From NCBI GenBank assembly GCA_963767925.1, contig CAVYGB010000010.1, positions 416,001 to 480,000 of the forward strand: a DNA stretch of 64,000 nucleotides. Direction: 5' to 3'. A program made the position numbers and the translations under genes. Below, piece by piece: positions 1-64,000 of the stretch (the first letter of the stretch is position 1; each line of letters begins with the position of its first letter). The stretch is from an uncultured delta proteobacterium (GTDB lineage Bacteria > Myxococcota_A > Polyangia > Fen-1088). The notes under the pieces are model-generated. The model made no database searches. It was given only the letters and a program-made list of their open reading frames with translations, and had not been told where the DNA came from.

Positions 1-1
1 C

Positions 2-535
2 CCGCAGGAGTTCTACCAGCCCTTCGACAACCAGAACGAGCGCTGGCTGGAGATGGCCCTGTTTCCCCGCCGCCGCATCCCGCCCGAGCAGCGTCCGACC
101 TTCGACGAGCTGATGAAGGAGCGCGACAATCTGTTCCGGAACAACCCGAAGACCACCTTCGTCGCGGCGCACATGGGCTGGCACGCGAACGACCTCGAGC
201 GCCTGGGCAAGATGCTGACCGAGATGCCGAACCTGTACACCGAGGTCGGAGCGGTGCTGTACGACATCGGCCGGCAGCCGCGGGCGGCCCGCGACTTCTT
301 CGTGAAGTACCAGGACCGCATCCTGTTCGGGAAGGACTCCTTCCAGCCCGAGGAGTACCCGTATTACTGGCGGGTCTTCGAGACGCGGGACGACTACTTC
401 GACTACTACCGGAACTACCACGCGTTCTGGAAGCTGTACGGCATCGACTTGCCGGACGCCGTCCTCAAGAAGGTCTACTACCAGAACGCCCTGCGAATCA
501 CGCCAGGTCTTCCGAAGGCCGGCTGGCCACGATAG
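2..535 (+). CDS. Amidohydrolase_2 family protein, 5'-partial
   Basis: Frame open from the window edge; motifs FVAAHMGW, PNLYTE, QDRILFGKD and LKKVYYQNA of the amidohydrolase TIM barrel. Confidence 0.8.
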   Translation, partial: PQEFYQPFDNQNERWLEMALFPRRRIPPEQRPTFDELMKERDNLFRNNPKTTFVAAHMGWHANDLERLGKMLTEMPNLYTEVGAVLYDIGRQPRAARDFFVKYQDRILFGKDSFQPEEYPYYWRVFETRDDYFDYYRNYHAFWKLYGIDLPDAVLKKVYYQNALRITPGLPKAGWPR

Positions 536-903
536 GCGCCGCCCGGGGGCGGGAGGCCCGCACGTTCAGGGCGCTGATCGCCCGGTGACAGGTTGAACCG
601 AGCCGTGGGCGAACGCCGCCGACAGTTCGTGAACGTCGACACGGGCCTGCCACCATCGGCCGGCACACTGGGCGGCGATGAACCACGCTGGCGGCCGTCC
701 GCGCGTGGTTGCCAGAAGCGGCTCGCTGAAGGCGGGCCGGGATTCCCCCCGACTCCACTTCTCGCCGCGGCCTGCCGGACCGAGCCTGGCCGGCAGCTTC
801 GGCACGATTCGCCGGGCCCACCACTCCCAGGCGAGCGGCGCGCGGCCCGTCGGAGGCGGGAGCGAGGACCAGCGGCGCGCCACTTCGTGAGCTGTCCAAC
901 AAA

Positions 904-1257
904 ATGCATCGCATCCACGAAGAGCCGGCTACACTGTGGCTCGTGACCGAACCCCGCGTCCGAGTCGAAGTTGACGGCCAGAATGTTGCCTATGGAAAGC
1001 GCCTGCACATCCTCCCCGACATCCCCATCCGGATGCCGCTCGACCCGGAGGATCTCGTATCGCGGGCGTACCTCAACGCCTGGGCACTCTCCAAGGAAGA
1101 GCGAGACGCGGTCCTGATCGATCTCGGCGGCGCCAAGCGCGCGGTGCGGGTCAAGGTCGCGATCCACGATGACGCCTGCTTCTTCTACGCCAGCCAGACG
1201 CCGGTCATCAGCGAGCGCGTTCGCTTCCAGCGCGAGCGCTACCCCGTCAAGCAGTAG
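904..1257 (+). CDS. Hypothetical protein
   Basis: 117-aa ORF with GC-rich third positions and normal composition; no recognised motif. Confidence 0.5.
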   Translation: MHRIHEEPATLWLVTEPRVRVEVDGQNVAYGKRLHILPDIPIRMPLDPEDLVSRAYLNAWALSKEERDAVLIDLGGAKRAVRVKVAIHDDACFFYASQTPVISERVRFQRERYPVKQ

Positions 1258-1356
1258 GGCCTCCGGGCCAGCCAGCGGGCGCACCACCTCGCCCGTTCTG
1301 CGCCAAGAGCGCACGCTCCGTCACCGCTGAACGGCTGCACCGCGCGTCGCGCGCGC

Positions 1357-2334
1357 TCAGGGCACCTGCCGCGAGGCAGGTCCGCTCCTGGCGCGCCGTC
1401 GCACCAGCCGGCCAGCGAGGATGACAGCGCCGACCACCACCCCGCCGGCGATCAGCCCGACGAGGGCGTTGCCCAGCGCGGGCGCCAGGAACGCGAGCAG
1501 CCCGCCGACCCCAGGGACGGCGCCCGCATGTTCGGCGGTGCCCTCGATAAGGTGGTCCAGGGGCGGGATGCCGTGAGTGAGGATGCCGCCGCCCACCAGG
1601 AACATGGCCACCGTCCCGGCGATCGACAGCCCCTTCATCATATAGGGCGCTGCCCGCAAGATCCCGGTCCCGAGGCTGCGCTGGAAGCGCGCCGAGACGG
1701 CCTGGCCCGGGCGCTGGCTGAGGTGCAGCCCGGCGTCGTCCAGCTTGACGATGCCGGCCACGAAGCCATACACCCCCACGGTCATCACCAGCGCGATGGC
1801 GGTGAGGACGCTGACGCGGGTGACGAACGAAGACGCCGCCACGGTGCCCAGCGTGATGGCGACGATCTCCGCCGAGAGGATGAAGTCGGTGCGGATGGCG
1901 CCCTTGATCTTGTCCTTCTCGAGGGCGACGAGATCAACGCTGGGATCGACCAGGGCGGCGACGTGCTTTTCGCGGTGGTCGGCGTCCTCAGCCGGCCCGT
2001 GCAGCAGCTTGTGGGCGACCTTCTCGAAGCCCTCGTAACACAGGAACGCGCCGCCGATCATGAGCAGCGGCACCACCGCCCAGGGGATGAGGGCGCTGAT
2101 CGCCAGCGCCGCCGGGACCAGGATGGCCTTGTTCAGCAGCGAGCCTTTGGCCACCGCCCACACCACCGGCAGCTCCCGGCTGGCGTCCACGCCGCTGACC
2201 TGCTGGGCGTTGAGCGCGAGGTCATCGCCGAGAACGCCCGCCGTCTTCTTGGCGGCGACCTTGGTCAACACCGCCACATCGTCGAGGACGCTGGCGATGT
2301 CGTCGATCAGCGCCAGCAAACTGCCACCCGCCAT
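1357..2334 (-). CDS. yedI: DUF808 family inner-membrane protein
   Basis: N-terminus [19 protein letters not shown]...[19 protein letters not shown] and [19 protein letters not shown] are typical of YedI/DUF808. Confidence 0.9.
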
Positions 2335-2683
2335 GACGGCACGACGCTATCACGGACAGCGTCAGCGCCGGGCGGTGAAAGGGACCGCGCGCGGGGGGCG
2401 TGGTCCGCGGCCGCCGGTCACCCCCGCGCTCGGTGCGCGGAGACGATCTCGCGGAAGCGATTCTCTTCCCAGGTCCAGTCCTCCCGGACCATGCGCGGGC
2501 CTGGCGGGCGCCTCTGACCTGCCTCGGGGCGGTTGGACCCCTTGGAGCGGCGAGGGCGGCGTTCATCGTTGCGGCGCATCTTCATTTCGGGGGTCTTCTT
2601 AGCACGGGCTCGGCCTTCAGCGGCGCCCGGTTCGCGCGCAAAGATCGCTGACTTCTTTTGACCACTCGGCCATACCTCTGGCC

Positions 2684-3295
2684 ATGGCCCCGGTGGTTCC
2701 GGACCCGAAGAAGATCAAGAGCTTCCCCACCGAGGCGGCGTTCGAGCGCTGGCTGGCCGCGCACCACGACCGGGAGACGGAGATCTGGCTGAAGGTCTTC
2801 AAGAAGGGCTCGAAGGTGCCGTCGGTGACCTGTCCGCAGGCGCTGGACGTCGCGCTCTGCTGGGGGTGGATCGACGGCATCCGCAAGTCCCTCGACGAGA
2901 GCTCGTTCCTGCAGCGCTACAGCCCGCGCCGGTCCCGCAGCATCTGGAGTCAGATCAACCGCGACAACGTGGCCCGGCTGACGGCGGCGGGCCGCATGAC
3001 CGAACACGGCCAGCGGCAGGTGGACGCCGCCCGGGCGGACGGGCGCTGGGAGGCGGCCTACGCCCCCATGCGCAGCGCGACCACCGCCACCGTCCCCGAC
3101 GATCTGCGCGCGGCCATCGAGGCGAACCCCCGGGCGCGCAAGCGGTTCAACACCCTCGGGCGGCCAAACCTCTTCGCCCTGGCCTTCCGCGTGAACAACC
3201 TGAAGACCCCCGCCGGACGCGCCCGGAAGATCGCCGAGCTGGTGGCGATGCTGGCCCGGGGCGAGACCATCGTCCCCGAGCCCGGGCGCTCGTGA
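2684..3295 (+). CDS. YdeI/OmpD-associated family protein
   Basis: FERWLAAHH, ALCWGWIDG, YSPRRSRSIWSQIN, VPDDLRAAI motifs. Confidence 0.88.
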   Translation: MAPVVPDPKKIKSFPTEAAFERWLAAHHDRETEIWLKVFKKGSKVPSVTCPQALDVALCWGWIDGIRKSLDESSFLQRYSPRRSRSIWSQINRDNVARLTAAGRMTEHGQRQVDAARADGRWEAAYAPMRSATTATVPDDLRAAIEANPRARKRFNTLGRPNLFALAFRVNNLKTPAGRARKIAELVAMLARGETIVPEPGRS

Positions 3296-3422
3296 CGCCG
3301 GGCCCCAGCAGCCCGCTGGACGACACGAGGGTCAAAGGTTCAACATCTGGTCGGGCACCGCTGAATACGCCGGCGTGCCGCCGCATGAACGCTATCGCTC
3401 AACCAGACACGGACAGGGTGCG

Positions 3423-4160
3423 ATGAAAATGACTGGAGAAGCAAAGGCGCCGGGACGCATCGAGGGAGCGATCGCGCGCCTCTTCATGAAGCGCGTCCTG
3501 GTTCGCGAATCACGCGCGCTCGACGAACGCTTCCGTCTGGTCACGCTGAGCGGCGAGTCGCTTCGAGGCATTCGGTGGACGCCCGGGCAGAAGGTGCAAG
3601 TGGCGCTCGGCGGCTGGGTCTATCGAACCTTCACGCCGCTCTCCTGGGACGCGGTCGAGGGCTCCACGCAGCTCCTCCTGTTCCTCCACGGCGAAGCCCC
3701 GGGCGCGGTCTGGGGGCGCACCCTGGCGGCCGGTGATTCGTGCACGATGTTCGGTCCGCGCCATTCGCTCGCCCTCGACACGCTCGATCGGCCCGCGCTG
3801 CTCTTTGGCGACGAGACCTCGTTCGCGCTGGCCCACGCGATGCGCTTCACCTCCCGAGGCGCAGAAGGCGTCCGCATGGTGTTCGAGGTGGACTCCCGGG
3901 AAATCGCCGAAGGCATCCTGGGGGACCTCGGGGTCGCCGACTTCGATCTGATCGAACGAAGGCCGAACGATGCCCACCTGAGCGAGGTCGAGGAGGTCGC
4001 CGCCGGTCACCTGCAGGCTCGCTCCATCAAGAGCTGCGCCCTCTCGGGCAAGGCGTCTTCGATCCAGAGGCTGAACAAGCGCCTGCGCGCGCTCGGCCTC
4101 TCGAGCGCCCAGCTTCGAACGCGGGCCTACTGGGCAACGGGGAAGGTGGGCCTGGACTGA
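3423..4160 (+). CDS. Siderophore-interacting (FAD-binding, ViuB/YqjH-like) protein
   Basis: WTPGQKVQ, RTFTP, LLFGDETS, and C-terminal RAYWATGK motifs. Confidence 0.8.
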   Translation: MKMTGEAKAPGRIEGAIARLFMKRVLVRESRALDERFRLVTLSGESLRGIRWTPGQKVQVALGGWVYRTFTPLSWDAVEGSTQLLLFLHGEAPGAVWGRTLAAGDSCTMFGPRHSLALDTLDRPALLFGDETSFALAHAMRFTSRGAEGVRMVFEVDSREIAEGILGDLGVADFDLIERRPNDAHLSEVEEVAAGHLQARSIKSCALSGKASSIQRLNKRLRALGLSSAQLRTRAYWATGKVGLD

Positions 4161-4762
4161 GGAGCCTTGCGGTCCGCGCGCGGTCGTGTGGGGAGCGGCG
4201 GAGTGGGGGTCAGACGTGATCTTCTGGCCGTCCTTCGCGGCTGCCGGTGTCGTGCCGGTTGGCATCGTCGCCACGGCGATCCACCTGGTCTTCGCCGTCC
4301 TCGAGCTCTGGGCGTACGTGGCGCGCGCCTCACGCGCGACCGCCGCCAGCGGCTGAGCTTCCGTTACGTCGACAGGTGAGCCGGGGTGGAGGCCTCGGGG
4401 CACTTCGAGGCGGGGGGCGGGCCGGGCCGATGAGGCGGCCGGCTGCGGGCGGCATGGGTCTAGACGCGAGTCGCCGCCGCGGATGGCCATGGGCGAGCGA
4501 GGCCGGGTTGGAATTTTACACGGACGCGGATTGACCGGGAAAAGCCTGGAGACTCGCGTGGATAAGACGGGCGGGACCGCCCGGGGGGGCGCGGCGGCGC
4601 GGCCAGCGGACCCCCTGAACCGTTTCTATCGTGTGGTTTTTTTGATCCGATCTGCCCCAGTGATCGTACACGGACGGATAGAGCACGTGTGACCGCTTGT
4701 CGTGGTGCGCGAGTACCGCCATGGCCCAGGTAGTCACTCCCTCATCCCCCCAAGGAGTGCAG

Positions 4763-6475
4763 ATGAAGAATATGTTTCGATCCGCGGCGCTCGCCGCAAC
4801 CTTCTCGTTGCTTGGAGCGGCGTGCGTCGAATACCAGCCGCGCAACTCCGTGAACCGCGTGGACGGCGGCGGTCGCCTGGACGCCGGCGGTCGCCTGGAC
4901 GGCGGGGGCGGCGGCCCGGGCACCCTGTACGCACGGCTGGGCGGTGAGCCCGCGATCCGCACCGTTGTCACCGACTTCGTGACCCGCGTGGTGAAGGATC
5001 CCAAGATCAACGGCTACTTCCTCAACTCCTCGATCAGCGGCGCCCGGGTGATCGACTGCCTCGTCATCCAGGTCAGCTCGCTGACCGGCAGCGGGCAGGC
5101 CTACCCCGGCATGAGCGGCTGCCGTGAGATGAAGGCGCTTCACGCCGGCATGAAGATCTCCAAGCAGGACTTCGACGACACGGCCGGCCACCTCGCGGCC
5201 GCCCTCAGCGCCGCCCGCGTGCCCGCGGCGGACGCCAACACGATCCTCACCGCCGTCGCCGGGACCGCCCCCGACATCATCGAAGACGGTGGCAACAACG
5301 CCACGGTGTACCAGCGGGTGGGCCGCAAGCCGGCCATCGCCACCGTCGTGGATCTGTTCGTCAACCGGGTGGCAGCCGACCCCCGCATCAATGGCTTCTT
5401 CGCCGGGGGCGACATCGCCCGTCTGAAGACCTGCCTGGTCCGGCAGGTGTGCAACATCGATGGCCCCTGCAAATACGGGGAAGAGGTCATGGACGCCTCC
5501 GAGCCAGGGGTTGGCCCGGGCAACCGGGCCTGCAGGGACATGCGCTCGCTCCACCTCGGGCTGAAGCTCGGTGGCGCTGCGGGCCGGACCATCGCCAAGG
5601 CCGACTTCGACGCCCTGGTCGAGGACCTGGTCGCGGTGCTCGACCAGGCGGGCGTGCCGGCGGCGGACAAGAACGCCATCCTGGGCGCCCTCGGTCCCCA
5701 GTGCGACGACATCGTGGCCGGCGGCGCCGGGTGCCCCGGTCGTCGGGTCGTGGCCCTGACCAGCGCCAACGCCATCGTTGTCTTCGATTCCAAGACGCCG
5801 GGCACGACCACCGCGCCCATCGCGGTGACCGGCCTGGCCCAGAACGAGACCCTGCACGGCATCACCTTCCGGCCGAAGAACAACCAGCTCATCGGCCTGG
5901 GGTCGAGCAGCCGCATGTACACCATCAACCCCGCCACCGGGGCAGCCACCCCCATCGGCCCGGGCCCCTTCACGCCCGCGCTGAACGGCACGGTCTTCGG
6001 GTTCGACTTCAACCCGACGGTCGACCGCATCCGGGTGGTGAGCGACACGGGGCAGAACCTGCGCATGCACCCCGACACCGGCGCGCTGGCGGGCATGGAC
6101 GCCAACATCAACCCGGGCGGGCTCACCGTCTCGGCGGTGGCCTACACCAACAGCTCGCCCAGCGCCTCCCGGCGGTTCACCACGCTCTACAACATCGACG
6201 TCACCGGGAACAAGCTGGTCACGCAGGGAGGCCTCAACGGCAATCCCTCGCCCAACACCGGCATCCTGATCGACGTCGGTCCGCTGGGCGTAGACCCCAC
6301 GGGCGCCGCCGGGTTCGACATCGTGTACCTGGGCGCCTCGAACTACGCCTACGCGGCGATGACCGTCGGCGGAGCCACCTCGCTGTATTCGATCTCGCTG
6401 GCCACCGGGGCCGCCACCGCGGTGGCCCCCATCGGCGGCGGCGTCGCGGTCAAGGCCCTCGCGATCCTGCCCTGA
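4763..6475 (+). CDS. Lipoprotein with two group-I truncated globin domains and a DUF4394-like C-terminal domain
   Basis: RBS AAGGAG then ATG 4763; lipobox-like LGAAC; two globin repeats (TLYARLGG...MKALH; TVYQRVG...MRSLH); C-terminal FGFDFNPTVDRIRVVSDTGQNLR and AVAYTN. Confidence 0.85.
   Translation: MKNMFRSAALAATFSLLGAACVEYQPRNSVNRVDGGGRLDAGGRLDGGGGGPGTLYARLGGEPAIRTVVTDFVTRVVKDPKINGYFLNSSISGARVIDCLVIQVSSLTGSGQAYPGMSGCREMKALHAGMKISKQDFDDTAGHLAAALSAARVPAADANTILTAVAGTAPDIIEDGGNNATVYQRVGRKPAIATVVDLFVNRVAADPRINGFFAGGDIARLKTCLVRQVCNIDGPCKYGEEVMDASEPGVGPGNRACRDMRSLHLGLKLGGAAGRTIAKADFDALVEDLVAVLDQAGVPAADKNAILGALGPQCDDIVAGGAGCPGRRVVALTSANAIVVFDSKTPGTTTAPIAVTGLAQNETLHGITFRPKNNQLIGLGSSSRMYTINPATGAATPIGPGPFTPALNGTVFGFDFNPTVDRIRVVSDTGQNLRMHPDTGALAGMDANINPGGLTVSAVAYTNSSPSASRRFTTLYNIDVTGNKLVTQGGLNGNPSPNTGILIDVGPLGVDPTGAAGFDIVYLGASNYAYAAMTVGGATSLYSISLATGAATAVAPIGGGVAVKALAILP
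4861..4915 (+). repeat. 18-bp tandem repeat encoding a DGGGRL/DAGGRL linker
   Basis: GGACG(G/C)CGGCGGTCGCCT twice followed by a partial third copy, inside the globin lipoprotein. Confidence 0.7.
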
Positions 6476-6560
6476 CGGCAGCCGCTCCTGGAGGGTGGCC
6501 GGGCCCCTGGCTCGGCCGCCCTCACCTTCCGCGTTCCACGAAGCCCCCCGGTCCGACCGC

Positions 6561-8372
6561 TCAGCGAGCGGTCGCGGGGGGTTTGTGCGTTGGGGGCTCT
6601 GTCAGCACTACCCGCACCTCGCCCTCTCCGGCGGGCAAGGGTGAATCGCCGACAAGCACCACGGAGCGCCCCACCGGTAGATCCGCGACGCTGCCGAGCC
6701 CGCCCAGCAGCCACAGCGCGCCGCTGGGCCTCGCGGCGGCTGCCTCCCCGCCGGCCGACCGCACCAGCAGCAGGTGGATCGCCCGACCCGCGGGCGCCGG
6801 CGCAGTCCGCAGCACGAGCGCCCGGGGCGGCCTGTCGGCTGGCAGCGTGAGCTGGCAGAGGGCCAGCCCCGCTTCGGGCCACTCCTGCAGCGGCTGGGCG
6901 CAGGCGGCGGGAGGCGCGGTGGTCAGCGCGGCCCACGGCATTTGCTGGAAGGCGGGGTCACGGGTGAGGAGGACCACCGGCCCCCCCGGCGGGCCCGCCA
7001 GCTTGAAGCCGTACCCGAACACGAGCGCCCGGCCCATCGCCAGGCTGTCCGGGCCGTGAAGCGCCACGGTCTGGAGCGCCTCGGGGAGCGCGCGCTGCTG
7101 CACCAGATGTTTCTGCAGCATCTCGAGGTGCCAGACGAAGGTTCGGTCCGCCAGCGGCGCCGCCAGCGGCCAGGGGACCGCCGCCCCGTGGTGGTCGGGA
7201 ATGCGCGCCAGCGTCCGGTGGGCGGCCAGCCCGCCCGGGCTGTGCGCGGCGAGATTCCAGCGTAGCCCGCCCTGCGGGTCGGCCATGTCGAAGTTGTAGC
7301 GCGCGAAGTGCCGGCCGCCCGGGGCGGACGAGCCGAACAGGAAGGCCACCGCGGCGACCACGGTGACGCCCGCGATGGCTGCCGCCCGCCGGGCGGGCGA
7401 CAGCGCCGACAGGCGGCGAAACCCCTGGACCGCGGCAGCGGCGAAGGCCGGCGCCGCGAACATGGCGTAGTGAAACCGGAGCTGCTCCTCCACCTTCCAG
7501 CGCGTGCCGATCAACATGAGCACGCCCGGCAGAGCCCCCGCGAGCCACCTCCCGCCCAGCCAGGGCAACCCGCCCGCCGTCGCCGCGATGGCCAGGACCA
7601 GCGCCAGGCGCGCGCTCAGCAACGGCGCTACCGCACCCCGGCCGTCGCCTCCGGCCGAACCGGTCAGGTGGATCGCCATCGAGAGATCGCTGCCTCCCAG
7701 CCAGCGCCGCACCCCGAAGAAGTAGAGGGCAAAGTAGGCCGCAAACGCCGCCGCCGTCGCCAGCCGGCGCCGCTTCGACAACTGCGGCGCCGCCAGCACG
7801 GTCGCGATCGCCACCAGCGCAAACTCCTCGCGGGCCAGGCAGGCGATCCCCAGGCCCGCGAGCGACAGATGGTCGAGCGTGCCCCGCCGCCCGGCGCGCA
7901 GCAGGGCCGCCGTCGCGAACGGCACCCCCAGGAGATCCGGCCGGGCATCGAACAGGAAGGGGTTGAGCACCAGCGGCGAGCTCAGCACCACCAGCCCTAG
8001 CCAGAGCACGAGCAGCGCCGGCGCGCTCGTGCGGCTCACCTCGCGGACAACCAGCGCCGCCGTCACCCCGAAGGCGATGGCCTGGGCCGCCGCCAGGACC
8101 GCGGCCGCCGGCAGGAGCAGGGTCAACGGCGCCAGCGCCACACCCAGGAAATGGCCGTGCAGGCCGAGGTTGTGCATCCCCACCACAGGGTTCCAGGGAT
8201 CGCCATGCCCCCAGCCCCACAGCCCGCGCGCGTAGAGGAGGAGGTCGAAGCTCTGCGCGCGGCCGAAGAAGCAGAGCCGCAGCAGCAGAACCCCGACGAG
8301 GCCCGTCGCGACCGCTGCCACGGCCCCGGGCAGCCACAGATGTCGCAGCCGCGAGCCGATCCCCGCAGTCAC
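6561..8372 (-). CDS. DUF2079-like polytopic membrane protein (GT-C-like)
   Basis: SFDLLLY near the N-terminus, HNLGLHGH, LACLAREE, FHY motifs and many TM segments. Confidence 0.7.
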   Translation of the reverse strand: MTAGIGSRLRHLWLPGAVAAVATGLVGVLLLRLCFFGRAQSFDLLLYARGLWGWGHGDPWNPVVGMHNLGLHGHFLGVALAPLTLLLPAAAVLAAAQAIAFGVTAALVVREVSRTSAPALLVLWLGLVVLSSPLVLNPFLFDARPDLLGVPFATAALLRAGRRGTLDHLSLAGLGIACLAREEFALVAIATVLAAPQLSKRRRLATAAAFAAYFALYFFGVRRWLGGSDLSMAIHLTGSAGGDGRGAVAPLLSARLALVLAIAATAGGLPWLGGRWLAGALPGVLMLIGTRWKVEEQLRFHYAMFAAPAFAAAAVQGFRRLSALSPARRAAAIAGVTVVAAVAFLFGSSAPGGRHFARYNFDMADPQGGLRWNLAAHSPGGLAAHRTLARIPDHHGAAVPWPLAAPLADRTFVWHLEMLQKHLVQQRALPEALQTVALHGPDSLAMGRALVFGYGFKLAGPPGGPVVLLTRDPAFQQMPWAALTTAPPAACAQPLQEWPEAGLALCQLTLPADRPPRALVLRTAPAPAGRAIHLLLVRSAGGEAAAARPSGALWLLGGLGSVADLPVGRSVVLVGDSPLPAGEGEVRVVLTEPPTHKPPATAR

Positions 8373-8477
8373 ACCCGGAATATCGTCGGTCGACCACCTC
8401 GCCTTGAACGGCGACGGCCGCCGCCGACCGGCGAGGAGCTCACGTCAGGACCCGACTGACCGGTGGCCTCGGTCGGG

Positions 8478-9923
8478 CTACCCCGAGCGCAGGCGCTGGC
8501 GACGGGTGTGGAGGATCTGGGCGAACGAGCGCAGGGCGAGCTCGTCGGGGGTGAGGCCGGTCGCGGCGGCGTCTTCCAGATCGATGGCGCCCGCGCTGAG
8601 GGCGCGCAGGAAGTAGTTGAGCAAGCCCTGGCCGGTGGCGGCGTCGTCGAAGACGTCGCCGACCAGGGTGGCCTGGGCGGCCTTCTCGACGAAGGCGCGC
8701 AGGCGCTCGGCGGCCTGGTCGAGGCCTTCGAGGAAGAAGGCGAAGCTGGCGGCGTAGCGCGCGGGGAGCTGGGCGGGGTGCAGGTCCCAGCCCTGGTAGA
8801 AGCCGCCGCGCAGGGAGTGGCGGATGTGGCGGTGGGCGAGCTGCCAGGCGGCGTGGACCGCGGCCCGGTTCTGGGCCTGCTGCTCGGCGGTCAGCGTCTC
8901 TTCGGCTTGCCGGTGCGGGCCCACCGGCATGACGTTGGTGGCCCCGTCGGACAGGAAGATCCCGGTGCCGGCGTAGGCGAGCAGCATCATGCCCTTGGCC
9001 AGATCGCACATGGGGTGGGCCATGGTCTGGTGGGCGGCGGTGATGCCGCAGGAGGCGGTGTAATCGTAGGTCCCGAAGTGGGCGCCCCGGCAGCGCCCCT
9101 CGCAGGCGGCCAGGAAGCCCGGCAAGGGAGAGCGGCCGTCGGGGCCCAGCAGGGCCTGGGTCACCTCGATCATGATCTCCATGTGCAGCGTCCCCGGCCC
9201 GAGGTTGTGGCGGGCCTCGAGGATCTCGAACAGCCGCACCAGGGTGCGCGGCTGCTCGGCCAGGGTGACCTTGGGCAGGGTGACCACGAAGTTGTCGGGC
9301 AAGCGCGCAGGCCGGCCGCGCGTCTCGTGGAGGAGGGTGTCGACGAACAGCTCCAGCGTGCGGGCGCCCCGGCGCTGCCACTCCTCGCCGAAGGATTTGA
9401 TGCGGATGCCGAAGAAGGGCGGCAGGAGCCCTCCGGCCATCGCCCGGCTCACCTCGCGGGCAGCGGCCCGGGCGGCCTCGTCCTCCTCGGCGTCGGGGCG
9501 GGCGCCGAACCCGTCCTCGAAGTCGATGCGGAAGTCCTCCACCGGCTCGCGGGCCAGCTTCGCCCGCACCCGGTCGAACACGGTGAGGGCCAGCCAGGCC
9601 TCCGGCTCGCGCCGGCGGAAGGCGGCCCGATCGCGGACCAGCTCCCCCGTCAGGGCGCCCAGCTCCCTCCCCGCCAGCGCGGCGGCGGACCCGAAGCCCA
9701 CCCCGCGGGCCAGCTCCAGGGGATCGGGGGCGTAGCGCTCGAGGCTGCTTAGGGCCAGCTCGCCCAGGCGCCGGGTGGTCTCGGCTCGGTAGAGCTGCGC
9801 CCCGCCGTAGACGGTGTGGACGGGCTGGCGGCCGGGCGGATCGCCCGGGTAAAACGCGGCAAGGGTGCGGTTCGCCGCCGCCAGGGCGTCGAGGTGGTGT
9901 CGGGCCTCGTCGAGCAAGCTCAT
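8478..9923 (-). CDS. CitE/malate-synthase-like aldolase/lyase (DUF6986-like)
   Basis: RQPVHTVYGGA, EDFRIDFEDGFG, HFGTYDY, LSDGATN, QGWDLHPAQL; last gene of the purine catabolic operon. Confidence 0.75.
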   Translation of the reverse strand: MSLLDEARHHLDALAAANRTLAAFYPGDPPGRQPVHTVYGGAQLYRAETTRRLGELALSSLERYAPDPLELARGVGFGSAAALAGRELGALTGELVRDRAAFRRREPEAWLALTVFDRVRAKLAREPVEDFRIDFEDGFGARPDAEEDEAARAAAREVSRAMAGGLLPPFFGIRIKSFGEEWQRRGARTLELFVDTLLHETRGRPARLPDNFVVTLPKVTLAEQPRTLVRLFEILEARHNLGPGTLHMEIMIEVTQALLGPDGRSPLPGFLAACEGRCRGAHFGTYDYTASCGITAAHQTMAHPMCDLAKGMMLLAYAGTGIFLSDGATNVMPVGPHRQAEETLTAEQQAQNRAAVHAAWQLAHRHIRHSLRGGFYQGWDLHPAQLPARYAASFAFFLEGLDQAAERLRAFVEKAAQATLVGDVFDDAATGQGLLNYFLRALSAGAIDLEDAAATGLTPDELALRSFAQILHTRRQRLRSG

Positions 9924-9931
9924 GGCGTGCC

Positions 9932-10270
9932 TCAGCTTCCGCGGTAGGTGGAGTAACCGAACGGGGAGAGCAGCAAGGGGATGTGGTGGTGCTCCCCCGG
10001 AGCGGTGACCTCGAAGACCACCTCCACCCGGGGGTAGAACACCGGCCGGCCGCCCGCGCGGAGGTAGGCCCCGGTGTCGAAGGTGAGCCGATAGGTCCCC
10101 GCCACCAGCCCGCCCGCCGGCAGCAGGTCCCGCACCCGCCCGTCCCCGTCGCTGACCCGCTCGGCCAGCAGGCGCCAGGACGCCGCCTCGAGCACGTCGA
10201 GGCGGATCGGCACGCCCCCCGCAGGCCGGCCCAGCGCGGTGTCGAGCACGTGGGTGGTGAGAGGGCTCAT
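9932..10270 (-). CDS. uraH: 5-hydroxyisourate hydrolase
   Basis: LTTHVLD N-terminus, FYPRVEV, HHHIPLLLSPFGYSTYRGS C-terminal signature. Confidence 0.95.
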   Translation of the reverse strand: MSPLTTHVLDTALGRPAGGVPIRLDVLEAASWRLLAERVSDGDGRVRDLLPAGGLVAGTYRLTFDTGAYLRAGGRPVFYPRVEVVFEVTAPGEHHHIPLLLSPFGYSTYRGS

Positions 10271-10788
10271 GGCGGCGGCCCCGCGAGCTTGTCCAGGCGG
10301 AGATGGGTGATCTTGGCCTGCTCGGCGGCGGCCTGGACGAGCTCGATCTCCGGCGGGTTCGGCAGGCGGGCCTGCAGCAGGGCCAGCATCTCGCCAGCGC
10401 TCTTGCCGGTGGCGCAAACGATGAAGATGAAGCCGAAGCGAGCCTGGTAGGCGGCGTTCCCCGCGCGCAGCGCCTCGAGCACGCCCGGATCGGCCTCCGC
10501 GACCCGGCCCTGCTCCTGGCTGGCCCAGGCGCTGGTGCCCGCGGACCGGGCCTGCAGCTCGCCGGCGCCGGCCCCGATGCGCGGATGGTGGGCGAACGTT
10601 TCGAGGAGGTCGTCGCGACCGAGCTGGGCCCACGCCTCGTCGGCGGTGGCGTGCAGGGCCGCCCGGGAGGGGAACGGCCGGCGGGACAACATCGCCTCCA
10701 CCCAGCGGCGGGCGCCACAACACGCGCCGAGGGCGGCGCGCGCCTCCTCTTCGGCGAGCGCGTTCAGCAGCGCGTGCGGCTCAGCCAC
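10267..10788 (-). CDS. uraD: OHCU decarboxylase
   Basis: FAHHPRIG, SQEQ, NAAYQARFGFIFIVCATGKS, EQAKITHLRL. Confidence 0.95.
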   Translation of the reverse strand: MAEPHALLNALAEEEARAALGACCGARRWVEAMLSRRPFPSRAALHATADEAWAQLGRDDLLETFAHHPRIGAGAGELQARSAGTSAWASQEQGRVAEADPGVLEALRAGNAAYQARFGFIFIVCATGKSAGEMLALLQARLPNPPEIELVQAAAEQAKITHLRLDKLAGPPP

Positions 10789-11815
10789 CGCGGCTCCCCC
10801 ACAGGCGCAGGCGGCTGACCCCGCCGTCGGGAAAGATGTCGAGCCGCACGTGGGTGGCCGGCGCCCGGGCCCCCTCGGCCACCGGGAAGAAGTGCCGCTG
10901 GTCGGCCGAGAGCCGCGTCTCGGGCAAGACGGGCGACCAGGCGGGGCTCGCCAGCAGATCGGTGATGCGCGGCGAGGCGGCCGCGCCCGCGTCGAGCGCC
11001 TCGAGAGAGAAGCGATCCGGGAAGTTGCCCTTGAAGTGGTGGGTGTCGACCTCGACGACCGCGAGCCGCCCGCGCGCGCCCAGCTTGACGAGGATCCAGT
11101 CGCGCCCGGAGCCGCGCCGGCGGGTCTCCCAGCCGTCGCCCATGTTCCGGCCGCGGCCGGGGTGGAGCAGGTTGTTCATCGGCCCGAAGAACGCGTCCGA
11201 GCAGGCGAGCGCCAGGCCGCCGTTCTTCACCGCCGCGAGATCGTCGAGACCGGCCGGCACCTGGGTCGCCGTCTCGGGGTCGCGCTCGGCCGCGTCCCAG
11301 CGCGGGTGGACCCGCCCGTAGACCCGAAAGCGGGCCACCCCCCCGTCGGGAAAGATGTTCAGCCGAACGTGGCTGACAGGCCCCTGCGGGCGGGCGCCGA
11401 ACAGGTTCTGGGAGTCGGGCCGCAGCGGGCTCTGCTCCAGCAGGGGCCGCCAGCTCGCCGGCTCGAGCGCCGCCAGCGGCGCCCCGGGCGGGGCCAGGAC
11501 CCCCTCGACCGAGGCGAACGGCGGGTGGTTGCCCCGGAAGTGGTGGGTGTCGATGTCCAGGCCCACCACCTCGCCGGGCGCGCCCAGCTCGAGGATGCAC
11601 CAGTCGTGGCCGGGCCCGCGCTTGCGGCGGCTCTCCCAGCCGTCCATCCACTTGCCGCGGTCGGTGAACTTGCCCTCGATGAACTCCCCGCGCCCCGGCT
11701 GGATCAGGTTCTCCATGCCGGCGAAGAAGTCGTCGCTGGTGGCCAGGGCCCTCCCGCCCAGGCCCGCCGCCGCCAGATCGATCAGCCCGGTGAAGCTGGC
11801 GGCCGCGTCGTTCAC
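10781..11815 (-). CDS. alc: Allantoicase
   Basis: Two allantoicase repeats: SDDFF, WMDGWESRRKR, DTHHFRGNHP, NIFPDGGVARFRVYG, MGDGWETRRR; GTG start overlaps the allB stop. Confidence 0.95.
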   Translation of the reverse strand: MNDAAASFTGLIDLAAAGLGGRALATSDDFFAGMENLIQPGRGEFIEGKFTDRGKWMDGWESRRKRGPGHDWCILELGAPGEVVGLDIDTHHFRGNHPPFASVEGVLAPPGAPLAALEPASWRPLLEQSPLRPDSQNLFGARPQGPVSHVRLNIFPDGGVARFRVYGRVHPRWDAAERDPETATQVPAGLDDLAAVKNGGLALACSDAFFGPMNNLLHPGRGRNMGDGWETRRRGSGRDWILVKLGARGRLAVVEVDTHHFKGNFPDRFSLEALDAGAAASPRITDLLASPAWSPVLPETRLSADQRHFFPVAEGARAPATHVRLDIFPDGGVSRLRLWGSRGG

Positions 11816-13179
11816 GATGCACCTCGCGACAGCAGCGGCCGGCCGGCCGGCTCGCCCAGGGGAAGGCCGTCGCGGTAGACGCAACGGCCGCCCAGCCAGG
11901 TGGCCACAACCTGGCCCTCGAGCCGCCGGCCGAGGTAGGGCGAGATCTTGTGGCGGAACAGGAGCGCCTCCGGCCGTACGGTGAAGTCGGCTTCGGGGTT
12001 CCACACGACCACATCGGCGTCGTACCCCGGGGCCAGCCGCCCCTTGCGGTGCCCCAGCCCGGCGAAGGCCGCCGGCCGTTCACTCATCCAGGCCGTCAGC
12101 GCGCTCAGGGTCGCGCCCCGGCGGCGCGCCTCGGTCCAGACCGCGGCCAGGCCGAGCTGCAGCGAGGCGATACCGCCCCAGGCCGCCAGGAAGTCGCCCC
12201 GCTCGGGCAGCTTGAGGTGGGGGGCGCAGGGGCTGTGGTCGGTGATCACGAAGTCGATGACCCCCTCGAAGAGAGCCTGCCACAGCCGCTCCCGGTTTTC
12301 CCGCTCCCGGATGGGGGGCGCGCACTTGAAGTGGGTGGCCCCGGCGGGGATGGCTTCGGCCTCGAAGCAGAGGTAGTGGGGGCAGGTCTCGACGGTGAGC
12401 GGCAGCCCGGCGGCCCTGGCCGCCCGGATGGTCTCCACCGACGAGGCCGTCGAGAGGTGGACCACGTGGACCGCGCAGCCCGTCTCCCGGCACAGCTCCA
12501 CCAGCAGCCGGATGGCCGCGTCCTCCCAGGCGCGCGGCCGCGAGGCGAGGTACCCGGGGTAGGCGCGGGGATCGGCTCCGGCGGGGGCGGCCAGCGGGGG
12601 GCCCAGATCCAGCTCGGCGTGGGCCAGCAGGGGCAGGCCGAGGCGCTTCAGCACGGGCATGGCCGCGCGCAGGTCGTCGGCGCTGGCGTTGGGGAACTCC
12701 TCGATCCCCGAGTGCACGAGGAAGGCCTTGCACCCGAGCACGCCGGCCTCCGCCAGCCCGGGCAGCTCCCCGAGGTTCCCCGGCACAACCCCGCCCCAGA
12801 AGCCGACATCGACGAAGAGCTGCCCGGCGGCGGCCGCGAGCTTGGCCTCCAGGGCGGCGCGGGTGGTGGTGACGGGGAGGCAGTTGAGCGGCATGTCGAC
12901 CAGGGTCGTCACGCCGCCGGCCGCCGCCGCCCGGGTGGCGGTGGCGAACCCCTCCCACTCGGTGCGGCCCGGCTCGTTGAGGTGGACGTGGCAGTCGACA
13001 AGGCCCGGGGCGATAACCAGGTCGCCGAAGTCGGTCACCACCTCGCCGGCCGGGTCCGGGGCCGGCGGGCGCCCGGGATCTTCGACCGCCTCGATGCGGC
13101 CGGCGCGCATCCAGACCGTGGCGGGGCCGATGCCCTCCGGCCTGACCACCCGGCGGCTGCGCAGGCCCTCGCGCGGCAT
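11812..13179 (-). CDS. allB: Allantoinase
   Basis: PGLVDCHVHLNEPGRTEWEGF, DMPLN, VETCPHYL, KCAPPIR, TDHSPC, AWGGIASLQ. Confidence 0.95.
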   Translation of the reverse strand: MPREGLRSRRVVRPEGIGPATVWMRAGRIEAVEDPGRPPAPDPAGEVVTDFGDLVIAPGLVDCHVHLNEPGRTEWEGFATATRAAAAGGVTTLVDMPLNCLPVTTTRAALEAKLAAAAGQLFVDVGFWGGVVPGNLGELPGLAEAGVLGCKAFLVHSGIEEFPNASADDLRAAMPVLKRLGLPLLAHAELDLGPPLAAPAGADPRAYPGYLASRPRAWEDAAIRLLVELCRETGCAVHVVHLSTASSVETIRAARAAGLPLTVETCPHYLCFEAEAIPAGATHFKCAPPIRERENRERLWQALFEGVIDFVITDHSPCAPHLKLPERGDFLAAWGGIASLQLGLAAVWTEARRRGATLSALTAWMSERPAAFAGLGHRKGRLAPGYDADVVVWNPEADFTVRPEALLFRHKISPYLGRRLEGQVVATWLGGRCVYRDGLPLGEPAGRPLLSRGAS

Positions 13180-14594
13180 CACGGCTCGGTCTCCGAAAAG
13201 CGGCAGAGGCTGTCGAGGTGCTGGTCGCGGTCCTCGTGGAAGAAAGACCCGGTGATCGCCGAGACCAGCCGGGGGATGGAGTATTTCATGCCGGAGATGC
13301 TGGCCCCGCCGAGGCCCAGGCTGAGCAGGCAACCGAAGGTGTAGTTGTACAGGTAGCGCAGATACGGCGCCTGCCCGGGGATCCGCTCGGTCAGCTCGAA
13401 CCCGGGCCCCAGGTAGGGGTGGCGCGCCAGGTCCTCGTGCTGCTCGCCCTCGGGCGGCGTGTAGCGATCGGCCCAGCGGGCGATGTGCGGCTCGACGATC
13501 GCCAGCTCGGGCCGGAGCCGCAGGTCGGTCACGAAGCCGGTCCCCACGATGACGAAGTCGGCCTCGAACGTCTGATCGTCGGTGCGGATGAGGACGGTGT
13601 CGCCCCGGGCCTCGAACGACCGGCAGCTCGCCCGCGGCTGCAGGTGAAACCCCGGGTGGCGGCTGGCCCGCGCGAGGGTGTCGGCCGGCGGCAATTGCCC
13701 CATGCGCACGATCTGACGGATGAAGCGCCACTTGTCGGCGTCGGGGAGGTCGCCGAGGTGGCGCAGGAACCCGACGAACTCCGCCCAGCGGTAGGCGTTC
13801 ACGGTGACAAGGGCCGCCCGGCGGAAGAACAGGCGCACCTCGCGGGCCCCGTGCTCGAGCGCGACGGCGGCGTTGTCGAAGGCCGAGGCGCCCGCCCCCA
13901 GCACCGCCACCCGCTTGCCGGCCAGGGCCGGGAAGTCGATGTCCCGGCGGGTGTGGGCGTACAGCCGCTCGGGCAACGCCGCGCGGATCATGGCCGGCAC
14001 GTGCCACTGACCCGAGCCCTCGATGCCGGTGGCCAGCACCACCCGGCGGGCGTGCAGCGCCGGCAACCCGGCGCCGCTGCGGGCGTCGCTGCAGGGGATC
14101 TCCCAGGCGCGCTCGGCGACGTTCCAGGCCAGGACGCCCACCCGGGTGTCGGGGCGCACCGGGATGTCCAGTGTGTGGCGGTACCAGGCGAGGTAGGAGG
14201 CCCAGCCCTCCCGGGGCAGACGCTCGAGGCCCTCCCAGCTCCCCGGGCCGTGCTGGGCCTCGTACCAGGCCCGGGGGGTCAGGCTGGGGATCCCGAGATC
14301 CGGCCCGGTGAGGTGCTTGGGCGTGCGCAGGGTGGCCATGCGGGCGAAGCTCAGCCAGGGACCGGCGCGATCGAGCGGGTTCTCGTCGAGGACCAGCAGG
14401 CGGGTCACCCGCTCGCGCAGGAGCCCGAAGGCGGCGGCCAGCCCGCTTTGGCCCCCGCCCACGATCACAACGTCGTGGATGGCCTGGCCGTCGGCCGTGC
14501 GGCGGGGGCTCAACCAGTCGCGCCGGGGGTAGTCCAGCAACCCCAGGTCGCGCCGCACGCGCTCGGCGTGCTCGTCGAGAGCCGTCCCCGTCAC
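13179..14594 (-). CDS. hpyO: FAD-dependent urate hydroxylase, HpyO-like
   Basis: GGGQSG FAD motif, GPW...ARMATLRTPKHLTGPDLG, GAGASAFD NADPH motif; first gene of the urate operon. Confidence 0.8.
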   Translation of the reverse strand: MTGTALDEHAERVRRDLGLLDYPRRDWLSPRRTADGQAIHDVVIVGGGQSGLAAAFGLLRERVTRLLVLDENPLDRAGPWLSFARMATLRTPKHLTGPDLGIPSLTPRAWYEAQHGPGSWEGLERLPREGWASYLAWYRHTLDIPVRPDTRVGVLAWNVAERAWEIPCSDARSGAGLPALHARRVVLATGIEGSGQWHVPAMIRAALPERLYAHTRRDIDFPALAGKRVAVLGAGASAFDNAAVALEHGAREVRLFFRRAALVTVNAYRWAEFVGFLRHLGDLPDADKWRFIRQIVRMGQLPPADTLARASRHPGFHLQPRASCRSFEARGDTVLIRTDDQTFEADFVIVGTGFVTDLRLRPELAIVEPHIARWADRYTPPEGEQHEDLARHPYLGPGFELTERIPGQAPYLRYLYNYTFGCLLSLGLGGASISGMKYSIPRLVSAITGSFFHEDRDQHLDSLCRFSETEP

Positions 14595-14620
14595 CCTCCC
14601 CCCAGTCTATCGCGTCTGGT

Positions 14621-17074
14621 TCAGCGAGACCGCTTCTCCGGACGGGCCCGCCGCGCTTCCGGCGCTGCCGCGGGCGTTTTTGCGGGCCTCGCTGCCGGGG
14701 CTATTGCAGCCTTGGACCGGCCCCCGACGTAGGCCGCCAGGTGCTCGCCGGTGAGCGTCGACCTTGCCGCCACCAGGTCGGCCGGGGGGCCTTCGAAGAC
14801 GATCCGGCCGCCGTCGTGGCCCGCGCCCGGGCCGAGGTCGATGATCCAGTCGGCGTGGGCCATCACCGACTGGTGGTGCTCGATCACGATCACCGACTTC
14901 CCCGAGTCGACGAGCCGGTCCAGCAGGCCGAGGAGCTGCTCGAGGTCGGCCAGGTGCAACCCGGTTGTCGGCTCGTCGAGCACGTAGACCCCTCCCTCGG
15001 CCCCCATGTGGGTGGCGAGCTTGAGCCGCTGCCGCTCACCCCCCGACAGCGTGGTGAGCGGCTGGCCGAGCCGCAGGTAACCGAGCCCCACGTCGGCCAT
15101 GCGCTGCAAGATGGCGTGGGCGGCCGGCGTGTGCGCCTTGCCCCCGCCGAAGAAGCCGACCGCCTCCTCGACCGGCAGGTCGAGCACCTCGGCGATGTTG
15201 CGCCCGCCGAACCGGTACTCCAGGACCGACGCCTGGAACCGCCGGCCCTCGCAGTCCTGGCAGACCGTGGTGACCGAGGCCATCAGGCCGAGGTCGGTGT
15301 AGATCAACCCGGCGCCGCTGCAGGTCGGGCAGGCCCCCTCGGAGTTGGCGCTGAACAGGGCGGGCTTCACCCCGTTCTCCTTGGCGAAGGCCTTGCGGAT
15401 CGGCTCCAGCAGGTCGGAGTAGGTCGCGGGGTTGCTCCGGCGCGAGCCCCGGATCGGGCTCTGGTCGACCGACACAACCCCGTCCTTGCCCGACACCGAG
15501 CCGTGGATCAGCGAGCTCTTGCCTGACCCGGCCACCCCGGTCACGACCACCAGCACGCCGAGCGGGATGTCGACGTCGACCTTCTTCAAGTTGTGGGTGC
15601 TGGCGCCACGTACCTTCATCACCCCCGACGGCTTCCGCACCGCCGGCTTCAGGGCGGCCCTGTCGTTCAGGTGACGCCCGGTGAGCGTGTCGCTGCTCCG
15701 CAGCTCGGCGACGGTGCCCTCGAAGACCACCTCCCCGCCGGCGGTGCCGGCGCCCGGGCCCAGGTCGACCACGTGGTCGGCGATCGCTATCGTCTCGGGC
15801 TTGTGCTCGACAACCAGGACGGTGTTGCCCTTGTCGCGCAGGCGCAGCAGCAGATCGTTCATCCGCTGGATGTCGTGGGGGTGCAGCCCGATGGTCGGCT
15901 CGTCGAAGACGTAGGTCACGTCGGTCAGCGACGATCCGAGGTGGCGGATCATCTTGGTCCGCTGGGCCTCACCGCCCGAGAGCGTGCCGGAGGGCCGGTC
16001 CAGGCTGAGGTAGCCCAGCCCGATCTCCACGAACGAGTCGAGGGTGTGGCGGAGCGTCCCGAGCAGCGGCGCCACCGATGGCTCGTTCAGGCCACGCACC
16101 CACTCTGCCAGGTCGCTGATCTGCATCGCGCAGGCCTCGGCGATGTTGACCTTCTTGATCCGGGAGGAGCGAGCGGCCTCGTTGAGCCGGGTGCCGCCGC
16201 AGTCGGGACAGGGGGTGAAGGTGACCGCGCGCTCCACGAAGGCCCGGATGTGGGGCTGCATCGCCTCGACGTCCTTGGACAGGAACGACTTCTGGATCCG
16301 GGGGACCAGGCCCTCGTAGGTGAGGTTCATGCTCTGGATCTTCACCTTGGTCGGTTCCTTGTAGAGGAAGTCGTGGCGCTCCTGCTTGGTGTACTTGCGG
16401 ATCGGCTTTTCGGGGTCGAGAAAGCCCGAGGCGGCGAAGATGCGCACCTCCCAGCCGTCGGCCTTGTAGCCGGGGATGGTCAGGGCGCCCTCGGAGAGCG
16501 ACTTGCTGTCGTCGTAGAGCTGCGACAGATCGATGTCGTTGACCGAGCCCATGCCTTCGCAGCGCGGGCACATGCCGCCGGCGATCGAGAAGCTGCGCTT
16601 TTCGGTCTTCCCCCCGCCCTTGTCGACCGTCATCTGCCCGACCCCCTTGACCGAGGGGACGTTGAAGGAGAAGGCGTTGGACGAGCCGATGTGGGGCTTG
16701 CCGAGGCGGCTGAACAGCACCCGCAACATCGCGTTGGCGTCGGTCGCCGTCCCGACCGTCGAGCGGGAGTTGGCCCCCATCCGCTCCTGGTCGACGATGA
16801 TCGCGGTGGTCAGCCCCTCCAGCACGTCGACCTCGGGCCGGGACTGGCTGGGCATGAACCCCTGCACGAACGCGCTGTAGGTCTCGTTGATCATCCGCTG
16901 CGATTCGGCCGCGATGGTGGCGAAGACGAGCGACGACTTGCCCGATCCCGAGACGCCCGTGAAAACGGTCAGCCGCCGCTTCGGGATCTCCACGCTGACG
17001 TCCTTCAGGTTGTTCTCCCGGGCGCCCTGGACGCGGATCAGATCGTGGCTGTCGGCGGGATGTTTGGCGCTCAT
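14621..17074 (-). CDS. Class II UvrA-like ABC ATPase (UvrA2/DrrC family)
   Basis: GARENNLK, GVSGSGKSS, CPRCEG, LSGGEAQR, GVAGSGKSS, LSGGERQR; about 817 aa, shorter than canonical UvrA. Confidence 0.9.
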   Translation of the reverse strand: MSAKHPADSHDLIRVQGARENNLKDVSVEIPKRRLTVFTGVSGSGKSSLVFATIAAESQRMINETYSAFVQGFMPSQSRPEVDVLEGLTTAIIVDQERMGANSRSTVGTATDANAMLRVLFSRLGKPHIGSSNAFSFNVPSVKGVGQMTVDKGGGKTEKRSFSIAGGMCPRCEGMGSVNDIDLSQLYDDSKSLSEGALTIPGYKADGWEVRIFAASGFLDPEKPIRKYTKQERHDFLYKEPTKVKIQSMNLTYEGLVPRIQKSFLSKDVEAMQPHIRAFVERAVTFTPCPDCGGTRLNEAARSSRIKKVNIAEACAMQISDLAEWVRGLNEPSVAPLLGTLRHTLDSFVEIGLGYLSLDRPSGTLSGGEAQRTKMIRHLGSSLTDVTYVFDEPTIGLHPHDIQRMNDLLLRLRDKGNTVLVVEHKPETIAIADHVVDLGPGAGTAGGEVVFEGTVAELRSSDTLTGRHLNDRAALKPAVRKPSGVMKVRGASTHNLKKVDVDIPLGVLVVVTGVAGSGKSSLIHGSVSGKDGVVSVDQSPIRGSRRSNPATYSDLLEPIRKAFAKENGVKPALFSANSEGACPTCSGAGLIYTDLGLMASVTTVCQDCEGRRFQASVLEYRFGGRNIAEVLDLPVEEAVGFFGGGKAHTPAAHAILQRMADVGLGYLRLGQPLTTLSGGERQRLKLATHMGAEGGVYVLDEPTTGLHLADLEQLLGLLDRLVDSGKSVIVIEHHQSVMAHADWIIDLGPGAGHDGGRIVFEGPPADLVAARSTLTGEHLAAYVGGRSKAAIAPAARPAKTPAAAPEARRARPEKRSR

Positions 17075-17529
17075 GCCAGCCTCGCCAGCAGGTCGGCGAG
17101 CTTGCCGCCCATCAGGTTCCACCCGTAGCGCGCGCCACCGAAGGCCTGCTTCTGGGCCGGCTTGAAGCCCGACTGCACCAGGGACAGGCGGGTGCCCGCG
17201 GGGGTCGGCGTGAGGGTGAAGGTCACCACGGTGTCCAGATAGAAGTCCTGGCCGCTGTCGCCGACGACCCAGGCGTAGCTGAGCTTCCGCTGCGCTTCGA
17301 TCTCGAGCACCCGGCAGCTCACCGTGCCGTCCCACCCGGGGTAGGCCGGCGCCTTGAAGGTGAAGGTGGCCCCCGGGGCGAGCGAGAGCTCGACGCTGGG
17401 CAGGAGCCACTGCTCCAGCAGCAGGGGGTCGGTCAGCGCGCGCCAGACCTTGGCCGGCGGATGCTGCAGATCGAATTCGAAGGAGAGGGCTTCGGTTTGC
17501 GAGGGGGCGGTCTTGTCTGCGAGGCTCAT
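17071..17529 (-). CDS. SRPBCC/AHSA1 domain protein
   Basis: HPPAKVWRALTDPLLLEQW, LDTVVTFTL, GTRLSLVQSGF, GARYGW; stop overlaps the uvrA2 start. Confidence 0.9.
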   Translation of the reverse strand: MSLADKTAPSQTEALSFEFDLQHPPAKVWRALTDPLLLEQWLLPSVELSLAPGATFTFKAPAYPGWDGTVSCRVLEIEAQRKLSYAWVVGDSGQDFYLDTVVTFTLTPTPAGTRLSLVQSGFKPAQKQAFGGARYGWNLMGGKLADLLARLA

Positions 17530-17625
17530 GCGTCCATCTTCTCCAGCAGGTCTTCGAGGCGCTCGACGGATTCCGTCCAGAAGGCGCGGCCGTGCGCGAT
17601 CCAATCTAGGACTGACTGCAAGGCG
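17526..17625 (-). pseudogene. C-terminal remnant of an ArsR/SmtB regulator
   Basis: LQSVLDWIAHGRAFWTESVERLEDLLEKMDA* resembles the tail of SRPBCC-linked ArsR proteins and overlaps the SRPBCC start; no HTH found upstream. Confidence 0.6.
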
Positions 17626-17789
17626 ATCTGCCTCGGGATGATGCTTGGTTCCGGGCGAGGATGCCACCGTCCGCTCCGACGGGCCCCCGCTAACGCCCGG
17701 GGTGGCCGGAGCAGTGGCCGCGGGCTGGGCCCGGGTGGTGAACCGTTCCTGTTTCGTGGGGCAGCTGGCGGCGGGCAGGTGGCCGGTGA

Positions 17790-19673
17790 GCGTGCAGACC
17801 TCCCGGTGCCCGCCGACTCGACCCCCAGGCCCCAGGGGGCGTAGAAGGCCGGCAGCGGATCGGGCGTCTTGAACCCCAGGATCTGCAAGACGCCCTCGTC
17901 GGCGACGGCCAGGGCCAGCTCCGCCCGCACCGGCTGGCCGCCGCTGCCGGACACGCGCACGCCAGCCCGCACCCGATCGCCGGGCTGGTAGGAGGGGCGG
18001 TCGGTCTCGACGGCGACGGTGAGCCGCCGGTCGCCGGCCTCGACGACAAGGTCCACCACGCCCATGCGGAAGCGCGGGCGCCCCGGGTCCCCCTCGCCGG
18101 TGCGGCCGCGCACCAGGACCACCGAGGCGAAGGCGTTGGACGCCAGCCGCGCCTCCACCGGGATCTCGATGGCCTCGCCGGTGGTGGCCCGCGGCCTGAC
18201 CGAATACGACAAGATGCCGTCGCGCTCGAGGGTGACGAGGGCCAGGGCCCCGGGGAGCTGGGTCTGGGGGACGAGGCGCGCCTTTGCCCGCGGGGTCGAG
18301 GACCAGCGTGCCGTCGCCGACCGGATCGGAGAACGACCGCTCCTCGTCGCCGGCCCAGTAGCGCCCGCTGTCCCACAGCGCGGCCAGGTCCTGGAAGGCG
18401 TAGCCCTCGAAGCCCGGGAGTCCGGCAGGCGGGCGCGCCGCCGCACCTGCCAGCTCACCTTCGCCCCCCGCAGGGGGCTGCCGTGCAGGTAGCTCGCCGC
18501 AGCGAGAAGGCGAGCTTGTCCCCCACGAACACGTTCTTGCGCGGGGTAGCGACCTTCACCTCGAAGATGCGCGGACGGTACTCCTCGACGGAGAAGCGCT
18601 CGCGGAAGGGTTGCCCGTCGATCTCGCCCCGCACCTGGTAGTCGCCCAGGCGCGCCTCGGCCGGCTGGACCAGGTCGCGCGAGAAGCCACCGAAGGCGCT
18701 GACGGGCAGCTCCTGCGCGGCGATGCTGACGCCGCGCGGGTCCTCCACGACCATCTTGATCGTGCGGCCGCGGGGGACCTTCATCCGGCCGGCCACGTCG
18801 ATGCGCCGGACCAGGCCGCGCAGGTGGACGGTGTCGCCCGGCCGGTAGAGCCCGCGGTCCGAGTGCAGAAAGCCGCGCACGCGCGCCTCGCCCCCGCCGC
18901 GGTCCTGGTCGAGGCCGAAGTTCCAGGCCTGCATGCCGTTGTTCCAGTTCGTGTCCAGCACCGCCAGATCGTCGCCGGCCCGGGCGCTGACGATGACCCG
19001 CCGGGCCCGGTACTCGTCCCAGCCCTCCCCGGCGTCGCCCTGCGGGCGCAGGCCGATCGGCTTGCTCGCCCCGGGCGCCAGCACGACCCCATCGGCGTTG
19101 CTCTTGCCGGTGTAGCGGACCTGCCCGCGCAGGTCGCGCACCTGCACCATCGCGTCGGGCACCGGCCGCCCGGTCGACAGGCGCACGACCCAGACTTGAA
19201 GGTCGTGGCACGGTGACAGCGGGCGTGCGCGGCTGGTGCAGGGCCGCCCCGGTCACCGCCAGGTCCTCGACGGCGATCCGCTGGTTGACGAAGCGGGTCC
19301 CTGGCCAGCGCGCCAGGGTGACGTTCGAGGCCAGCGCCAGGGCGGGGTGCAGCTTCACCTGGTAGGCGGTCGAGGGGCGAAGCCGAACTTTGGGGAAGAA
19401 GGCCAGCGTCGCGGCATCCAGCCAGCGGGTCTCGCCCTCGAGGGCCGGTGAGATGTCGAAGGCAGGCCCCCCGACCGGTCGCCCCGGTCTCCCGGCGGGG
19501 GCCACGGGTCTGTCGAAGGTCACCCGGATGCCCCGGTCCAGCCCGTCCCCGCCGACCTCGCTGCCCGCTGGCGTCACCTGCAAGACCCGGGCGACATGTC
19601 GGGATCGGTCGCAGGCCCCGAGGCAGGCGATCGCGGCGGTCAGGACGAGGAGAGACGCTCGGTTGCACGGCAT
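17790..19673 (-). pseudogene. Bacterial alpha-2-macroglobulin remnant with internal deletions and frameshifts
   Basis: Lipoprotein start (LGAC), Ig-like segment, then SDRGLYRPGDTVHL, VEEYRP, ALVTLER, TDRPSYQPGD and LAVADEGVL in changing frames; only ~1.9 kb, C-terminal half absent. Confidence 0.8.
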
Positions 19674-19890
19674 GCCGGGATCCCCCAGCAACCGCTGCGC
19701 CAGCCCAGGTCAGCGCGGCGGGCGGGCCACCGCTCCCGCACGCGGGGACGTCAGATACGTTCTATCGATCGTCGAAACCTTCGCCACGGTGACGCTTCAT
19801 CGACGGAGAGCGGCAAGCGCCTGAACCGCACCTCGAGGTCTCGGAGGCGGGCATTTTGTGGCTCAGGGCGACCATCGCCGCCGCTGACCG

Positions 19891-21438
19891 CTATTCCGAC
19901 TTGCGGTGAACGACGTGACAGCCCCTCGCCGGATGTTCGGGATAGTCACCCGGGGTTCGCATGCGGGCGACGGTCTCGTAACCCTGCTCGACGGCCTGGA
20001 CGAAGCGGGGGTGGTGCTGGGTGAGAAGCTTCGTGCAGACCGCGACGACCGCCGGGCGGTATCGATCGAGCGCCGCGACGAGCGCCTCGTCGGTCAAGCC
20101 GCCGCTGACGATCCGCTTGTGGGCGATCAGGACCAGCGCCGGCGGGGTCCGCCGCCGCGCCAGGAACGCGAGGATCGGCCGGTCGACGATGACGAAGTCG
20201 GCGGCGCTGCTGCTCCGGGCGATGGCGTCCGCGACAACCCCCAGCGACGCTTCGGTCGTGTTGTTGTACCAGCGGCGCCAGTAGCCGTGGTTGCCGGCCT
20301 GGGTGACGACCACCGCGCCCGAGACCAGCGCCAGCAGGGCCGCTCCCACCCGGCCGGCGGCTCCCGGGCGGTCGAGCAGCCGGGCGCAGCGCTGGCTGGT
20401 AGCCACGGACAGGGTCACCGCCATCGGCAGGAGGAGGTCGGGCAGGTGGTGCGCCCACAGCGGGCGGTGGTTCACGATCCACAGAACCACCACCGCCAGC
20501 CAGACCAGCACCACCCGCTGCCGGCCGTCCGGCTGCCCGCGCAGGGTCGCCGCCGCGGCCAAAATGACCCCGCCATAAAACAGCGGCATGCCCGGCGCGA
20601 GCAACATGAGCCGGCGGACCGCGTCGGTGTGGCGAACGTCGGCCTCCCAGGCCGTCACGTGCGGCTGGACGAGCTGGGACCAGGCCTGGGCGGGCGCTTG
20701 CAGGGCCAGCACCACGCCGACAACGACGAGGAGACTGCCCCCGCCCCACAGGGCCGCCGGTAGCCGCCGGCCAGTCGGCTCCACAGTGGATCGACCCCAC
20801 CAGCAGGCCGCCGCCACGATCGGCACGAAATAGACGGTGGCCAGCTTCGTCATCAGCGCCAGCCCCAGCAACCCGCCCGCCGCGACCCACCAGCCGGGCC
20901 GCCTCGACGGGCCCCCGCCGAGGGCGCAGAGGAGCGCGCAGAGGCCGAGGCAGGTAGCAGGCGTCGTGATCAGGACCGCCGTGCTGAACTTCAGGAAGGG
21001 GGCGCAGGCCAGCAGGATCCCGGCGCAGAGGGCGCCGGCCAGCGGACCGGCCAGGGTCGCGGCGACCGCCGCGGCCAGGACCAGGGTTGCCACACCCGCC
21101 GCCAGCGCCAGGGCCCGGCCGGTGGCGACCGTGCTGCCGAACCCCTTCATCAGCGCCGCCAGCAGCTCGGTGTGGAGCGGCGCCTGATCCGAATAGATCT
21201 CTCGGTACAGGTCATGTCCCTCGGCGACCATCATCGCCTTGAGCAGGTTGATGCCCTCGTCTTCGTAGAAGCCATAACGACCCTGCGCCCACCTCAGGAT
21301 CAGCAACCCGCTGGTTGCGACGGCAAACGCCATGACGGCGCGCCGTGGTCCGTCGGGCGCAAACGCATTTCGCCAGCGCTTGCTGGGTCCGGCGCCCGTC
21401 CGCGCGGGCGGCGACGTTCTCCCGGTGGTTCTTCGCAT
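19891..21438 (-). CDS. GT-C glycosyltransferase (ArnT/PMT-like)
   Basis: YEDEG after the first TM, GHDLYREIYSDQAP, GLALMTK, many TM helices; start codon uncertain. Confidence 0.75.
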   Translation of the reverse strand: MRRTTGRTSPPARTGAGPSKRWRNAFAPDGPRRAVMAFAVATSGLLILRWAQGRYGFYEDEGINLLKAMMVAEGHDLYREIYSDQAPLHTELLAALMKGFGSTVATGRALALAAGVATLVLAAAVAATLAGPLAGALCAGILLACAPFLKFSTAVLITTPATCLGLCALLCALGGGPSRRPGWWVAAGGLLGLALMTKLATVYFVPIVAAACWWGRSTVEPTGRRLPAALWGGGSLLVVVGVVLALQAPAQAWSQLVQPHVTAWEADVRHTDAVRRLMLLAPGMPLFYGGVILAAAATLRGQPDGRQRVVLVWLAVVVLWIVNHRPLWAHHLPDLLLPMAVTLSVATSQRCARLLDRPGAAGRVGAALLALVSGAVVVTQAGNHGYWRRWYNNTTEASLGVVADAIARSSSAADFVIVDRPILAFLARRRTPPALVLIAHKRIVSGGLTDEALVAALDRYRPAVVAVCTKLLTQHHPRFVQAVEQGYETVARMRTPGDYPEHPARGCHVVHRKSE

Positions 21439-21591
21439 GGCTTGCGCTCGCCCCTGCCCGATATTCGTCCCGCGCGACAATCGTCTTGCCTCCGGTTCCC
21501 GCCGCCGTTGACGGCGATCTCGGCCTGACCGCCCGGCCGCCGGCGATTGGAGCCATTCACGCCAGGCCCTTCCTCCCACCAAGGAGAGTTC

Positions 21592-24500
21592 GTGAATCAC
21601 TCATTTGCTCACGGCCGAATCTGGCAGACCACCGGATTTCTGATCGTCTCGCTGGCCGGCTGCCTGCTGTCGTGTGACGACGGGCCAGCCGGCGACCGGA
21701 CGGCGATGGATCCAGGGACGGACCAGGTCGGGCGCCGGCCCCCGGGACCGTCCGCGCTGCCCGGTCTGGTGGACACCGGAACCGACGTGGGCGCCCTCCC
21801 CGCGAGGTACTACGTCGGGGCCAGCGGCGACTTCAGCTACGTGGTGCCGCTGTGGACGCCGGCGGGCCGCAACCGCGTCGAGCCGGACCTGTCGCTCACC
21901 TACTCGAGCGGAGGATCCGAATCTGTCCTCGGCCAGGGCTGGACGGTGCGCGGCCTGGGCGAGATCCGACGGTGCAGCCACGTCTCCTCCCGCCTGGAGC
22001 GGCCGGCCCCTCTGCGCTGGGATGCCGAAGCCCACTTCTGCCTCAACGGTACCCCGCTGGTGCTCGTCGCGGGGGCCAACGCCGAGCCAGGGGCCGAATA
22101 CCGGACCGAGCCGGACACCTTCGCGAAGGTCACCGTCCTGCGGGCCGATCCGCTCGGTCCGCTGGAGTTCGAGGTCCGCAGCCGCGAGGGGCGTATCCAC
22201 CGCTACGGCAGCGCGGCCGACGCCCGGGTCGAGGGGCAGAAGGTGACCTGGTCGAGCGACCAGGCCGCCCCCCGGAGCGCGGCCCCCACCCGGACCCTCC
22301 AGATGGTCCGCCTCTCCTGGCTGCACGCCGCGACAGAAGATCGCCACGGCAACCGGTTCACCGTCCAGTACCAGCATCCGGCCGAGGCCGGCCAGGAGGG
22401 TGGCTTCCAGGAGCCCCTTCCTACCGCCATCGACTACGTCTTCACCGCCGGGGCGCCCACCCGCCGGGTCCTGTTCTCGTACCTGCCGCGGCCCGAGCCC
22501 ACCTCGCTCCGGCGGGAGTTCGTGGCCGGCCTCGAGTTCCGCCGCACCCGCCTGCTCGAGGGGATCGAGATGCAGGCGCCCGGTGCGGGTGGGGTCCAGA
22601 CCGTTCGCCACTACCGCTTCGCCTACGAGACGTCCCCCGCCACCCGGCGCCCGCTGCTGCGGACCATCGAGGAGTGCGACGGCAATCCCCGCGGGGCCAC
22701 CCGGGCCGTGAGCTGCAAGCGACCCACCACCTTCAGCTACGACCCCGGCAGCAGGGAGTTCGTCGAGCGCCGCCTGCCCGCCCCCGACACGAGACAGCCG
22801 GGGCTGGAGAAGTTCTGGGGCTTCCAGACGGCGGACATCGACAACGACGGCCGCGACGACCTGGTCTACCGGGCGATGCCCCGGGGGCAGCGCAACCCGA
22901 ACTGGTATTACCGGCGCAGCACCGGCACCGCCTTCGGGGCGCCGGTGGAGATGAGCGTCGGAGACAAGGGCCAGCTCAATGATCTGGTGCTGGTCGATCT
23001 GGACCAGGACGGCTTCATCGACGCGGCCCGGGCCGATCCCGCCACCCGCACCGTGCGCTACTTCCGCAACCAGGCCGGCACCTTCCAGCCCTTCCCCGAG
23101 AGCGCGCCCGGCGCCGAGAGCGCCAGCGCCAGTCTCCTCACCGCGGTTCACATCGGCGACTACAGCGGCAAGGCCCGCCTGAGCATCCTGCGGCCGCGCA
23201 ACGACGGCCGCTGGGGCTACCGGGCCCTCGTCGCCGGCCAGATCGGAGGGGTCAGCGATCCGCTCGACCTCGCCTTCGATCCCGCGGGCAGCCCGACGGT
23301 CTGGAACGGATACAACGTCGACCTGGACAACGACGGGGCCCTCGAGCTGCTGAGCCTCCCGGTGGCCGCGCCTCGCAACCGCCTGCGGGCCCTGGTCCAG
23401 CAGGACGTGCCGCTGTCGGCGCCGGGCGGTGGGGACGACGCCGCCCACTTCTCGACCCAGGACACGACCCTGCTGACGGCCGCCGAGGGCGAGCAGATCC
23501 GCTACTACTTCGCCGACCTCAACGGCGACGGCCTGAGCGACGCCATCCGCCTCATCCAGGGCGGGGAGGCCATCGAGACCCTCCTAAACTCCGGGGCCGG
23601 CTTCGCGCCACCCGTCCGCCACGACGAGCTGCTGGGCACCAGCGCCAACCTGCGGGTGGGGCCGGGCGCCGTGCGGGACGACCTGGCCGACCCGGGCCTG
23701 CAGACCCTGGACTTCGACGGCGACGGTCGCCGCGACATCATCCTGTTCGACAACGGCGCCGTCCGCGATCGCAGCCTGGCCGGCAACACCGCCACCCGGA
23801 GCAACGTGACGGTCCTGCTCAGCCGGGGCGATCGCTTCGAGCCGCTAACGACGGCGATCCCCATCGGCGCCCCGGCCGACGGCAAGACGGCCCTGCCGGG
23901 CAGCGGCCCCTTGCACGACTGGAAGCAATCCCGGCTGCTCGACGCCAACGGCGACGGGCTGCTCGACCTGGTGCAGGTGGACCAGGACGGCACCATCCGG
24001 CTCGCCCTCCGGCAGGGCAAGCGGGCCGACCTCCTGCTCGCGGTCAAGGACGGCATGGGCAAGCGGATGGACGTCACCTTCGCCCCCCTGATCGACGCCG
24101 AGACCTACCAGCCCGGCTCGGGCTGCGTCTTTCCCCAGCACTGCGCCCGCCGGGGGCGCTGGCTTGTCGAGAGCTACCGGGAGGACAACGGCATCGGCGC
24201 GGCCCAGAACGAGCAACGCTTCCGCTACGAGGACGGGCGGACCGATCTCGAGGGCGGCGGCTTTCTCGGGTTCGGCAAGACAACCCGGGTCGACCTGGCC
24301 AGCAGCACCACCACCGTCGAGACCTACGACCTGGCCTTCAAGGAGCGGGTGCCGCCGCTGCACCACGGAGCCGCCGAGCCGACGATCTTCTCCCGGCGCT
24401 GGGTCCCGCAGGTGCGCACGGTGGAGACCAACGATCGGGGGACGATCCGCCGGAATACCAGCACCAGCGCCGGCGAGCTGGTCCCCACCAACGGGGGGGC

Positions 24501-27500
24501 GACCTACTACTTCCGGGCCTCCAGCTACCGCCTGGTGGACGAGGAGGTGCGCGCCGCCGGCAGCAAGGTGCTGCGCACCGTGGAGCGCACCTTGCGCTAC
24601 CGCCCCGAGGAGAACGACTACGGCCTGCTGGCCTCGGAGGAGACCCGCACCTCGAGCGACGCCGGCGAGCTGATCGAGATCTCCTCGAACACGTTCGACA
24701 ACCTGCCCGGACCCTGGCTGGTGGGCCTGCTGCGGACGAACCTCCAGGAGGGGCAGGCCAACGGCAAGGGCGAACGCCGCACCACCACCTACCAGCGCAG
24801 CGCCGTCACCGGCGAGGTGGAGTCCTTCGCCGTGGGCGAGCCCGACCAGGACACCTACCTCGCGACAAGCTTTACCCGCAACGGGTTCGGGCAGGTCATC
24901 GCCACCCGCTACGAGACGCGCGATGCCGGCGACGGCTCGGCCCACGTGCGGGAGGAGGCGGTGGGGTTCGACGGCGACTCGGTCCATCCCCACACGATGA
25001 CCAACAGCCTGGGACACGTCTCGACCGTGGTCAGCAATCCGGTGTTCGGCTTGCCCGAGTCGCTCACCCATCCCGGCGGCGCGGTGACCACCTACAACTA
25101 CGACCGCTTCGGGCGGCGCCGGCGGGTCAACTATCCCGGCGGGGGCGGCGTGAGCTGGAGCTACAGCCGCGACGTCGAGGAGGGCTCCCGTTCCTCCGAC
25201 GAGCGCTTCGTCATGAAGGCCCTCGAGGAGATCGACGGGGGCGGCGAATACCGCTCGGTCCACAACCGGGTCAACCAGGTGATCCGCCGGGAGACGCGCA
25301 ACCTGGGGGGCAAGGTCAGCTACTCGAACGCCGCCTACAACGACCTCGGCTTCCTGGCGGCCTACACCCGGCGTGCCCTGGTCGGGTCGGCCCCCGGACC
25401 GAGCACCCAGATCGACTACGACGAGCTGGCGCGGGTCACGGCCCGGACCCGTCCCGAAGACGGCGCGGGCGCGGGGTACGGCACCGCGGTGGCCAGCGCC
25501 GGCTTCGAGGAGCGGACCGTCACCACGACCGACGACGTGGGCCGGACCCAGCGCATCGTGGAGAACGAAGTGGGGCGGGTGGTGCGGACCGAGCTGCGCA
25601 ACGACGCCGGCCAGTGGGTGCCGACCGCGTTCACCTACCATCCCTGGGGCCTCGTGGAGAGCGTGGTCCGGCGCGACGGAGCCGGCCAGGCCAGCCAGAC
25701 GGTGACCGCGGAGTACGACTCGCTCGGGCGCCGCACCAAGCTGGTGGATCCCGACGCCGGGACCACGGCCTTCGCCTTCAACGGCTTCGGAGACGTGCGG
25801 GAGGAGACCGACGGCAACGGTCGCGTCTCGACCTACGTCCGCGATGCCCTGGGGCGGGTGACCGAACGGCGCGACCCCGACGGCGTGACCCGCTTCGTCT
25901 TCGACAGCGCCGAGCACGGGCTGGGCCAGCTCGCCGAGAGCAGCAGCCCGACCGGGGTCCGACGGCAGTTCTTCTACGATCGCTTCGGGCGGATGCGGGC
26001 CCAGACCTGGACGATCGGGGCGACCGACTACCGCATGGAGTACACCTACGACCCCCATGGCCGCCTGGAGACGCTGAGCTATCCCGAGACGCGGGGGGGA
26101 GAGCGCCTGGTGGTGCGGCAGGAGTACGACCCCTACTCGGGACAGATGTTCCGGGTCACCGACGCGCGGACCGGGCGGCGGTTCTGGGAGGCCCGCGACA
26201 GCGCGGAGGACGGCCAGCTCAGCGAGGAGCTGTTCGGCAACGACCTCACGACCCGCTACGGGTACTCCGAGCGCACCGGTCGGGTGGCGAGCATCCGGAC
26301 CGGGAAGGCGGGCCAGAAGGATCGCCTGCGGGACCACTCCTACGACTACTGGGCGGACGGCAACCTCCTGCGCCAGTCCGATCACCGGACCAACCAGCAC
26401 GAACGCTTCGAGTTCGACGCCAGCAACCGGGTCCGGCGCTGGGTGCGCGCGGAGGCCGACGGCCGCGAGCAGGCGGGCGGCTGGAAGGTCGACTACGGCT
26501 TCGACGACTTCGGCAACCACACCTGGCGCCGGTTCACCCCGGGCAAGCATTCGGGCGGGGCGGTCCAGGACCTGCGCTTCGAATTCGAGGAGGGATCGGA
26601 TCGCCTCCTGGCCGCCCCCTGGGGCCGGTTCGAATACGACGGCCGGGGCCAGCAGGTGCGGCGCCCCGACGGCGAGACCATCGACTACACGATGTTCGGG
26701 CTGCCCCGGCGCATCGACGGCCCGCGGGCGGCCACCTTCCAGTACGACGCCAACGGGCAGCGGGTCGAGAAGCGGCATTCCGACTCCGACTCCACCGTCT
26801 ACCTGCCCGGATTCTACGAGAAGCGGACCGCGGGAGCGGACGTCCAGCACGTGTTTTACGTCCAGGCCCGGTCGACGATCGTGGCCCAGGTCCTGCGCGC
26901 GGAGGGCAGCGGCGAGGAGCGCACCCTGTTCCTGCACACCGATCGGCTCGGCTCTGTCGATTCGGTCAGCGACGAGGCGGGCAAGGTCGTCGAGCGATCC
27001 CGGCGCGATCCCTTCGGCAACCGGGTTGACGACTTCAACCGCCCGGCGCTCCGGGGCGCCACCGGCAAGCGCCCGGCCGGGCCGGTCCGCCTGGGCTTCA
27101 CCGGCCACGAGCAGGACGACGACCTCGGCCTGGTGAACATGGGCGGGCGGCTGTACGACGCGCGCCTGGGTCGGTTCATCACGCCCGATCCGCTCATCCG
27201 CGAGGCGCTGCACGGGCCCAGCTACAACCGCTACAGCTACGCCCTCAACAACCCCCTGCGCAACGTCGATCCCACCGGCTTCAGCGAGGTGGAGGTGGAC
27301 GCGGCCACCGCCAAGGAGCTGGAGCAGGCCGGCTTTCAGTGCACCGGCTCGGGCAGCACCGTGACCTGCGACGACGGCGGCGGGGTGGAGGAGATCAACA
27401 TCGTCGAGGAGTCGGAGTGCAAGCCGTATTACATCGAGTGCCGCGACGACGACGACAACGGCCGCTCGGACACCTCCTCGGCCGGTGGCGGCGGCGGCGA

Positions 27501-28206
27501 CGTCTCGACCCCCACCAACTCCGACGGCAGCGAGCAGAAGAGCGAGGACAAGCAAGAGACCGAGGACAAGGGCGACACCTGCGAGTCACCGCAGCCCGCC
27601 GGAGGGGCCGACGGCTCGAGCCTGCTGGACGCGGTCCAGGTCGGCCTGGACATCGCCTCGCTGGCGCTGGACGCCACCGGCGTCGGCGCGTCGATAAGCT
27701 GGGCGCCGGATCTGGTCAACGCCGGCATCTCGCTGGGACGGGGAGACTGGGTGGGGGCGGGGCTCTCGATCGCGGCGGCCATCCCGATCGTGGGGGCGGC
27801 GGGGAACGCCGGGCGCCTGGGACGTACCGCCGCCAACGCGGCCGACGCCGCCCCGCCCGGCGCCTCGCGCCTGGGGCCGAACGAGCCCCCCCAGCGGTAC
27901 CAGGGACCGTGGACCGAAGACGATCTGGCCCGGGCCGAGAAGGGCCAGGGGCCGGTGGACATGGTCCCCGACACCGACAGCGCGGGCCGACAGCAACCCA
28001 TCCAGGTCCACCACGGCGATCAGATGCCCGGGTCGGGCGTGCACGAGGTGTCGCGCGTGGGACATCGAGAGACGGGCCTGCACCCCAACCCGGGTAACCA
28101 GGGCGTCACGAAGGCGATGCGTCGGTCGGATCGCGAGACCCACTGGAAATATCGAGGACAGGAGATGGGCAATCCCCCTACGATGAACCCGGACTGCAAG
28201 AAATGA
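21592..28206 (+). CDS. SpvB/FG-GAP/TcdB-mid/RHS polymorphic toxin with PT-TG-like domain and LHH-like HNH nuclease tip
   Basis: AAGGAG then GTG 21592; lipobox-like LAGC/LLSC; PDLSLTYSS and LGQGW (SpvB-like); DxDxDGxxD repeats; FLGFG; YD repeats; GFTGHEQD, MGGRLYD, NNPLRNVDPTG core; IQVHH...H...LH...HWKYR. Confidence 0.9.
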   Translation: MNHSFAHGRIWQTTGFLIVSLAGCLLSCDDGPAGDRTAMDPGTDQVGRRPPGPSALPGLVDTGTDVGALPARYYVGASGDFSYVVPLWTPAGRNRVEPDLSLTYSSGGSESVLGQGWTVRGLGEIRRCSHVSSRLERPAPLRWDAEAHFCLNGTPLVLVAGANAEPGAEYRTEPDTFAKVTVLRADPLGPLEFEVRSREGRIHRYGSAADARVEGQKVTWSSDQAAPRSAAPTRTLQMVRLSWLHAATEDRHGNRFTVQYQHPAEAGQEGGFQEPLPTAIDYVFTAGAPTRRVLFSYLPRPEPTSLRREFVAGLEFRRTRLLEGIEMQAPGAGGVQTVRHYRFAYETSPATRRPLLRTIEECDGNPRGATRAVSCKRPTTFSYDPGSREFVERRLPAPDTRQPGLEKFWGFQTADIDNDGRDDLVYRAMPRGQRNPNWYYRRSTGTAFGAPVEMSVGDKGQLNDLVLVDLDQDGFIDAARADPATRTVRYFRNQAGTFQPFPESAPGAESASASLLTAVHIGDYSGKARLSILRPRNDGRWGYRALVAGQIGGVSDPLDLAFDPAGSPTVWNGYNVDLDNDGALELLSLPVAAPRNRLRALVQQDVPLSAPGGGDDAAHFSTQDTTLLTAAEGEQIRYYFADLNGDGLSDAIRLIQGGEAIETLLNSGAGFAPPVRHDELLGTSANLRVGPGAVRDDLADPGLQTLDFDGDGRRDIILFDNGAVRDRSLAGNTATRSNVTVLLSRGDRFEPLTTAIPIGAPADGKTALPGSGPLHDWKQSRLLDANGDGLLDLVQVDQDGTIRLALRQGKRADLLLAVKDGMGKRMDVTFAPLIDAETYQPGSGCVFPQHCARRGRWLVESYREDNGIGAAQNEQRFRYEDGRTDLEGGGFLGFGKTTRVDLASSTTTVETYDLAFKERVPPLHHGAAEPTIFSRRWVPQVRTVETNDRGTIRRNTSTSAGELVPTNGGATYYFRASSYRLVDEEVRAAGSKVLRTVERTLRYRPEENDYGLLASEETRTSSDAGELIEISSNTFDNLPGPWLVGLLRTNLQEGQANGKGERRTTTYQRSAVTGEVESFAVGEPDQDTYLATSFTRNGFGQVIATRYETRDAGDGSAHVREEAVGFDGDSVHPHTMTNSLGHVSTVVSNPVFGLPESLTHPGGAVTTYNYDRFGRRRRVNYPGGGGVSWSYSRDVEEGSRSSDERFVMKALEEIDGGGEYRSVHNRVNQVIRRETRNLGGKVSYSNAAYNDLGFLAAYTRRALVGSAPGPSTQIDYDELARVTARTRPEDGAGAGYGTAVASAGFEERTVTTTDDVGRTQRIVENEVGRVVRTELRNDAGQWVPTAFTYHPWGLVESVVRRDGAGQASQTVTAEYDSLGRRTKLVDPDAGTTAFAFNGFGDVREETDGNGRVSTYVRDALGRVTERRDPDGVTRFVFDSAEHGLGQLAESSSPTGVRRQFFYDRFGRMRAQTWTIGATDYRMEYTYDPHGRLETLSYPETRGGERLVVRQEYDPYSGQMFRVTDARTGRRFWEARDSAEDGQLSEELFGNDLTTRYGYSERTGRVASIRTGKAGQKDRLRDHSYDYWADGNLLRQSDHRTNQHERFEFDASNRVRRWVRAEADGREQAGGWKVDYGFDDFGNHTWRRFTPGKHSGGAVQDLRFEFEEGSDRLLAAPWGRFEYDGRGQQVRRPDGETIDYTMFGLPRRIDGPRAATFQYDANGQRVEKRHSDSDSTVYLPGFYEKRTAGADVQHVFYVQARSTIVAQVLRAEGSGEERTLFLHTDRLGSVDSVSDEAGKVVERSRRDPFGNRVDDFNRPALRGATGKRPAGPVRLGFTGHEQDDDLGLVNMGGRLYDARLGRFITPDPLIREALHGPSYNRYSYALNNPLRNVDPTGFSEVEVDAATAKELEQAGFQCTGSGSTVTCDDGGGVEEINIVEESECKPYYIECRDDDDNGRSDTSSAGGGGGDVSTPTNSDGSEQKSEDKQETEDKGDTCESPQPAGGADGSSLLDAVQVGLDIASLALDATGVGASISWAPDLVNAGISLGRGDWVGAGLSIAAAIPIVGAAGNAGRLGRTAANAADAAPPGASRLGPNEPPQRYQGPWTEDDLARAEKGQGPVDMVPDTDSAGRQQPIQVHHGDQMPGSGVHEVSRVGHRETGLHPNPGNQGVTKAMRRSDRETHWKYRGQEMGNPPTMNPDCKK

Positions 28207-29237
28207 CGGACGAGCCGATCCTGATCGAGGACCGTGGCCCCAACGGAAACGTGACCGCCTGGGTGCAGGACGACGGCCGGTCGGTCTACCTGCGCCTGGA
28301 AGGGGACGCGGGCACCGGGATCGATCAGCGGGCGGTCTGGGTCTGCAACCGCGTGCCCGCGCCCGAGGGGGAACCCGCCGGCGCCGACGCGGCGCTGATG
28401 CCCCGGGCGCACTGCCGGCACCCCGCCGGCGCCGGTCCCCTCGATCCCGGGTCGCTGCGCCTGGTGTGGCTGCCCGAAGGCGATGGCGTGGGGCTCTTCG
28501 AGGCCGGCGTGCTCCTGGCGGCGCTCGTGCCCTGGAGCGGAAGGAAGGGGTTTCCCGGGTACGCGCGGGAGGCGATCGGCCGCAGCGCCTGGGCCTGGGA
28601 TCTGAGCGCGGCGGAGGCCCTGCTCCGGCGGTTCGCCGACGCCGAGGCGTACTGGGCCGAGTGGGATCGCCCGGGGGGCCCGACCCACCCCTGGGGGCGG
28701 CTGCAGGAGGCCGAGTTGCAGGCCTACGAAAGATCGCTGGGGAAGCTCGGCCAGTACCTCGCCACCGACGGCGACACCTGGCCCCCACGCGCCGTCGCCT
28801 CGATCGAGCGGAGCGACGGCACCTTCCTCACGACGGTCGGGATGGCCCTGCGCCCGCAGCCGGCGGTCGAGAGAGTCACCGAGCGCCCCGAAGCCTTGCG
28901 CCGGATCGAGCTCGGCCTCGCCCTCCCGCCGGGCACCGATGCGATCACCGCGCGGCGCTGGGCGAGCTACCTGGGCGGGCAGAGCGCGCTCCCCTGGGCA
29001 CGCTACACCTGGCTGGGCCCCGGCCACACCCTCCCCTGCGACCTCGTCGCCAGCGAGGGCTTTCCCGCGCTGGGGCTGATCCCGGCGGCGGGCTCGACGC
29101 GGCCGTGCCCCCTGCCGGACGCCTGGGGCGATCCGGTCTCCCTGCTCTGGATGGTGCCGCTACGTCCGGCGGAGCTCGCCACCCTGCGCGCGCAGGGGCT
29201 GGCCAGCCTCCCCGCCCTGCCCCTCCCCCGGCGCTGA
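28203..29237 (+). CDS. SUFU (suppressor of fused)-domain protein, probable immunity protein
   Basis: ATGA overlap with the toxin stop; TVGMALRPQP, RRIEL, PWARYTWLGPGHT, LLWMVPLRPAE. Confidence 0.8.
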   Translation: MTDEPILIEDRGPNGNVTAWVQDDGRSVYLRLEGDAGTGIDQRAVWVCNRVPAPEGEPAGADAALMPRAHCRHPAGAGPLDPGSLRLVWLPEGDGVGLFEAGVLLAALVPWSGRKGFPGYAREAIGRSAWAWDLSAAEALLRRFADAEAYWAEWDRPGGPTHPWGRLQEAELQAYERSLGKLGQYLATDGDTWPPRAVASIERSDGTFLTTVGMALRPQPAVERVTERPEALRRIELGLALPPGTDAITARRWASYLGGQSALPWARYTWLGPGHTLPCDLVASEGFPALGLIPAAGSTRPCPLPDAWGDPVSLLWMVPLRPAELATLRAQGLASLPALPLPRR

Positions 29238-29999
29238 GCCGGTGGCAGCCCGGCCGGGCTCCTTCGCGGTGCTGCGAAGCTTGCGGCTCTGCATCCAGCG
29301 CACGGCCAGGGCATCGCCGAGCGCGGTGAAGGTCCGTCCCAGGCCGGCGCCATAGCGGGACCTCCCCTGCTGGCGGGGCCGGTGCTCGACCGCGATCTCC
29401 CGGACCGTGCCGCCCTCGAGGCGGACCAGCGCCGCAAGGAAGCGATGATTGCCCCGAAACGCCGGGAGCTTGCGCAGGATGGGCGCCCGGAAGGCCTTGA
29501 GCCCGCAGCCGGCGTCGCGGGTGGGCTCGGCGAGGATGCCGGCTGCGATCCGGTTCGCGATCCGGGACGACACCCGGCGGATCCAGCCATCCCGGCGCTG
29601 GGCCCGGCGCCCCACCACCGCGGCGAGCGCCGGCTCGGCATCGAGCAACGCGAGCATGGGCCCGATGTCGGCCGGGTCGTTCTGGAGATCGGCGTCCATC
29701 AGCACGACGATCGCCCCGCGCGCCGCCTGGACGCCGGCGTGGAGGGCCGCCGACTGGCCCCCGTGCCCATCGAGCGCCAGCACCCGGAGACCGGGAACGA
29801 CCCGCCGCAGACCCTCCAGCCGGATCAACGTGCCGTCGGTCGACCCGTCGTCGACGCAGACGATCTCCCAGGCCCGGCCGAGCTGGTCGAGGGCGCGGGC
29901 CACCTCGGCCACCCAGGGCTCGATGCTGGCCTCCTCGTTGAAGGCCGGCGCGACGAGCGATACCAGACGCGCGTCGGAGGGGAGCGATGCCAGCGTCAT
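29160..29999 (-). CDS. GT2 polyprenol-phosphate glycosyltransferase (DPM1/ArnC-like)
   Basis: APAFNEE, VDDGSTDGT, GQSAAL, MDADLQNDP, DAGCGLKAFR, HRFL, HRPRQQGRSRY. Confidence 0.9.
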   Translation of the reverse strand: MTLASLPSDARLVSLVAPAFNEEASIEPWVAEVARALDQLGRAWEIVCVDDGSTDGTLIRLEGLRRVVPGLRVLALDGHGGQSAALHAGVQAARGAIVVLMDADLQNDPADIGPMLALLDAEPALAAVVGRRAQRRDGWIRRVSSRIANRIAAGILAEPTRDAGCGLKAFRAPILRKLPAFRGNHRFLAALVRLEGGTVREIAVEHRPRQQGRSRYGAGLGRTFTALGDALAVRWMQSRKLRSTAKEPGRAATGSAPGEGQGGEAGQPLRAQGGELRRT

Positions 30000-30598
30000 C
30001 CTGATCCTTGCCCGGATCCCGACAGCGACGCTAACCCGCTTCGAACCCGCACGATACTGGGCGAGTGCCGTACTCCCGCGGGCGGCGCGCCCGCGTCGCG
30101 GGGCGCATCAGTCCAGGAGGTACCTTGTCGAGGTGAGCACAATGGCAAGGCGTACGGGCTGACCGTTCATCCTGGCGCGGAGCGGACCGAGGTCGAACCG
30201 AACGCCCTCGCGCCGAGGTTCTGGCCGCTTGGTTCGGGGGAGACCATCTGCGGGGCGGCCGACGGCTAAACGACACGGATCTCTTCGCGGTGATCGTCCC
30301 GGCCGGCGCGCCCCACCACCTGCGCTTCCGGCTGGAGGTGCGGGAAGTCGGGCTGACCAGGACCTATCCGTTCTGCAGCTCAACGTGCGGGTCGGCGAGG
30401 GAAACCCCACGCCTCCGAGCTTCCACCTGCAGGATCTGGCTCGGGCCAAGGTCCTGGAAGCTGGGCTCGACCTGCCCGCCGCCGCCGGCGACCGCACCGA
30501 GATCGTCCGGGTCGAAACCGGTGGGTTGGTGCCGGAGGACACCCGTTACGCCCTGACGTAACCTGGACTGACGCCGCCACCCGCCGGCCGCGAGAGGC

Positions 30599-32032
30599 TC
30601 AGCGGGCGCCGGTGAACAGGGCGGTGACGTCCTCCGACGTGAGGGCGCGCTGGGACCAGACGCGGAGGTCGTCGAGCTGGCCGACGAAGTGGTCGCGCCC
30701 GCTCAGGAAGTTGCCGATCGCCCCTTCGGTCGCCTGGCAGGCGCCCGAGACGGTGGCGGTGGTGACGGGGGCGGCGCCGTCCAGGTAGAGCGCCTGGGTC
30801 GTCCCGTCGTAGGTGTAGACCAGGTGGTGCCAGCCGGGCGGCGGCGCGGGGGTGGTGGCCAGGACCACGATCCGGCTGCCCCGCTGCCAGACGACGAGGT
30901 TCGGGCCCCGCGTGCCCACCTGCAGGCCGCACAGGTCCGTGCTGCTGGTCAGCGACAGCATGGTGCGGTTGCCCGACATCGGCTGGACGGCGTAGTTGAA
31001 CCACAGCGAGATGCTGAGGCTCTGATCCAGCGCCGGCAGGCGGCTGCCCAGCAGCTCCACCTGGTCCACCGTGCCGTTCAGGGTCAGCGAGAAGGGGTTG
31101 TCGAACCTGGCGGCCGGGAAGCCGCCCGCGGTCCAGGTCGGCGCGCCCGCCACGGCGCCCAGGTTGTCCGACCCCGACAGATCGCCGATGATCGTGCCCA
31201 TCCCCTCGTCGAGCGGCCAGTAGGCGATCAGCTTCTCCGCCAGCGGCCCCATGACGCCGGGGACGCCCGGGCGGCGCAAGCCCACCTCTACCGACGGGGT
31301 CTGCGCGGGCTCCTCGCCCTGGACCAGCACCGCGATCTCCGCGTCGGTGAGCACCCGATCGTAGATGCGGAGGTCGTCGAGGCTGCCCAGGAACGCCTCC
31401 CGCCCGCCGGGGGCGCTGCCGGCGACGGCCTCGCTCGTCGCGCAGGGGGGCACCGCCGTGGAGGTCGACGGCGCGATCAAGCCGTCCAGGATGATCCGGT
31501 GATCGGTGCCATCGTGGGTGTAGACCAGGTGGTGCCAGCCCGCCCGCGGCGTCGTCCGGGACACCAGCTCGGTGGCGCCGCTGCTGACCGCCAGGCGTCC
31601 CGCGCGGACCCCGAGCTGGAGGCCGCAGCCGGAGCTGCCGCCCAGCGAGAGCAGCTGGACCGCGCCGGTCGGCGGCACGACGTAGCTGAACCAGAGCGAG
31701 ATGGTCTTGGGCGACTCGGCCGCGGGGAGGCCACGCGCCCGCAACACCACCCGGCCGTCCACCCCGTCGAGCAGCAGGGATCCCGGGTTGGCGAACCGCG
31801 CCTGCGGAAAGCCGCCGCCCCCCAGCAGGGCCCCGCCGGTCAGGTCTCCGGCGTTGCGGGCGGGGGACGAATCGGCCGCCACCGCGCCGCCGACCTCGTC
31901 GAAGCGCCAGTACCCGACCAGACCGGGGTGGCTGACCGGCGTCCCCTCGGGGGTCGGACCGGCCGGCTCGGACCCGCTCGATTCGCAGCTCAGGGTGGCC
32001 GCCAGGATCAGCAGCAGCGAGAGTTTTTTCAT
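30599..32032 (-). CDS. Lipoprotein with two LamG-like jellyroll domains
   Basis: MKKLSLLLILAATLSC signal; duplicated YWxxDE...ISLWF...GWHHLVYT...FxGxLDDLR modules. Confidence 0.85.
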   Translation of the reverse strand: MKKLSLLLILAATLSCESSGSEPAGPTPEGTPVSHPGLVGYWRFDEVGGAVAADSSPARNAGDLTGGALLGGGGFPQARFANPGSLLLDGVDGRVVLRARGLPAAESPKTISLWFSYVVPPTGAVQLLSLGGSSGCGLQLGVRAGRLAVSSGATELVSRTTPRAGWHHLVYTHDGTDHRIILDGLIAPSTSTAVPPCATSEAVAGSAPGGREAFLGSLDDLRIYDRVLTDAEIAVLVQGEEPAQTPSVEVGLRRPGVPGVMGPLAEKLIAYWPLDEGMGTIIGDLSGSDNLGAVAGAPTWTAGGFPAARFDNPFSLTLNGTVDQVELLGSRLPALDQSLSISLWFNYAVQPMSGNRTMLSLTSSTDLCGLQVGTRGPNLVVWQRGSRIVVLATTPAPPPGWHHLVYTYDGTTQALYLDGAAPVTTATVSGACQATEGAIGNFLSGRDHFVGQLDDLRVWSQRALTSEDVTALFTGAR

Positions 32033-32037
32033 GGAGA

Positions 32038-33706
32038 TCACCTTCGCAGGCCGTAGACCCGGAGGAACGCGGGCGAGGAGGCGTTCACGCGGGCGAAGCT
32101 GGTGACGAAGACCTTGCCGTTGGCCACGATGGGCGGGCTCCACTTGGCGAAGTTGCCCAGGGTGTCGGCCGGGCTGGCGTTGCTGTCCCACAACCTCGCG
32201 CCAGTGGTGGCGTCGACCGCGACGAGCAACCCGGTCGCGATGTTGCCCCAGGCGTCGCCCGCCGAGCTCATCGTGGCCCACAAGATCCCGCTGCCGGGCG
32301 TGTTGCCGTTGGCCGAGAGGGTGAAGATGCCACCCGGGTGAGGGGTCTTCAGATCGTCGAGGCGGGCCACCGGGGTCTGCTCGACCCGATCGTTGGCGAC
32401 GGCATAGACCCGCAGGCCGTGGTTCTCGGGCCACAGGTAGATGCGATCGTTCCAGTAGGCCATCGTGTGGATGTGGGCGGAGGTCGCGCCGGGGTCACCC
32501 ACCGAGAAGCGCTGCAGGATCTTGTCCTCGCCGGGGTTGAAGCGGGTCATGTTCATCTGGTCGATGACGTAGAGGACGCCCTCCTTGCCCCCGGCAAAGA
32601 CCAGGTTCGCGCTGGGGGGCAACATCACGGCGGCCAGGTCGGCGTCGACCCGGTTGAGCTCGTCGGCGTTGCTGGGCGTGAACCAGTCGCCCACCGTGTT
32701 GTCCGGGTTCATCCGCACCACGCTGGCCCCCAGCGAGCGCCCGTCGGCGGTCCAGGTGCCGTTGCCGACGCTGATGAAGATGCCGTTGTCGTTGGCCGCC
32801 GGGCCGGTGCCCGATTGCCAGATGGCGCCCATCGCGCCGTCGGGCGTGGTGTTGTAGACGCTCTTGCGGCGAAGGTTGGCCGGGTCGTAGGCCAGCAGCC
32901 AGCCGTGGTACGGGTTGTCGTCGCAGTGGCTGCCCATGGCCACGTACAAGGTGTCCTTGTGCAACAGCAGGGCGGCGCGGTTGACGTGTTTCCAGCCGTC
33001 CATCGTGACCTCGCCGTTCTGGGTGCCGACGCCGGTCCCCGGCATGGAGGCCTCGACCGCGACCGGGCTGCCGGCCGCGTCGGCGCCGGTGCGGATGTCG
33101 AGGGCGTGCAGCTTGTTGATGTAAGGCTCGCCCACCCGCCCCTGCTTCGTGACGACATACAGGAGGCCGGTGGCCGCATCGATGACCGGGGTGCTGGTGA
33201 TGCCGACGAAGGGAAACATGTCCCGGCACCAGGTCTGCCCCTGCACGGTGTTGGGGTTGCGCCCGCCGATCTGCACCTCGCCGATCGGGGCGAGCCAGCG
33301 CGACCACAGCGGCATGCTGGCGGCCGGATCGTCGGCATCGAACGCGTAAAGGTGGTTGGTCGACGTCGCGACGAACACGACGTTTCGCTTGCGGCCGCCG
33401 ACCTCGAGATCGGAGACATAAAGCGGCTGGGCATAGGCGTTGCCGTCGATGGCCCGCGAGAACAGCAAGCCGAAGGCGCTGCCATTCACGTTCTCGGGGT
33501 TGAGCACGGTCTCGCGCGTGTTTGTGCCACCGCGGTGGTTGTCGTAGCGGTTGGTCAACACCTGGACGCCGGCGGACAGCGTCGCCCCCGGCGCCGGAAG
33601 CTATGCCCTCTGGTGGGGAGTCGTTCTTGCACGCGCACCAGAGGAGGGGGAGAAGGCCCAGGACCGTCAAGCGCGCCACAGGCCGGTGTCGATGAAGCTG
33701 TCCCAT
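32038..33706 (-). CDS. PQQ-like beta-propeller secreted protein, frameshifted near the N-terminus
   Basis: VLTNRYDNHRGG, YAQPLYV, GITSTPVID, YHGW, GAIWQSG, PIVANGKVF; a signal peptide (LLWCAC) lies in another frame and joins at a G5 run near 33585-33589. Confidence 0.75.
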
Positions 33707-33969
33707 GCATCGGAGGTGGCGTGAACCGGAAACCAGCCAGCAACGATCGGCGGTCAGGTGCTCGATCCTGACGAATTGTGCGTCAGGGTGGCCGACCACC
33801 CGGCGCCGTCAGGGCTGTTGCCGAGCGCCACGTGCTTGCCGGTCGCGTTGTAACGGCTCCCGGGAGCGCCCACAATCGAGCCCTTCTCCACGGCCTCCGA
33901 GCTCGGTGTCCTCTACGACCCGGCTGACCCGCGCGCCAGCACCGTCTACATCGATCGAGCGTCCCTCGG

Positions 33970-34360
33970 TCAGCCCTCGCCGCGGGGCTGGCCACCGGGG
34001 TGGGCGGTGCCGCGATGGAGGTGCGTGAGGAACCTCGGCCCGGGGGCGTAGTACTTCTCGAGGTCCACGAGCTGGAAGCCGGCGGCGGCGATCAGCGCCT
34101 CCATGTCCCGGTCGAGATGGCAGCCGCGCACAGACGACCCTGGAGGCCGTTCAGGCGACGCTGCCAGCGCTGCACGCGGGGGTCGGGTGACAGGCCGTGC
34201 TCGAGGAAGAGGAAGCGACCCTCGGGGCTCGATCCGAAGCCGACCTCGAGCACCCGCCCCCGCACCCCCGCGAGCGCCTGCGCCCGCTGCTCGCCCACCG
34301 GTCGGGCGCCCATGGCCAGGTCGATCACCCTGGGCAGCAACCAGTCGCGATAGAAGGCCG
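33970..34360 (-). pseudogene. Class I SAM methyltransferase remnant
   Basis: FYRDWLLPRVIDLAM...GRVLEVGFGS joined directly to PEGRFLFLEHG (central part missing), then a frameshift to GCHLDRD. Confidence 0.75.
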
Positions 34361-34592
34361 CCGCGCCGACAGTACCGCGAAACCCGGCGCGAGCCGGAAC
34401 GTGGCCGACCGCGAGGGAAGGAACCAGGCTCCGCCGGATGCGCTCGACCGGGGCGGAGCGCGCGCCCGGTGACGGGACGGCGCCCGGCCAGATATACACG
34501 ATAGTGCCCCACCGCGCGGGCCGCTCCTCCGTAGCCAGCCGGCGCGTTGTGACGTATTAAAGTCGTATGACGTCGGCAAACGAGGACGCCCC

Positions 34593-35012
34593 ATGACCAT
34601 CCGGTTCGCGCTCGTCGCGGCGGCTGCCATCCAGATCGCCGCCTGTGGAGACTCCCCCCCGACCCCGGAGCCGCTCCCCGCGCAGCCGCAGACGGTCGGC
34701 GACGCCGCCGCTCCGGAGGACGCCGGCGCCCCCCCCGACGCCGCCGCCGCCTCAGACGGGGAGTCCGGAACCGACGCCCGCGACTGCATGCCGACGGTCC
34801 ATCCCGGCACGGTCACCCTCTTGAACGAGACCACCGGCGAGGTCCGGACGCAGGCCGTGACCCCCGACAACGAGGACAGCTTCTGGGTCAACACCCCCCA
34901 GGGCCGCGTCCCCGTGGTCAAGCTGGTCTTCCGTCGCCTCCCCGGCCTGGCCGCCGAGATCACCTCTTACGGCCCCTGCGATCAGGTCCTCGAGGTCACG
35001 GTCGGCCACTGA
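34593..35012 (+). CDS. Hypothetical lipoprotein
   Basis: GAGG RBS, IAAC lipobox, Pro/Ala/Asp linker. Confidence 0.65.
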   Translation: MTIRFALVAAAAIQIAACGDSPPTPEPLPAQPQTVGDAAAPEDAGAPPDAAAASDGESGTDARDCMPTVHPGTVTLLNETTGEVRTQAVTPDNEDSFWVNTPQGRVPVVKLVFRRLPGLAAEITSYGPCDQVLEVTVGH

Positions 35013-35525
35013 CGGCCTCTCCGCCAACGGCTCGCGGCCGGTGCCGACGTCGAGGGGACGACTACGCGACCCGAGGAAATCGGCGTGGCGGCGCGGACGC
35101 CGCGACCGCCAGCCAGACCCGGAAGGAACGCCGGTCGGTATTCATATCGGCCCCCTCGACGGTGGCACGAACTCTTTCAGGTTCCGGTGTCTGACCTTCG
35201 CCGCCGCCATCAGGTGGGAGAAGTCCGGGGCCTCCAGATTGAGCACCGAGGAGAGACCGTGTCAAAGTCTTATGTCGGGGCAGGGGCAGGGCAACGCCGG
35301 ATTCCTGAGTGCCGTGTCCGTCGTCGCGAGCGCAGCACATCGCGCGAACCGCACCTGGCGTCGATGGTGGCGGGCGGTTCGAACGACCCATCGGTACGCA
35401 CATGAGCGGCCAGAGTCTCGACGATTGGACCGACCCCAGGCGACCGCGAGCGGTGGGCGGACGATTTGTGCTTCTGCGCGCGCCGATCTGGCATGCGGGG
35501 CGGTGGGTCGGCCACTAAAGGTGGC

Positions 35526-37037
35526 ATGAAGCGAACGGACGGACGAAGAGCGGGCCTGGACGGGTCCCGGATCGTGGCCCTGATGGTCCTCGCGATGGGG
35601 GGCGCCTGCGGGGACAGCACCGAGATGCCGCCGGGCCCGGAGGTTGACGCGGCCGGTGGTGGGCGCGCCAGCAGGGTAGGCGCGGAGACCGGTGGCTCGT
35701 CCGGTTCGGGCGGGGGCGGCGGCGGCGGCGGCAGCGCCACCGGCGGCAGCGGCGGTGCAGGCGGCGGCAGCGCCACGAGAGGCAGCAGCGGCGGCGCGGA
35801 TGCGGGCGCGGCCACCCCCGGCGATGCGGGTGGCGGCGTCCGGGGCGATGGCCCGGTGGCCGCCGGTTACATGTTCGGCGCGCGTCCCCAGGCCTACCCG
35901 GCGGGCAGCATCCGGCCCACCGGCACGCAGGGCGAGCTCGACGCCGCGGTCAAGGCAGCCTACGACAGGTGGAAGGCCGCCTATGTCGTCGCCGCCTGCG
36001 ACGGCTACGTCGTCAAGGCCAGGACCGGCACCACCAACTCGTCGGCGCTGGGCAACGGCATGGTCATCACCGCGATGATGGCGGGCCACGATCCCCAGGC
36101 CAAGACGATCTTCGACGGCCTGTTCGCGGTGGGGCGGAAGTTTCCGAGCGGCCTGAGCATCCGCGTGCCCCCCAAACACGGCATCGGCGTTCGCCCCGGC
36201 AACGAGTTTCTCGTGAATTACGCCATCGGCGACAACTGCACGCGGGTCGGCGAGGGCGAGGGCACCTCGACCCCGTCCGGCGACCTCCCCTTCGCTTACG
36301 CCCTGGCCCTGGCGGACAAGCAGTGGGGCTCGGCCGGCGCGATCAACTACCTCGACCAGGCCAAGAAGACCGCCAACGCCATCAAGCTCTACGACATGAA
36401 CCCTCAGAAGGTGACCGGCCTCGGCGACTGGGCCTCGCTGCCCGGCGAGGGGATGTGGACCACGGTGGCCCGGCCGAACTACTTCGCGGTGGGCTACTTC
36501 CACGCCTTCGCCAAGGCGAGCGGGGACATGTACTGGATGCAGGCGATCGAGGCGGTCCAGACACGGATCGCCGACGTGCAGAGCCGACTCAGCCCCATGA
36601 CCGGTCTGCTCCCGCAGTACCTCGTCGGGGGCATGAACCCCCCGGGCGGCACCTTCCTGGGCGACGCCAACGCGCGCGACTACTTCGGCGGCGCCGGCCT
36701 GATCCCGCTCTGGCTGGCCTCCGACTACATCGGCAGCGGCGACGTGCGCTCGAAGGCCGCGCTCAGCAAGATCACCGAGTGGCTCAAGACCAAGACCGCC
36801 GGCGACGCCAGCAAGATCGTCGATGGCTACCGGCTCAACGGCGACGCCGTCGGCACCGCCGGCACCATGGCCTTCGTGGCCCCCTTCGCCGCCATCGCCA
36901 TCTTCGATGCCGCCAATCAAGCCTGGCTGGACAGCATCTGGAAGGTCATATCCACCGCCCCCACCACCAACCAGGTCGCCGACACCACCAACCTGCTCGG
37001 CATGCTGATCGTGACCGGCAACTGGTGGCAGCCCTAA
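35526..37037 (+). CDS. GH8-fold lipoprotein with a degenerate active site
   Basis: GGAC lipobox-like motif, Gly/Ser linker, AAYDRWKAAYV, AYALALADKQWG, LGDW, TGLLP, DGYRLNG, GNWWQP as in GH8 enzymes. Confidence 0.8.
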   Translation: MKRTDGRRAGLDGSRIVALMVLAMGGACGDSTEMPPGPEVDAAGGGRASRVGAETGGSSGSGGGGGGGGSATGGSGGAGGGSATRGSSGGADAGAATPGDAGGGVRGDGPVAAGYMFGARPQAYPAGSIRPTGTQGELDAAVKAAYDRWKAAYVVAACDGYVVKARTGTTNSSALGNGMVITAMMAGHDPQAKTIFDGLFAVGRKFPSGLSIRVPPKHGIGVRPGNEFLVNYAIGDNCTRVGEGEGTSTPSGDLPFAYALALADKQWGSAGAINYLDQAKKTANAIKLYDMNPQKVTGLGDWASLPGEGMWTTVARPNYFAVGYFHAFAKASGDMYWMQAIEAVQTRIADVQSRLSPMTGLLPQYLVGGMNPPGGTFLGDANARDYFGGAGLIPLWLASDYIGSGDVRSKAALSKITEWLKTKTAGDASKIVDGYRLNGDAVGTAGTMAFVAPFAAIAIFDAANQAWLDSIWKVISTAPTTNQVADTTNLLGMLIVTGNWWQP

Positions 37038-37222
37038 GGCGAGCTGACTCCAGCGCAGACTCGACCGGCCGCCGGCCTCTCCCCCGCTGGCGTGGGGGAG
37101 AGCGGACCGGCGCGACGCCGGCCCCGTGGCGTCCTCCCGTCTGGTGAACAGTCGGATGGCTGCCTGGGTTCGCCACGACCGGACGTTCCAAAAGAGTCCG
37201 CCGGCGTCCTCGGAAGAAGATA

Positions 37223-38089
37223 ATGCACCGTGGCGTCGGCCGCTTTTGCAGCCGGGACGGTCGGTGCGACTACGACCTGACCTGTCTGCCATCCGACATC
37301 GCTCCCGGAAAGATGGTGTGCCGCCCTCCCGGCTCCTCCGGTGGCGCGCCGGCACCCGGGTCCCCCGCGCCACCGGCCAGCGGGCCAAGCGTGGGCGGTC
37401 GTCGCGTCGGCGCCCGACTGACCGGGCTCTTCGCCCGCTGGCTGGACCCCACGACCTTTCGTTACATGTATTTCGACGCCGACGGACGGTTCTACTTCGG
37501 CATCCCGCCCTGGACGGACGGCTACGCCTTCGACGTCAGCGGGCGACAGCCCGGCGGACGCCACGAGATCGAGGGCGATCGTCTCAAGCTCATCCATTCC
37601 GACGGCTCCGAGACCTGGACCCTGGTCAACCGCAAGAACGGCTCGCCCATGTTCTAAAGCGGCCAGGTCAAGTGGTACGGGACACGGGAAAACGCGGTCA
37701 GCCGCCTCGACGGTCGTTTCCACCGGGAGCACGAGGTCAGCGTGGTCAACGAGCTCGGCGGCATCATCACCAGCTACACCCGCGACTACACCTTCTCGGC
37801 CAACAACCGCTTCAACCTGTCGATCAACAATAACGTCATCATCTTCTCCAGCCCGGACGGCGAATCACCCATCGAGACCGCCGCGGACGACGACGACGAA
37901 CCGCGAGGCCCCGGCACCTACGAGCTGAAGCGGACGTTCCTGGTCCTCAAATTCGACAGCGGCAAGACCAGCGAGATCGTCTTCGACTACTGCAACGTGT
38001 TCGGCGACTGCAGCGAGACCCCCAACTCCGCCAACCATTTGAACCTGGGCGGCCGGACGTATTCGGGCGGCGGCCGCGTCATCCCCTGA
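37223..38089 (+). pseudogene. Hypothetical protein interrupted by an in-frame TAA
   Basis: ORFs 37223-37657 and 37742-38089 share a frame and coding-like codon usage across the TAA at 37655-37657. Confidence 0.55.
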
Positions 38090-38153
38090 CCGCGCCATCC
38101 TTGCCACCCGATCCTCCTGGCTTGCCGAGCGGCTCGAGAGGTAGGCTGGCGCC

Positions 38154-39329
38154 ATGGCTGGCTCAGGGGACGGATCATCGAGCCGCGATCAGCTCTCGCG
38201 ACGCGGGTTTCTGCGAGCGGGCGCGGCAGGTGTGGCAGCGATCGGGGTCGCTTGTGGCAGCGATGGCGCGCCGGACGAGGGCACGCCGGGCGCCGGGGGA
38301 AGGGCCGACGCAGGACCGCCCGCTGCAGCGGGCGACGCGGCGGTGGGTGGCGGGCCGACGCCGGGGAAATCGGCGGTGGCGATCGTCGGAGCGGCCGACG
38401 TCGAGCGGGCCGTGCGCCGCGCGATCGAGCTCGCCGGTGGCATCGACGCGATCAGCGCCGGGCAGACCGTGTTCATCAAGCCCAATGTCGTACACGGCAG
38501 CGTGGCCGGGATGCCGGGTGTGATCACGGGTTTCGAGGTGCTGGGCGCCCTGGTCCGCCTCGTGAAGGAGCGCGGCGCGCGCGTTATCGTCGGCGACCGT
38601 TCGGCCCGGCAAGTGGGGACGTCGGAGGCCGTGTTCCAGAGGTCCGGGCTGACGGCGGCGATGCTCGCCGCCGGCGCCGACGAGGTCTATCCGGCGCCCC
38701 GACCGATCGACGACCCGAGCGCCTGGGTCCTGGTGCAGCCGCCGCGCTACGAGGAGACCTGGTCGACCGCGGGCGGCATTCTCGCCATGCGCAAGATCGT
38801 CGAGGCGGACCATCTGATCGACGTCCCGGTCTGCAAGAACCACCGCTGGGCGGCCTTCTCCCTCTCGATGAAGAACTTCATCGGCGCGATCGGCGACGAT
38901 TCGCGCGACCTGCTGCACTTCCAGGTGGGCGATGCCAACCGCCTGAGCCGGGACATCGCCATCTTGAACCAGAGCTTCAAGCCGCTGATCTGCGTGCTCG
39001 ATGCCCTGACCGCGATCGTGAACGGCGGACCGGAAGGGGTGGGCTTCGACCGCGTCGCCACCACCCCCCGGCTGGTGATGGCGAGCCGCGATCGGGTCGC
39101 GCTCGACGTGGCCGGCATGTCGCTGATCAAGCACGAGCTGGCCCGCACCACCGTGCCGGCGCCCGACGCCATGCACGCCTACAACACCGCCACGAAGATC
39201 TGGAGCTCTCACCAGATCCGGCACGCCGTCGAGCGTGGCCTGGGAGCGGCCGGCCCTGACGACGTGGAGCTTCGCTTCGAATCGGTCGAGACCGCGGCCG
39301 CGCTCGAGGCGATCTACCGCGCGACCTGA
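38154..39329 (+). CDS. Tat-exported DUF362 domain protein
   Basis: SRRGFL Tat motif, VFIKPNV, VGDRS, IDVPVCKNH, SLSMKNFIG, DRVALD. Confidence 0.85.
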   Translation: MAGSGDGSSSRDQLSRRGFLRAGAAGVAAIGVACGSDGAPDEGTPGAGGRADAGPPAAAGDAAVGGGPTPGKSAVAIVGAADVERAVRRAIELAGGIDAISAGQTVFIKPNVVHGSVAGMPGVITGFEVLGALVRLVKERGARVIVGDRSARQVGTSEAVFQRSGLTAAMLAAGADEVYPAPRPIDDPSAWVLVQPPRYEETWSTAGGILAMRKIVEADHLIDVPVCKNHRWAAFSLSMKNFIGAIGDDSRDLLHFQVGDANRLSRDIAILNQSFKPLICVLDALTAIVNGGPEGVGFDRVATTPRLVMASRDRVALDVAGMSLIKHELARTTVPAPDAMHAYNTATKIWSSHQIRHAVERGLGAAGPDDVELRFESVETAAALEAIYRAT

Positions 39330-39682
39330 AGCACGCCCGGCGGTTCTCCCTCGACCAGCCGGTGGATGGCCGATCGGTTCGTCCACGACGGCCAGGCCCC
39401 CGCTGATCAGGAGTGCAGGCGCAGATCGCCGCTGCCGGTGCGGACCAGGCGCGACAGGGGTGGCGCCTCGAACAGGTCCACATCGCCCGAGCCGCGGATG
39501 GACACCTTGGCGGACTGGCGGTGCTGTCGATGCGGCTTTGTTCAATAGCCACGAACGCCGCGCCCAAATCGAACGGAAACACGCGGTGAAAACGATTGAG
39601 GTGTCGAGGCATATCTTTACCCACAAATCCCCTTCGTTGCCCTACACTCGTGGCTTCTGGAGCGATCAACCGGGGGGGCGTG

Positions 39683-41146
39683 ATGTCATCTGGGATGGCC
39701 GATCGAAGGCGCTGGCTGAAGCAGGGCTTGGCAGCCGGCGCAGCCGCGCTGGTTGCGCCCTGGCGTCCTCGCCGCGCGCAGGCTGACGATTCCCTTCCTC
39801 CCTCCGAGGCGGCGGAGCGGCAACCAAAGACGGCGGAGCGAGCCGCGGACAAGGATCCCTGGAGCCGGTTGCCAAAGATCCTGGAGCGCATCCGGCCGCC
39901 GGTCTTCCCGCCCGCTCGCTTCGACGTGACCCGGTTCGGTGCCAGCGGCACCAGCGGCACGGATGCTCGTCCCGCTTTCACCAGCGCCATCTCGGCCTGC
40001 CGATCTGCCGGTGGGGGGACGGTGGTGGTGCCGCCCGGGCGCTACCGCCTCGACGGTCCCCTCTACCTGCACAGCAACGTGAACCTTCACCTCATGCGCG
40101 AGGCCGTGCTCCGATTCAGCACCAATCCCGCCCACTATCTGCCCGAGGTGCTGGTGCGCTGGGAGGGCACCCGCTGCTTCAACTACTCCCCGCTCATCTA
40201 TTCCTATCAGGAGCGAAACATCGCCATCAGCGGCGCCGGGGTGATCGACGGTCAGGCCACCGACCAGCAGGGGGGCTGGATGAAGATGGTGCGGTCGGCG
40301 CCGGAGCGGACCAGGGAGACCCTGCGCAGCATGGGCCGGGGGGGCTTGCCGGTCGAAAAGCGGATCTTTGGATCGCTGTCCAACCTGCGCCCGCAGATGT
40401 TTCACCCCTATGCCTGCGCCAACGTCCTCGTCGAAGGGGTGACCTTCCGCCACAGCCCATTCTGGACGGTGAACCCCGCCTTCTGCACCAACGTCACCGT
40501 TCGTGACATCACCGTGGAGGGTAATCGCCCCACCCGGCTCAACAACGACGACAGCGTGGTGCCTGATTCCAGCCGATACGTCCTCATCGAAAATTCGTCC
40601 TTCGACAGCCTGTGCGACAACCTCGCCATCAAGGCCGGCCGGGACAACGATGCCTGGGACGGAATGGTTTGCGAGAACATCGTGGTCCGCAACTGCAACC
40701 TGCGCCGTTCCTGGGGTGCGGTGGTGGTGGGCAGCGAGGTAAGCGGCGGCGTGCGAAATGTGTTCATCGAGGACAACGTCATTGGCGAAGCCCGCTACGC
40801 GCTGTACATCAAATCCAACCCCTTCCGCGGCGGGTTCGTGGAAAATCTCTACTTCCGCAACAACCGCATCGGCCAGGTAGAGGACTGCATCCGCATCGAA
40901 GCGAACTTCGCCGACGTGGCCAAGCACCGCCACACGACTCCCTTTCGCAACTTCCACTTCGAACGGATAAGCTGCGCCGACGCCACCGGGGCTGGCATCA
41001 TCTCCGACGGGCTGGCGGCGCTGCCCATCTCCGAGGTCCACTTCCGCGACATCACGATCCAGAAGGCGCGCCAGCCGGTGATCATCAGCAACACCCGGCG
41101 GTACTCCTTCGACAACGTGACGGTCAGCAACCGGCGCGTCCGCTAG
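39683..41146 (+). CDS. Tat-exported GH28 polygalacturonase-like beta-helix protein
   Basis: RRRWLK twin-Arg; GGGTVVVPPG, VRWEG, NYSPLIY, LRP, SPFW, VGSEVSGGVRNV; start may instead be 39695. Confidence 0.88.
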   Translation: MSSGMADRRRWLKQGLAAGAAALVAPWRPRRAQADDSLPPSEAAERQPKTAERAADKDPWSRLPKILERIRPPVFPPARFDVTRFGASGTSGTDARPAFTSAISACRSAGGGTVVVPPGRYRLDGPLYLHSNVNLHLMREAVLRFSTNPAHYLPEVLVRWEGTRCFNYSPLIYSYQERNIAISGAGVIDGQATDQQGGWMKMVRSAPERTRETLRSMGRGGLPVEKRIFGSLSNLRPQMFHPYACANVLVEGVTFRHSPFWTVNPAFCTNVTVRDITVEGNRPTRLNNDDSVVPDSSRYVLIENSSFDSLCDNLAIKAGRDNDAWDGMVCENIVVRNCNLRRSWGAVVVGSEVSGGVRNVFIEDNVIGEARYALYIKSNPFRGGFVENLYFRNNRIGQVEDCIRIEANFADVAKHRHTTPFRNFHFERISCADATGAGIISDGLAALPISEVHFRDITIQKARQPVIISNTRRYSFDNVTVSNRRVR

Positions 41147-41256
41147 CAGAGTAGGGACGGCGTCCGGGAGGTTTCCCGCTCCGCCCGGAGGGGTGGTGCG
41201 GTGTGACGATCGGCCGCAAACCCGCGTCGAGAGCCTGTCAGCTATCATTAAGTGCT

Positions 41257-41270
41257 TGAAAGTACTTTCA
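41257..41270. promoter_or_regulatory. Perfect 14-bp palindrome, candidate operator upstream of asd
   Basis: TGAAAGTACTTTCA in an AT-rich patch about 110 bp before the asd start. Confidence 0.5.
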
Positions 41271-41380
41271 CGCCTGGAGTACAGGGTGATCGGCTTGGCC
41301 CTCTGAGGGGGGGACCGTCTCCGGACATCCCTCCACGGGCTCACGGAACGCCAGGACGTCCGAAGGAAGCGAACAACACG

Positions 41381-42379
41381 ATGGGAATCAAGGTCGCGAT
41401 CATGGGAGCCACCGGCGCGGTGGGCACCGAGTTGCTGGAGATCCTCGCGGAGCGGAAGTTTCCGGTGGACGAGCTGCGTCTGCTGGCCTCGGCTCGATCG
41501 GCGGGCAAGACCCTCACCTTCCGGGGTGAGGCGGTCAAGGTCCAGGAGCTGACCCATGATTCCTTCAAGGACGTCCAGCTCGTGCTCGCCTCGGCGGGCG
41601 GCAAGATCAGCAAGGAGTTCGCCCCCTCGGCGGTCAAGGCCGGCGCGGTGGTGGTCGACAACACCTCGTACTTCCGGATGACCGAGGGCGTCCCGCTGGT
41701 GGTGCCGGAGGTGAACCCCGAGGACATCGCCAAGCACAAGGGGATCATCGCCAACCCGAACTGCTCGACCATCATCATGAACGTCCCGGTGTGGCCGCTG
41801 CACAAGCGCTTCCGGGTCAAGCGCATCGTGGCCGCGACCTATCAGGCGGCCAGCGGCGCGGGCGCCGTGGCCATGGACGAGCTGGTGAAGGAGACCTCGG
41901 CGGTGATCCAGGGGCAGCCGTTCGAGCGCTCGGTGATCCCGCATCGGTACGCCTTCAACCTGTTCCCTCACAACTCGCCGATGACCGACTCGGGCTACTG
42001 CGAGGAAGAGGTGAAGATGCTGAAGGAGACCCGGAAGATCTTCCACGACGACAACCTGCGCATCACCGCCACGTGCGTGCGGGTGCCGGTGCTGCGCGCC
42101 CACTCCGAGGCGCTGAACATCGAGTTCGAGGAGGACCCCAGCGTCGAGGAGGTCTACTCGATCCTGCGGGCCGCCCCCGGGGTCGAAGTGCTGGAGGACC
42201 GACCGGCCAACCGCTGGGCCATGCCGCTCGACGCCTCGGGCAAGGACCCCGTCCTGGTCGGCCGCATCCGCCGGGACCAGTCCAACCCCCGCACCCTGGA
42301 TCTGTGGGTGGTCGGCGATCAGATCCGCAAGGGCGCGGCCTTGAACGCCGTGCAGATCGCCGAGAAGCTCTTCGCCTGA
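41381..42379 (+). CDS. asd: Aspartate-semialdehyde dehydrogenase
   Basis: GATGAVG, VVDNTS, VVPEVN, IANPNCST, TYQAASGAG, CVRVPVLRAHSE, DQIRKGAALNAVQIAE. Confidence 0.97.
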   Translation: MGIKVAIMGATGAVGTELLEILAERKFPVDELRLLASARSAGKTLTFRGEAVKVQELTHDSFKDVQLVLASAGGKISKEFAPSAVKAGAVVVDNTSYFRMTEGVPLVVPEVNPEDIAKHKGIIANPNCSTIIMNVPVWPLHKRFRVKRIVAATYQAASGAGAVAMDELVKETSAVIQGQPFERSVIPHRYAFNLFPHNSPMTDSGYCEEEVKMLKETRKIFHDDNLRITATCVRVPVLRAHSEALNIEFEEDPSVEEVYSILRAAPGVEVLEDRPANRWAMPLDASGKDPVLVGRIRRDQSNPRTLDLWVVGDQIRKGAALNAVQIAEKLFA

Positions 42380-42709
42380 GGCTGTCCCACGTTCTCCTCC
42401 CCCTCAGGGGTACGCTCCGGATCCGTCCAGGAGGCGGGACTGGAGGAGCCGCTATGCGCGCCCGTCCGGCCCCTGAAACTCTCCTTGCGCTGGGGCCCTG
42501 CGCAGGGCTCGTCGCGACCTGCGCCGCCAGGAGCCCCGCTCCGGAGGTCTGGCAGATAGCCAGGAAGAGGCGGCGCGCACCCCCCGCGGCGCCTGGGCCA
42601 GCGTGACCGTCCAGAACCGGACGCTGTCTGGCGAGTTGATCGCGGCGGACGACATGGCCGTCTACCTGCTCGAGCCTGACCTCCGGTAAAACCGCCCGGG
42701 GTGAACCCG

Positions 42710-43531
42710 TCAGATCGTCGAGTAGGGCCTTGGCGCCAGGAACCGGGCGGTGTTCTTGGACGTCGAGTCCGCGTACTGGGGGAGACCCTTCATCTTCGTC
42801 CAGCGCGGATCGGGGCCGAACTTCTTCCAGGCGTCGAGGTGGGCGGCGAGATCGGGGCCCGACGTGATGTAGCGCAGGTGCGGCAGGTTCGGGCCGGAGA
42901 GGGCCTGTCCAAAGAGGAGGGGTGAGAGGCCGAGATCCCGCATGATCTCGATCTCGCCGTCGTCGAACATCGCCATCTTGGCCAGGGCCTTCAGCTCGCT
43001 GTGGCTCTCGTAGTCGCGCATCTCGAACACCCGGGTGGGGACCCGCTTCTTCGAGAAGTCGGGCAGGGTCATCGCCGGATGCCCCTTGAAGGCCAGCAGC
43101 AGCCAGGAGTCGATGCGCTCGAACGCCGGGGCAGACTTCGGAGCCTGGAGATATTCGACACCGCCCTTCTGCACGGCCGGATCCGCGTTGAGATCGGCGC
43201 TGACGGCCACGAAGGACTCGAAGCTGGCGTGGGGGACCAGCACCCAGACCGGCGAGTCCGGCTTCGCCACGCTGGTCTGGTCGGTCTTGTCGACCTCCAG
43301 CTCGGTGAACACGCCAACCGAGGCGATGCCCCGCTTCCGGAGCGCCGGCAGGAACGCCTTCTCGAAGTACCCGTCGAGCAGGGAGGTCGCCGTTCCGGGC
43401 TTCAGGCGGTAACTCCGAAGCTCGTAGTACTGGCGCTTGGCGCGGGCCGCCACGGCCGGAGCCGGGGAGACAGCGGTGACGGCCGATGCGGCCAGGGAGG
43501 ATGTCAGAAACGCGCGGCGAGAGCTGTTCAT
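42710..43531 (-). CDS. Tat-exported NIPSNAP family protein
   Basis: SRRAFL Tat motif; YYELRSY and VFEMRDYESHSE, the two NIPSNAP repeats. Confidence 0.85.
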   Translation of the reverse strand: MNSSRRAFLTSSLAASAVTAVSPAPAVAARAKRQYYELRSYRLKPGTATSLLDGYFEKAFLPALRKRGIASVGVFTELEVDKTDQTSVAKPDSPVWVLVPHASFESFVAVSADLNADPAVQKGGVEYLQAPKSAPAFERIDSWLLLAFKGHPAMTLPDFSKKRVPTRVFEMRDYESHSELKALAKMAMFDDGEIEIMRDLGLSPLLFGQALSGPNLPHLRYITSGPDLAAHLDAWKKFGPDPRWTKMKGLPQYADSTSKNTARFLAPRPYSTI

Positions 43532-43686
43532 GGTGTCCAACCGGAAGCGAAGATACAGCAAATCTGGCTTGGTGGAGCGTGCTCGAGAGCAGGCGTGCGT
43601 GGCCCTCCCTTCCTTCGACCCCCGCTCGAAGGAGCGAAGCGAGCGAGTCCGTCCTGCCGCAACAGCGTGAACAGCCGAGGGCGCGC

Positions 43687-43716
43687 CCGGTCCCGGAATG
43701 ACTGTTCCTGGACCGG
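43687..43716. terminator. GC-rich hairpin downstream of the VOC gene
   Basis: CCGGTCCCGGAA-TGACTG-TTCCTGGACCGG, one mismatch, no U-tract. Confidence 0.3.
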
Positions 43717-43755
43717 GAGGGCGCCGAAACGCCGGCGCCCCCTCTCCTTCGTGGG

Positions 43756-44241
43756 CTAGCAGCCCTCGTGGGCCCGCTTGATCACGGCGATGTCGATCTT
43801 GGTCATCTTGAACATGGCTTCGGCGACGCGCCTGGCTTTGGTCTTGTCCTTGTCGCGCATCAGGGTGGTCAGGACGTCGGGCTGGATTTGCCAGGAGAGG
43901 CCCCAGCGGTCCTTCAGCCAGCCGCACCGGGAGGGCTCACCGCCGTTGGCGATCAGCTTGTCCCAGAGGTGGTCCACCTCCTCCTGGGTGTCGCAGTGGA
44001 CGTACATCGAGAACGCTTCGGTGAAGGTGATGCTGGGGCCGCCGTTCATGGCGATTACCTCCACACCATCGAGCTCGAAGATCACGAGGGTGGGCTTTCC
44101 GGAGGCGGCGTCGTCGATGCCCGACAGGCGCACCACCTCCGTGACCTTCGAGTTCGGGAACAGCGAGACGTAGAAGTTGGCGGCCTCTTCGGCCTGGTCG
44201 TTGAACCACAGGAACGGAGAGATCTTCTGCTTGGTGGACAT
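43756..44241 (-). CDS. VOC/PhnB-like (3-demethylubiquinone-9 3-methyltransferase family) protein
   Basis: KISPFLWFNDQAEEAANFY, AMNGGP, TQEEVDHLW, CGWLKDRWGLSWQI. Confidence 0.92.
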   Translation of the reverse strand: MSTKQKISPFLWFNDQAEEAANFYVSLFPNSKVTEVVRLSGIDDAASGKPTLVIFELDGVEVIAMNGGPSITFTEAFSMYVHCDTQEEVDHLWDKLIANGGEPSRCGWLKDRWGLSWQIQPDVLTTLMRDKDKTKARRVAEAMFKMTKIDIAVIKRAHEGC

Positions 44242-44589
44242 CGGTGAGCTCCTCTTCTGCCGATGGGTCGGAGCCGCGCTCCGGTCCTCGACATGAAAAA
44301 GAACTGAATCACCACGCTGACGTACGGCGCGTCAGGGTCTCGCCGCCCACGTCTCGTGGGCGGTCCGAGCCCGAGCCGATCATTTTCGCCTCGTGGCGTC
44401 GCGAGCTCGGTGGAGCTGGCCCCCGTTGCGGCACACCCGCGGCTGCCCGGGCGCTGTGGCCCCCCTTCGCCGGCGCCCGAAAAAGATCGATCACCGGGCT
44501 GTCGATCCCGGCGACGGCCGATCGTCGTCCCTGCAAGCAGGCGGGTCGATGAGATTCGCCGGGTTCGACGGATGCCGTCGCGCAACAAC

Positions 44590-45388
44590 ATCGGGCTGAC
44601 CTCGACCGACGGGGTGACCTGGCAGCAACGACCGCTTGGCGAGTCGGTCCACGCGCGGGCGCTCGCGGCCGGCAACGGCGTTGTCGTCGCGGTGGGGCAG
44701 CGGTTCGGGGCGGGGACCCGGGGGACCATCCTGACCAGCGGGGACGCCGGCCAGAGCTGGACCGAGCAGCCCGCCCCGGAGGTGGGCCTGATGTCGGTCT
44801 CGTTCGTCGAGGGGCACTTCTGGGCGTTCGGCGAGCGGGGGGCGTTCTTCAAGTCTCGCGATGGGCGGACCTGGGAGGACCTCTCCCGCCCCGGTTACGT
44901 ACAGCTCAACGCCATCGCCTTCGGCCTGGGGCGGTACGTGATCGTCGGAAATGTCTCCTGGCTCGCTTCGGACGACGGCCGCACCTGGACCGAGCACCGG
45001 ACCATCTGCGACGACATCGCCCTCTGCCCCGGCGTCCTCCCCCCCGGTGGCTCGCCGCCCGGCGCCCTGGCGCTGTTCTCCCTCCTGTTCGGCGACGGCG
45101 CCTTCGTGACCGACGGGTGGGTCTCCAACGACGGCCGCCGCTTCACCCGGGCTCCCGACGCCACCGGCGCAGGCGTCTTCAGCCACGGCCGCTTCCTCGC
45201 CCGCCGGAACGACGGCGCGGTGGTTGTCTCCGACGACGGCCGGACGTGGACCCCCCGCACCACCGCCGCCGTGAGCGACGATCGCACGCTGTCCTGCGCA
45301 GCCCGCACCTGCATCGCCGTCGGGAGCGGCCTCCTCATCGTTCCCGCGCCGAGCGATCCGCCCCCCCTGCCCCGCCTGGATCCGCTGC
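44590..45388 (+). pseudogene. Asp-box (BNR) beta-propeller fragment
   Basis: Repeated S-x-D-(x)-G-x-T/S-W motifs; no clear start or signal peptide; runs into the TonB receptor in another frame. Confidence 0.65.
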
Positions 45389-47341
45389 AGGTCGGTGGCA
45401 GAGGCCCTGGCCGACGTGCCGGGGCTGTACGTGCTGGACGACCACCTGCAGCCGGCTCTCTCGGTCCGGGGGGTCGACGGCGGGCTGCGGGCCAGCACCC
45501 GACTGGTCAAGGTCATGATCAACGGCGTGCCGGTGCACTTCCGGCCCGACCTGAGCGCCTTCATCGGCCCCGAATACATCCCCATGCCGGCGGTGGAGCG
45601 CATCGAGGTGGTGCTGGGACCCCTCTCCGCGCTCTATGGGGCCAACGCCTTCATCGCCACGGTCAACGTCATCACCATCATGCCGAGGCGATCGTCGGGG
45701 ACGCTCGCGCTGCACGCCAACCAGGTGGAGGGACACCTGGGCGGCGGCCTCTCGGGCGTGGCCAGCGCCATCGGCGACGACCTCGGGGCCACGCTGGGGT
45801 TCTCCTTCGAGCGCAGCGATCGCTCGGGGCTGGCGCCATCCCGCACCTTCGACGGACAGCGGGCCGAGCCCGCGCGCTACGACGCCCTGCTGGCCGGCCG
45901 CAGCCGGCAGGACACGGCCAGCCCCCTCAGCCTGTTTCTGCGGGCCTGGGCCGGTCACCCCGACAGCGACAGGGGCCAGCTCACGCTGCAGGCGGGCCTG
46001 CAGCGGCTGGACCGAGGGGCCGAGTTCCAGGTCAACTCCGCCCTCACCGGCCAGAGCCGGGTGGCGCTCGACAACCTCTGGTCGCACCTCGGCTACCAGC
46101 GGCGCTTCTCCCAGCGCGACGAGCTGACGCTCGACCTGGGCTTCTCCGGCGGAGGGCCTCGCGAGCGGAGCCGGCTCTACCTGTTCAACAACGACGGAGC
46201 CCACTACCAGCCGCGCTTCGGCTACCGGGCCCTGTCCGGGGGGGCCGCCTTCACCAGCAAGCTGGCCGGCGAGCGGCTGACCTTGCGGGCGGCGGCCGAC
46301 GGGGAGGCCGACTGGGAAGACGTCCTCTTTTACCGGCAGACCTTCCTCCGGCAGCTCGGGCAACGCCGGGCCGGCGACCGCCTCGACCTGATCGGGGCCA
46401 GCGACCCCCGGCGCCGGCTGGTGAGCGAGCTGGGCCTGTCGATCCAGGCCCGCAGCAAGCCAGCCCCCGAGGCCCTGCCGGGGCTGGGCCTCAACGCCAA
46501 CCTGCGGGTGGACCACATGCGCTACGGCGACACGACCTTCCCCCTGCAGCCGAGCTGGCGCCTGGGGGCGGTCTACCGCTGGAGCGACGCGGTCGTGACA
46601 AAGCTCGTCGGCGGGCGAGCCTTCCAGACCCCTTCGCCGGTTCTGATGTTCGCCAAGGGCGGTTTCGGCGTCGGGAACAACGTGGTGGGAAACGCCGACC
46701 TGCAGGCCATCGACCTGGCCCGCCCGCTGCGCCCGCAGACGGTGACCGGGGCGGAGGCGGCCCTCAACCTGCGGCCCACGCCCACCAGCAACATCGACCT
46801 CAGCGTGTACCAGCAGACGCTGGACGATGCCATCACCTTCGCCCCCGCGGGCACCGACTTCGTGGCCCAGAACGAGACCAGCCGCCAGTCGGTGGGGCTG
46901 AGCGCCGCTGCCGACCTCCGCCACGGGCGCTGGCTGGCGGCGGGCAGCTTCGCCGCCACCTTTCGTTTCGTCGGCGGGCGCATCGGACGGCAGGCGCTCG
47001 AGCTGTTCCCCAAGTACACAGGGGCGCTCGAGCTGGGGATGGACCTGCCAGAGGCCTACCTGCGCATCGACGGCCACCTCCGCTGGGCGGGCGAGCGGGG
47101 GGCGTCCTCCAGCAACGTGCTCCGCAACAACCTCGTCCCCTACACCCTCCCCGCCTACACCCTCGTCGATCTCACCCTGCGCAGCACCGACCTCGCCTGG
47201 CCCACCCCGGCCGCCCGCCTCGGCCTCCTGTTCTCGGTGCGGAACCTGTTCGACCGACGCTACAGCGAGCCGGGCTTCGCCGGCCTCGACGTGCCCAGCC
47301 TGGGCCGCAGCTACCTGCTGACCCTTCAGCAGGCGCTCTGA
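45389..47341 (+). pseudogene. TonB-dependent receptor lacking its N-terminus
   Basis: Begins mid-plug (RSVAEALADVPG), ERIEVVLGPLSALYGANAF...VNVIT, C-terminal VRNLFD...GRSYLLTL; no signal peptide. Confidence 0.8.
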
Positions 47342-47404
47342 CAGCCGCTGCGCGCCAAGGGTGTCGTCGCCCACGGCCTGGAGATGTGAGCGCGCGTTCA
47401 CACT

Positions 47405-47803
47405 TCAAGGCTCGGAGCGGCCCTTGCCTTCGCGGTCCTTTTGATAGTGGCGGGCGAGGTCGAACGGGGGCAGCCAGGCCTCGCGCCGGATGACCCAGAG
47501 CTCGTAGGTCGGCCGGAACTGGCTGGGCGCATCGAGGCTGCCGAGATTGACCTCGATCTCGTCGCCGCTGCGCCCGAACAGCGAAGAGCCGCAAGCGGGA
47601 CAGAAGTGCCGGTTCCGATATTCCGCCGTCGCGCCGCTGATCGTGACCGCATCGACCGGGAAGATCGCGGAGGCGTGGAACAAAGCACCGTGATGCTTGC
47701 GGCAATCGAGGCAATGGCAGATGCCCACCCGATACGGCGCGCCGGAGAGGGCGAGGCGAACCGCGCCGCACAGGCAACCTCCAGCAAGATTCGTGTCGCT
47801 CAT
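47405..47803 (-). CDS. GFA (glutathione-dependent formaldehyde-activating) family protein
   Basis: GGCLCGAV, CHCLDCRK, FCPACGS zinc motifs. Confidence 0.92.
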   Translation of the reverse strand: MSDTNLAGGCLCGAVRLALSGAPYRVGICHCLDCRKHHGALFHASAIFPVDAVTISGATAEYRNRHFCPACGSSLFGRSGDEIEVNLGSLDAPSQFRPTYELWVIRREAWLPPFDLARHYQKDREGKGRSEP

Positions 47804-47833
47804 GGTTCCCCCGATGAATCTGGTCCCCTGGGA

Positions 47834-47997
47834 CCAGTGCACCGCAGTCGAAATAGCGTCAAGGATCCCCCGACAAGCCTGCGGCCCCGCGAGGCGCGAC
47901 GACGACGAATATCCGGCATATTCCGAGGAGGAGCAACGAAGCGGTGGCGCAGGATCGTCGGCGCAGCCTTGACGATATTTCGACTGCGGTGCACTAG
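47834..47997 (+). mobile_element. 164-bp fold-back (MITE-like) element 1
   Basis: 57-bp arms 47834-47890 and 47941-47997 (48/57 complementary by hand count), ends CCAG/CTAG, 50-nt core. Confidence 0.7.
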
Positions 47998-48158
47998 TCC
48001 CCTGGAACGGTGATTTCTTGCATATCTCGCCGGTCCTCTTCGTCCCTGGCTGCGTTGCTCGTCGGTTAAATACGCCCGGTATTCGCCCTCCTCGCGCCTT
48101 GCCAGGAACGAAGATGCCTCGCCGACATATGCAAGCCTTCACCGTTCCAGGGGACTAG
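47994..48158 (-). mobile_element. 165-bp fold-back (MITE-like) element 2
   Basis: Arms 47994-48050 and 48101-48158, outer 20 bp perfectly complementary, CTAG at both ends; core homologous to element 1 in the opposite orientation. Confidence 0.7.
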
Positions 48159-48217
48159 CAAGCGGACCGCCTTCGTGAAAAATGTCCTCGTCAAGATGCG
48201 CACCCACCCGGGATGAG

Positions 48218-49570
48218 CTACCCCCGCAGGGGCAGCGTCAGGATCGCGCCGCCGATGCGGTCTTGCCAGAAGGCGCGTTCGTCGGGGCGGTGGGTGACCA
48301 TCAGGACGGTGCTCCTCTGCTGGGTGCACAGCGACTCGACCAGGTCGAGGACGCGGTGGCGGTTGTCGGCGTCGAGCCCCGAGGTCGGCTCGTCCAGGGC
48401 GACCAGCGGGGGGACCTTGATGGCGGCGCGCGCGATGAGCACCAGGCGTTGCTGGCCGAAAGACAGCTCGCGGAAGGCGGCGCCGGGCGCCAGGTCGAGC
48501 TCGAGCCAGGCCAGCCAGGCGCGCGCCCGGGCCCGGTCGGTGGGGGTGGGCGGCTGGTAGACGCCGATGCTGTCGTAAAGTCCGCTCAGCAGCACCTCTT
48601 CGACGGTGCCCCCGACCCGGTAGTCGCGGTGCAAGCGGGTGGAGACGAGGCCGACGTTCTTCTTGATGTCCCAGACCGTCTCGCCGCTGCCCCGCCGCCA
48701 GCCAAATAGGTGCAAGTCGTTGCTGTACCCCTGCGGGTGGTCGCCGGTGATCATCTCCAGCAAGGTCGACTTGCCCGAGCCGTTGGGCCCTTCGATCAAC
48801 GTGTGTTGCCCGGCCGAGACGCTGAAATCGAGCCCGTCGAGGACCACCTGTTCACCGTAGGCCACGTGCCCTGCGGCCAGCCGCACCAGCGGCACGCCGG
48901 GAGCGAGCGGCTCGTACCAGCTCCCGAGATGCACGGGCGGCGGCGTTCGGGGCGGCGGACCCTGCGAGGCGCGGGCAAGAAGCGCCTCCGGTGTGCCGTG
49001 AAAGATCAGCCGCCGCTCGGCGACGACCGCCACCGCCTGCAGCGCTCCCGCCGCGAACGGCAGGTCCCGGGCGCTGAAGGTGCCGACCACCAGGACGGGC
49101 AGCCGCTCCGCCACCTGCCCGATGGCCTGGGCCAGCTCCCCATGAGCCGCCCGGTCGAGACCGTCGAACGGGTCGTCGAGGATCAGCAGGGAGGGGGCGC
49201 GCAGCACGGCCTCCAGCAGCAAGACCTTGCGCGCCTCCCCGGTGGAGAGCTGGCGGTAGCGTCGCTGCCACAGCGGCTCGAGTCGAAAGGCCAGGAAGAG
49301 CGGATGGCGCCGCCCCGGCTCGCCCAGCAGGTCGCCCACGGTGCTGCTGGTGTCGACCCCCTGATTGAAGTTGCTCTCGTCCGCCGCGAGCTGGGCTTCG
49401 TAGAAGGCCTGCTGGGATTCGGCCGAGAGCAGCCAGGATCCCGCCACGCGCGCCCCGAGCGCGCGCGCAGCGGTCGACTTACCCGACCCGTTGGGGCCGG
49501 TGAGCAGGGTCAGCCCGGGCCCCGCGAGCGTGCCCTGCAGCCGGGAGAGCCGGTCATCGGGGTCACCCAC
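48218..49570 (-). CDS. modF: ModF-like tandem ABC ATPase
   Basis: Two GPNGSGKS Walker A motifs, LSTGEARK, ITGDHPQGYSNDLHLFGWRRGSGETVWDIKKNVG, LSFGQQR; start uncertain. Confidence 0.82.
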   Translation of the reverse strand: MGDPDDRLSRLQGTLAGPGLTLLTGPNGSGKSTAARALGARVAGSWLLSAESQQAFYEAQLAADESNFNQGVDTSSTVGDLLGEPGRRHPLFLAFRLEPLWQRRYRQLSTGEARKVLLLEAVLRAPSLLILDDPFDGLDRAAHGELAQAIGQVAERLPVLVVGTFSARDLPFAAGALQAVAVVAERRLIFHGTPEALLARASQGPPPRTPPPVHLGSWYEPLAPGVPLVRLAAGHVAYGEQVVLDGLDFSVSAGQHTLIEGPNGSGKSTLLEMITGDHPQGYSNDLHLFGWRRGSGETVWDIKKNVGLVSTRLHRDYRVGGTVEEVLLSGLYDSIGVYQPPTPTDRARARAWLAWLELDLAPGAAFRELSFGQQRLVLIARAAIKVPPLVALDEPTSGLDADNRHRVLDLVESLCTQQRSTVLMVTHRPDERAFWQDRIGGAILTLPLRG

Positions 49571-49608
49571 GGCGAACGATCTCTCCTCGAAGGCGGCGCC
49601 GAGCCGGC

Positions 49609-51097
49609 TCAGCCGCCGACGGAGATCTGCTTCATCGCCGTCATGTAGCCGCGCAAGGTGGCGCCGATCTTCTCGACCGGGTGGCCCTCGACGGCCTGGT
49701 TGACGGCCAGCAGCCGGCGGTTGTCGACCTGCTGGACGCCGGGGGCGAAGGGCTTGCCGATCACCTCGGCCTGCTGCTTGCTCATGAACTCCCTCAGCAG
49801 CGGGACCGCGGCGTGGCTGTACAGGTAGCAGCCATATTCGGCGGTGTCGCTGATGACCTTGTTCATCTCGTACAGCTTCTTGCGCGAGATCAGGTTCGCG
49901 ATGAGCGGCGTCTCGTGCAGGGACTCGTAGTAGGCCGACTCGGGCTTCATGCCCACCTCGACCATGCACTCGAAGGCCAGCTCGACGCCGGCCTTGACCA
50001 TGGCGACCATCAACACGGCGTTGTCGTAGTACTCCTGCTCGCTGATCTTGGCCGGGCCAGCCGCGGTCCGCTCGAAGGCGGTGTCGTTGGTGGCCGCGCG
50101 CCAGCCGAGCAGGTTCGGATCGCCGGCGTCCCAGTCCTTCATCATCGTGGTGCTGAAGGAGCCGGTGATGATGTCGTCCTGGTGCTTCTCGAAGAGCGGA
50201 CGCAGGATGCCCCGCAGCTCCTCGGCCAGCTCGAAGGCCTTGATCTTGGCCGGGTTGCTCAGGCGGTCCATCATCAGCGTGATGCCGCCCTGCTTGAGCG
50301 ACTCGGTGATGGTCTCCCAGCCGTACTGGACCAGCTTGCTGGCGTAGCCGGCGTCGATGCCCAGCGCCACCATGCGGTCGAAGCACAGGATCGACCCGGT
50401 CTGCAGCATGCCGCACAGGATGGTCTGCTCGCCCATCAGGTCGCTCTTCACCTCGGCGATGAAGCTCGACTCGAGCACACCGGCCCGGTCGGCGCCGGTC
50501 CCCGCCGCGTAGGCCTTGGCGATCTCCAGGCCGTCGCCGTTCGGATCGTTCTCCCGGTGCACGGCGATCAGGGTGGGCACGCCGAAGCCCCGCTTGTACT
50601 CCTCGCGCACCTCGGTGCCGGGGCACTTGGGCGCCACCATCACCACGGTCAGGTCCTTGCGGATCTGCTGACCCTCCTCGACGATGTTGAAGCCGTGGCT
50701 GTAGGCCAGGCAGGCGCCCTTCTTCATCAGCGGCATCACCTTCGACACGACGTCGGCGTGCTGCTTGTCGGGGGCCAGGTTACAGACCAGGTCGGCGGTG
50801 GGGATGAGCTGCTCGTAGGTGCCCACCTTGAAGCCGTTGTTGCTGGCGTTCTGTGAAGCTCACTCGCTTCTGCTCGATGGCGTCCGCCCGCAGCGCATAG
50901 CTGACGTCCAGGCCCGAGTCGCGCATGTTGAGCCCCTGGTTCAGCCCCTGGGCGCCGCAACCGACGATGACGACCTTCTTGCCCCGCAGCTTCTCGACGC
51001 CGTTGCTGAACTCGCCGCGGTCCATGAAGCGGCAGCGGCCGAGCTGATCCAGCTTCTGCGCCATGTTGAGGGTGTTGAAGTAGTTCTGTCGGGCCAT
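49609..51097 (-). CDS. ilvC: Ketol-acid reductoisomerase, long (class II) form, with a +1 frameshift
   Basis: [60 protein letters not shown]; removing one base at about 50854 restores [16 protein letters not shown]. Confidence 0.93.
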
Positions 51098-51212
51098 GTG
51101 CTGTGCTCCTCGTGGTTCGTGATGCCGACGGGGCATCGCCTGGGCTGAGGAGGATAGATCGCCGGGGGCGCCGGGCCAACGTTGCGCCCACACCTATTTC
51201 CGATAGTCTGAA

Positions 51213-51227
51213 TTGCGGAAATCGCAA
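51213..51227. promoter_or_regulatory. IlvY/LysR operator
   Basis: TTGC-GGAAATC-GCAA dyad between divergent ilvC and ilvY, same TTGC-N7-GCAA layout as recalled for the E. coli ilvYC operator. Confidence 0.7.
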
Positions 51228-51228
51228 C

Positions 51229-52128
51229 ATGGCCACCTCGTCGCGTCAGGAGCTCAGCCTTTTCCTGCACTTGGCGGACAGCCTGCACTTCGCACGCACC
51301 GCGAAGGCCCTGCACATGAGCCCCTCGGCCCTGACCCGGTCGATCCAGCGGCTCGAGGAGGAGCTCGGCCACCCCCTCTTCCAGCGGAGCAAACGCCGCG
51401 TCGTCCTGACCCGGGCCGGCGAGATCTTCCGCGAACACGCCCGGACCCAGCAGGCCGCCCACGCCCGCCTTGTCGAGGCCCTGGGCACGGAAGCGCAGGC
51501 CCCGACCGGCGAGCTGCGGATCGCCTGCACCGTGACCGCCTGCCACTCCGTCCTGCCCCGCCTCCTCGCCCGCTTCCGCGAGCGATACCCCGGCATCCAC
51601 CTGCAGCTCATGACCTCGGACGCCGCCCGCTGCCTGCAGGCCCTCGAGTCCGACGAGGTCGACCTGGCGGTGGTGCCCGAGCCCGACCGCCCCGCCGCCG
51701 AGCTCCGCTTCGTCCGCCTGGCCCACACCGACCTCGCCTTCATCGCCCCCGCCTCCGACCCCGACCTCGCCCGCCGCGCCCGCCAGGGCGGCAGCCACTG
51801 GGACGGCCTGCCCACCATCCTCCCCCGCCGCGGCCTCGAGCGACAACGCATCGACGCCTGGCTCGCACAACAGGCCGCCCGCCCCGAGATCTACGCCGAG
51901 GTCGACGGCAACGAGGCCATCCTCGCCCTGGTCGCCCTCGGCTGCGGCGTCGGCATCGTCCCCGAGCTGGTCCGCAAGGACAGCCCCCTCCGCAGCCGCA
52001 TCGAACAGGTCGAAGTCAAGCGCCCCCCGCGGGGCTACCACGTCTCGCTGTGCGCGAAGACCCGCACCCTGGCCCGGCGGACGGTGAGCGCGCTCTGGGA
52101 GCTGGCGCCGACGACGGCGTCGCCCTGA
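51229..52128 (+). CDS. ilvY: LysR-family activator IlvY
   Basis: LFLHLADSLHFARTA..MSPSALTRSIQRLEEE, ACTVTA, IYAEVDGNEAI.ALVALGCGVG; divergent from ilvC. Confidence 0.88.
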   Translation: MATSSRQELSLFLHLADSLHFARTAKALHMSPSALTRSIQRLEEELGHPLFQRSKRRVVLTRAGEIFREHARTQQAAHARLVEALGTEAQAPTGELRIACTVTACHSVLPRLLARFRERYPGIHLQLMTSDAARCLQALESDEVDLAVVPEPDRPAAELRFVRLAHTDLAFIAPASDPDLARRARQGGSHWDGLPTILPRRGLERQRIDAWLAQQAARPEIYAEVDGNEAILALVALGCGVGIVPELVRKDSPLRSRIEQVEVKRPPRGYHVSLCAKTRTLARRTVSALWELAPTTASP

Positions 52129-52156
52129 CGAAGTCGGGGCTCAGGACCCTGGGCTG

Positions 52157-53233
52157 TCATCGAGCGTCGCTGCGGACTGCCGCGGGTCCGGGCCGCGGGG
52201 TGGGTTGACCCGGCACGGCCTTGCCGAGCTCGAAGTCGGAGGCGCGCAGCCCCTTGCGGAAGCTGCCGACTCCGTAGAACGAAGGGGAATACGGATCGAC
52301 GTAGCGGACGTCGGCGGCCGCGGGGACGTCCATGCCCAGGCCCCAGTAGACGCCGTTGATCACGAGCCGACGGAGCCCCTCGTCCGCCAGGTCCGTCGCC
52401 GATCCCAGGGTCGTCGTCAGCACGCGGCTGGTCGTGCCCGCCTCGTGCTGATGGAGGCGCGTCCAGGCCACCGGCATCGCTGGATCGTTCACGCTCTGCT
52501 CCTTGCCGTCGGTCGCGCGCCGCTTCCGGTGGGTGGCGGGAGGTGACCTGGGCGTCAGCCCCTGGAGGACCATGCCGCGCACGAGGATTGTCGCGTCCAC
52601 CGGCGGGTAGGCCTCGTAGACGTCCGTGTCACCGTGGAGGCTGGTCACCCCGCGCAGCACCGGATGCCGTCTCTGCCCTTGCTCGATCTGGCCGCGCGTC
52701 CCCTCGACCTTGTGGCGGCCCCAGTGGGTCAGCCAGGTCTCACCCAGCACGCGCTTGCCGAACCCTCCCTCGTTGTTGAAGTTCCAGCGCGCCCAGGCGC
52801 TGCCTGGGGGGAAGCCGTTGAACGCGTGCGTGCTGGTCCGAAGCGCCACGATCGGCTTGCCAGCGCGCAGATACCTGTCGAAGCGGGCCATCGTCTCGTC
52901 CGGCCAGGCCCGAAAGCGCAGCGACAGCACGACGGCGTCGGCGGTGTCGAGGACTTCGGGATTGGACAGCGAGCGGCGCGCGTTCGGGTCGATCGTCCCG
53001 TCCTGGTCCACCGAATACAGGACCGTGCACCTGAACCCGTGCCGCTGGCTGAGGATCTTGGCGAGCATCGGCAGCGCCTCCTCGCTCCGATACTCCTCGT
53101 CGCCGGCGAGCAGGACGACGTGGCGGCCGCCGCCCGGTCCGGCCTTGGCGGGATACGCGGTGCTCGTCGAGGAGGGACCGGCCGGCGGGGACGCGAGGGC
53201 TCCGGCGGCGATCGCGATCAGGATTGGCGTCAT
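52157..53233 (-). CDS. Secreted ThuA-like domain protein
   Basis: Signal peptide; AGDEEYRSEE, LRTSTHAF, MPVAW, TTLGSATDL. Confidence 0.8.
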   Translation of the reverse strand: MTPILIAIAAGALASPPAGPSSTSTAYPAKAGPGGGRHVVLLAGDEEYRSEEALPMLAKILSQRHGFRCTVLYSVDQDGTIDPNARRSLSNPEVLDTADAVVLSLRFRAWPDETMARFDRYLRAGKPIVALRTSTHAFNGFPPGSAWARWNFNNEGGFGKRVLGETWLTHWGRHKVEGTRGQIEQGQRRHPVLRGVTSLHGDTDVYEAYPPVDATILVRGMVLQGLTPRSPPATHRKRRATDGKEQSVNDPAMPVAWTRLHQHEAGTTSRVLTTTLGSATDLADEGLRRLVINGVYWGLGMDVPAAADVRYVDPYSPSFYGVGSFRKGLRASDFELGKAVPGQPTPRPGPAAVRSDAR

Positions 53234-53252
53234 GGATGTCCCGATAATACCG

Positions 53253-54251
53253 TCACCCTACCTGCGCGCGGGCCGATCGCACGCTCCGGGCGGTGAGGAT
53301 GATGACCACGCCGAGGACGACCAGCACTCCGCCGACGAGGGTGGTGGCGCCCAGACGCTCGCCGCCGAGGGTGGTGCCCAGCAGGACGGCGATGACCGGG
53401 TTCACGTAGGCGTAGCTGGTGGCGACCGGGGCGGGGGCGTGTTGCAGGACGTGGTTGTAGGCAGAGAACGCCAGCAGCGATCCGAAGACCACCAGGTAGA
53501 CGAAGGCGAGCCCCGCCCGGAGCGAGGGGGGCCCGGCGAGGGTCTCGCCGCAGAGCAGGCCCAGCAGGAGGGCGCCGGCGCCGCCGGTCACCATCTGCAC
53601 CGCCGCGGACATCAGGCCACCCGGCAGGGACACCCGGCCTGCCAGGACGGTTCCCAGCGCCCAGCCCGCCGGGGCCAGCGTCAGCAAGAGGACGTTGCCG
53701 GGGGAGGTGTGGGCGTCGGCCACGCTCATCACCAGCACGCCCAGAAAGCCGACCACCAGACCGGCCCACTGGCGGCGCGTCGGCCGCTTGCCGAGCGCGG
53801 AGCTGATCAGCGCGACGAAAAGGGGGATGGAGGCCACCGAAGCGGCGGCCGCGCCCGAGGGGACGTCCCGCTCGGCCACCGCCACGAGGCCATTGCCGAC
53901 CACCAGCATGAGGACGCCGACCGGTACGGCCGCCAGCCACTGCCGCCGCGTCGGGGCCGGCGCACCGCGGGTCCGCAGCACGCCGTACAGGATGGCTCCG
54001 GCCAGCACGAAGCGGGCGCCGCTGGCCAGCAGGGGCGGAAGGGTCTCGACCATGTAACGGAGGGCCAGATAGGTCGACCCCCAGACGAGGTAGACGACGA
54101 TCAGGCTGGCCAGCACGGTTCCAGGCAGGCCGCTGTCCGCGGCCTGCTTCGGAAGCGGATTTGCGCCGGCGGCGACCGGCCTTACATCTACGGGACGGGG
54201 CCCGACGGTCCGGGCGGAGGTGATCGCGGTCGGCGCGGCGGCGGGTGACAT
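53253..54251 (-). CDS. EamA/DMT transporter (YedA-like)
   Basis: VYLVWGSTY, RFVLAG, YLVVFGS, TSYAYVNPVIAV. Confidence 0.9.
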   Translation of the reverse strand: MSPAAAPTAITSARTVGPRPVDVRPVAAGANPLPKQAADSGLPGTVLASLIVVYLVWGSTYLALRYMVETLPPLLASGARFVLAGAILYGVLRTRGAPAPTRRQWLAAVPVGVLMLVVGNGLVAVAERDVPSGAAAASVASIPLFVALISSALGKRPTRRQWAGLVVGFLGVLVMSVADAHTSPGNVLLLTLAPAGWALGTVLAGRVSLPGGLMSAAVQMVTGGAGALLLGLLCGETLAGPPSLRAGLAFVYLVVFGSLLAFSAYNHVLQHAPAPVATSYAYVNPVIAVLLGTTLGGERLGATTLVGGVLVVLGVVIILTARSVRSARAQVG

Positions 54252-54290
54252 GGGACCCCAGAGTGCGCCACGGCGGGCAGCCGCGGCAGG

Positions 54291-54357
54291 CACAGAGGGG
54301 ACCGGCCCGGACCGGCACAGATGGCATCTGATCGGGCGAACTCGAGGCCATCTGTAC
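54291..54357. promoter_or_regulatory. Direct and inverted CACAGA/CATCTG motifs, candidate MocR operator
   Basis: CACAGA at 54291 and 54316, CATCTG at 54325 and 54349, between divergent EamA and MocR genes. Confidence 0.5.
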
Positions 54358-54404
54358 GGGTCTGGCCCTTGGGCTCGCGCTGGCCATCGGGTAGCCTTCC
54401 GGCT

Positions 54405-55835
54405 ATGCCCGTGCTCGCCCACCCGCCGCCCCCCCTGTATTCGCAGCTCGCCCGGCAGGTCGAGGAGCTGATCCAGCAGGGCACCTTGCGGCCCGGGGAA
54501 CGCCTGCCATCGGTGCGCGAGCTGGCGCGCGAGCGCACGGTCAGCGTGGCGACGGTGCTGGCGGCCTACCAGCAACTGGAGCGTGAGGACCACATCGAGG
54601 TCCGGCCCAAGTCGGGGCACTTCGTGCGCCGGCGGCCGGCGGCGACGCCCCAGATCCGCCGCGCGCGCGCTCCCCTGGTGCCCGCGCGGGTCTCCGTGTC
54701 GGCCGGAGTGTCCGGGCTCCTGGCGTCCATGCGCGATCCCGCGGTCGTGCCCCTGGGGGCGGCTACCCTGGCTCCGGAGCTGTACGCGGTCCGCGAGCTC
54801 AACCGCACGCTGGCCTCGATCGCCCGGGAGGTCGCCGACGCGGGGGCCAACTACGAGGCGCCGCCCGGGCTGCTGACCCTGCGCCGTCAGCTCGCCCGCC
54901 GCTCGCTGACCTGGGGGGTGCCGCTCCACGAGGACGACTTCACCATCACGGTGGGCGCGATGGAGGCCTTGCACCTGGCCTTGCGGGCGACCACCCGTCC
55001 CGGCCAGGCGGTGGCGGTCTCCAGCCCGCTGTACTTCGGGCTGCTGCAGCTCATCGAGGAGATGGGGCTGCGCGTGCTCGAGATCCCGGGGCATCCCGAG
55101 CTGGGAATGGATATCGACGCACTCGAGCGCGCCCTCGGTCGCACCAAGATCGGGGCCTGCCTGGCCATCCCCAGCTTCGACAACCCGCTGGGCACCCTCA
55201 TGTCGCAGGAGGCGCGGGCCCGGCTGGTGGGGCTGCTGGCCCGGCACGACCTCCCCTTGATCGAGGACGACATCTACGGCGACCTGGCCTGGGACGGATC
55301 GCGTCCGGTCCCGGCCAAGGCCCACGATCGCGATGGCCGGGTGTTGCTGTGCGGATCAGTCTCGAAGACCCTGGCGGCCGGCTACCGGGTCGGCTGGATC
55401 GTTCCGGGCCGCTACCACGAACGGGTGCAGCGGCTCAAGTTCGCCCAGACCGTGGCCAGCCCGACCCTGGAGCAGATGGCGATCGCCGAGTACCTGGCGA
55501 GCGGGCGGCACGACCGCCACCTGCGGACCTTGCGCGGGCGGCTGGCGGCGCAGGTGAGGACCTTCCGGGAGGCCATCTCGGCGGCGTTCCCCAGGGGAAC
55601 CCGCATCTCGGATCCCCGGGGTGGTTTCCTGCTCTGGGTGGAGCTGCCCCGCGGGACCGACGCCCTGGCGTTGCAGATGGCCGCCCTGGACCGGGGCGTG
55701 GCCATCGCTCCCGGTCCCATCTTCTCGGCCCGCCAGCGCTACCGGAGCTGCATCCGCATCAACTGCGGCTTCCCCTGGTCACGTCGGATCGAGCAGGCCG
55801 TCTCGCTGCTGGGCGACCTGGCCCACCGCTGCTGA
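54405..55835 (+). CDS. MocR/GabR-family GntR regulator with a PLP aminotransferase domain
   Basis: PGERLPSVRELA wHTH; DNPLG, IEDDIY, SVSKTLAAGYRVGW. Confidence 0.93.
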   Translation: MPVLAHPPPPLYSQLARQVEELIQQGTLRPGERLPSVRELARERTVSVATVLAAYQQLEREDHIEVRPKSGHFVRRRPAATPQIRRARAPLVPARVSVSAGVSGLLASMRDPAVVPLGAATLAPELYAVRELNRTLASIAREVADAGANYEAPPGLLTLRRQLARRSLTWGVPLHEDDFTITVGAMEALHLALRATTRPGQAVAVSSPLYFGLLQLIEEMGLRVLEIPGHPELGMDIDALERALGRTKIGACLAIPSFDNPLGTLMSQEARARLVGLLARHDLPLIEDDIYGDLAWDGSRPVPAKAHDRDGRVLLCGSVSKTLAAGYRVGWIVPGRYHERVQRLKFAQTVASPTLEQMAIAEYLASGRHDRHLRTLRGRLAAQVRTFREAISAAFPRGTRISDPRGGFLLWVELPRGTDALALQMAALDRGVAIAPGPIFSARQRYRSCIRINCGFPWSRRIEQAVSLLGDLAHRC

Positions 55836-55936
55836 GGCTCACGCCTCCGCCCGCTGGCGTACCGGCCCACCGGCGTGGACGCTGGCGTCCATCACCAGCA
55901 ATCAAACGCCCCGGGGATGAGTTACGCTTTGCGGCC

Positions 55937-56480
55937 ATGCGTCTCGTGATGACCCTCCTCGTCGCCGGTCTCATCGGTTGCGCGACCGCCTCGGACGACA
56001 CCCCCCTTCCGTCGGCCGGGACACCGGCGCAGGTGCCACGCGGTCCCTACTTCGGCGAGGTGGCCGGCCCGCGACCCACGCTGTTCGCCCCGGGCGTCCT
56101 GTCCCGGCGTTACCCGGAGCTCAACGCCGCCTTCTCCCCGGCTCGTGGGGCCGCCCCGAAGGCCGCGGTTCGGGAGACCTGTACGTCAGCTTCAACGTGG
56201 CAGGCACGTGGCAGCAGGCCCGCTCGCTCGGCCCGGACATCAACAGCACCTACCTGGAGTTCTGTCCCATCGTCTCTCCCGACGGTCGGCACTTCTTCTT
56301 CACGAGCAATCGGCGCGCCGAGGCCGACGCGACCGCGCGCACCCGCACCCCGGCGGACCTCCTCACCGAGTTCGAGAGGGCCGACTCCGCCATCGTGAAC
56401 GGCCTCGGCAACATCTACTGGATGAAGACCACCTTCCTGGAAGCCCTCCGCCCGCCCCGCCGCTCAACCAGGAGGCTAAC
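55937..56480 (+). pseudogene. PD40/TolB-like repeat lipoprotein remnant
   Basis: LIGC signal and PTLFAPG...AFSP, then a frame jump at about 56140 to GDLYVSF...LGPDINS...PIVSPDGRHFFFTSNR; the middle repeats are missing. Confidence 0.7.
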
Positions 56481-56481
56481 C

Positions 56482-56630
56482 ATGACCGACGTCCCACCCC
56501 TGCAGATCCCATGCTGATCTATCCCGGCGTCACCCTGCTCGACTACGTCGGGCCGCTGACCGCCCTGGGGCTCCACGGCAAGATCCACCTGGTCTGGAAG
56601 ACGCTCGCCCCCCTCGCCTCGGACTCGACG
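56482..56630 (+). pseudogene. DJ-1/PfpI (isonitrile hydratase-like) N-terminal remnant
   Basis: GGAGG RBS; MTDVPPLQI then a frameshift to MLIYPGVTLLDYVGP...IHLVWKTLAPLASDS; truncated. Confidence 0.7.
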
Positions 56631-56639
56631 ATCGCCGTC

Positions 56640-57468
56640 GGGCGAACGGACCGAGCAGAGTTGCCGTCGACTCATCGCCGAGCAGATCCCCCCGGAAAGC
56701 ATCGTGATCGTCCGCGATGCTCCCTTCTCGGCTACGCTGGCCGAGTCCTTTCGCGTAGGTCTGGAGAGAGGGTTGACCTGGACCTTCTGCGTGGACGCGG
56801 ACGTGCTGCTCTTTCCGGACGCGGTCCGCGACCTGCGTGACGCCGCTGGCAAAGCCGGCGACGATGTTTGCGAAGTGCAGGGCCTGGTCCTCGACAAGTT
56901 TTTTGGTGATTTCCGGGCGGCCGGCAACCATTTCTACCGCACCGCCGCCTTGCGGAACGCGCTGGACCTCATCCCCGCGGAAGGAACGGCCCTCCGCCCG
57001 GAGCACTCGATGCTCAACGCGATGATGGAGCGCGGCTACCCCTGGATCCAGACGTCGCAGCCGCTGGGTCTCCACGGGTTCGAGCAGTACTATCGAGACG
57101 TCTTTCGCACCTGCTTCGTGCAGGCCCACAAGCACGACTACGTCATGCATCTGCTCGCCCGGTTCTGGCGCGGGATGGCCGCCCAGGACCGGGACTACGA
57201 GGTGGCGCTCCGGGGGCTCGCCGCCGGCATCGTGGAGACCGGCCGGCCGCGGATCGACGTGCGCGCCTTTCCCCAGGGAGGGACGGCCGTGCTCGGCCTT
57301 GCCTCCCTCTCGGAGAAGCCGGACATCGGCTCGGGAGAGGAAATTTCCTCGACCCAGGTGGCGGCCGTCATCGCGAGCTGGGTCGTACCGCCGGAATGCG
57401 CAAAGCTTCTCCGTCGCAAGGTCAAGCCAGACCGGGAGCGACCAGGCGGCTCCCAACCTCCCGGGTGA
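56640..57468 (+). CDS. Glycosyltransferase-like (GT-A, DxD) protein with a damaged 5' end
   Basis: GERTEQSCRRL, APFSATLAESF, WTFCVDADVLL, VLDKFFG; no clean start codon. Confidence 0.55.
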
Positions 57469-57832
57469 AGAGCCAGCCCCCGCGTCCGAAATACCGGGAG
57501 TAATCGGGGAAGAGCCCGCGATCTTCGCGAGGTCCGTCCGGGGGAGGACCTCTCCTCTCCCGGGGGCGGGGGGCAAGCCGCAGCGACGATCCCGCCGCGC
57601 CGGTACCCGATCGGGACGGCCGGCGTTCGCGCGGGACAGGCTGCGGCCTGGTGAGCGCGCGCCGCCCGTGCTAAAGGGAGTTGCGCGCCATGATTGCAGC
57701 ATGCGGTATTTCGATTCGCTGCACCCGGGGCTTGCCGTGATCTTGGCGGGAGCGACGCCGGAGGCAGTGCTCCGGTGTTACGCCCTGCGCGGCTCGATCG
57801 AGCCGCCGCTCGTTGCGACGGGGTAGCCGACC

Positions 57833-58618
57833 GTGCGCAAGCGCCTCGACGAGGTCCTGGTGGACCGCGGCCTCCAACCCGATCTCAAGACCGCGCAGGC
57901 CTGGATCCTCGCGGGGGACGTGCTCGTAGACGAGCGCGCATGCACCAAGCCCGGCGTTCGCGTTCCCGATGGCGCCCGGATCGCGCTCCGCCGGGCGCCC
58001 GAGAAGTACGCCAGCCGCGGCGGCCTGAAGCTCGAGGCGGCGCTGCGCCGCTTCGCCTTTTCAGTCGAGGGCTCCGCGGTGCTCGACGCCGGCGCGTCGA
58101 CGGGCGGCTTCACCGATTGTCTCCTGCAGCACGGCGCCGCCCGCGTCTATGCCGTGGACGTGGGCTACGGCCAGCTCCGGGGAAAGCTCGCCAGCGATCC
58201 GCGCGTGGTGAACCTCGAGAGGACGAACATCAGCGACCTCGGACCCGACACATTCCGCCCGCCGATCGATCTCGCCGTCTTCGATCTCTCCTACCTCTCG
58301 GCCAGGAAGGCGATCCCGATCGTGGCGCGCCTCTTCACCGGGCCGGTGGCGATGATCGGGCTCATCAAGCCGCTCTTCGAGGGAGTCAGGGCCGAGGCCA
58401 TGGCGGACCCGGACGCCCTGGCGCCGGCGCTCGCGGGCGTGCTCGACGCGCTGCCGGAGCACGGGCTCGCGGCGCGCGACGTGATGCTCTCGCCGGTACT
58501 CGGCAGCCGCGGCACAGTGGAGTTCCTGATGTGGATCGCGAGCGGCGCCTTTGCGACGCCCGCCGATGAGCTGTGCGGGCGGGCCATCGCCGAGGCGCGG
58601 AAGCCTTCGCGCAGCTGA
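57833..58618 (+). CDS. tlyA: TlyA-family rRNA 2'-O-methyltransferase
   Basis: S4 domain KRLDEVLV, YASRGGLKL, DAGASTGGFTDCLLQ, AVDVGYGQL, LIKPLFE. Confidence 0.88.
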   Translation: MRKRLDEVLVDRGLQPDLKTAQAWILAGDVLVDERACTKPGVRVPDGARIALRRAPEKYASRGGLKLEAALRRFAFSVEGSAVLDAGASTGGFTDCLLQHGAARVYAVDVGYGQLRGKLASDPRVVNLERTNISDLGPDTFRPPIDLAVFDLSYLSARKAIPIVARLFTGPVAMIGLIKPLFEGVRAEAMADPDALAPALAGVLDALPEHGLAARDVMLSPVLGSRGTVEFLMWIASGAFATPADELCGRAIAEARKPSRS

Positions 58619-58714
58619 TGGTCAGCGCGTTGCACCAGGGGCTGTTCTCCCAAGTAGTCGGGTTCCCTCGGGGGACCAGGTCATTGACCACGTTCGTGGG
58701 ATCCGTCTGCCCAC

Positions 58715-59524
58715 CTATCCAGGGCCACCATCCGCCGGGCCGCCAGCACACACGCCGGTTATGGCTCTGGTTCGGTAGTGGAGGGTGACGGCACCGCCCC
58801 GTTGGTGCGATCGGAATATCGCGGCCAGCTCCTTCGTCAACAGGGTGACCAGCGGGTCGGGGCCGCCGGGCGCATAGGAGGCCGACAAGAATAGCGCCAG
58901 GAAGCCCTCCTCCCCCAGGGCATGCTGGTGGTCGAAAAGGGCCTGGTGCAAGGTGGCACCATCGGGGACCACGGCCCGGACAAGCTCGGCTGCGGTGGGC
59001 GGCTCAGCGGTCTTCCTGGTCACGTATGCCGGGACCAGCGCGGAGAGCGCGCCGTCGGCTGCCCGGACAACTTCGCTGGGAACCAGCGTGTTCCAGAGAA
59101 AGAGCAGAGTACCGCCGGGGCGCAGAATTCGCCCAAATTCCTGGCGCGCGCGATCGAGCTCGAACCAATGCAACGCCTGCCCGACCGTGATGGCCTCGAC
59201 CGAGGAGTCCGGCAGCCCTGTGTGTTCCGCGCTGCCGGCCGTGGAGCGATAGCCGGGATGATGGCCGTGACGGCGATCGGACCGACCGCGCATCGCGGGA
59301 CTCGGCTCCACGGCGACGACCTGGTATCCCCGCGACAGCAGCATGGCGCTCAGGATACCGGTGCCGGCACCCACGTCGGCGATGCTTGCCGCGCCCCGCA
59401 CGCTACCCGGCCGGCAAAGCTGGTCCAGAGCGGCAGCCGCGTAGTCCGGCCGTCCCAGGTCGTATGCCTCCGCCCGATCGGCGAAGCGATCGGCCGGCCT
59501 AGACAAGCCTGAAGTCTGACCCAA
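58715..59524 (-). CDS. Class I SAM methyltransferase
   Basis: RFADRAEAYDLGRPDY, ADVGAGTG, VEPS, GQALHWF, ILRPGG. Confidence 0.88.
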   Translation of the reverse strand: MGQTSGLSRPADRFADRAEAYDLGRPDYAAAALDQLCRPGSVRGAASIADVGAGTGILSAMLLSRGYQVVAVEPSPAMRGRSDRRHGHHPGYRSTAGSAEHTGLPDSSVEAITVGQALHWFELDRARQEFGRILRPGGTLLFLWNTLVPSEVVRAADGALSALVPAYVTRKTAEPPTAAELVRAVVPDGATLHQALFDHQHALGEEGFLALFLSASYAPGGPDPLVTLLTKELAAIFRSHQRGGAVTLHYRTRAITGVCAGGPADGGPG

Positions 59525-60473
59525 GAGCCACCTCCTGACCGCGGGGAACCTCCAGCACCAGCGTCCTTCTCCGGCCGCCCGACGACGACAACACGATCGA
59601 AAATGCCGACCTCAGCCCGGCCAAGGACACCTGGAACGCCTGCCACCTGCCCCACACCCCCTCGCGGAGTTTACGTCGGGCGAGGTCCAAGCAGCGGCGC
59701 CATACCAGCCGGGCCATGCCGATCCGACCTAGCTGCAGACGTTGAGCGATGAGGTGACGCTGCTTGATCAAGGGACGTACGTGGTTCAGGGCAAAGATGA
59801 CAGCTCCGTTCCTCCTGGTAGCCTGAGCCTGGTGCCGTCTGTACCGCACCAGGGCCTCTGGAACCAGGCCGAACCTGGCCCCCGAGGCGGCTGCCCTCAA
59901 CCAGAGTCCATAGTCGTCGTCATAGGCACTCCCCTGAACGACACGATCTCGTTGCCAGCCGCCACACTCGACGGCTAGCTGTCTCCGCATCATCACCGTC
60001 GAGGGCGATGCGAAGAAGCCCTTCACGAGTGATTCGAATGGATGCTTGGGATTGAACTGACGGCGATAGTACGTCCGGGTGTTGGGCCTGGAGTCATCGC
60101 CCCAGAAGTTCTCCTTCTCGCAGAAGACGAAGTCCAGCCGGCCTTGCAGGGAGCGAATCAACTCGACCTTCCTCTGCAGCTTGTCCATCCGCCACAGATC
60201 GTCGTGATCGAGGAAGGCCACCCAGTCTCCCCGGGCCTGCGCCAGGCCCAGATTCCGGGCGGCCCCGACCCCCTGGTTCCTCTCGGTCCGGAAAAGCCGG
60301 AGAGAACTTGAGGAAGGCAAATATCGCCGGAGCGGATCGTGGCAGCCGTCGTCAACGACGATTATCTCCAGGGGGGCTGCCGTCTGGGCCATAACACTGG
60401 TCACGGCCTCGCGCACAAAATGGGCGGGGTTGTAAACCGTGACGATGACACTGATGGCGTGCTCGCTTCTCAT
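59499..60473 (-). CDS. GT2 family glycosyltransferase
   Basis: ISVIVTVYN, IIVVDDG, AARNLG, AFLDHDD, DDYGLWLR. Confidence 0.9.
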   Translation of the reverse strand: MRSEHAISVIVTVYNPAHFVREAVTSVMAQTAAPLEIIVVDDGCHDPLRRYLPSSSSLRLFRTERNQGVGAARNLGLAQARGDWVAFLDHDDLWRMDKLQRKVELIRSLQGRLDFVFCEKENFWGDDSRPNTRTYYRRQFNPKHPFESLVKGFFASPSTVMMRRQLAVECGGWQRDRVVQGSAYDDDYGLWLRAAASGARFGLVPEALVRYRRHQAQATRRNGAVIFALNHVRPLIKQRHLIAQRLQLGRIGMARLVWRRCLDLARRKLREGVWGRWQAFQVSLAGLRSAFSIVLSSSGGRRRTLVLEVPRGQEVALGSDFRLV

Positions 60474-60623
60474 GTCTTTCCTCGGCCGCCGGGCGGAACG
60501 CGCCGGATTGTGTCGGCCGGGGGGTGTCGCGCGCAAATCTACTCGAGCCGGACGGCGCGCCGGTGCCGCAAGTTGTTGCATCGCCTGCAGCGCCTCGTTC
60601 GCATATTCATGCTCATAGTCATT

Positions 60624-61768
60624 GTGAATCAGACGCCGGCCTTCTATTTCGACGCCGATCAACTCGAGGCCCTCGCGCAAGAGAAGGCCGAGGCGTTCCG
60701 CACCGCGACCCCGTTCAGGCACCTGGTTCTGGACCAGTTCCTGCCGTCGGAAGTCTTCGGCCTGGTCAGGGATTCGTTCCCCGGCGTCGCTCAGATCCCC
60801 TGGACCCTCTGGGGGCCCGGGATGACGAAGCCCGAAAAGGCACGCCTCCTCAACAAGCTGGGTCAGTCCGACGAACGACACTTCCCGCCGGCGATCCGCC
60901 ACCTCATGGGCGAGCTCAACTCCAACACATTTCTTCTCTTCCTCGAGAAGTTGACGGGCTTCGACCGACTCGTTCCCGATCCGTCCTACCGAGGATGTGG
61001 CCTCCACTCCACGGGCCGGGGCGGCAGACTGATGATTCACACCGACACCAATCGGCACCCTCACGGCAATGACGTGCACCAGATCCTCAATCTGATCTTG
61101 TACCTCAACGAGGACTGGAAAGAGGAATACGGCGGTCAGCTGGAGCTGTGGACCAAGGACCGAAGACCCGCTCGAAAGATCCTGCCAATCGCCAACCGGA
61201 TGGTGCTCTTTCACACCGGAACACGTTCCTTTCATGGTCACCCCGAGCCGGTGGCTTGCCCCGACGGCCGGAGGAGAAACTCCCTGGCGCTCTACTACTA
61301 CACGAGGCACCGGCCATTGGACGAGGAGTACGAGGGCATGCAGCGGGCCGTGCGCTGGGTGTCTACCTCCGAGAACGACCGGGAGATCGCCAGCGCTCTC
61401 CTGGTTCAGGCTCGAGCCGTACTGCTTCAGATCAGCGGAGAACCCGTCGCGCTCCAGGCCAAGCTCTGGCCGTGGAGACTGGGCGACCAGAAGCACGTCC
61501 CGATGGAGCCGTTCGTCTGGGATGCTCTCGAGTCGGCCAGGCGGGAGCGCTTGCATAGAGGCTGGCGTCTTCGGTGCTTCCCGAGGGTTCCGACTACCTC
61601 CCCTTCGCCGGCTTCACGACCAGGGCGGGCGCGGACTTGCTCGATCCAGATACCGTGCTGGCCTTGCTGGGACCGGAGAGCGACGTGCACCTGCTGGTGC
61701 CCGGTTCCCGAACGCTCCGCTTCCTCTGTTACTTCAAGAAGCTTCTCGACCACCTCGTCCCGCGGTGA
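60624..61768 (+). CDS. 2OG-Fe(II) oxygenase with a probable frameshift near 61560
   Basis: PFRHLVLDQF, GCGLH, IHTD (HxD), LILYLN, YGGQLELW, SFHGHP, RNSLALYYY; the tail continues in frame 61574-61768. Confidence 0.82.
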
Positions 61769-61787
61769 TGGCGGTGGCGCATTCCGG

Positions 61788-62594
61788 TCAGACGCGCCTT
61801 GCCAGGAAGGCCATCGAGACGTAGCGCATCTCGAGCACGCCTCCCCGGCGCTCCAGCACGTCCGCGATCGACTGGTAAAGGGGCGCGCGATGCTCCGGCG
61901 AGAGGACCGCGTGGTCCGAATACGTGTCGAGCAGCTCGAGATATCGCGCCGTCGTGTACGTGGTGGTCCACGGATACACCCTGACGTCCACGGCACCGAA
62001 CAGTCCACTCGCGTCGATCTCGCCGACCAGCGCCCGCGTCGTCGCTTCGAGGACATCGTCCCGTCTGGTCGAGCGATCGGCCGGTCGCCAGCGCCGGTAC
62101 GCCGCATCGAGCTCGTCTCGCAAGCCGCCCTCGAACGCTCGTTTCTCGTTCCGGATCACGGCGAGCATGCCATCCGGCGCGAGTACGAGAGCTGGCTTCA
62201 CGTACCGCACCCGCGGATTCACCCAGTGGATCGACTGCGCTGCCATCACGACGTCGAACGGCCGTGCGATGGGCCAGGCCTCGAAGGTCGTTTGCTCGAC
62301 CGTGACGTCGTGACCGGCGACGTTGCGACGCAGGACCGCAGCGAGGCTCCCCGCCGGCTCGAGCGCGACGATCGATGCGCCCTTTCGCGCGAACACGACC
62401 GTCGCCTTCCCGGTACCCGCCCCGATCTCGAGCACGCGTCGGCCAGCCACCGAGATCACGTCGGCGGCGAGCGCCTCCGGGTATGACGGCCGCGAAGCAT
62501 CGTAGCGTTCGGCCCGGGCGTCGAACGACAGGCGCCGGTCCTCGTCGATCTCGGGTGCGCTGGGCGGGTTGACCTGTCGAACCCTGGCCTTCAT
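61788..62594 (-). CDS. Class I SAM methyltransferase
   Basis: FDARAERYDASRPSYP, VLEIGAGTGKAT, AQSIHWV, LLDTYSDH; ATGA overlap with the upstream gene. Confidence 0.88.
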   Translation of the reverse strand: MKARVRQVNPPSAPEIDEDRRLSFDARAERYDASRPSYPEALAADVISVAGRRVLEIGAGTGKATVVFARKGASIVALEPAGSLAAVLRRNVAGHDVTVEQTTFEAWPIARPFDVVMAAQSIHWVNPRVRYVKPALVLAPDGMLAVIRNEKRAFEGGLRDELDAAYRRWRPADRSTRRDDVLEATTRALVGEIDASGLFGAVDVRVYPWTTTYTTARYLELLDTYSDHAVLSPEHRAPLYQSIADVLERRGGVLEMRYVSMAFLARRV

Positions 62595-64000
62595 GCCCAG
62601 CACCCGGGAGAGGAGGCCGCCAGCTCGAGGTAGTCCCACATGTCGCGGAGGTCCGCCCTGACGAGGGTCGCGGCCTCCGGGCTGCGGTGACGGAGGCTCC
62701 GGAACCAGGTCCTGACCCAGAGCAGGACCGCTTCACCCAGCCGCTCCAGGGTCAACCGGGCCAGGTCTTGCGAGCTGGCCAGGTCTGCCAGCTCGGCCAT
62801 CAGGAAGGGCACGTCGCTGATCGGAAAGCGGGTCTCCAGCAAGAAGGAGGCAACCTCGAGCTCGAGGCAGCTGAGCTGACTCTTGCGAAAATAGTAGTTG
62901 CCCCAGCTGGCGTCGGCGTGGAACCGGAGAACTCGGCCCTCAGGGGCAACCTGCCAGTGCCAGCCAGGATGTGAGTAGATGAGAGAGCTGCGCAGCAGCC
63001 GCCCGGTACCTCCCGGGCCGCCCACCTGGGCGGGTACGAGGAGCGTCGGCCAGGTGGGGACGGGGCCACCGTCCAGGCGCTTTGCCCGGAGGGCGTCCAG
63101 CGCGGCCGTCATCTCTGCCCGCAGCGGTCGGGTCAGCCACCTCCCGTCGAGAGACGTCCCGCCCGCGAACAGCCGGCGCCAGTACTGCGCCACCTGTTGC
63201 CTGAGTCGCCGGCGCCCGTCCTGGTCAGACGTTTGGTAGACGCTGCGAAAGCTACGCAGGCCCTGCAGGTGGCGGCTGAGGAGGTATCCGTCGAGGTACC
63301 ACACGGGTGGCTGCAGGAGATCGCAGGACTGGACCCTGGCGAACTCTTCTCGCCCGAACAGGCTCTCGCCCATGAAGCGGGCATGAACAACCGGCTCCCC
63401 TTTCGATCGAAGCACGAACGGCGTCTTGTGGGGGTTGACCAGGTGTCGCGGTCTCCGCGGTACCTCCGGATGATTCCAGGCGCGCCAGCAATGTCCGCCT
63501 TCGTAGCGTGCCGCCAGACCCCGAACCCGCCAGCCGATCTCCAGGTCGCGAGGGTCCCCTTCGAGGTCGGGAACATGTTCCAGTAGACGGGTGATCAGCC
63601 GGGGGTGTTGCTCAGGGAGCAGGAGCTGCCACAGGCGGCGGTCTGCCGCGTCCCGCAACGGGGTCACGCGTCTGAGCGCTCGCCGCTTCCCACCCTCGAT
63701 GAGCTGGATACGGCCCGGCGAGCTCGTCCAGATTGTGCCGCATCCCGACAGCGCGCTCGCTAGCCCCATGACCGTGGCCCCCGTGTCGGCCTGGTCGTCC
63801 ACGATGACGACGTCCCGGCCCCCCACGCAGGCCGCCCGGACCGGCGCCAGCTCTTCGATCGAATAGGAGCGATCTCTTCGGGTCAGCGGCCGTACCGTCG
63901 TGTACGAAAGGTGGCCATCGCCGGCGGCGATACGCGCGGCCCACATCGGCGCGAGGTAACTGCCGCCCGTGCGGATCCCGACCACCACGGGTGCCTCCGC
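62591..64000 (-). CDS. Phosphoribosyltransferase-domain protein with a long C-terminal extension, 5'-partial
   Basis: VVGIRTGGSYLAP and the PRPP-binding loop VVIVDDQADTGAT; frame runs off the window edge. Confidence 0.7.
   Translation of the reverse strand, partial: AEAPVVVGIRTGGSYLAPMWAARIAAGDGHLSYTTVRPLTRRDRSYSIEELAPVRAACVGGRDVVIVDDQADTGATVMGLASALSGCGTIWTSSPGRIQLIEGGKRRALRRVTPLRDAADRRLWQLLLPEQHPRLITRLLEHVPDLEGDPRDLEIGWRVRGLAARYEGGHCWRAWNHPEVPRRPRHLVNPHKTPFVLRSKGEPVVHARFMGESLFGREEFARVQSCDLLQPPVWYLDGYLLSRHLQGLRSFRSVYQTSDQDGRRRLRQQVAQYWRRLFAGGTSLDGRWLTRPLRAEMTAALDALRAKRLDGGPVPTWPTLLVPAQVGGPGGTGRLLRSSLIYSHPGWHWQVAPEGRVLRFHADASWGNYYFRKSQLSCLELEVASFLLETRFPISDVPFLMAELADLASSQDLARLTLERLGEAVLLWVRTWFRSLRHRSPEAATLVRADLRDMWDYLELAASSPGCWA

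Follow-up and report, generated by a model that had tools for sequence, protein, structure and literature searches.

A covarying, strand-specific tandem G.A fold at the apex of probable IS630-type miniature hairpin elements

Within the stretch of DNA analysed (64,000 nucleotides, in the following the window), two copies of a 50-nt module were identified which both form the tip of a mobile hairpin of approximately 165 nt, and selection very probably maintains a strand-specific fold of this module, here termed the core. The element carrying the core is, with good confidence, a MITE of the IS630/Tc1-mariner kind; it is non-coding, as its loop varies in length and TAG occurs in this loop. The complete reading suggested here, i.e., that the core is the apex of an ~165-nt IS630-type MITE and that its fold acts in single-stranded DNA, is tentative. 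An earlier note on this DNA compared the two cores but missed that they are tips of such elements and that they derive from different subfamilies.

The cores are located in a gap of 414 nt (47804-48217) between two minus-strand genes, whereby this gap is made up almost wholly of two abutting imperfect palindromes, E1 and E2, which represent two different subfamilies of one element placed end to end, with one CTAG (47994-47997) common to both. The features of the locus, in window coordinates, are:

47405-47803, minus strand: gene for a GFA-family protein of 132 aa, one border of the gap
47820-47835, directly left of E1: remnant of 16 nt which resembles both E2-type termini collapsed together (87% match to the E2 terminus)
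47834-47997, folding (purine-rich) strand plus: element copy E1, 164 nt, a full-length imperfect palindrome with arms 82% complementary, flanked on the left by CCAG (a degenerate CTAG) and on the right by CTAG
47891-47940, plus strand: core 1, the apical 50-nt module of E1, recognized from its sequence, covariation and GA conservation
47994-48158, purine-rich strand minus: element copy E2, 165 nt, with CTAG at each end and inverted repeats
48051-48100, minus strand: core 2, the apical 50-nt module of E2, recognized by the same tests as core 1
48218-50626, minus strand: gene for an ABC-type ATPase of 802 aa, the other border of the gap

A similar remnant with an E2-type end adjoins another full copy (L012:1490-1504), and these collapsed ends may be leftovers of internal deletion or of excision.

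Both core strings given by the earlier note are present exactly in the window, core 1 at 47891-47940 on the plus strand and core 2 as the reverse complement of 48051-48100. Indexing by hand reproduced the listed changes between them, namely C-G to G-C at pairs 10/40 and 13/37, T-A to C-G at pair 22/28 and G-C to G-T at pair 17/33, and GA was found opposite GA at 8-9/41-42 and 11-12/38-39 in both cores, as had been described. The suggestion drawn from these two sequences, that selection acts on a single-strand fold with tandem G.A pairs, is borne out over many independent lineages by covariation at positions left free, by coordinated replacement of G.A pairs, by the predominant G.T at 17/33 and by purine-purine mismatches which reside on the same strand of the arms. 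The architecture of the core comprises an A/T-rich apical stem, closed in most cases by a G.T pair, and two to three tandem G.A/A.G pairs which are separated from each other by covarying C-G/G-C pairs.

When positions 10, 13, 37 and 40 were left free (S) in a degenerate pattern, 116 listed matches were obtained in public genomes, among which pairs 10/40 and 13/37 are both complementary in 111, with all four combinations seen, while pair 22/28 is complementary in 115. A second pattern, in which positions 8-17 and 33-42 were wholly free, gave 124 metagenome matches corresponding to 101 distinct cores. In these, pair 10/40 is occupied by CG (56), GC (32), AT (7) or TA (3), pair 13/37 by GC (50) or CG (38), pair 14/36 by CG (34), GC (31), TG (8), CA (8) or TA (6) and pair 17/33 by G.T (65) or G-C (25). 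With the apex left free, the apical stem was likewise found to covary, with five different stem versions and loops of 4-6 bases. In an alignment of 43 subfamily representatives the covariation holds: paired cells amount to 91.8%, as compared to 66.4% upon shuffling and 32-43% with slid partners, the covariation score is 0.642 versus 0.186 in shuffles, with none of 500 shuffles reaching it, and 28 of 36 pairs change on both sides, covariation being also detected by RNAalifold. In the outer stem all 16 of 16 pairs change on both sides and 90.9% of the cells pair. Pairing of the core is hence far above chance, whereby the figures are to be read considering that the collecting patterns fix other parts of the core and that copies within one genome are not independent.

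Where the pattern left them free, positions 8-9, 11-12, 38-39 and 41-42 have GA as their consensus in every lineage seen. These positions, called invariant on the basis of the two window cores, do not vary freely: all four GA dinucleotides are intact in 78 of the 101 distinct metagenome cores and in 50 of the 55 cores of the window's own genome, and across six other genomes approximately 16 of 134 rows (counted by eye) are changed at any of the eight positions. A third tandem G.A locates to 15-16/34-35 in most lineages and to 14-15/35-36 in the E1 type of the window. In seven distinct metagenome cores and in G389, a tandem G.A is replaced by two Watson-Crick pairs with both sides changed together, which is expected if the bases face each other in a helix:

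8-9/41-42: GG/CC (L197, L294), GC/GC (L284), GA/TC (L301)
11-12/38-39: AC/GT (L236, L261, L258)
G389: CG/CG in place of a tandem G.A

As regards a kink-turn, no three-base bulge beside the G.A pairs was seen in the predicted folds, which contain symmetric 2x2 loops instead.

These data bear on three further explanations of the core. The first is that the fold is under no selection at all, with pairing as a by-product of MITE origin by inverted duplication and with the window cores agreeing by chance. The palindromic nature of the arms could, within any one subfamily, stem from their origin, and the copies within a genome are recent and not independent; however, inverted duplication gives GA opposite TC, whereas all lineages have asymmetric GA/GA as their consensus, pairs within this asymmetric core flip independently with all four S combinations seen, and neither the shuffle nor the slide controls reproduce the pairing, which makes this explanation hardly credible. 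The second is that the core, as double-stranded DNA, is bound by a protein of the host or by a transposase, e.g., as a bending site joining the ends, comparable to IHF in Correia elements. In line with this, the core sequence is partly conserved across phyla, with all 43 representatives having the same bases immediately 5' of position 8 and the same six bases following position 43 (in part prescribed by the search patterns), and its A/T-rich centre lies in a setting of 62-71% G+C. A duplex site is nonetheless improbable, as the apical stem and pairs 10/40, 13/37 and 14/36 change in a complementary way, as the joint change of G.A/A.G to Watson-Crick pairs on both sides indicates intramolecular pairing and not a fixed recognition sequence, and as the loop is free to vary, with 31 different loops in the 116 listed matches. 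The third is that the three-base periodicity of the core (GAS repeats) reflects the frame of a short acidic peptide, one frame indeed reading as runs of Asp and Glu codons, but the distance between the anchors varies from 43 to 46 nt and the loop from 4 to 6 bases, a common variant has an in-frame TAG in the loop, and half of the copies are antisense to the neighbouring gene, so that this idea has next to no probability. Duplex protein site, duplication artefact and peptide frame are each contradicted by the covariation data.

The maintained fold is specific for the purine-rich strand also outside the core. In 32 subfamily representatives the arm mismatches on this strand are G.A in 132 cases versus C.T in 12, G.G in 77 versus C.C in 27, A.A in 36 versus T.T in 10 and G.T in 86 versus A.C in 61, and the inner arms of most subfamilies possess an asymmetric motif in which two conserved stretches enclose a bulged A, a conserved G.T and a G.A. 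With RNA parameters, the predicted stability is higher for the purine strand in 41 of 43 representatives (mean difference 14.2 kcal/mol), and with DNA parameters in 42 of 43 (6.8 kcal/mol). At pair 14/36 the T.G and C.A intermediates are equally frequent (8 and 8 of the 101 metagenome cores), and given this pair the wobble evidence for one strand is not uniform.

The window's own genome (G000; 9.34 Mb in 13 contigs, 71% G+C, 83.8% complete) was found by BLAST to contain 71 places that match the gap, corresponding to approximately 70 copies. At least four subfamilies are present, whose arms are unrelated in sequence yet always complementary and whose core is identical in kind. E1 is represented by about 20 near-full copies with 91-96% identity and E2 by about 38 copies, four of which are 100% identical. 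Copies are bounded by CTAG, and tandem copies as well as E1-E2 composites like that of the window have a single common CTAG. None of the 55 cores lies inside a called gene, and in 28 of 55 the element begins exactly at the stop codon of a gene, as the TAG of the flanking CTAG (rough gene calls); in other genomes 49 of 95 copies directly follow a stop codon. Diversity within the genome, in changes per site per copy, is 0.012-0.013 for the core versus 0.026-0.034 for the arms, which is only suggestive of a lower core diversity, as much of the arm variation defines sub-lineages.

Two side observations were made on these copies. In E2-type copies, core position 24 (window 48076), the second base in the apical loop of 5 nt, takes all four letters and departs from the majority in 19 of 35 copies that are otherwise 95-100% identical; either mutation is concentrated here at the hairpin tip, or this base marks out several source lineages. 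Moreover, two further short repeats, a G-rich motif of ~22 nt and a motif of ~25 nt, recur beside the hairpin elements (examples are the flanks at C3:27367, C10:556272 and C2:853501 of G000, and at C8:319417, C8:3139571, C2:213511 and C2:102280), and hence intergenic repeats appear to cluster here as in BIME-like mosaics.

IS630 inserts at TA within CTAG. As regards the flanks of the hairpin elements, TA is found at both flanks in 83 of 146 elements (termini at least 10/12 complementary), in 72 of them in CTAG context, whereas direct repeats of T-N-A type only were found in 6, flanks fitting both TA and T-N-A in 5 and flanks fitting neither under this strict test in 52 of the 146. The TA duplication is here read from the flanks only; at the locus tried in relatives a clean empty site was not recovered, as synteny breaks there. 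IS630-family insertion sequences of the carrier genomes have CTAG ends followed by similar bases. One of these, in L189, is 1165 bp long with a DDE_3 ORF of 376 aa and CTAG ends, and its left end matches the end of the MITE copy L051 at 21 of 22 bases, whereby the MAG of L051 is labelled Myxococcota, a different phylum label than that of L189. In the window's genome (83.8% complete) neither an autonomous partner with the ends of the window's two subfamilies nor a match to DDE_3 or DDE_Tnp_4 was found. The single DDE_Tnp_1 gene of G032 was considered as a partner and rejected, as it lacks MITE-like ends.

The window's genome does contain an IS5-family (DUF4096) insertion sequence of 1607 bp with inverted ends of ~22 nt and 3-bp T-W-A duplications in C-TWA-G context, copies of which are located at:

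C2:283912-285517
C10:1775105-1776711
C8:3083470-3085084
C8:2215923-2217532

The T-N-A minority of the hairpin elements has the same footprint and target style as this insertion sequence, and therefore the same core may ride on elements moved by more than one kind of transposase. The IS5-type (DUF4096) family is missing from G032 and G033.

Also in the window's genome, outside the window, eleven paralogous ORFs of ~230 aa were observed which match Y1_Tnp (IS200/RAYT-like) weakly, at 27-38 bits, and whose upstream DNA is conserved (C10:1014562-1015254, C10:706280-706999, C2:814905-815597 and eight more); they constitute a multi-copy HUH element of their own. A movement of the hairpins as single-stranded DNA by such a Y1 HUH transposase (RAYT/TnpA), in the manner of REPIN or IS200/IS605 elements, would agree with the strand specificity of the hairpin, with the presence of these eleven ORFs and with the position of two of them within 1 kb of an element. 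This explanation is very improbable: the distance to the nearest copy exceeds 2 kb for 9 of the 11 ORFs and 19 kb for 6 of these 9, G031, G032 and G033 bear 27, 92 and 5 cores, respectively, without a Y1_Tnp match, the flanks have the appearance of TA or T-N-A duplications, and the ends of one subfamily are those of IS630. A RAYT/IS200-type mechanism was consequently rejected on account of the core-bearing genomes that are devoid of a Y1 match and of the distance between ORFs and copies.

For the IS630-type MITE reading, the following course is suggested. The element would insert at TA, mostly within CTAG and very often at the TAG/TAA of a stop codon. The fold would serve the element itself and not the neighbouring host genes, an assumption based on the lack of a strand bias towards genes or skew and of promoter- or terminator-like sites. 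The core would act as a stable nucleus from which the purine-rich strand could zip up into a foldback that reaches the TA ends. Foldback from a single strand is the form proposed for MITE amplification, and the surplus of mismatches containing G agrees with the ranking of mismatches by stability in DNA. Single-stranded DNA rather than RNA is favoured as the acting form, with somewhat less than even confidence, on the grounds that the pairing extends precisely to the ends of the transposon and that mismatches with G prevail. Against this stands that IS630-type transposases are known to act on double-stranded DNA and are not known to pass through a single-stranded stage.

A role of the same fold as RNA is nearly as likely as one in single-stranded DNA. 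In this case core and inner arms (~100 nt in most subfamilies) may act upon transcription of the purine-rich strand, e.g., as a protein-binding or transcript-protecting hairpin, which is regarded as possible, with some doubt. Tandem sheared G.A and G.U are classic RNA features, non-Watson-Crick features (the bulged A, G.T and G.A of the inner arms) are conserved beyond the core in most subfamilies, and the roughly one half of copies which directly follow a stop codon would be co-transcribed. In addition, ERIC and Correia elements act at the RNA level: RNA-level effects are reported for ERIC, and Correia is described as a MITE with terminal inverted repeats and an IHF site whose hairpin is processed by RNase III in transcripts (PMC10969869). 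Set against this, the purine strand has no significant orientation preference in the transcript of the abutting gene, with 10 sense to 18 antisense cores in the window's genome and 24 to 31 in other genomes. A scan of the window copies gave 0 promoter-like and 0 terminator-like sites, and conservation is lacking in the arms, which is where a promoter would be expected. Furthermore, G.A and G.G mismatches in the arms rival G.T, whereas structured RNAs usually have mostly G.U. Rfam release 15 gave no real match for window positions 47000-49000 (E up to 10) or for 15 loci from other phyla (E up to 1), as the long hairpin matched plant microRNA precursors only below threshold and the remaining hits were due to chance.

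Orientation was also without bias relative to GC skew in the window's genome (32:23) and relative to the skew-defined replichores of G032 (19:25 and 25:23, read by eye), which counts against the favoured reading. In the chromosome of G032 (via L043), the strands of the 92 cores were observed to be clustered by position, with 20 minus to 4 plus at 1.17-2.25 Mb followed by 15 plus to 4 minus at 2.28-3.2 Mb (by eye), and neither the origin nor the terminus indicated by sampled GC skew falls at this switch.

MITEs are normally recognized by their ends, which are needed by the transposase, while their insides drift. The family reported here is the reverse of this: ends and arms change by subfamily, and the 50-nt centre (~100 nt in most) is nearly constant from Acidobacteriota to Gammaproteobacteria. 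Since this constancy goes along with compensatory changes and with non-canonical pairs of one strand, the fold must be read by some factor that very different bacteria share. Should this reading take place in single-stranded DNA, the fold would give access to the way in which short palindromic elements multiply; should it take place in RNA, the fold would represent an abundant structured RNA missing from the catalogues. In either case, about half of the copies start at the TAG/TAA of a gene, which matters for the annotation of gene ends and 3' regions in carrier genomes.

Searches of the literature on MITEs, CTAG elements and ERIC/IS630 found no description of this family, and searches of paper text with core strings of 11-13 nt returned only unrelated papers among the matches listed. 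The closest described systems are the ERIC and Correia elements. ERIC has a conserved central inverted repeat. Like the present family, ERIC/IRU of Enterobacteria and Vibrio is a dispersed imperfect palindrome of similar size which is intergenic, often at gene 3' ends, and differs widely in copy number between relatives, and a MITE census lists it (MITEEc1) as IS630-related (PMC11602168). In contrast to ERIC, the present family is found in several phyla, combines its core with numerous unrelated classes of arms and ends, and has this core built on tandem G.A pairs of one strand. The Correia elements (CREE/NEMIS) of Neisseria resemble it as MITEs with terminal inverted repeats and a functional central feature; there, however, the ends and a duplex protein site are conserved within one genus, whereas the present family has variable ends and a covarying fold as its centre. 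REP/REPIN sequences with their RAYT are likewise dispersed hairpin repeats which are strand-specific as single-stranded DNA, but REPs are 20-40 nt long, have a tagged end and need a RAYT gene, whereas three element-bearing genomes (5-92 copies) lack a Y1 match. Single-strand origins of the ssoA type in rolling-circle plasmids, and ssi signals, are imperfect hairpins of 130-200 nt which function on one strand only and are conserved mainly near the apex. The element is similar to them as a long imperfect one-strand hairpin that is conserved near the apex and variable elsewhere, but those are single-copy plasmid functions with known conserved loop motifs, whereas the loop of the element is free to vary.

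A further explanation, which is thought possible though rather unlikely, sees core and inner arms as the selected unit, i.e., as an undescribed structured nucleic-acid module (e.g., a protein-recruiting RNA or an sso-like signal) with the tandem G.A helix as recognition surface. Hairpin elements whose ends are unrelated, and which leave two kinds of footprint (TA and T-N-A), would have captured or carried such a module, and it would thereby have spread over at least four phyla.

The distribution of the element was followed with the degenerate core pattern, which in a set with one genome per species gave at least 114 loci. The labels of the core-bearing MAGs comprise, among the matches listed, Vicinamibacterales and other Acidobacteriota, Polyangia and Sandaracinaceae (Myxococcota), Candidatus Rariloculaceae and other Gammaproteobacteria, and Desulfobacterota, and nearly all matches reside in hairpins of ~165 nt (164-168 nt in 70 and 157-173 nt in 115 of 146 elements). 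The copies nearest to the window's subfamilies, L100 and L052, are found in MAGs labelled Polyangia. Matches were obtained in 40 of 81 genomes of the taxonomic family to which the window belongs, compared to 4 of 401 in an even sample of its phylum, and thus the distribution is patchy, as expected of a mobile element. Within one genus, 54 pattern matches in the window's genome face 0 in G001, an assembly of 870 contigs with 86% completeness in which repeats may be unassembled. BLAST with a canonical copy gave no match in plasmids, and the strict core pattern gave 0 matches in viral contigs. Finally, a metagenome contig (L232:1-444) was observed to consist of four head-to-tail units of 102 nt, each with a divergent core followed by a second hairpin and with A-T pairs where the first G.A pairs normally stand; this array may be a tandem, differently arranged relative of the element.
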